A stretch of 20,000 nucleotides of DNA from an uncultured virus (IMG/VR IMGVR_UViG_3300008107_000141) (taxonomy: Duplodnaviria > Heunggongvirae > Uroviricota > Caudoviricetes): IMG/VR virus record IMGVR_UViG_3300008107_000141. The stretch is one strand, 5' to 3'. Both the position numbers and the translations under genes were made by a program. The notes beneath the pieces were generated by a model, which worked only from the letters and a program-made list of their open reading frames with translations, was not told where the DNA came from and made no database searches. Of the stretch, positions 1 through 20,000 are shown piece by piece (position 1 is the stretch's first letter; every line of letters starts with the position of its first letter).

Positions 1-2
1 TT

Positions 3-107
3 AATCCAGTTCAGATTAAAGACGGAATGATTGTTCGTTTAAGAAAAGACGGTACTGTTAAGGCAGTTCTTGGTAAATACGGCGAGTATAACAAGAAAGA
101 TAAGTAA
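3..107 (+). CDS. 3' end of hypothetical protein (partial; ...NPVQIKDGMIVRLRKDGTVKAVLGKYGEYNKKDK)
   Basis: Open frame from the window edge to TAA at 105-107, overlapping the thioredoxin ATG (TAATG). Confidence 0.65.
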   Translation, partial: NPVQIKDGMIVRLRKDGTVKAVLGKYGEYNKKDK

Positions 108-358
108 TGAAAGAACTAATACATTTTACAGCGGAATGGTGTAATCCATGCAAAAGAATGGCACCAGTTATAGATGAGTTTTTAAAAAATAATACAGATA
201 TTCACTATGATAAGGTTGATGTTGATACAGAATTTTATAAAGCCGAGCAATACAATGTTCAATCAGTTCCAACTTTAATATCAAAAATTGACGGCAAAAT
301 TTATGATCGTGTTTCTGGCGTTGTATCTGAATTTAAATTAAAATCAATGTTTGGTTAA
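107..358 (+). CDS. trxA: Thioredoxin
   Basis: FTAEWCNPCK active site and cis-Pro motif SVPT; 83 aa thioredoxin-fold pattern. Confidence 0.92.
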   Translation: MKELIHFTAEWCNPCKRMAPVIDEFLKNNTDIHYDKVDVDTEFYKAEQYNVQSVPTLISKIDGKIYDRVSGVVSEFKLKSMFG

Positions 359-502
359 ATAATCTTTTATTAATTCCATAATTTGGATCGTGTACTTATC
401 ATAATCTATTTCAATAATAAGATTGCCATCTATCAATTTATGTACCTTTATTTCTTTTCCGATTTCAAACAGTATATCTTTTATATCATTTTCTAAACTC
501 AT
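344..502 (-). CDS. Small hypothetical protein, 52 aa (MSLENDIKDILFEIGKEIKV...)
   Basis: Hand translation: ATG at 502, TGA at 344-346; fills the gap after tRNA-Thr. Confidence 0.6.
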   Translation of the reverse strand: MSLENDIKDILFEIGKEIKVHKLIDGNLIIEIDYDKYTIQIMELIKDYLTKH

Positions 503-505
503 TTG

Positions 506-577
506 AGCCTCCTGTAGGATTTGAACCTACGACAACCCGCTTACAAGGCGGGTACTCTACCCCTGAGTTAAGGAGGC
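506..577 (-). tRNA. tRNA-Thr(UGU)
   Basis: Minus strand has acceptor GCCTCCT/AGGAGGC, anticodon arm CCCGC-CTTGTAA-GCGGG and T-loop TTCAAAT; no encoded CCA. Confidence 0.95.
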
Positions 578-970
578 AATCCATTTACCAATGATTGATG
601 CAATTAATGCATAAGACTCAAACTTAGCCTTTGTTGTACCTCCATGAGATGTAATAGCATTCATTCTAAGTTGTGCAGGTAATCCAGTTAAGTTAGGATC
701 GTCTGCCATTTCAGTATATGGATACCAAACATTGTTTTGTGCCATCAATGCTGCTGCTGTAAATGCTGCATTTTTTTCTACCTCATCTGTAACGCCAGCA
801 GAAATCATAGCAACAATATCTTGATTACCTGTTGCTAATGCTGCTGCAAGTGCGAGGGATGAAGCATAATCATAATCTACAGTACTTCTATTAATGACAG
901 CATCAAGATTTAACTTAATGTCTTTAGCATATTCAGGAACAAGTTCCTTGACTTCATCTACCCAAGTCAT
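557..970 (-). pseudogene. ahpD: Alkyl hydroperoxide reductase AhpD, C-terminally truncated at the catalytic CxxC
   Basis: PEYAKDIKLNL, AAALMAQNNVWY, LPAQLRMN and FESYALIASIIGK match actinobacterial AhpD and the gene lies downstream of ahpC. Where C-x-x-C should follow, the frame reads WIASLTQG* through the tRNA gene. Confidence 0.85.
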
Positions 971-1536
971 AGTGTTTCTCCACCAAGGCTTCTATTGCAT
1001 GCACAAAGTTCTCCTGTTTGAAGAGCATCAAGAATACGTAATGTTTCTTCTGGACTTCTTCCGACATTAAGATTATTTACAGTTACATGTTGAATAACAT
1101 TATCTGGATCAATGATAAATGTTGCACGAAGAGCAACACCATCCTCATTTAGAACACCAAGTTGAGTTGCTAAACCAGTGTAGCCTTCTTTATCATCCCA
1201 TTGAAATTCACGAACCTGATCTGCAAAAGACCAAGAATTGGTTTTCTTTAGATCTTCATGTGCATTACGCCATGCAATCTTGCAAAACTCATTGTCTGTT
1301 GATCCTGTTAATAATACTGCATCACGATCATTGAAATCATTAACTAACTTATCGTATGCCACAATTTCTGTTGGACAAACAAAGGTAAAATCCTTTGGAT
1401 AGTATACAAGGACCTTCCATTTTCCTGGAAACCATTGTTCATTTAATACTTCAAAAACATCATCAGCGCCATCCAGTCTTCCTGGTTTTACTCCGACAAT
1501 ACGAAATGGATTTAATTTATATCCAATTGTTTTCAT
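967..1536 (-). CDS. ahpC: Peroxiredoxin AhpC (2-Cys, actinobacterial type)
   Basis: YPKDFTFVCPTE peroxidatic motif, RATFIIDPD, GRSPEETLR and C-terminal GELCACN; ATGA overlap with ahpD. Confidence 0.95.
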   Translation of the reverse strand: MKTIGYKLNPFRIVGVKPGRLDGADDVFEVLNEQWFPGKWKVLVYYPKDFTFVCPTEIVAYDKLVNDFNDRDAVLLTGSTDNEFCKIAWRNAHEDLKKTNSWSFADQVREFQWDDKEGYTGLATQLGVLNEDGVALRATFIIDPDNVIQHVTVNNLNVGRSPEETLRILDALQTGELCACNRSLGGETL

Positions 1537-1562
1537 TATATCTCTTTCTTCTATGTTTGATC

Positions 1563-1634
1563 AAAAATAGGGGGTGTAGTGTTGCAACATAGGCTATAAG
1601 TGTTTCCCGACAAATATAGGCTAACTACACCCTT
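1563..1634 (-). ncRNA. Candidate structured leader/small RNA upstream of ahpC
   Basis: TGC-TATAAT promoter (-10 at 1641-1646), 9-bp closing stem GGGTGTAGT/ACTACACCC (1572-1580 and 1624-1632), internal hairpins and a T-tract. Confidence 0.45.
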
Positions 1635-1658
1635 ACTACTATTATAGCATTATAGGGG

Positions 1659-2093
1659 CTATACTGCAATATCGGATACCTTATATGAACTAGGATAATG
1701 CTTTATAGATCCATCTGTAGACACTAAAAATTTTTCAAAATTCCAACCAATATCTCTTCCCCCAGTAGCCTTCTCCTTGCAATATTTATATATTGGGTGG
1801 GCATTTGGACCATTAACCTCTATTTTTTCAGAGATGGCAAATGTTACTCCGAAGTTAGTTGTACAAAATTGCTTAATTGCTTCATTGGAGTCTGGCTCTT
1901 GGTTGCCAAATTGATTACAGGGAAATCCAATAACGACTAACGAATCACTTTGTGCCTTTTGTAAGTCTGCATATTGTGAGGTGTACCCACATTTGCTTGC
2001 TGTGTTTACAATAAGAATATTTTTATCCTTAAAGTTTTTTAGTTCTACAACATTTTTGTTGTTGTCTATAAATGATAAATCATATATGCTCAT
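1659..2093 (-). CDS. gpx: Glutathione peroxidase family protein (Cys type)
   Basis: All three signatures present: VNTASKCG, GFPCNQFG and WNFEKFL. Confidence 0.93.
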   Translation of the reverse strand: MSIYDLSFIDNNKNVVELKNFKDKNILIVNTASKCGYTSQYADLQKAQSDSLVVIGFPCNQFGNQEPDSNEAIKQFCTTNFGVTFAISEKIEVNGPNAHPIYKYCKEKATGGRDIGWNFEKFLVSTDGSIKHYPSSYKVSDIAV

Positions 2094-2097
2094 AAAA

Positions 2098-2140
2098 ATT
2101 CTCTCCTATGTTCTATACTAAGTATATCATAGGAGAGAAT
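2098..2140 (-). promoter_or_regulatory. 13-bp perfect inverted repeat covering the gpx RBS, with an extended -10 in its loop
   Basis: ATTCTCTCCTATG (2098-2110) / CATAGGAGAGAAT (2128-2140); minus-strand TGA-TATACT with the hexamer at 2121-2126. Confidence 0.65.
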
Positions 2141-2163
2141 GGTTTTTATTAATAACTAATTTA

Positions 2164-2967
2164 TTAAACAGCAACTAGTTCGTCTGCATTGACATATGCT
2201 GGATTAATGATTGATTTTTCTCCAGCCATCAATCTTTCGATATGGTCACGGATAACAGCATTTTCCTCATTGAAAATGTATTCAGATCTATCTGGACCCA
2301 TTTTTGGATCTTGTCCTTTTGCTATTAGATCTTCTTTGAGTGTACGCTCAACATCCCAGTTCAATGTTGTAGCAGGATAATGCTTAACCACATATCCATC
2401 TTTATCAATTAAATATTTTTCAAAGTTAGCATTCATCATGAATCCGCCATTATGTTCATTTAAATATCTTGATTCATAATCTGTTTTTTCAACTATACCA
2501 AGTTCTTTTTTCTTATTCATTATTTCCAAAATTTGTCTTGAAACTTCTAGATATAGTTCATGTCTTTCTCCAAAAGGCTGTCCATTTCCGTTAAGTCCTG
2601 GTCCTTTTCCTAGCCATGGTGCTTCTAGTGGGATTTCTGCGGGATTTGATGTAATCATTTCTGAAAATGGGAACGTAACACCATAAACATCTATTCCGTA
2701 ATTCTTTGAGTCTAAACCACAAGTGATACCTTTTGACCACTTTCCTTTTGTAATGCTAGGACCACAGAAGTCATTTGTTGGAATTGCAACAACAGTAAAG
2801 TCATCTCCAGCAAGATCTTCCTGAATCCACTGAATAGACTCCATTTGACCAGCGTTTCCACAACCAACTGTTGTGTTGATAAGCAATACTACTTTGCCTT
2901 TAAATTGCTGCAAGAAGTGTGATTCTCCTTCAGCAGACTCCAATTCGATATCATATATAGATTTCAT
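2164..2967 (-). CDS. Divergent, enlarged glutathione peroxidase-like protein
   Basis: FKGKVVLLINTTVGCG, VVAIPTNDFCG, YGVTFP and NFEKYLIDKDGYVV follow the GPx pattern with insertions; GGAGG SD. Confidence 0.8.
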   Translation of the reverse strand: MKSIYDIELESAEGESHFLQQFKGKVVLLINTTVGCGNAGQMESIQWIQEDLAGDDFTVVAIPTNDFCGPSITKGKWSKGITCGLDSKNYGIDVYGVTFPFSEMITSNPAEIPLEAPWLGKGPGLNGNGQPFGERHELYLEVSRQILEIMNKKKELGIVEKTDYESRYLNEHNGGFMMNANFEKYLIDKDGYVVKHYPATTLNWDVERTLKEDLIAKGQDPKMGPDRSEYIFNEENAVIRDHIERLMAGEKSIINPAYVNADELVAV

Positions 2968-3008
2968 CGATTACCTCCTATAGGTTATGAGATTATTATA
3001 GCACCCTT

Positions 3009-3716
3009 TTAGCAATCGTCTTTTGTACTAAGTACTATATTATTATCAGACCAGCACTGACCATATAGCGTGTGCCTTGAGTTTGGTCCAAGAACTTTTG
3101 TTACTCTGTGGGTAAATTCTTTGCCAATCGGAATATTTATTAACATGCCAGCCTTTGGCTTTACTATATAGCCTTTTTTAAATTCTATGTAGCCACCTTC
3201 AAAGTCATCATTCAGGTATATTGAGTGTGATGCAATCCTACTACCAGTAGCACCTGTATCTTCCCAGTGCCAATCCATAGCATAGTCAATATCTTCTGCG
3301 CTATCGGGGTTAGATCTAACTGCAAACATTTCTGCATTGCCAAGAGACATACTTTCGTCTCTATCTCTTTTTATTTCTTCGTCTGTACAATATTTGAATG
3401 TTTGAATCCCGCTGTTTGGTGCGTATCCTTCTGGAAGTACAGATCTCAGTCTTTCAAATATCCCCTCTGGGCCGCTAAAAATATCAAAAACTTCTTCTAT
3501 AACTGGATCATCTTGGTTTGGAATTGCAAGTGTGCCATCTTCATCATATCTAGGCTCACTCATAGGCCATTTGTTTAATATGTTTTTATATGGAGAACGC
3601 ATAGTTGTGTACCAATGGTTTGGATCATCACAATATTTTTTTAATAAAGACAATTCATTTTCTTTTAGAAAGTTTTCTATGTACCATAATCCTTCATCTA
3701 AATATACTTTTTCCAT
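3009..3716 (-). CDS. 2OG-Fe(II) oxygenase (prolyl-4-hydroxylase-like)
   Basis: IENFL N-terminus, WHWED, IYLNDDFEGG, KPKAG, HRV...R. Confidence 0.85.
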   Translation of the reverse strand: MEKVYLDEGLWYIENFLKENELSLLKKYCDDPNHWYTTMRSPYKNILNKWPMSEPRYDEDGTLAIPNQDDPVIEEVFDIFSGPEGIFERLRSVLPEGYAPNSGIQTFKYCTDEEIKRDRDESMSLGNAEMFAVRSNPDSAEDIDYAMDWHWEDTGATGSRIASHSIYLNDDFEGGYIEFKKGYIVKPKAGMLINIPIGKEFTHRVTKVLGPNSRHTLYGQCWSDNNIVLSTKDDC

Positions 3717-3719
3717 AAT

Positions 3720-4403
3720 TTAACAATCATCCTTTGTGCTTGCTATAACTATTGAAGGGTCTATGTAGGAGTTTCCGTAAAGAGTATGTCTTGAGTTTGG
3801 ACCCAAAACCTTATTAACTCTGTGTCTATATTTGTGGCCTCCAGGAATTACAGCAAGCGTTCCAGCCTTTGGCTTTAACTTAATAGGAACTTCAGCAAAC
3901 TCTAATTCTCCACCCTCGTAATCATCATTAAGATATAAACTGAAGGAGCATACAATGTTTTGTTCATGACCTGGATCTTCATGCCAATACATAGCAAAAT
4001 CTATATTTTTATCATCTATATTATATGAATTTATTATGTCCATATTTAAGTTTTCTTTTATCTGATCATCTGTCATATATTTAAAACTTTGGAGTGTGGC
4101 ATGTCTGCGGTATGATGGAGGAAGAACAGACTCAAGCCTTTGCCATACGCCATTTGGTCTTGTAAATACTGGAAGATCTATAACTTCAGATGTTTCGTTT
4201 GGAAATTCTATATTTCCATTTTCGTCATATTTAGGAACAATATTTAAAAATTTATTTAGTATATTTTTATAAGGCGACCTCATTGTTGGATACCAGCCAA
4301 GTTCGTCGTCTGTCTGTGTTTTGAACCACTCAAGTTCTTCTTTTGTTAAGAAATCTTCAATGATCCAAACCTTTTTGTCTTCATCTAGATATATTTTTTC
4401 CAT
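3720..4403 (-). CDS. 2OG-Fe(II) oxygenase, paralog of 3009-3716
   Basis: HED, LYLNDDYEGGEL, KPKAG and HRVNKVLGPNSRH; leaderless start (TGG-TATCAT-N6-ATG). Confidence 0.88.
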   Translation of the reverse strand: MEKIYLDEDKKVWIIEDFLTKEELEWFKTQTDDELGWYPTMRSPYKNILNKFLNIVPKYDENGNIEFPNETSEVIDLPVFTRPNGVWQRLESVLPPSYRRHATLQSFKYMTDDQIKENLNMDIINSYNIDDKNIDFAMYWHEDPGHEQNIVCSFSLYLNDDYEGGELEFAEVPIKLKPKAGTLAVIPGGHKYRHRVNKVLGPNSRHTLYGNSYIDPSIVIASTKDDC

Positions 4404-4433
4404 ATGGATATGATACCATAGTTTTGTTTCTGA

Positions 4434-4583
4434 TTATACTTTAATTACTGTTTCCCAAAAAGCGATTGCTCCTGATATTGTAGCATTTTTTGTAATCACA
4501 AAGGCAACAACAAATGAAGAAAGAGTTCCCCATATGCGGTAACTTAGTGCCTTAACAAATGATCTTGCCCTAGTTACTTTCAC
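4434..4583 (-). pseudogene. DUF2061-like membrane protein, apparently truncated (49 aa)
   Basis: GTG start, MKVTRARSFVKALSYRIWGTLSSFVVAFVITKNATISGAIAFWETVIKV*; stops before the usual YYxHERxW motif. DUF2061 often neighbours APS kinase. Confidence 0.6.
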
Positions 4584-4625
4584 GAAGGCCACTCAATTTT
4601 ATCATTGCCTATTTTATCTAATATT

Positions 4626-5384
4626 TTAGATGCCCATTTCTTTACGCTTTTGCGTAGCCGATATAGCATGAATATTTGCTCCCAAATCTACTTGTTCAAT
4701 CTTATAGCCTACATCACGACCATAAACAATATTTGTAATATTTGGCAGTCGTAATACTAATGTATCCTTAAATGGATTATCTTGCTGAATATATGTTGCA
4801 ACCTCATCATACTTCAATGGATCCTTTTCTGATGTCTTGTATGTATTGCGAACACCTACTAATACCTGCTTAGTTCTTTTGTGAGCCTCTTCTTTGAGAG
4901 CCTGATGCCCTTCATGCCAAGGCTGATATCTTCCTAACTGAAGAGTTGTTGGGGCAGACCAATCAAACAAGGCGCCCGCCTGTATTACAGTGTCTACTTC
5001 CTGCTCTAATGTGTATCCGTCTAGAATTCTGATATCAAATCTTTCTGGATCTTGCCACATTTTATTTGTATCTTCAAATCTACCTTGCTTAATTCTGTCT
5101 ACCCAAACAACAACATCTGCTGGGCCAAATGCCTCTCTGGTTTCTTTAGTAGGACAAACAAAGTCAACAATGACAGGAGCAACGCCCTGATTTGCAATTA
5201 GCCTTGCCATCTCTCCCATGCGACGAGCATGCTCAATCCTATCTTCGGCGGTAAATCCAAGATCAGAATTAACTGTAGATCTTACCTCATCAGCATTAAG
5301 ATGTATAGCATTAATTCTTTCTTTAAGTGCCGTTGCAAGTGCAGTCTTACCAGATCCAGGCAAGCCTATAATTTGTATGATCAT
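4626..5384 (-). CDS. Adenylylsulfate kinase-like P-loop kinase fused to a cytidylyltransferase-like (HxGH) domain
   Basis: GLPGSGKT, LNADEVR, DLGFTAEDR and DFVCP (CysC-like); C-terminal GRYQPWHEGH and ISATQKR. Confidence 0.85.
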   Translation of the reverse strand: MIIQIIGLPGSGKTALATALKERINAIHLNADEVRSTVNSDLGFTAEDRIEHARRMGEMARLIANQGVAPVIVDFVCPTKETREAFGPADVVVWVDRIKQGRFEDTNKMWQDPERFDIRILDGYTLEQEVDTVIQAGALFDWSAPTTLQLGRYQPWHEGHQALKEEAHKRTKQVLVGVRNTYKTSEKDPLKYDEVATYIQQDNPFKDTLVLRLPNITNIVYGRDVGYKIEQVDLGANIHAISATQKRKEMGI

Positions 5385-5408
5385 TTTGTTCCTCCAAAAC
5401 CATTATAG

Positions 5409-5480
5409 CACCCCTGGCAGGAATCGAACCTGCGACAAACGGATTAGAAGTCCGCTACTCTTCCGCTGAGTTACAGAGGT
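5409..5480 (-). tRNA. tRNA-Arg(UCU)
   Basis: Acceptor ACCTCTG/CAGGGGT, anticodon arm GCGGA-CTTCTAA-TCCGT, T-arm GCAGG-TTCGATT-CCTGC. Confidence 0.93.
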
Positions 5481-5484
5481 ATTG

Positions 5485-5556
5485 TATCTCCAACGGAATT
5501 CGAATCCGTGTTGCTGCCGTTGAGTTCGGGGCCTTAACCAACTTGGCTACTGCTCC
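5485..5556 (-). pseudogene. Chimeric pseudo-tRNA (5' half Met/Ile2-like, 3' half Glu-like)
   Basis: D-arm and T-arm are intact, but acceptor strands GGAGCAG/TGGAGAT and anticodon strands CCGAA/GGCAG do not pair; loop CTCAAC is 6 nt. Confidence 0.75.
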
Positions 5557-5564
5557 ATTATTTA

Positions 5565-5593
5565 ATTATAGTTTGTATCGTACTGCTTGTCAA
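5565..5593 (-). promoter_or_regulatory. Consensus sigma-70 promoter for the tRNA cluster
   Basis: TTGACA (5588-5593) -17 nt- TATAAT (5565-5570), 8 nt from the tRNA 5' end. Confidence 0.8.
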
Positions 5594-6567
5594 ATACCGT
5601 TGTCTTCAAGTCTTCGTAATATTTCTGCGGTATCTGGATCATTAATCATTTCTTCTATAGCAGCATTAACTGATGGTCTTGTTTCTGGCAGGGTATATAA
5701 ACGATTTTTAGTAATCTTATACAACAACTTTCTAATTCTTTCACAATCGTCATGTCTCCACCATGTATAACAAAATAGCCTATCTTCTGATTGAACTATG
5801 TTTAAACAAGTTTTATATTCTTCAATAATTTTATCTATAATATTTTTTTGTGCTTTTTTACAGTCATCACAAAAACAGTCACAGTCTTCTAGGTTATGAC
5901 ACAAACTCATTCTATATTTAAGAACTTCGCTAAAAATTTCGTCGTCCTGACTTAACATTAGGTGACTATTGTCTGTTTTATAATCTGTAAATCTAAAAAA
6001 AATCATCTTGACAAACTCTTGATCTTTAAATTTTTTAAAAGGCCTCCAATGAATTATTTCATTAGGATTAAAAATTAATGCTGAGTTGTCTTCAAGTTTG
6101 TAAACTTCTAAATTTAATCCCAACTCCCATTCAGTATTAGATTGCAACTGAAAGTTTATAATTAAATCTGTTTCGCAAGAATCAAAATGCGGTGGTAAAT
6201 TTGGTTCGCCATGTTTATTACTATATTCAACACAACTTATACCACTTAGTTTTAAATTTTTATTTGTTTTATCTTTTAATAAGTCGTTGAGTTTTTTTAA
6301 AACTTCTTCTGTTATTTCTATTCTTCCAATTCTAAACCTGCCAAGATCTGGATCTGGGCCTATTCCGCTTACATCTTCTAGGCTGGAGTCTCCATGAAAA
6401 ACAAAATTTTCATCAAATTCGTTTCTTTTTTGATTAACTTTTTCATAAATGTTTTTTAATTCTGTATCTGAAAAAACATTTTCTATTTTCCAAACATTTT
6501 TATTTTTTACGCATTCGTTGTAAAAAATAGTCAAGTCATACACCCTTTGCCTTTTTAATTGCTTCAA
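5590..6567 (-). CDS. 2OG-Fe(II) oxygenase-like domain fused to a Cys-rich ~105 aa C-terminal domain (start uncertain, possibly TTG at 6534)
   Basis: PNLPPHFD, HWRP and FVKMIFFRF are shared with 7798-8439; extension begins MSLCHNLEDCDCFCDDC. Confidence 0.75.
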   Translation of the reverse strand: MKQLKRQRVYDLTIFYNECVKNKNVWKIENVFSDTELKNIYEKVNQKRNEFDENFVFHGDSSLEDVSGIGPDPDLGRFRIGRIEITEEVLKKLNDLLKDKTNKNLKLSGISCVEYSNKHGEPNLPPHFDSCETDLIINFQLQSNTEWELGLNLEVYKLEDNSALIFNPNEIIHWRPFKKFKDQEFVKMIFFRFTDYKTDNSHLMLSQDDEIFSEVLKYRMSLCHNLEDCDCFCDDCKKAQKNIIDKIIEEYKTCLNIVQSEDRLFCYTWWRHDDCERIRKLLYKITKNRLYTLPETRPSVNAAIEEMINDPDTAEILRRLEDNGI

Positions 6568-6721
6568 TCACAAGCATTTTCATGCCCAAGCCATTTAACT
6601 TTCCATCAGATATATCGATTGCCTCAATGTCAGCAATAATTTTATCTTTTACAGCCTTTACAACTTTATGAGTTCCGTTACAGACTGGGTACTCAGTTGA
6701 AAATCCACATCCACATGCCAT
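6536..6721 (-). CDS. CDGSH-type iron-sulfur domain protein
   Basis: CGCGFSTEYPVCNGTHK matches C-x-C-x2-S-x3-P-x-C-D-G-S/T-H with D changed to N; AGGAG SD. Confidence 0.8.
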   Translation of the reverse strand: MACGCGFSTEYPVCNGTHKVVKAVKDKIIADIEAIDISDGKLNGLGMKMLVIEAIKKAKGV

Positions 6722-6733
6722 AATGCATCTCCT

Positions 6734-6997
6734 TTAGTATACTATTTCTTGATCTATTATTATATCAAATATATCACTAAGGTGTTTTTCTGGCACATCA
6801 TGAAAATAGTATGACCCATCTTCTTTAATGCTCCAGCCACGCCAACCATCTTCTTCACACCAAAAAGCAGAAGCAGTTTTCATAGATTCTGGATCATTTA
6901 GTGTTCTAGTAATTGAATTATGCCAATCTACTTCAGCAAAAACTGCAAGCCTAAGTTTTTCCCAAGAAAATATAAATTTAATTATGTTATCTAGCAT
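6734..6997 (-). CDS. Hypothetical protein
   Basis: 87 aa ORF in a co-oriented run. Confidence 0.65.
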   Translation of the reverse strand: MLDNIIKFIFSWEKLRLAVFAEVDWHNSITRTLNDPESMKTASAFWCEEDGWRGWSIKEDGSYYFHDVPEKHLSDIFDIIIDQEIVY

Positions 6998-7157
6998 GGC
7001 TGGTCATGCTTTGCAACGATGCGCTTAAAATTTCTGCTCTTTTTGCAATTTGTTGGCGCTCAAACTTAGAAAGATGTGGTTTATCTTTAAGCCTCTTTTT
7101 ATTTTTAGCGTAACGCTTTGCCTTATGTTGTGATACTTTGTTGTTAGTTTTTTTCAT
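6987..7157 (-). CDS. Small basic hypothetical protein, 56 aa (MKKTNNKVSQHKAKRYAKNKKR...)
   Basis: Hand translation; preceded by TTGACC-17-TATGAT-N6-ATG leaderless promoter. Confidence 0.7.
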   Translation of the reverse strand: MKKTNNKVSQHKAKRYAKNKKRLKDKPHLSKFERQQIAKRAEILSASLQSMTSHAR

Positions 7158-7188
7158 ATACTAATCATACCATAGCCAACCAATAAGG

Positions 7189-7638
7189 TCAACTACGATC
7201 TCCGTCCCATGTGCCTATTTTTGTGGTAGGGATATTATTTTCTTCCCATAGTTTTATTACATGTGGGTTGTCATCAACTGCATGTGTTACGTTCCATAGT
7301 TCATTTATTTTATCTAGTATGTCTTTTTTAACTTCATAGTCTGGTCTGTTGTCATTGTTTGCTCTCATAAACAGGGCATGGCTTCTTACATTGTTTTTTT
7401 GCAACCATAGAGATGTGATTCCACGATACTTTTCTTTTCTTGATGTAACAATGATGACTGAATATTTATCATTATAAGAATTGTTTAACATTTCAATTAC
7501 ATCAAAATTTGGCAGGGCATCAATGGAAGAATAGTGAAAAGCATCGTAATCTTTATTGCCACCACGAACATGGTGTAAAAATGGATCTACATTCGCAAGA
7601 GTTCCATCAACATCGTATATGTGTGCTAGTGGTTTCAC
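7189..7638 (-). CDS. HAD phosphatase (polynucleotide kinase 3'-phosphatase/PseT-like domain)
   Basis: DVDGTLA motif I, VTSR, LFMR...RPD..VK and AVDDNP. Confidence 0.85.
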   Translation of the reverse strand: MKPLAHIYDVDGTLANVDPFLHHVRGGNKDYDAFHYSSIDALPNFDVIEMLNNSYNDKYSVIIVTSRKEKYRGITSLWLQKNNVRSHALFMRANNDNRPDYEVKKDILDKINELWNVTHAVDDNPHVIKLWEENNIPTTKIGTWDGDRS

Positions 7639-7739
7639 TTATGTTCTTTCATATGTCTAGATAAAGACTCATTTGCCATAATTCCCCATCTCAGTTCCCA
7701 CTCTTTTTTGCAAATTGGGCATGTTATGTGTCTACTCAT
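7635..7739 (-). CDS. C2H2 zinc-finger-like microprotein, 34 aa
   Basis: MSRHITCPICKKEWELRWGIMANESLSRHMKEHK; TTGACA-17-TAAAAT-N6-ATG; GTGA overlap with the next gene. Confidence 0.7.
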   Translation of the reverse strand: MSRHITCPICKKEWELRWGIMANESLSRHMKEHK

Positions 7740-7797
7740 AATACAATTTTATCGCAAAATAGTAGTTTTGTCAAATTCTGCATGATATAATTACAGG

Positions 7798-8439
7798 ATG
7801 GATGCAGAAATTATTGATGATTTACTTTCTGAAAAAGAAATTTCAATATTTAATAATATAACAAAAGATCTTGAAGCACCAAAAGACGAATATGGAAATT
7901 TTATATTTGATGATCAAGATTCATATATTTCTGTTTCAAAATATCTTGGAAGAATACAATTTAATATCAATAATATTGGAGATTTATTTCCTGTTAAAAA
8001 CTTAGAACTTGCGGACAAATTACTGACTATAAGATTGACAAAACTTGCAAACTCTATCTCTGGTCTTGATCTGACGCTCTCTTCTATCACATATGTAGAA
8101 TATAGTTCTAGGTATGGAACACCAAGTCTGCCTCCGCATTATGATGGGGACAATAACGACTTAATAATTAACTATCAATTTGACTCAAACACAAGATGGG
8201 ATCTTGGTGTAAATTTTGAAACTTATGAAATTAAAAACAATTCTGCCTTAGTTTTTAATCCAAATAAAACTGCACACTGGCGACCTAACAAAATATTTAA
8301 TGATGGAGATTTTGTAAAAATGATTTTTTTTAGATTTGCAAAAAAAGAAAATCCTACTGACTATTCTGATTTACAAAAATTCTGGCCAAACGATGAAGTT
8401 TTTAAAAATATTTGTGAATTTAGAAATAGTCTTTCATAA
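7798..8439 (+). CDS. 2OG-Fe(II) oxygenase-like protein
   Basis: PSLPPHYD...HWRP...MIFFRF; TGA-TATAAT-N6-ATG leaderless start. Confidence 0.75.
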   Translation: MDAEIIDDLLSEKEISIFNNITKDLEAPKDEYGNFIFDDQDSYISVSKYLGRIQFNINNIGDLFPVKNLELADKLLTIRLTKLANSISGLDLTLSSITYVEYSSRYGTPSLPPHYDGDNNDLIINYQFDSNTRWDLGVNFETYEIKNNSALVFNPNKTAHWRPNKIFNDGDFVKMIFFRFAKKENPTDYSDLQKFWPNDEVFKNICEFRNSLS

Positions 8440-8443
8440 AAAC

Positions 8444-8533
8444 TTAGTTTTGATCAACTCCCCAAGTCATAACTAGGTAACAAACTATGTATCCAGCAAC
8501 AAATGCTGGAATTAAGAAAAATAAACTAATCAT
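8444..8533 (-). CDS. Small membrane peptide, 29 aa (MISLFFLIPAFVAGYIVCYLVMTWGVDQN)
   Basis: Hand translation; single hydrophobic helix directly after 8536-8787. Confidence 0.55.
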   Translation of the reverse strand: MISLFFLIPAFVAGYIVCYLVMTWGVDQN

Positions 8534-8535
8534 AA

Positions 8536-8787
8536 TTAATGCATTAACCTTTCTGTTTTATCTTTTTCTTTCCAATGAATAAAAGACTTAACTCCCACTA
8601 CCCCATACAGGATAGCACCAAGTATAAACCCATATTGCTTTGTAATTAGGGCATATGCAGTCCACATAAATTCATTAAATATGAACCAAAGCCAACCAAA
8701 TCTTTTTTTTCTGCCAATTACAAACATGGCAGCAGCACCACTTAAAACAAGCACCCATGATGCGTAGTTATTGACCCATTGCTCCAT
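8536..8787 (-). CDS. Small membrane protein, PnuC-like (3 TM)
   Basis: Three hydrophobic segments with GRKKRFGW...W..YA...QYG; leaderless promoter TTGACA-17-TATACT. Confidence 0.65.
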   Translation of the reverse strand: MEQWVNNYASWVLVLSGAAAMFVIGRKKRFGWLWFIFNEFMWTAYALITKQYGFILGAILYGVVGVKSFIHWKEKDKTERLMH

Positions 8788-8818
8788 ATTTCAAGTATAC
8801 CTTACTGTGATTGGTTTG

Positions 8819-9049
8819 TCAAACATCTCTACCCTTGGTTTTGAACCAAGAGCCGATAGTACCATTTAAAACTTTGTTTCTTAAAACTTCCGCAAATGTG
8901 CCATGAGGTATTTCAGAGCCAAGGTATTCTTGTCCTGTTTCAAGGTCTATTAGTTTCCATTTAGCAGGAGCCTTGGTGTGTATAATTAAATCAATAGGCT
9001 TATCGTATGAATCAACTTGCGATCCATCTTTCAGTATTCTTTTATTCAT
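8819..9049 (-). CDS. Hypothetical phage protein
   Basis: 76 aa, AAGGA SD, TKAPAKWKLIDLETGQEY. Confidence 0.7.
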   Translation of the reverse strand: MNKRILKDGSQVDSYDKPIDLIIHTKAPAKWKLIDLETGQEYLGSEIPHGTFAEVLRNKVLNGTIGSWFKTKGRDV

Positions 9050-9061
9050 TTTCTTCCTTTG

Positions 9062-9187
9062 TTAGGATACAAATTCTACGGAAAGATGATCGGCGCAGAC
9101 ATCGCCCACAATGTATTCGGCGTTTTTTAGCACAACATCGTAATACTGTGCTTCTTTATCGCAAAAATGGCACTTTGATTTTTCCAT
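9062..9187 (-). CDS. Zn-ribbon-like microprotein, 41 aa (CHFC...CADH)
   Basis: MEKSKCHFCDKEAQYYDVVLKNAEYIVGDVCADHLSVEFVS; TGA-TATAAT-N6-ATG. Confidence 0.7.
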   Translation of the reverse strand: MEKSKCHFCDKEAQYYDVVLKNAEYIVGDVCADHLSVEFVS

Positions 9188-9220
9188 ATCTAGATTATAT
9201 CATGCTTTAGGTTTTAAAAA

Positions 9221-9739
9221 TTATTTATTTACTACAAAATTACTGTCCAATACTTTTTCATGTGTTGGCCAATAATATTTGCATGGCAACTTACGCTCAG
9301 GACAGCAGGGGGAGTTAAAAAAACTACTAACATATGGCTGAAACCTTGCATAATAGAGAGGATCTTTGTTAAACAAACTAACTCTGTGCGTAGTAGTAAC
9401 TCTAGAAAGTTTCTCATCGTCAAACCAAAATGCTGGAGCATCGCTACCCCAATCATCCCAAGACTGGTCTTTGAGTCTGTTAAGGTTTGCCTCGTTGTTC
9501 TCTGTCTTGATACCACGAGACTTGGCTTCTACAATCATAGCCTGGACATACGCCCATAGACCACGCTCAAAGCCACGCCACATCAATACTGCTGGATGAT
9601 TACGCCATCCACCTGTGGGTGATTTGCCAGACAAGACATTAAGAATCTGGTAGCACTCTAGGATTTGCTTGTTAAGGCGCTTTGAGTCTAGTATTTGGGC
9701 AGACTGGGTAAAGTCTTGAGATGGTAGAAATGTTTGCAT
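9221..9739 (-). CDS. Pyrimidine dimer DNA glycosylase/endonuclease V-like (MSMEG_6728 family)
   Basis: MQTFLP...LDSKRLNKQILECYQIL...GWRNHPAVLMW...HR..L..K...Y.WP. Confidence 0.85.
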   Translation of the reverse strand: MQTFLPSQDFTQSAQILDSKRLNKQILECYQILNVLSGKSPTGGWRNHPAVLMWRGFERGLWAYVQAMIVEAKSRGIKTENNEANLNRLKDQSWDDWGSDAPAFWFDDEKLSRVTTTHRVSLFNKDPLYYARFQPYVSSFFNSPCCPERKLPCKYYWPTHEKVLDSNFVVNK

Positions 9740-9770
9740 ACTACTAGTATGACAGGTTTGTGACTATATG

Positions 9771-9866
9771 TCAAGCAAATATGGCTGCAATTATAGTTAC
9801 GGCAATAAATATTCCAAATAGGACTGTTAAAGCCCTTATGCTTTGTTTTATTTTTTGTTCATTCAT
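9771..9866 (-). CDS. Small membrane peptide, 31 aa (MNEQKIKQSIRALTVLFGIFIAVTIIAAIFA)
   Basis: Hand translation; TATAAT-N6-ATG. Confidence 0.55.
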   Translation of the reverse strand: MNEQKIKQSIRALTVLFGIFIAVTIIAAIFA

Positions 9867-9898
9867 ATATTAATTATACCCTATGATACAATAGATAA

Positions 9899-10525
9899 AT
9901 GACAGTATTTCAAGATCCAGTAGAAAAAGTAAAAATCATTGAAAATTTTATAAACACGGAAGAATCAAATAAAATAATTAATTATATGAATCGTAATATT
10001 GTCAATGCCGAACCATGGATGAGCGACGGATCAAGTCCAAACTTTGTTTATCTTGAAAATAGATTTTATAAAAGAAGGTTTGGACAAGATGATGAAATGA
10101 GATCATATAAACCAGAGAAAGCCATAACAAGGCTTGAGGATATAGAGAACTTGGTTAAAGATATAGTCGAAAAGGCAAAATTAAAAATACAAGAACTATA
10201 CAATGAAGAAACACAATACCTGACATCACTATGGCTTACAAAGCATTTAAAAGGTGATTGGATCAACATTCATTCTGATGTAGGCAGTGGATATCAGCAG
10301 CATTTTGCTTATAGTTGTATTTTATATCTTAATACAGTAATTGATGGAGGAGACTTATATTTTCCAACTTTTAATTTTTCTGTTAAACCAATTGTAGGCA
10401 ACTTAGTTATTTTCCCATCGCAGAATGTAGATATGGTTCATCAAGTAAACGCTACACAGGAAGAAAGGTATACTATTCCTATGTGGTTTACCAAAGACTC
10501 AACAAGAGAAGTTTTTTTTAAATAG
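9899..10525 (+). CDS. 2OG-Fe(II) oxygenase (P4H-like)
   Basis: IHSD, ILYLN..DGGDLYF, KP..G.LVIFPS, HQV and RYTIPMWFT; TGA-TACAAT-N6-ATG. Confidence 0.88.
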   Translation: MTVFQDPVEKVKIIENFINTEESNKIINYMNRNIVNAEPWMSDGSSPNFVYLENRFYKRRFGQDDEMRSYKPEKAITRLEDIENLVKDIVEKAKLKIQELYNEETQYLTSLWLTKHLKGDWINIHSDVGSGYQQHFAYSCILYLNTVIDGGDLYFPTFNFSVKPIVGNLVIFPSQNVDMVHQVNATQEERYTIPMWFTKDSTREVFFK

Positions 10526-10552
10526 AAGATTTTGGCGGGGTATAATAAAGAC

Positions 10553-10864
10553 ATGACCCTACTCTACATACTCTATAGTCCCATACATAAGGCCGTTAAG
10601 GTGGGTATATCAGATGTTTCAGGTAGAAGGTTTGCAAGCCATAGGACCAAGGGCTGGATATTAATTAAGTATTGGGCCTTTTCTCGGCGGGATCAAGCAA
10701 GAGCCGTAGAAACCTTAGTACTAAACACACTAAGAGATAGGTATGGACATTTCTTGGATAAAGACGATATGCCACAAGGTGGTTATACAGAAACATTTGA
10801 TGCTAGTAAGATAACTAGACGAGGTTTGATAAGGATAGTCAACAATGCTATTAAAAGTCAGTAA
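10553..10864 (+). CDS. GIY-YIG superfamily (T5orf172/MUG113-like) protein
   Basis: LYILY...VKVGIS...RR..H...E...GYTETF; start moved to ATG 10553, which lies 6 nt after TATAAT (10541-10546). Confidence 0.65.
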   Translation: MTLLYILYSPIHKAVKVGISDVSGRRFASHRTKGWILIKYWAFSRRDQARAVETLVLNTLRDRYGHFLDKDDMPQGGYTETFDASKITRRGLIRIVNNAIKSQ

Positions 10865-11432
10865 ACCCTGCTCTATTTAATATGTCCCAATATTGTTTAG
10901 CATACACGAATGCAGAATATACAATACGATCCTTACCTGTGACCTGTTTTACAGCATGACTATATTCTTCACTTGCTGGAAACACTATTAATGTTCCCTT
11001 TTTAGGTGCAAACTCAATAGGTTTGTGTTCAAATATTAACTCTCCACCTGTGTATCCATCATTTAAATATAGCACAACACCAAGGGTAATCCATCTAGAT
11101 TCGTAATCACATTCTGGGTGGTTTTCGTAGTGATACCCCAAAGCCAATGGAGATGAATCCGTAGGGCTATACTTTTGCAACATAGATATCTTTCTTAGTT
11201 TTTGATCTTTATTGTTGGTTACAATAGAAACCTTGTCCTCAACGAGTTTTTTAAATTTATTGATCGCCTCTTCTGACTCAAATATAGAAAATGATATCTT
11301 TTCATGATGATCTTGTCTTCTGAGAGTCCAAGATCCGACATTAGCAAGAACCTCTTCTATGTCAGGATCTGATATAAAATTTTCTATGTAAAAGATATTT
11401 TCTTCTAGGTAGACTTTGTTGAAATTTTCCAT
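10851..11432 (-). CDS. 2OG-Fe(II) oxygenase (P4H-like, HxE)
   Basis: YHYE, VLYLNDGYTGGEL, PKKGTLIVFP, HAV and R. Confidence 0.85.
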   Translation of the reverse strand: MENFNKVYLEENIFYIENFISDPDIEEVLANVGSWTLRRQDHHEKISFSIFESEEAINKFKKLVEDKVSIVTNNKDQKLRKISMLQKYSPTDSSPLALGYHYENHPECDYESRWITLGVVLYLNDGYTGGELIFEHKPIEFAPKKGTLIVFPASEEYSHAVKQVTGKDRIVYSAFVYAKQYWDILNRAGFTDF

Positions 11433-11479
11433 GTTGATTTAATTATACCATCATTTGGTCTGTATGGTAGACTATGATT

Positions 11480-11812
11480 ATGAAACGAAATAAACACCCC
11501 AACCAGCAATATAGCAAAGATGTTAGAACATGTTCTGGAAGTGCTAATGTTGGTGATGATGGTCAGGTAGTTCAGGTTGGTGGTGGTGGGCACACAGGAC
11601 AATGGGGTAAAATAGGATTTTGTCCATGTGGTAAATATGTTGCACATCAATCAAATAAGCCTTGTAATGTTATTGAGACTGCTAACGACAAGCAGTATTT
11701 GCCTAGGCCAGAAGATTGCACATGCAAAACAGAGCCATGCCCTTGCGGTCATTTTGTATCACATGGAGTTTTTGAGGCTTGTACTGCCCTTGTATCTGGG
11801 AGCAACAATTAA
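11480..11812 (+). CDS. Cys/His-rich hypothetical protein with duplicated CPCG-x-(Y/F)V-x-H motif
   Basis: TGG-TAGACT-N6-ATG at 11480; CPCGKYVAH...C and CPCGHFVSH...C. Confidence 0.6.
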   Translation: MKRNKHPNQQYSKDVRTCSGSANVGDDGQVVQVGGGGHTGQWGKIGFCPCGKYVAHQSNKPCNVIETANDKQYLPRPEDCTCKTEPCPCGHFVSHGVFEACTALVSGSNN

Positions 11813-12313
11813 AGCACCAAATCTTGGTCCTTCACCTTTTACTGCGTGAGTTATTTTTTTAGATACATATAGAAGATCGCCTGGATTTAGTGTTACTTCT
11901 ATTTCTCCTCCAAGTGTCCAAAAAGAATTGCCTAAAATTTGAATATATGCAGTATCGAATACATCTTTGTGAGCCTGCATGCCCTGATAATCTAAAGATA
12001 AAACAGGACCATCTAGATGCCATAAGCCAGAGCAGTTACAAAATCCTGAATACCAATCGTCGTTAAACGAACAATTTTCAAAAAACTCTGAGTTGGAGTC
12101 TTTATTTATATTTTCACAAAAAGTTTTGAGGTCTGGTATTTCTTTAAATATTTTACGGTTTTTAATCTTAAACCACAGAACGCCAGGGCTATGCTGAGAT
12201 TTGTCAGAATTTTTATACAAAAGAGTAAGTGCTGTCTCCCAATCTGTATTTATCTTAAAATAGTTTTTTACAAGTTTGTACGGAGATTCATTGAAAATTT
12301 CTAGTGTTGTCAT
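11759..12313 (-). CDS. Cupin/JmjC-like oxygenase
   Basis: AHKD..D..YIQ..G...W...LNPGDLLYV....HAV. Confidence 0.75.
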   Translation of the reverse strand: MTTLEIFNESPYKLVKNYFKINTDWETALTLLYKNSDKSQHSPGVLWFKIKNRKIFKEIPDLKTFCENINKDSNSEFFENCSFNDDWYSGFCNCSGLWHLDGPVLSLDYQGMQAHKDVFDTAYIQILGNSFWTLGGEIEVTLNPGDLLYVSKKITHAVKGEGPRFGALIVAPRYKGSTSLKNSM

Positions 12314-12434
12314 AATCTTTTTTCAACTCCTCAAGTATTTGTTTTGCCAAGATATGTGACTCTTTTTCTTTGTGCTTGGTCTTAAGATAGGGAGATATGA
12401 TCTTGGCTATCCTGTCTAGCATTTCTTGATCCAT
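12288..12434 (-). CDS. Small hypothetical protein, 48 aa (MDQEMLDRIAKIISPYLK...)
   Basis: Hand translation; upstream TGC-TATAAT. Confidence 0.55.
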   Translation of the reverse strand: MDQEMLDRIAKIISPYLKTKHKEKESHILAKQILEELKKDYDNTRNFQ

Positions 12435-12458
12435 ATACAAAAATATTATAGCACTGTA

Positions 12459-12578
12459 TTATTCTTCAAAAGAGGACTGTTGCTCGAACAGTTTGTCTTC
12501 GCAGTTCGGGCATAAAGTCTTGGTATCGTAATCTTTTTCAAATACGACTCCGCACTTGTAGCATAGTATTCTAATCAT
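12459..12578 (-). CDS. Zn-ribbon microprotein, 39 aa (CYKC...CPNC)
   Basis: MIRILCYKCGVVFEKDYDTKTLCPNCEDKLFEQQSSFEE; upstream TGA-TACAAT. Confidence 0.65.
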   Translation of the reverse strand: MIRILCYKCGVVFEKDYDTKTLCPNCEDKLFEQQSSFEE

Positions 12579-12599
12579 AATATAACCATTGTATCATAG

Positions 12600-12620
12600 T
12601 TATCCACAGGTTTATCCACA
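12600..12620 (+). promoter_or_regulatory. Tandem DnaA boxes
   Basis: TTATCCACA at 12600-12608 and 12612-12620. Confidence 0.75.
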
Positions 12621-12719
12621 GGTTTAAATTTCGGCGGTATGTAAAGTTCGGCGGAAAATAGAATAACAAACCTTCATATGCTCTATAAGAGCACTATCGG
12701 TTAGTATCGTCTATAGTGC

Positions 12720-13163
12720 CTATATCAGGGATAGGGGTTTGTTAAGGTCTAGGAGATGGCAGTTATCTATGGCCACCTCTATAAACCTTTCATTTCTGGT
12801 ATAGATGGTGTCCTTTATTACTATAGGGCATTTGGCCAATACACTGCCTTTTACCCAATAGGCATGAGTTCTCTCATGGTTTAGAATAAAGAATACGGTT
12901 TGGTCGGAATCTTTGACAAATTTAAGTTTACGGCCAGGAAAGTGTAAGGTTTTATATTGGAACATAGGGCCTTTCCAGTTATGCTTAACCTCAACTTCAA
13001 GTTCATAGTCTTTGTTGGTTTGAAGATGTTTGGCCAATAGGTCTATCCCGTAGTCATCTGAATTGATCCCCGCCGAAAATCCATTAGCCTCTAGATAATC
13101 TATTACAAGTATCTTGGCATCATCGTTATCGGCGTATAGTTTAGGACTGAATGGTTTGTTCAT
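12720..13163 (-). CDS. PD-(D/E)xK nuclease-fold hypothetical protein
   Basis: DDYGIDLL...ELEVEVK pattern; TTGACA-16-TATAAT-N6-ATG. Confidence 0.6.
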   Translation of the reverse strand: MNKPFSPKLYADNDDAKILVIDYLEANGFSAGINSDDYGIDLLAKHLQTNKDYELEVEVKHNWKGPMFQYKTLHFPGRKLKFVKDSDQTVFFILNHERTHAYWVKGSVLAKCPIVIKDTIYTRNERFIEVAIDNCHLLDLNKPLSLI

Positions 13164-13202
13164 CTATCAATTATATCTGGTTTGGATGGTTTGTCAAGTA
13201 TG

Positions 13203-13278
13203 TTATCCACAGGTTACTATACCATTAGTGCATAGATACAGTATCCCATTAGTGCAGTTATCCACAGGTTTATCCACA
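13203..13278 (+). promoter_or_regulatory. Three DnaA boxes
   Basis: TTATCCACA at 13203-13211, 13258-13266 and 13270-13278. Confidence 0.75.
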
Positions 13279-13646
13279 GAAAAATGTTACTGATGATATT
13301 ATTAGATAGGGTTAAAGTGGAGGATTGTGGAGGATAGTGGAGTAGGGAGCCCTTTACCACAAGGCGTTCGTAATGTCAAATCGAAAAACCTCCATATCCA
13401 AAAACCTTCAAACCTTTGTACCACATATGCCCGATATTGTCAAACCATCATATCCAGATATAAGGTTTGGGCATTATACATGCAAAATAGTGGTTTGTCA
13501 AGTGTCTTATATGCATGAAATTGCCCATAAAAATGTAGCCAAAATAGGGGAAAATTTGCCAGAATCGTAATGTTTTTTAACAAAACTTTATAAAATATAT
13601 AGGAAACCAGGAGAAATGGTTTGTTATTCTATAGGGGGTAGGATTG

Positions 13647-13877
13647 CTACTCTTTATCCCCCGCTTTTTCGAGCGGGATCGGATAAGGTGCGGGGCTGCC
13701 CGCTTGATCGGCGTTTTTGGCGGGGGATCTAAAGAAAGGAAAGAAACCCTTAAGAGTAACAATAGAATACAACATACCTGTTATAGTATTCATGTCTTCA
13801 GTGAATTGATCGTAATCTCTTTTAGAGTCATGCCTATGAGATCTCTGGCTATAAAGGTTTGCAAAGTGTCTTGGCAT
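13647..13877 (-). CDS. Hypothetical protein, 76 aa (MPRHFANLYSQ...)
   Basis: TATAAT (13884-13889)-N6-ATG supports a start at 13877. Confidence 0.5.
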   Translation of the reverse strand: MPRHFANLYSQRSHRHDSKRDYDQFTEDMNTITGMLYSIVTLKGFFPFFRSPAKNADQAGSPAPYPIPLEKAGDKE

Positions 13878-14050
13878 ATATAAATTATACACCTTGTTTG
13901 ACAAACCTGGATATCTGTGATACAAGGTTTGGTGATATAAAGGTTTGGATCGTAATGTTCAGCAGGGGGAAAGTTTTAGGGGTTCGTAATGTCTTTTCGT
14001 AATAAGGTTTGATGGTTTGACAAACAGATAAAAGTATGGCACGGGCGGTT

Positions 14051-14314
14051 TTACGCCTCTTCCTCCAGAAGATCGGTGATGTCTTCAAACCCTATATCCT
14101 CAATGCCTAGTCCCTCTAGCAATAAGAACCAGGACTCGTTGATATACTGCTCTAGTGTAGGAGTACTATTAATTATCCCCTCGGCAAATGCAAAAGCAAG
14201 CGGCAGCCCCAAGTCATTGTACTCAAAGAAATCTGATAACTCATCATCTGTTTTATAGTTTAACCAGAGTTGTCCCAATATAAGGGCCTTGTTCTCAAAA
14301 GTTGTTTCTGGCAT
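14051..14314 (-). CDS. Acidic hypothetical phage protein
   Basis: 87 aa, GGAGG SD, FFEYNDLGLPLA. Confidence 0.75.
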   Translation of the reverse strand: MPETTFENKALILGQLWLNYKTDDELSDFFEYNDLGLPLAFAFAEGIINSTPTLEQYINESWFLLLEGLGIEDIGFEDITDLLEEEA

Positions 14315-14501
14315 AGTTGGTGCCCTCCTTGGTTTCCTTGGCTGCTTCTGCTATTACCTGTAAACGATTATACACTACATAAGGCTGTGACTGTGCTAAG
14401 TATTGTCCCACTAGTTCTAAATCTACTCTGAGGTCAGAAATCTCATTGCCAAGTTTGTTAGCAATTTTTTCCTCCGCTGTTAGTATTCGTCTGATACGCA
14501 T
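14295..14501 (-). CDS. Hypothetical phage protein
   Basis: 68 aa, GGAGGAGG SD, upstream TGG-TACAAT. Confidence 0.75.
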   Translation of the reverse strand: MRIRRILTAEEKIANKLGNEISDLRVDLELVGQYLAQSQPYVVYNRLQVIAEAAKETKEGTNYARNNF

Positions 14502-14526
14502 AGTCCTCCTCCATTATCATTGTACC

Positions 14527-14568
14527 AAAAGTTGGTGGAAAGGGCAACCCCACGCTGCCCCCTCCACC
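14527..14568 (-). terminator. Intrinsic terminator
   Basis: GGTGGAGGGGGCAGC/GTTGCCCTTTCCACC stem followed by AACTTTT, downstream of the stop at 14589. Confidence 0.65.
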
Positions 14569-14588
14569 CAAGATCCAGGTGACCCAAC

Positions 14589-14948
14589 CTAGACCTTCGC
14601 AATTAAACCTGTGTGGTAGTGAATGAAGTCCTCAATATTGTGCCAGTCTTCACCGCTGCCTACTGTCATGTCAGTTAAATCAATTGTGATTGGGTGGTCC
14701 AGAAAGGCCTGGTCGCTAGGGTCCATTGCATAGATTCCGTAGCCAGTCTCTTCCAGGATTGAGTCTTGGATGATGTAACTGATTGCCATTCTTGTGGCAT
14801 ATGGGATATCTCCCATTTGCAGCCTAGGACGAGCATGCTGCAGCGCATGGGCCAGGACAGTGTACATGTTGTCCTCATCCCAGTGGCTGTACAACGCAAC
14901 TGCCAGGTCCTCTGATTGTTTAAAAACAAAGTTACAGCGGGCTCCCAT
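14589..14948 (-). CDS. Hypothetical phage protein (MGARCNFVFK...LYSHWD)
   Basis: Start placed at ATG 14948 after GAGG SD; TAATG coupling. Confidence 0.75.
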   Translation of the reverse strand: MGARCNFVFKQSEDLAVALYSHWDEDNMYTVLAHALQHARPRLQMGDIPYATRMAISYIIQDSILEETGYGIYAMDPSDQAFLDHPITIDLTDMTVGSGEDWHNIEDFIHYHTGLIAKV

Positions 14949-15040
14949 TATTTCTTTACCTCTCCTGTGTATCCAGTTAAGCCACCTGATAGTGCACCTA
15001 GGCACCAGATTACAAATAATACTCCTAGAATGATTTCCAT
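14948..15040 (-). CDS. Small membrane peptide, 30 aa (MEIILGVLFVIWCLGALSGG...)
   Basis: Hand translation; GAGGA SD; coupled to the next ATG. Confidence 0.55.
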   Translation of the reverse strand: MEIILGVLFVIWCLGALSGGLTGYTGEVKK

Positions 15041-15043
15041 TAA

Positions 15044-15370
15044 TTATTCCTCGTCACTAACAAACTCAATAACAATACGAGCAACTCTGCCGTCGTCATT
15101 GAATTCAGCATAAACAGGGTAGACGCCGTCGCCATAGCCTGTGTTGAATACTACTGACCTACCGTTGCCTAATACTCCAGCAGAACTATCGATAGTGGTG
15201 GCACTAGCACCTTGATAGGAGTATTGGCCTATCTTGCCTGCCAAGTCCCACTCCTCATCACGATTAGTTTTCCACTCATCAAGATAGCAGGGGTCACCTA
15301 CCATTGCTTGTCCGCTGTCGACACCGAAACTGCCGATTAGTTCTAGTTTATCCATATCTATTTTTGCCAT
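15044..15370 (-). CDS. DUF4241-like protein
   Basis: FGVDSGQAMVGDPCY and TGYGDGVYPV motifs; ATG 15370 with AGGAGA SD. Confidence 0.7.
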   Translation of the reverse strand: MAKIDMDKLELIGSFGVDSGQAMVGDPCYLDEWKTNRDEEWDLAGKIGQYSYQGASATTIDSSAGVLGNGRSVVFNTGYGDGVYPVYAEFNDDGRVARIVIEFVSDEE

Positions 15371-15404
15371 ATTATCTCCTTGGGTCGTTTGTTCAATTAT
15401 CTCA

Positions 15405-16139
15405 TTATGCGTTGGCTTTGTCAAGTCTGCGGTATTCAGGCACATGTTCCTCATCTAGGTATGCCTTGTGAATCTCACATTCTGATACTGCATCAAGGTC
15501 AGCCTCACCTAGATAGTTACACTCATTACAAATCTCACCACAGTCGTTATCGCAATACTCCATGCAGTCAGTTGCATCACAATCTCTACACTGTGACTCA
15601 TAGTGTTGTTCTCTGATTGTGGCACCACCCATAATCTGCATATCCCCACCCCACCCTGTTTCTTCTTGGTAGAACAGATGAAAGACTAAATCAGGATACT
15701 GCTCTGATAGGGCAAGCACCGCAGGAATCGGAGGGGACCAAGCAGTATTGAAACCATAAATAACTGACTTATTACCCTGCTCCATAGTAGTTTCAGGATA
15801 CTGCTCTTTATCATGAACAGCAACATCCCATTTGGTTCCCCAGTTACGAACATTCCAGTCATACCAGTTGTTACCTTGAAAATCTATAATAGAATCATCA
15901 TGGTTAGGGTCTTTCTGTAAAGCATAGGTTTCTAGGTCTGTAGGTTTGACAATGTTCCAGAATGCAAAGACAGGATTGGAATACTCAACATCTAACAATT
16001 CCATTTGCTGTGTATCAGAGTTCCATTGGTCATGCTGTCGTTGAAATGGTTGATTGACTTGAGAAACTAGTTTAGTAATCTGACTAGGGTCAGTCTCTAC
16101 TGCTTCTATTGCTAACGAGTTATATACCCAGTTTGGCAT
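15405..16139 (-). CDS. YubB/DUF1281-like ferredoxin-fold protein with Cys-rich tail
   Basis: MPNWVYN, WYDWNVRNWGTKWD and FNTAWSPP; C-terminal CxxC cluster. Confidence 0.8.
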   Translation of the reverse strand: MPNWVYNSLAIEAVETDPSQITKLVSQVNQPFQRQHDQWNSDTQQMELLDVEYSNPVFAFWNIVKPTDLETYALQKDPNHDDSIIDFQGNNWYDWNVRNWGTKWDVAVHDKEQYPETTMEQGNKSVIYGFNTAWSPPIPAVLALSEQYPDLVFHLFYQEETGWGGDMQIMGGATIREQHYESQCRDCDATDCMEYCDNDCGEICNECNYLGEADLDAVSECEIHKAYLDEEHVPEYRRLDKANA

Positions 16140-16207
16140 GTGGGGTCCTTTCTAGTGGTCGTAATCCAATTCTAGCAGAATCGGGAAAATAAATCAAACC
16201 TTCTTAA

Positions 16208-16223
16208 TGTGATTTCGGTCACA
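16208..16223. promoter_or_regulatory. CRP/GlxR-type site
   Basis: Perfect TGTGA-TTTCGG-TCACA just upstream of a minus-strand TTGATT-17-TAGAAT promoter. Confidence 0.6.
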
Positions 16224-16238
16224 CTTTTAGATCTAGGC

Positions 16239-16517
16239 CTATGGCTGTTTGCTTCTTCGGTCAGAGATTGCAAAGGCCAGGGCATATGTTAAACCATATA
16301 CATGAGACAGGGCGTCACACTGTCCCTCCCAGTACTTGCGCTCCATAGATTCCATGGCGTCGCTATAGTCATTCTCTTCTTCAATGCGTTGGGCCTCAAT
16401 CAGTTCCTGTTCAGCCTCATACATAAGGTTCTTCAGTTCACCATGCAGGATGTCAGTGCCTGATTCCCCTAGGTCGATTAGTTTCTGCAGTCTTGGTTCT
16501 AGTTGTGTTGTATTCAT
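16239..16517 (-). CDS. Hypothetical phage protein
   Basis: 92 aa, helical; TAATG coupling. Confidence 0.75.
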   Translation of the reverse strand: MNTTQLEPRLQKLIDLGESGTDILHGELKNLMYEAEQELIEAQRIEEENDYSDAMESMERKYWEGQCDALSHVYGLTYALAFAISDRRSKQP

Positions 16518-16738
16518 TATCCCAGTATATCCTCTACCACTGACAAAATATGGCGGGCAGAAAGAAGTTGTCCACTCATATGATTATACTCAAAGTCCAA
16601 CTCATTAAAATCCTTAGAGGCAGGGTCAAGTGCTTCCATTTCAGTAGAGATTTGTTCTAAGTCCTGCTCTAGACTGATGATATGTATCTTTATATATTCT
16701 TTTATATGATTAGTTCTATTGATATATTCTGATTCCAT
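16517..16738 (-). CDS. Hypothetical coiled-coil protein
   Basis: 73 aa; TAATG coupling at both ends. Confidence 0.72.
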   Translation of the reverse strand: MESEYINRTNHIKEYIKIHIISLEQDLEQISTEMEALDPASKDFNELDFEYNHMSGQLLSARHILSVVEDILG

Positions 16739-16899
16739 TATTCCCCCCAGTATTTCATGATAGTATTCATAGTGTTGTGTAGATAGCAGTCACAGGGCTC
16801 TCCACCCATGTTTTCCTCAAATTCAAAGTGTGATAGGTTGTCCTCATAAATAGCCATTACGAGTTCGTTTATGGTGTATGGTTTGTATGTTTGGGTCAT
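16738..16899 (-). CDS. Small hypothetical protein, 53 aa (MTQTYKPYTINELV...CDC.LH)
   Basis: Hand translation; TTGACA-17-CATAAT-N6-ATG. Confidence 0.7.
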   Translation of the reverse strand: MTQTYKPYTINELVMAIYEDNLSHFEFEENMGGEPCDCYLHNTMNTIMKYWGE

Positions 16900-17056
16900 G
16901 TATTAATTATGGCAGACAATCAGGGAAATGTCAACTCTATCGTAATTGTTTTTGGTTTTGATATTTTTGGGGATCTATTTCGTTCTTCGTAATTTAATTT
17001 AAGATTGATATTTTTATGTCCGAAATGTCCGAATCCCCACGTCCCGATTTTCTTTG

Positions 17057-17132
17057 CGATTCCGATGGGATTTGAACCCACGATCTCTACAGTGACAGTG
17101 TAGCGATTTAAACCAGACTAATCTACGGAACC
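17057..17132 (-). tRNA. tRNA-Asp(GUC)
   Basis: Acceptor GGTTCCG/CGGAATC, anticodon arm CTACA-CTGTCAC-TGTAG, T-loop TTCAAAT. Confidence 0.95.
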
Positions 17133-17138
17133 AATTGG

Positions 17139-17166
17139 TGAGCAGTTTTTATTCTTGCTCAGGAAT
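17139..17166 (-). ncRNA. Pseudoknot motif copy A
   Basis: ATTC-CT-GAGCA-A-GAAT-AAAAAC-TGCTC. Confidence 0.65.
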
Positions 17167-17173
17167 TTTTTAT

Positions 17174-18190
17174 TTATGCAATCTGCATTACATTTTGCAC
17201 AACTTTTAGCAAACGATTTTTTTCTGCATTGATAGCAGGGTCAAATCCGCTTGCTGCTGCAAAGATAGATTCGTTAGAACCACCTCTTGCGGAGCGATAC
17301 CAATCAAGGCGTTCAGTAAGCGCATTGAAAGCACCCCAAGCATTACCAGCAATCATACCATTGAATTCGCCAGTATAGATGTCATTGATAACATCAACCT
17401 TGTTTTCCCACTTCTTGAAAGCACCCTTAGAATCTTTTTCAGGCTTAGGGTAAGCAGCGAGAATAATATCATTGAAAGATTTGGCATTGACTTCTTTCTC
17501 AATCATAGCCTTAGCCATCAAATCAAATTCGTCCATATAAGCATTAGCAAGACCAAGAGTTTCACGAGCAATCTGCACTTTACCATTGGCAGTTTGTGTA
17601 TGACGAATCTTGAAAGATTGCTTGATACCATTCTTTTTCTTGCGACCACCTAGTGCAAGATTGAGAGTGTTAGCGCATACAACACGAACAGGTGTTATGC
17701 TTGCTTGAATAGCGATTGAGCCATCGTGTGATGTGTTGATAAGCAAATAAGTTTTTACCTTATCTGCAACACCGCTAGGGTCTAGAACAGTTTCACGCTC
17801 TAGTGCAAGTGAGCCGAATACAACACGACCACCCTTGATTGAGCCAGCAGTTTCCCAACGACCTCCGCCATCAAGAATATTATCACCGAATGAAAATAGG
17901 TCTTCATTCTGTAATGGGTGATAGCGTTCGCCAACAATACCGAGAATATCGGTTTGTGAGTTATCGGTAGGATTGGTACGAATAACATATTGATAAGATT
18001 TATCGCTTGTAAGATGTGATGGGGTTTCCAAATCTTCTAAACGAACATTCCAGTTATTTAGATTTGCAGCCTCTAACATTTCTGCAGTTGTTTTTTCTTC
18101 TGTAAATACAGTTCCTAAATTGTGCCAAGCAGGTTCTCTGAATGACGCAAAAGAAACTTTGCCATTTTGTGATTCTAAATCGTGAGCCAC
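17174..18190 (-). CDS. DUF932 family phage/plasmid protein (TIGR03299-like)
   Basis: REPAWHNLG, ETAGSIKGGRVVF and YLLINTSHDGS..ITPVRVVCANTL, IRHT; GTG start with AGGAG SD. Confidence 0.9.
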   Translation of the reverse strand: MAHDLESQNGKVSFASFREPAWHNLGTVFTEEKTTAEMLEAANLNNWNVRLEDLETPSHLTSDKSYQYVIRTNPTDNSQTDILGIVGERYHPLQNEDLFSFGDNILDGGGRWETAGSIKGGRVVFGSLALERETVLDPSGVADKVKTYLLINTSHDGSIAIQASITPVRVVCANTLNLALGGRKKKNGIKQSFKIRHTQTANGKVQIARETLGLANAYMDEFDLMAKAMIEKEVNAKSFNDIILAAYPKPEKDSKGAFKKWENKVDVINDIYTGEFNGMIAGNAWGAFNALTERLDWYRSARGGSNESIFAAASGFDPAINAEKNRLLKVVQNVMQIA

Positions 18191-18292
18191 AGTTTTCTCC
18201 TTTTTGTTTGTTGATATTTCAAGTATAGCAGTCTAGTCTGACAAATGCAAATCTGGATAATTAGATAAGGGATAAATCGGACATCTCGTAAA

Positions 18293-18331
18293 TGTGAGCA
18301 AATTCACACCTGTGGATAACCCTGTGGATAA
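18293..18331. promoter_or_regulatory. CRP/GlxR-type site abutting two DnaA boxes
   Basis: TGTGA-GCAAAT-TCACA (18293-18308); TGTGGATAA at 18311-18319 and 18323-18331. Confidence 0.7.
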
Positions 18332-18351
18332 CGGCACGGGGGGTTGAGGTG

Positions 18352-18393
18352 GAGCAGTTTAGACACTAAAGGATTTCCTCCATACTCAGGTGT
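18352..18393 (-). ncRNA. Pseudoknot motif copy D (with inserted hairpin)
   Basis: ACAC-CT-GAGTA-T-[GGAGGAAATCCTTTA]-GTGT-CTAAAC-TGCTC. Confidence 0.55.
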
Positions 18394-18500
18394 TAGGGAG
18401 TGCCAGGGGACTTTCGCAACAAGATCAATGCAATCTCGGGCTTTGCATCGCAGGTTGCCTTGAACGCAGGCTTCCACCCAATTCTATTTAGTTTTATTGG

Positions 18501-18528
18501 TGAGCAGTTTTATTTCTTGCTCAGGAAA
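18501..18528 (-). ncRNA. Pseudoknot motif copy B
   Basis: TTTC-CT-GAGCA-A-GAAA-TAAAAC-TGCTC. Confidence 0.65.
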
Positions 18529-18534
18529 GTTTTA

Positions 18535-18954
18535 TTACAAGTATCTAGCGATAGCGTTGTAAGTAGAAGTAGAAACTACTTCCTCATCTGTCATCTTGAG
18601 AATACGAATTGCGTTCTCAATTTCCTCTACCATTTCCTTATACTGCCAATCGTGGTAAGTATCAAAATCCTTTTCAGGTTCTTGTGGTAGTTCAATACTT
18701 CCAGCAGGTAGAGTGAAAGATACTGAGATTTCTCCGTTGTATCTCTTATGAGAAGACAAGTCTGTTGCTTTAGCAATCTTGTCAAGTGCTAACTTAGCAA
18801 TTTCCTTGTTGTATTTTTCTTGTGCCTTTGAGAACTTCTCCTCATTGACTTTTTGGTTAGCCTTATCCTTTTGGAGTTGGGCTAGTTTTGTTTCAAGTGC
18901 CTTGATTACCTTAGTGGTGGCAATCTTGACATTTATGGCTTTGCCTCTTGACAT
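18535..18954 (-). CDS. Hypothetical phage protein
   Basis: 139 aa, GAAAGGA SD, own TGC-TAGACT promoter. Confidence 0.8.
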   Translation of the reverse strand: MSRGKAINVKIATTKVIKALETKLAQLQKDKANQKVNEEKFSKAQEKYNKEIAKLALDKIAKATDLSSHKRYNGEISVSFTLPAGSIELPQEPEKDFDTYHDWQYKEMVEEIENAIRILKMTDEEVVSTSTYNAIARYL

Positions 18955-19017
18955 TGGGTCTGTCCTTTCATTAGTGGGGTGTATCTAGTCTAGCATTTCT
19001 ATGCTAGAAAATCAAGT

Positions 19018-19050
19018 TGAGCAGTTTATCCTTCTCATACTCAGGAGAGG
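19018..19050 (-). ncRNA. Pseudoknot motif copy C
   Basis: CCTCTC-CT-GAGTA-T-GAGAAGG-ATAAAC-TGCTC. Confidence 0.62.
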
Positions 19051-19068
19051 TTAGCGTTATTGCTAAGA

Positions 19069-19233
19069 TTACTTTGCTGTCCAAGTGGTATAGCGTGACT
19101 TACCATTGACATCAAGTTTCACACGAACATTACCATTGGCTTGTGGTGTAATCTCTGTGATTACTCCTGTGACCTTTGACTTCTGTGTGGTGTAGGTGTC
19201 GCCTACCTTGTAAGTTGCGGTTGCTACTGACAT
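19069..19233 (-). CDS. Small beta-rich (SH3/KOW-like) protein, 54 aa
   Basis: MSVATATYKVGDTYTTQKSKVTGVITEITPQANGNVRVKLDVNGKSRYTTWTAK; AGAAAGG SD. Confidence 0.75.
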   Translation of the reverse strand: MSVATATYKVGDTYTTQKSKVTGVITEITPQANGNVRVKLDVNGKSRYTTWTAK

Positions 19234-19397
19234 TGTGTTGCCTTTCTGTTAGAACGGCGAGAGCCATTTGCCAAGACAAGACTAACTCTAGTAACACTGT
19301 TAGACATTGGTGCGAAACTTGCGATACGACCTGTAACGCCTGTCTTGCTGGTGGTGAATAGGTCACCAATCTGATAAGTGTATCCTCCGAGGGTCAT
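19224..19397 (-). CDS. Paralog of 19069-19233, 57 aa, C-terminus possibly altered
   Basis: MTLGGYTYQIGDLFTTSKTGVTGRIASFAPMSNSVTRVSLVLANGSRR...; GAAAGGA SD. Confidence 0.7.
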   Translation of the reverse strand: MTLGGYTYQIGDLFTTSKTGVTGRIASFAPMSNSVTRVSLVLANGSRRSNRKATQCQ

Positions 19398-19557
19398 TGT
19401 GTTTCCTTTCGTTGTGGGGTTATTGCTTATAGTATAAGTCTAGCAGAAAAATGTCAAAAATACAATTCAGCGGGGATCTGCGGGGGGATTTATAAAGTGT
19501 TTATAATCACATTATAATGACTTGACAAACCAAAGATTTTGCCCCCGTGCCGCCCTT

Positions 19558-19620
19558 TCACTGATATAAAAAGAAAATAAATAAAAATAACATTAGCAAT
19601 ACAATTTGTTTGGTATCCAT
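19558..19620 (-). CDS. Possible 20 aa hydrophobic peptide (MDTKQIVLLMLFLFIFFLYQ)
   Basis: Short ORF starting 5 nt after the GP88-like stop; weak support. Confidence 0.3.
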   Translation of the reverse strand: MDTKQIVLLMLFLFIFFLYQ

Positions 19621-19625
19621 TTATC

Positions 19626-20000
19626 TCATTTCTTACTCGCAGAGAAAATTATGTCGCTCTTAGAGTATACACAAAGTGAGCACGAAACGCAAGCCGAGCC
19701 CTTAGTTGAGATTAGTGGAATTTGTTTTGCATTTTCAGGACACTTAGCAGCAGGTCTTCCAATCATTTCTTTTACATCTGCTTTACCAGTTGCAAAGTTT
19801 TGTGCAAGGTATGCCATGCGTACACCATGATTTAGTTTTAGGTCTACAGCGGTTTTGACATTCTCGCTATCTGCAGAATAGTATAGAGACAAATTATCCA
19901 TACCCTTGAGAATTAGGGCAGCAGATTTCACTCTAGTGTATACCCAGAATTGAACATCAGGATTATTTAGGATGACATGCTTCCAGGCCCTTGCGTATTC
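19626..20000 (-). CDS. GP88-like phage protein, C-terminal part (partial)
   Basis: Frame is open to the window end: EYARAWKHVILNNPDVQFWVYTR...LSLYYSAD...CP...CVSCSLC. Confidence 0.75.
   Translation of the reverse strand, partial: EYARAWKHVILNNPDVQFWVYTRVKSAALILKGMDNLSLYYSADSENVKTAVDLKLNHGVRMAYLAQNFATGKADVKEMIGRPAAKCPENAKQIPLISTKGSACVSCSLCVYSKSDIIFSASKK

What the first reader, a model, noticed from the sequence alone, without database searches (positions are those of the whole stretch)
17139..19050. Four copies of a covarying H-type pseudoknot RNA motif downstream of early genes
Seen: four minus-strand (sense) copies of P1-CT-GAG(C/T)A-(A/T)-P1'-..AAAC-TGCTC at 17139-17166, 18352-18393, 18501-18528 and 19018-19050. 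P1 changes sequence but keeps pairing (ATTC/GAAT, TTTC/GAAA, TCTC/GAGA, ACAC/GTGT). The loop GAGCA/GAGTA pairs with the 3' TGCTC, and the C-to-T change gives a tolerated U-G wobble. Copy D carries an inserted hairpin. Three copies start 6-18 nt after a stop codon, and copy A ends about 7 nt before the tRNA-Asp 5' end. None has a U-tract. Inference: a conserved cis RNA element, such as an exonuclease-blocking 3' cap, processing signal, small ribozyme, or protein-binding/antitermination site. I cannot assign it to a named family.
Basis: partly seen in the sequence, partly recalled or inferred. Interest (0 to 1): 0.85.

Follow-up and report, generated by a model that had tools for sequence, protein, structure and literature searches.

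The report
Widespread small pseudoknot RNA in phages
The four repeats are copies of a roughly 30-base RNA pseudoknot with no entry in the RNA family catalogue, found almost unchanged in many phages and bacteria just ahead of places where RNA is cut or ends, so it probably caps the end of the message before it.

Summary
Four minus-strand copies lie at 17140-17166, 18352-18393, 18502-18528 and 19019-19048, and none is expected by chance. The same virus record holds two more copies.

The H-type pseudoknot is real. In 111 aligned copies, 96.4% of cells pair, 7 of 9 pairs show double changes, and 0 of 500 shuffles match this. P2 also covaries: AAGCA/UGCUU and GGGUA/UGCCC.

Rfam 15 has no match. It turned up in at least 133 IMG/VR loci and 120 genome loci across many phyla. 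It is also in the cultured cyanophage S-CRM01.

Context points to function. A same-strand tRNA starts 4-13 nt downstream in 16 of 227 copies. Hammerhead and twister candidates would cut about 6-13 nt downstream. DUF2800 RNA starts 1-2 nt downstream, and a T-run follows 30 of 225 copies.

My best reading, at about 0.4, is a compact 3'-end cap for the upstream RNA. Rivals are an RNase P mimic, a folding insulator, a transcription element, a ribozyme or sensor, and a host-factor site. No RNA ends were mapped. I could not check the uncharacterised RAGATH motifs.

The parts
17140..17166 (-). Pseudoknot copy A. P1 is ATTC/GAAT, L1 CU, P2 GAGCA/UGCUC, L2 A, L3 AAAAAC. ACCA follows the motif.
   Evidence: The covariance model scores it 43.0 bits, E 2.9e-11. 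It lies 7 nt after the stop of ORF 17174-18190 and 7 nt before tRNA-Asp.
18502..18528 (-). Pseudoknot copy B. P1 is TTTC/GAAA and P2 is GAGCA/UGCUC. ACCA follows the motif.
   Evidence: Scores 41.1 bits, E 1.1e-10. It lies 6 nt after the TAA stop of ORF 18535-18954.
18352..18393 (-). Pseudoknot copy D. P1 is ACAC/GUGU and P2 is GAGUA/UGCUC, with a U-G wobble. A 15-nt hairpin-capable insert sits in L2.
   Evidence: The model matches its 3' part at 15.1 bits. The whole copy in G002 scores 23.4 bits.
19019..19048 (-). Pseudoknot copy C. P1 is UCUC/GAGA, P2 is GAGUA/UGCUC, and L3 is longer (AGGAUAAAC).
   Evidence: Scores 24.9 bits, E 6.9e-6. It lies 20 nt after the stop of ORF 19069-19233.
17056..17132 (-). 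tRNA-Asp (GTC). Its RNase P site lies 7 nt downstream of copy A.
   Evidence: ARAGORN. Rfam tRNA, 64.2 bits.
17174..18190 (-). Upstream cistron of copy A, a 338-aa protein of phrog_1221 with unknown function.
   Evidence: PHROGs E 4.3e-102. Contigs from RNA libraries cover it.
18535..18954 (-). Upstream cistron of copy B, 139 aa, with no family match.
   Evidence: Contigs from RNA libraries cover it.
19069..19233 (-). Upstream cistron of copy C, 54 aa, with no family match.
   Evidence: Contigs from RNA libraries cover it.

Best explanation
Each copy is transcribed as part of the sense RNA and folds into a compact H-type pseudoknot:
- P1 is 3-5 bp of free sequence closed by a C-G pair.
- L1 is a 2-nt loop, CU.
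- P2 is 5 bp, GAGYA/UGCUC.
- One W sits at the junction between the helices.
- L3 is A-rich and ends in AAAC.

I read it as a portable 3'-end module. It sits directly after a cistron and a few bases before the point where the RNA is cut or ends. That point can be an RNase P site at a tRNA 5' end, a hammerhead or twister self-cleavage site, or a U-tract. After the cut, the pseudoknot is the terminal structure of the upstream RNA and shields it from 3'-to-5' exonucleases. Together with the cutting element, it breaks a phage polycistronic transcript into stable pieces.

Shown: the fold by covariation, the sense orientation, the wide distribution, and the position relative to stops and cleavage sites.

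Inferred: the loop-helix triples, actual cleavage in vivo, and resistance to exonucleases.
For: Structure (111 copies):
- 96.4% of cells pair, against 27-39% when the partners are slid.
- 7 of 9 pairs show double changes, and 0 of 500 shuffles reach this.
- P1 pair 4-17 is GC 34, AU 33, CG 23, UA 20.
- P2 compensatory variants are AAGCA/UGCUU in 3 records, GGGUA/UGCCC, GGGCA/UGCCU and GAGUA/UACUC.
- U-G wobbles occur in 24 of 111 copies at P2 pair 4. They would be A-C mismatches on the other strand, so the selected strand is the RNA sense strand.

Position after a cistron:
- Of 112 copies with an upstream same-strand ORF, 52 have the stop 0-10 nt before P1. The opposite-strand control gives 15 of 75.

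Position before an RNA end:
- 16 of 227 copies have a same-strand tRNA starting 4-13 nt downstream. The sixth copy of this phage lies 4 nt before tRNA-Asn.
- Hammerhead cores start 0-5 nt downstream in L011, L018, L152, L155, L224 and L252, with cleavage 6-13 nt after the motif. Rfam supports L155 (E 2.1e-6) and L011 (E 7.4e-4).
- Twister-P1 starts 2 nt downstream in L165 and L175.
- DUF2800 RNA starts 1-2 nt downstream in 6 loci, five of them at 140-157 bits.
- 30 of 225 copies are followed within 3 nt by a T-run. This includes the fifth copy of this phage.

The tRNA is read through the motif. No room exists for a promoter between copy A and tRNA-Asp, and one RNA-library contig spans both.

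Three unrelated cutting chemistries at the same short distance point to a role at the new 3' end, not to dependence on any one enzyme.
Against: - No RNA 3' ends were mapped. The public RNA data are assembled contigs and cannot show ends.
- RNA-library contigs bridge copies A and C. Cutting is therefore incomplete there, or those contigs derive from DNA.
- About 14 near-invariant bases across phyla is more conservation than a simple roadblock needs. That level is typical of ribozymes, aptamers or sites bound by a universal factor.
- 42 of 225 copies are followed by a Shine-Dalgarno sequence and a start codon, with no known cutter.
- In the small-ORF family, a normal terminator hairpin follows the motif, which makes a second 3' structure look redundant.
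- In S-CRM01, two copies lie 2-3 nt after a tRNA or tRNA-like element.
- Only about 30 of 225 copies have an identified processed RNA next to them.
- In an unselected sample of 20 genome loci, Rfam found nothing beside the motif.
- The hammerhead and twister matches are below Rfam's gathering scores.
Confidence: 0.4

Rival explanations
1. The motif mimics a tRNA acceptor stem and is itself cut by RNase P in loop L1, between U and the first G of P2. It would then be a minimal processing site, and might also be recognised by CCA-adding or 3'-trimming enzymes.
For: The fold places U at position -1 (110 of 111 copies) and a G-C first pair (105 of 111). An A follows the 3' strand in 142 of 225 copies. 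ACC follows in 28 of 225, against a background of 1.1%, and ACCA follows in 13 of 225, including window copies A and B. Passages read in PMC12710915 report that bacterial RNase P RNA cuts a small H-type pseudoknot in loop 1, provided an RCCA motif follows. The same passages say RNase P also cuts the TYMV tRNA-like pseudoknot.
Against: ACC is absent from 197 of 225 copies, yet that paper found cleavage depended on RCC. The stacked helix has about 9-10 layers, not the 12 of a tRNA acceptor/T arm. A cut inside the motif would be redundant where a tRNA or ribozyme cuts 4-13 nt further on. Strict conservation of the P2 sequence and of AAAC in L3 is not explained by shape mimicry.
Confidence: 0.13
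2. The motif is a fast-folding bookend, or insulator. It keeps the upstream coding sequence and terminating ribosomes from interfering with the folding of the next element, whether that is a tRNA, a ribozyme, DUF2800 RNA or a ribosome binding site.
For: The motif abuts structured RNAs at 1-8 nt. It lies about 10 nt ahead of a Shine-Dalgarno sequence and start codon in 42 of 225 copies. It starts 0-10 nt after stop codons. In two small-ORF families the stop codon lies inside the motif.
Against: This does not explain the copies followed only by a T-run (30 of 225) or by a terminator. Any stable hairpin would serve, so the near-invariant loops remain unexplained.
Confidence: 0.12
3. The motif acts on transcription. 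It could replace the hairpin of an intrinsic terminator, or pause or modify RNA polymerase in the manner of put-like antitermination.
For: 30 of 225 copies are followed within 3 nt by a T-run. Copy E is followed by ATTTTTTT and then a TATAAT-like box. Copy D and copies in related phages are followed by a promoter-like region with TTATCCACAGG repeats. In S-CRM01 the first copy closes a tRNA cluster ahead of a TATAAT box.
Against: Most copies (195 of 225) have no T-run. tRNAs and ribozymes 1-13 nt downstream must be transcribed through the motif. An antitermination element would be expected once per operon, not after each cistron.
Confidence: 0.1
4. The motif is an autonomous functional RNA. It could be a very small self-cleaving ribozyme, or a ligand-binding aptamer built like the preQ1-I aptamer.
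For: About 14 near-invariant bases persist in a 30-nt fold across many phyla. This level of conservation is typical of ribozymes and aptamers. The motif lives in the same neighbourhoods as hammerhead and twister. From memory, other ribozyme classes were found in such neighbourhoods. A second subtype with the tail AAAAGGCUC recurs.
Against: A second cutter placed 0-2 nt before a ribozyme is redundant. Five to eight copies per phage, ahead of unrelated genes, tRNAs and terminators, is unlike a riboswitch. L2 is a single base, which leaves little room for a pocket. No Rfam ribozyme or riboswitch model matches at E <= 10.
Confidence: 0.08
5. The motif is the binding site of a widely conserved host protein or of the ribosome. 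Candidates include ribosomal protein S1, an RNase or a chaperone.
For: The same sequence occurs in hosts of many phyla, so any partner must be near-universal. The loop bases are conserved beyond what pairing requires.
Against: No partner is indicated, and no co-occurring gene was looked for. Some hits are in DPANN archaeal and Saccharibacteria MAGs, which may be binned phage contigs. Host breadth is therefore uncertain.
Confidence: 0.12

Closest known systems
Intercistronic 3'-end stabilisers. Examples are terminator hairpins, REP hairpins of enterobacteria, and the RNase III sites between phage T7 early genes (all recalled, no call).
   Same: They are dispersed and intergenic, lie in the sense orientation directly after cistrons, and occur several times per genome. 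I infer the same job: leaving a folded 3' end on the upstream RNA after a cut.
   Different: This motif is a 30-nt pseudoknot, not a hairpin. Its loop and P2 bases are nearly invariant across phyla. It relies on a separate cutter such as a tRNA with RNase P, a hammerhead or a twister. Protection from exonucleases is not shown.
preQ1-I riboswitch aptamer (Rfam RF00522). The architecture is recalled.
   Same: The size is about the same, roughly 30-34 nt. Both are H-type pseudoknots with a short P1, a 2-3-nt L1 and an A-rich L3 ending in C just before the P2 3' strand.
   Different: No model match at E <= 10. L2 is a single base. There are many copies per genome in 3' UTRs and ahead of tRNAs, with no link to queuosine genes.
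Luteovirus-type frameshift pseudoknots such as BWYV (recalled).
   Same: Both are compact pseudoknots with a 2-nt L1 beginning with C, one unpaired junction base, and an A-rich loop that could lie in the P1 minor groove.
   Different: This motif lies after stop codons, not inside overlapping ORFs. No slippery heptamer is placed upstream. tRNAs or ribozymes follow it.
Pseudoknot substrates of RNase P: the TYMV tRNA-like structure, and the biotin-aptamer pseudoknot with an RCCA tail (PMC12710915, passages read).
   Same: Both are small H-type pseudoknots. Their L1/P2 junction offers U(-1) and a G-C first pair, followed by A, and in 28 of 225 copies by ACC.
   Different: RCC is missing from most copies. 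The helix is shorter than an acceptor/T arm. Cleavage was not tested.
[quoted passage not shown] 2015, not held; PMC11061315 passages).
   Same: This motif is found in the same phage-like neighbourhoods and directly beside hammerhead and twister candidates.
   Different: Identity with any numbered RAGATH motif could not be checked. The only statement I read is that 33 of them remain uncharacterised. Nothing in Rfam 15 matches.
Exonuclease-resistant RNAs of flaviviruses (xrRNA) and triple-helix ENE elements (recalled).
   Same: The proposed logic is the same: a compact knotted or triplex fold that stops a processive exonuclease.
   Different: Those block 5'-to-3' Xrn1 or protect poly(A) in eukaryotes, and they are larger. 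Here the proposed direction is 3'-to-5', in bacteria, and it is untested.

Membership tests
Any Rfam 15 family | A covariance-model match at the gathering score, or at least a weak E-value. | tested here: not met
   At gathering threshold the window gives only 3 tRNAs. At E <= 10, 16900-19300 gives nothing on the four copies except noise, CRISPR-DR66 at 20.5 bits against a cut-off of 45 on the opposite strand.
preQ1-I riboswitch | A match to RF00522 and a position in the 5' UTR of queuosine or preQ1 genes. | tested here: not met
   No match. The contexts are 3' UTRs, tRNA leaders and ribozyme flanks.
preQ1-I riboswitch | An H-type pseudoknot with an A-rich 3' loop. | tested here: met
   The structure is supported by covariation. 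L3 ends in AAAC in nearly all copies. This is a likeness of shape only.
Intrinsic terminator | A stable hairpin immediately followed by a U-tract. | tested here: not met
   0 of 4 window copies have a T-run within 3 nt. 30 of 225 copies elsewhere do, as does the fifth copy of this phage.
Hammerhead, twister, pistol and hatchet ribozymes | A match to the class consensus. | tested here: not met
   No ribozyme model hits the motif itself. Hammerhead and twister matches lie beside it.
Self-cleaving ribozyme of a new class | Site-specific self-cleavage. | not testable with these tools
   This needs in vitro transcription and cleavage assays.
-1 frameshift stimulatory pseudoknot | A slippery heptamer 5-9 nt upstream, inside an ORF with an overlapping -1 frame. 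| tested here: not met
   Copies A-C lie 6-20 nt after stop codons, and A is followed by a tRNA.
tRNA-like RNase P substrate | U or another pyrimidine at -1, a G-C first pair, and a purine discriminator base. | tested here: met
   U at -1 in 110 of 111 copies, and G-C in 105 of 111. A follows in 142 of 225.
tRNA-like RNase P substrate | An RCC(A) motif after the helix. | tested here: inconclusive
   ACC follows in 28 of 225 copies and ACCA in 13 of 225, against a background of 1.1%. It is present in window copies A and B and absent in C and D.
tRNA-like RNase P substrate | Cleavage by RNase P. | not testable with these tools
   This needs an enzyme assay.
RAGATH motifs | Recurrent location near twister and hammerhead ribozymes and their associated genes. 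| tested here: inconclusive
   The motif is adjacent to hammerhead or twister candidates in 8 loci. The defining paper and its supplement are not held, so identity with a listed motif is unknown.

The most novel reading that the evidence does not exclude
The motif is an active punctuation mark, not a passive cap. It would be the smallest natural self-processing RNA. Either it is a new 30-nt self-cleaving class, or it is a minimal acceptor-stem mimic that recruits the universal RNase P, and perhaps CCA-adding enzymes, to cut and tag phage transcripts in hosts of many phyla.
Probability: 0.15. Interest if true: 0.95.

Novelty: new variant of a known kind. Interest (0 to 1): 0.8.

Why it matters
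If the reading holds, phages and other mobile elements share a tiny, portable RNA module. Paired with a tRNA or a ribozyme, it would cut and cap polycistronic transcripts.

That would give bacterial and phage hammerhead and twister ribozymes a concrete job, which has long been unclear (recalled). It would also add a bacterial counterpart to the exonuclease-resistant RNAs of eukaryotic viruses.

On the practical side, it would hand synthetic biology a 30-nt mRNA stabiliser or insulator likely to work in many hosts.

Whatever the function, this motif is absent from Rfam. Its roughly 14 near-invariant bases span many phyla and it has strong covariation, so it is a good target for structure and biochemistry. 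Its presence in the cultured cyanophage S-CRM01 makes direct testing possible.

Tried and rejected
Chance or a DNA-level protein site: rejected. Shuffles give 0 matches. The reversed-pattern control gave 1 hit against 88. U-G wobbles and the sense orientation point to RNA.

Two-box promoter (sigma-70 or sigma-54 type): rejected by eye. The spacing between the two conserved blocks varies, and the covarying P1 sits between them.

boxA-like antiterminator: only TGCTC is shared with the boxA sequence I recall, and the bases after it are not conserved.

Riboswitch: unlikely, given the many copies per genome and the unrelated downstream elements.

Public RNA data: four freshwater metatranscriptome runs hold contigs over the three upstream genes.
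- Summed contig depth falls from 5645 to 17 (X15), 2769 to 6 (X17) and 119 to 0 (X16) between the bin holding the end of ORF 18535-18954 and the bin holding copy B.
- Contigs cannot show ends, and no DNA run was laid for comparison. I draw nothing from this.
- Contigs also bridge copies A and C.

The 106-nt spacer between copies B and D does not fold better than shuffles (z 0.41).

Megablast against GenBank phages found nothing. The blastn search found only tRNA-Asp regions, but one of those led to S-CRM01.

A Pfam scan of the small-ORF flank failed because I chose the wrong frame. I read the frames in a script instead.

Literature (six searches in all) found no description of this motif.
- Weinberg 2015 is not held.
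- In Fremin 2023, the alignment files among the supplements could not be searched.
- The Minerva preprint does not mention the motif in the passages I read.
- Two look-ups of earlier scan notes showed no prior record of this motif.
Full report
**The observation**

The minus strand of 16900-19300 holds four copies of P1-CU-GAGYA-W-P1'-(N)AAAC-UGCUC. They lie at 17140-17166 (A), 18502-18528 (B), 19019-19048 (C) and 18352-18393 (D). D carries a 15-nt hairpin-capable insert between P2 and P1'.

The pattern CTGAGYA-N2-30-AAACTGCTC matches four times, all on the minus strand. Two hundred shuffles gave none. The exact word AAACTGCTC occurs only at these four places.

The stops of the upstream ORFs lie 7, 6 and 20 nt before P1 of A, B and C. 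Copy A ends 7 nt before tRNA-Asp.

The window is part of a 39.7-kb freshwater virus record, G002. That record holds two further copies on the plus strand:
- One has P1 CCAC/GUGG, lies after a plus-strand gene, and is followed by ATTTTTTT.
- The other has P2 GGGCA/UGCCC and lies 4 nt before a tRNA-Asn.

A covariance model finds no other copy in the window.

**Is the fold real?**

Of 149 matches, 95 have exactly the 7-nt gap seen in copies A and B, which chance would not give. Among the 96 gap-7 copies, the bases flanking the conserved blocks pair as follows:
- closing pair: C-G in 92
- second pair: U-A 49, A-U 38, C-G 5
- third pair: G-C 33, A-U 25, C-G 20, U-A 16

My patterns fixed P2, so I searched 49 virus records again, allowing three mismatches. 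This gave 88 hits against 1 for the reversed pattern. I fetched 20 variant copies, and 18 have a sound P1. Those 18 include:
- AAGCA/UGCUU in three records
- GGGUA/UGCCC
- GGGCA/UGCCU
- GAGUA/UACUC
- G-U wobbles
- a recurrent second subtype with the tail AAAAGGCUC

On an alignment of 111 copies with the pseudoknot written out:
- 96.4% of cells pair, against 27-39% when the partners are slid.
- 7 of 9 pairs have double changes.
- No shuffle out of 500 reaches the observed values for cells paired, pairs or cells with double changes, or the covariation score; the count of further pair types was matched in 114 of 500.

The caveat is that most rows were found with patterns that fixed P2. Its variation is therefore under-sampled, not over-called.

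U-G at P2 pair 4 in 24 of 111 copies would be A-C on the other strand. This, together with the orientation data below, places the selection on the sense RNA.

**Distribution**

Rfam 15 has no family for the motif at gathering scores or at E <= 10.

The record titles name the following groups:
- Saccharibacteria (many records)
- Aminicenantes
- Thermodesulfobacteriota
- Lachnospiraceae
- Lactobacillaceae
- Clostridium
- Cyanobacteria
- Bacteroidota
- Beta- and Gammaproteobacteria
- Actinobacteria
- Akkermansia
- Spirochaetota
- one DPANN archaeal MAG

Of 121 copies there, 118 have three or more consecutive P1 pairs. Many records are MAGs, and some contigs may be binned phages, so host breadth is provisional.

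Complete or near-complete relatives carry about 6-8 strong copies each, clustered within a few kb.

The motif is also in a cultured phage, Synechococcus phage S-CRM01, where it is unannotated:
- One copy lies 5 nt before tRNA-Asp.
- One lies 3 nt after tRNA-Tyr and ahead of a TATAAT box.
- One lies 2-3 nt after an unannotated tRNA-like element.

These copies show further P2 variation: AAGCA/UGUUU and GGCA/UGCC.

**Context**

Of 225 non-identical copies with a validated P1, 112 have an upstream same-strand ORF. In 52 of those, the stop lies 0-10 nt before P1. The opposite-strand control gives 15 of 75. The class 'stop inside the motif' is confounded, because the motif itself contains UGA and UAA.

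Downstream:
- 16 of 227 copies have a same-strand tRNA starting 4-13 nt after UGCUC.
- Six loci have canonical hammerhead cores whose stem III begins 0-5 nt after the motif, putting cleavage 6-13 nt downstream. Rfam supports two of them, below its gathering score.
- Two loci have twister-P1 matches starting 2 nt downstream, at E 3e-10 and 2.5e-6, also below gathering.
- Six loci have DUF2800 RNA starting 1-2 nt downstream, five of them at 140-157 bits.
- 30 copies have a T-run within 3 nt.
- 42 copies have a Shine-Dalgarno sequence and an open start within 45 nt.

In an unselected sample of 20 viral loci, 2 had a tRNA or hammerhead directly adjacent. In 20 genome loci, none did.

**Interpretation**

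Three unrelated ways of making an RNA end recur a few bases downstream of the motif: RNase P, two ribozyme classes, and U-tract termination. The motif also begins just after a stop codon. The simplest common denominator is a structure meant to sit at the 3' end of the upstream RNA. In this view, a cutter plus this pseudoknot makes a cut-and-cap punctuation mark.

The geometry would allow base triples, with a 2-nt L1 across a 5-bp P2 and an A-rich L3 along a short P1. This is inferred, not shown. Such triples could explain both the mechanical stability and the sequence conservation.

I put this reading at about 0.4. Against it:
- No ends are mapped.
- RNA-library contigs bridge copies A and C.
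- The conservation exceeds what a roadblock needs.
- Many copies precede ribosome binding sites or normal terminators.
- S-CRM01 has copies directly after tRNAs.

**Rivals**

A mimic of a tRNA acceptor stem cut by RNase P is attractive for four reasons:
- U sits at position -1.
- The first pair is G-C.
- A follows in 63% of copies.
- ACC is enriched tenfold and is present in window copies A and B.

RNase P RNA also cuts a small pseudoknot in loop 1 when RCCA follows (PMC12710915, passages). But ACC is absent from 88% of copies, and a cut there would duplicate the neighbouring cutter.

A folding insulator, a transcription element, a new ribozyme or aptamer, and a universal-factor binding site each explain part of the data. 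They are scored in the Rival explanations section.

**Novelty**

Nothing in Rfam matches, and six literature searches found no description. I could not read Weinberg et al. 2015. Its RAGATH list is described in PMC11061315 as having 33 still-uncharacterised members and may include this motif. The alignment files of Fremin et al. 2023 could not be searched.

I therefore rate the motif a new variant of a known kind of element. It is of high interest because of its conservation, its breadth and its tie to ribozymes whose biological role is unsettled.

Noticed in passing
window 18309-18331 (-): Two tandem copies of TTATCCACAGG, which contains the DnaA-box-like word TTATCCACA. They lie between copy D and a TTGCAT...TATACT promoter-like pair ahead of ORF 17174-18190. 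The same words follow pseudoknot copies in other phages (L268, L276), often after AAAATTTTCGACCC...GTCGGGCGTGTC.
   Followed up: partly
window about 5485-5600 (-): A TTGACA-17-TATAAT promoter-like site is followed by a tRNA-like stretch (GGAGCAGTAGCCAAGTTGG...GGATTCGAATTCC...), just upstream of tRNA-Arg. Neither ARAGORN nor Rfam calls it a tRNA.
   Followed up: no
L140, L146, L149, L158, L163, L167, L170, L193, L194, L200, L205, L236, L247 and others (genome loci): A family of roughly 20-aa ORFs with a Shine-Dalgarno site, of the form MKRFxVPRxAHCSEGC..S*. In most, the stop is the UGA inside CCUGAGCA of the pseudoknot. A terminator hairpin follows. They occur in Aminicenantes, Thermodesulfobacteriota and other anaerobe MAGs.
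   Followed up: partly
L139, L160, L173, L183, L197, L246 (Saccharibacteria loci): A 14-codon upstream ORF (MSSDGEQWVGPEHD*) runs through the pseudoknot and stops at the UAA in L3. A GGGAGG site and an ATG follow about 10 nt later. This may be a translation-sensitive arrangement.
   Followed up: no
L217 (Saprospira grandis DSM 2844), L190 (Cloacimonadota MAG), probably L189 (Leptolyngbyaceae MAG): The pseudoknot sequence lies between two copies of a direct repeat of at least 22 nt, spaced like a CRISPR spacer. Host arrays seem to hold spacers that cover this conserved phage motif.
   Followed up: partly
G029, G041, G045, G046, G007, G003 (L259, L260, L263, L265, L266, L269, L270, L272, L274): A second subtype of the motif has the tail AAAAGGCUC in place of AAACUGCUC. 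The C-to-A and U-to-G changes always occur together, and P1 stays intact. It sits alongside the main type in the same genomes.
   Followed up: partly
L280 about 2440-2507 (S-CRM01 record about 130265-130332): An unannotated tRNA-like element with the acceptor-like pairing GGAAGTG/CACTTCC and a T-arm-like CAGGTTCGATTCCTG. A pseudoknot copy follows it 2-3 nt later.
   Followed up: no
window 3009-4403, 9899-10525, 10851-11432: Four paralogous ORFs match 2OG-Fe(II) oxygenase families (phrog_61). A kinase-like ORF lies at 4626-5384. This is an accessory-gene region of a freshwater phage.
   Followed up: no
window 18979-19000 (-): An 8-bp hairpin, TCTAGCAT-AGAA-ATGCTAGA, lies 19 nt downstream of copy C and ahead of ORF 18535-18954, with no U-tract.
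   Followed up: no
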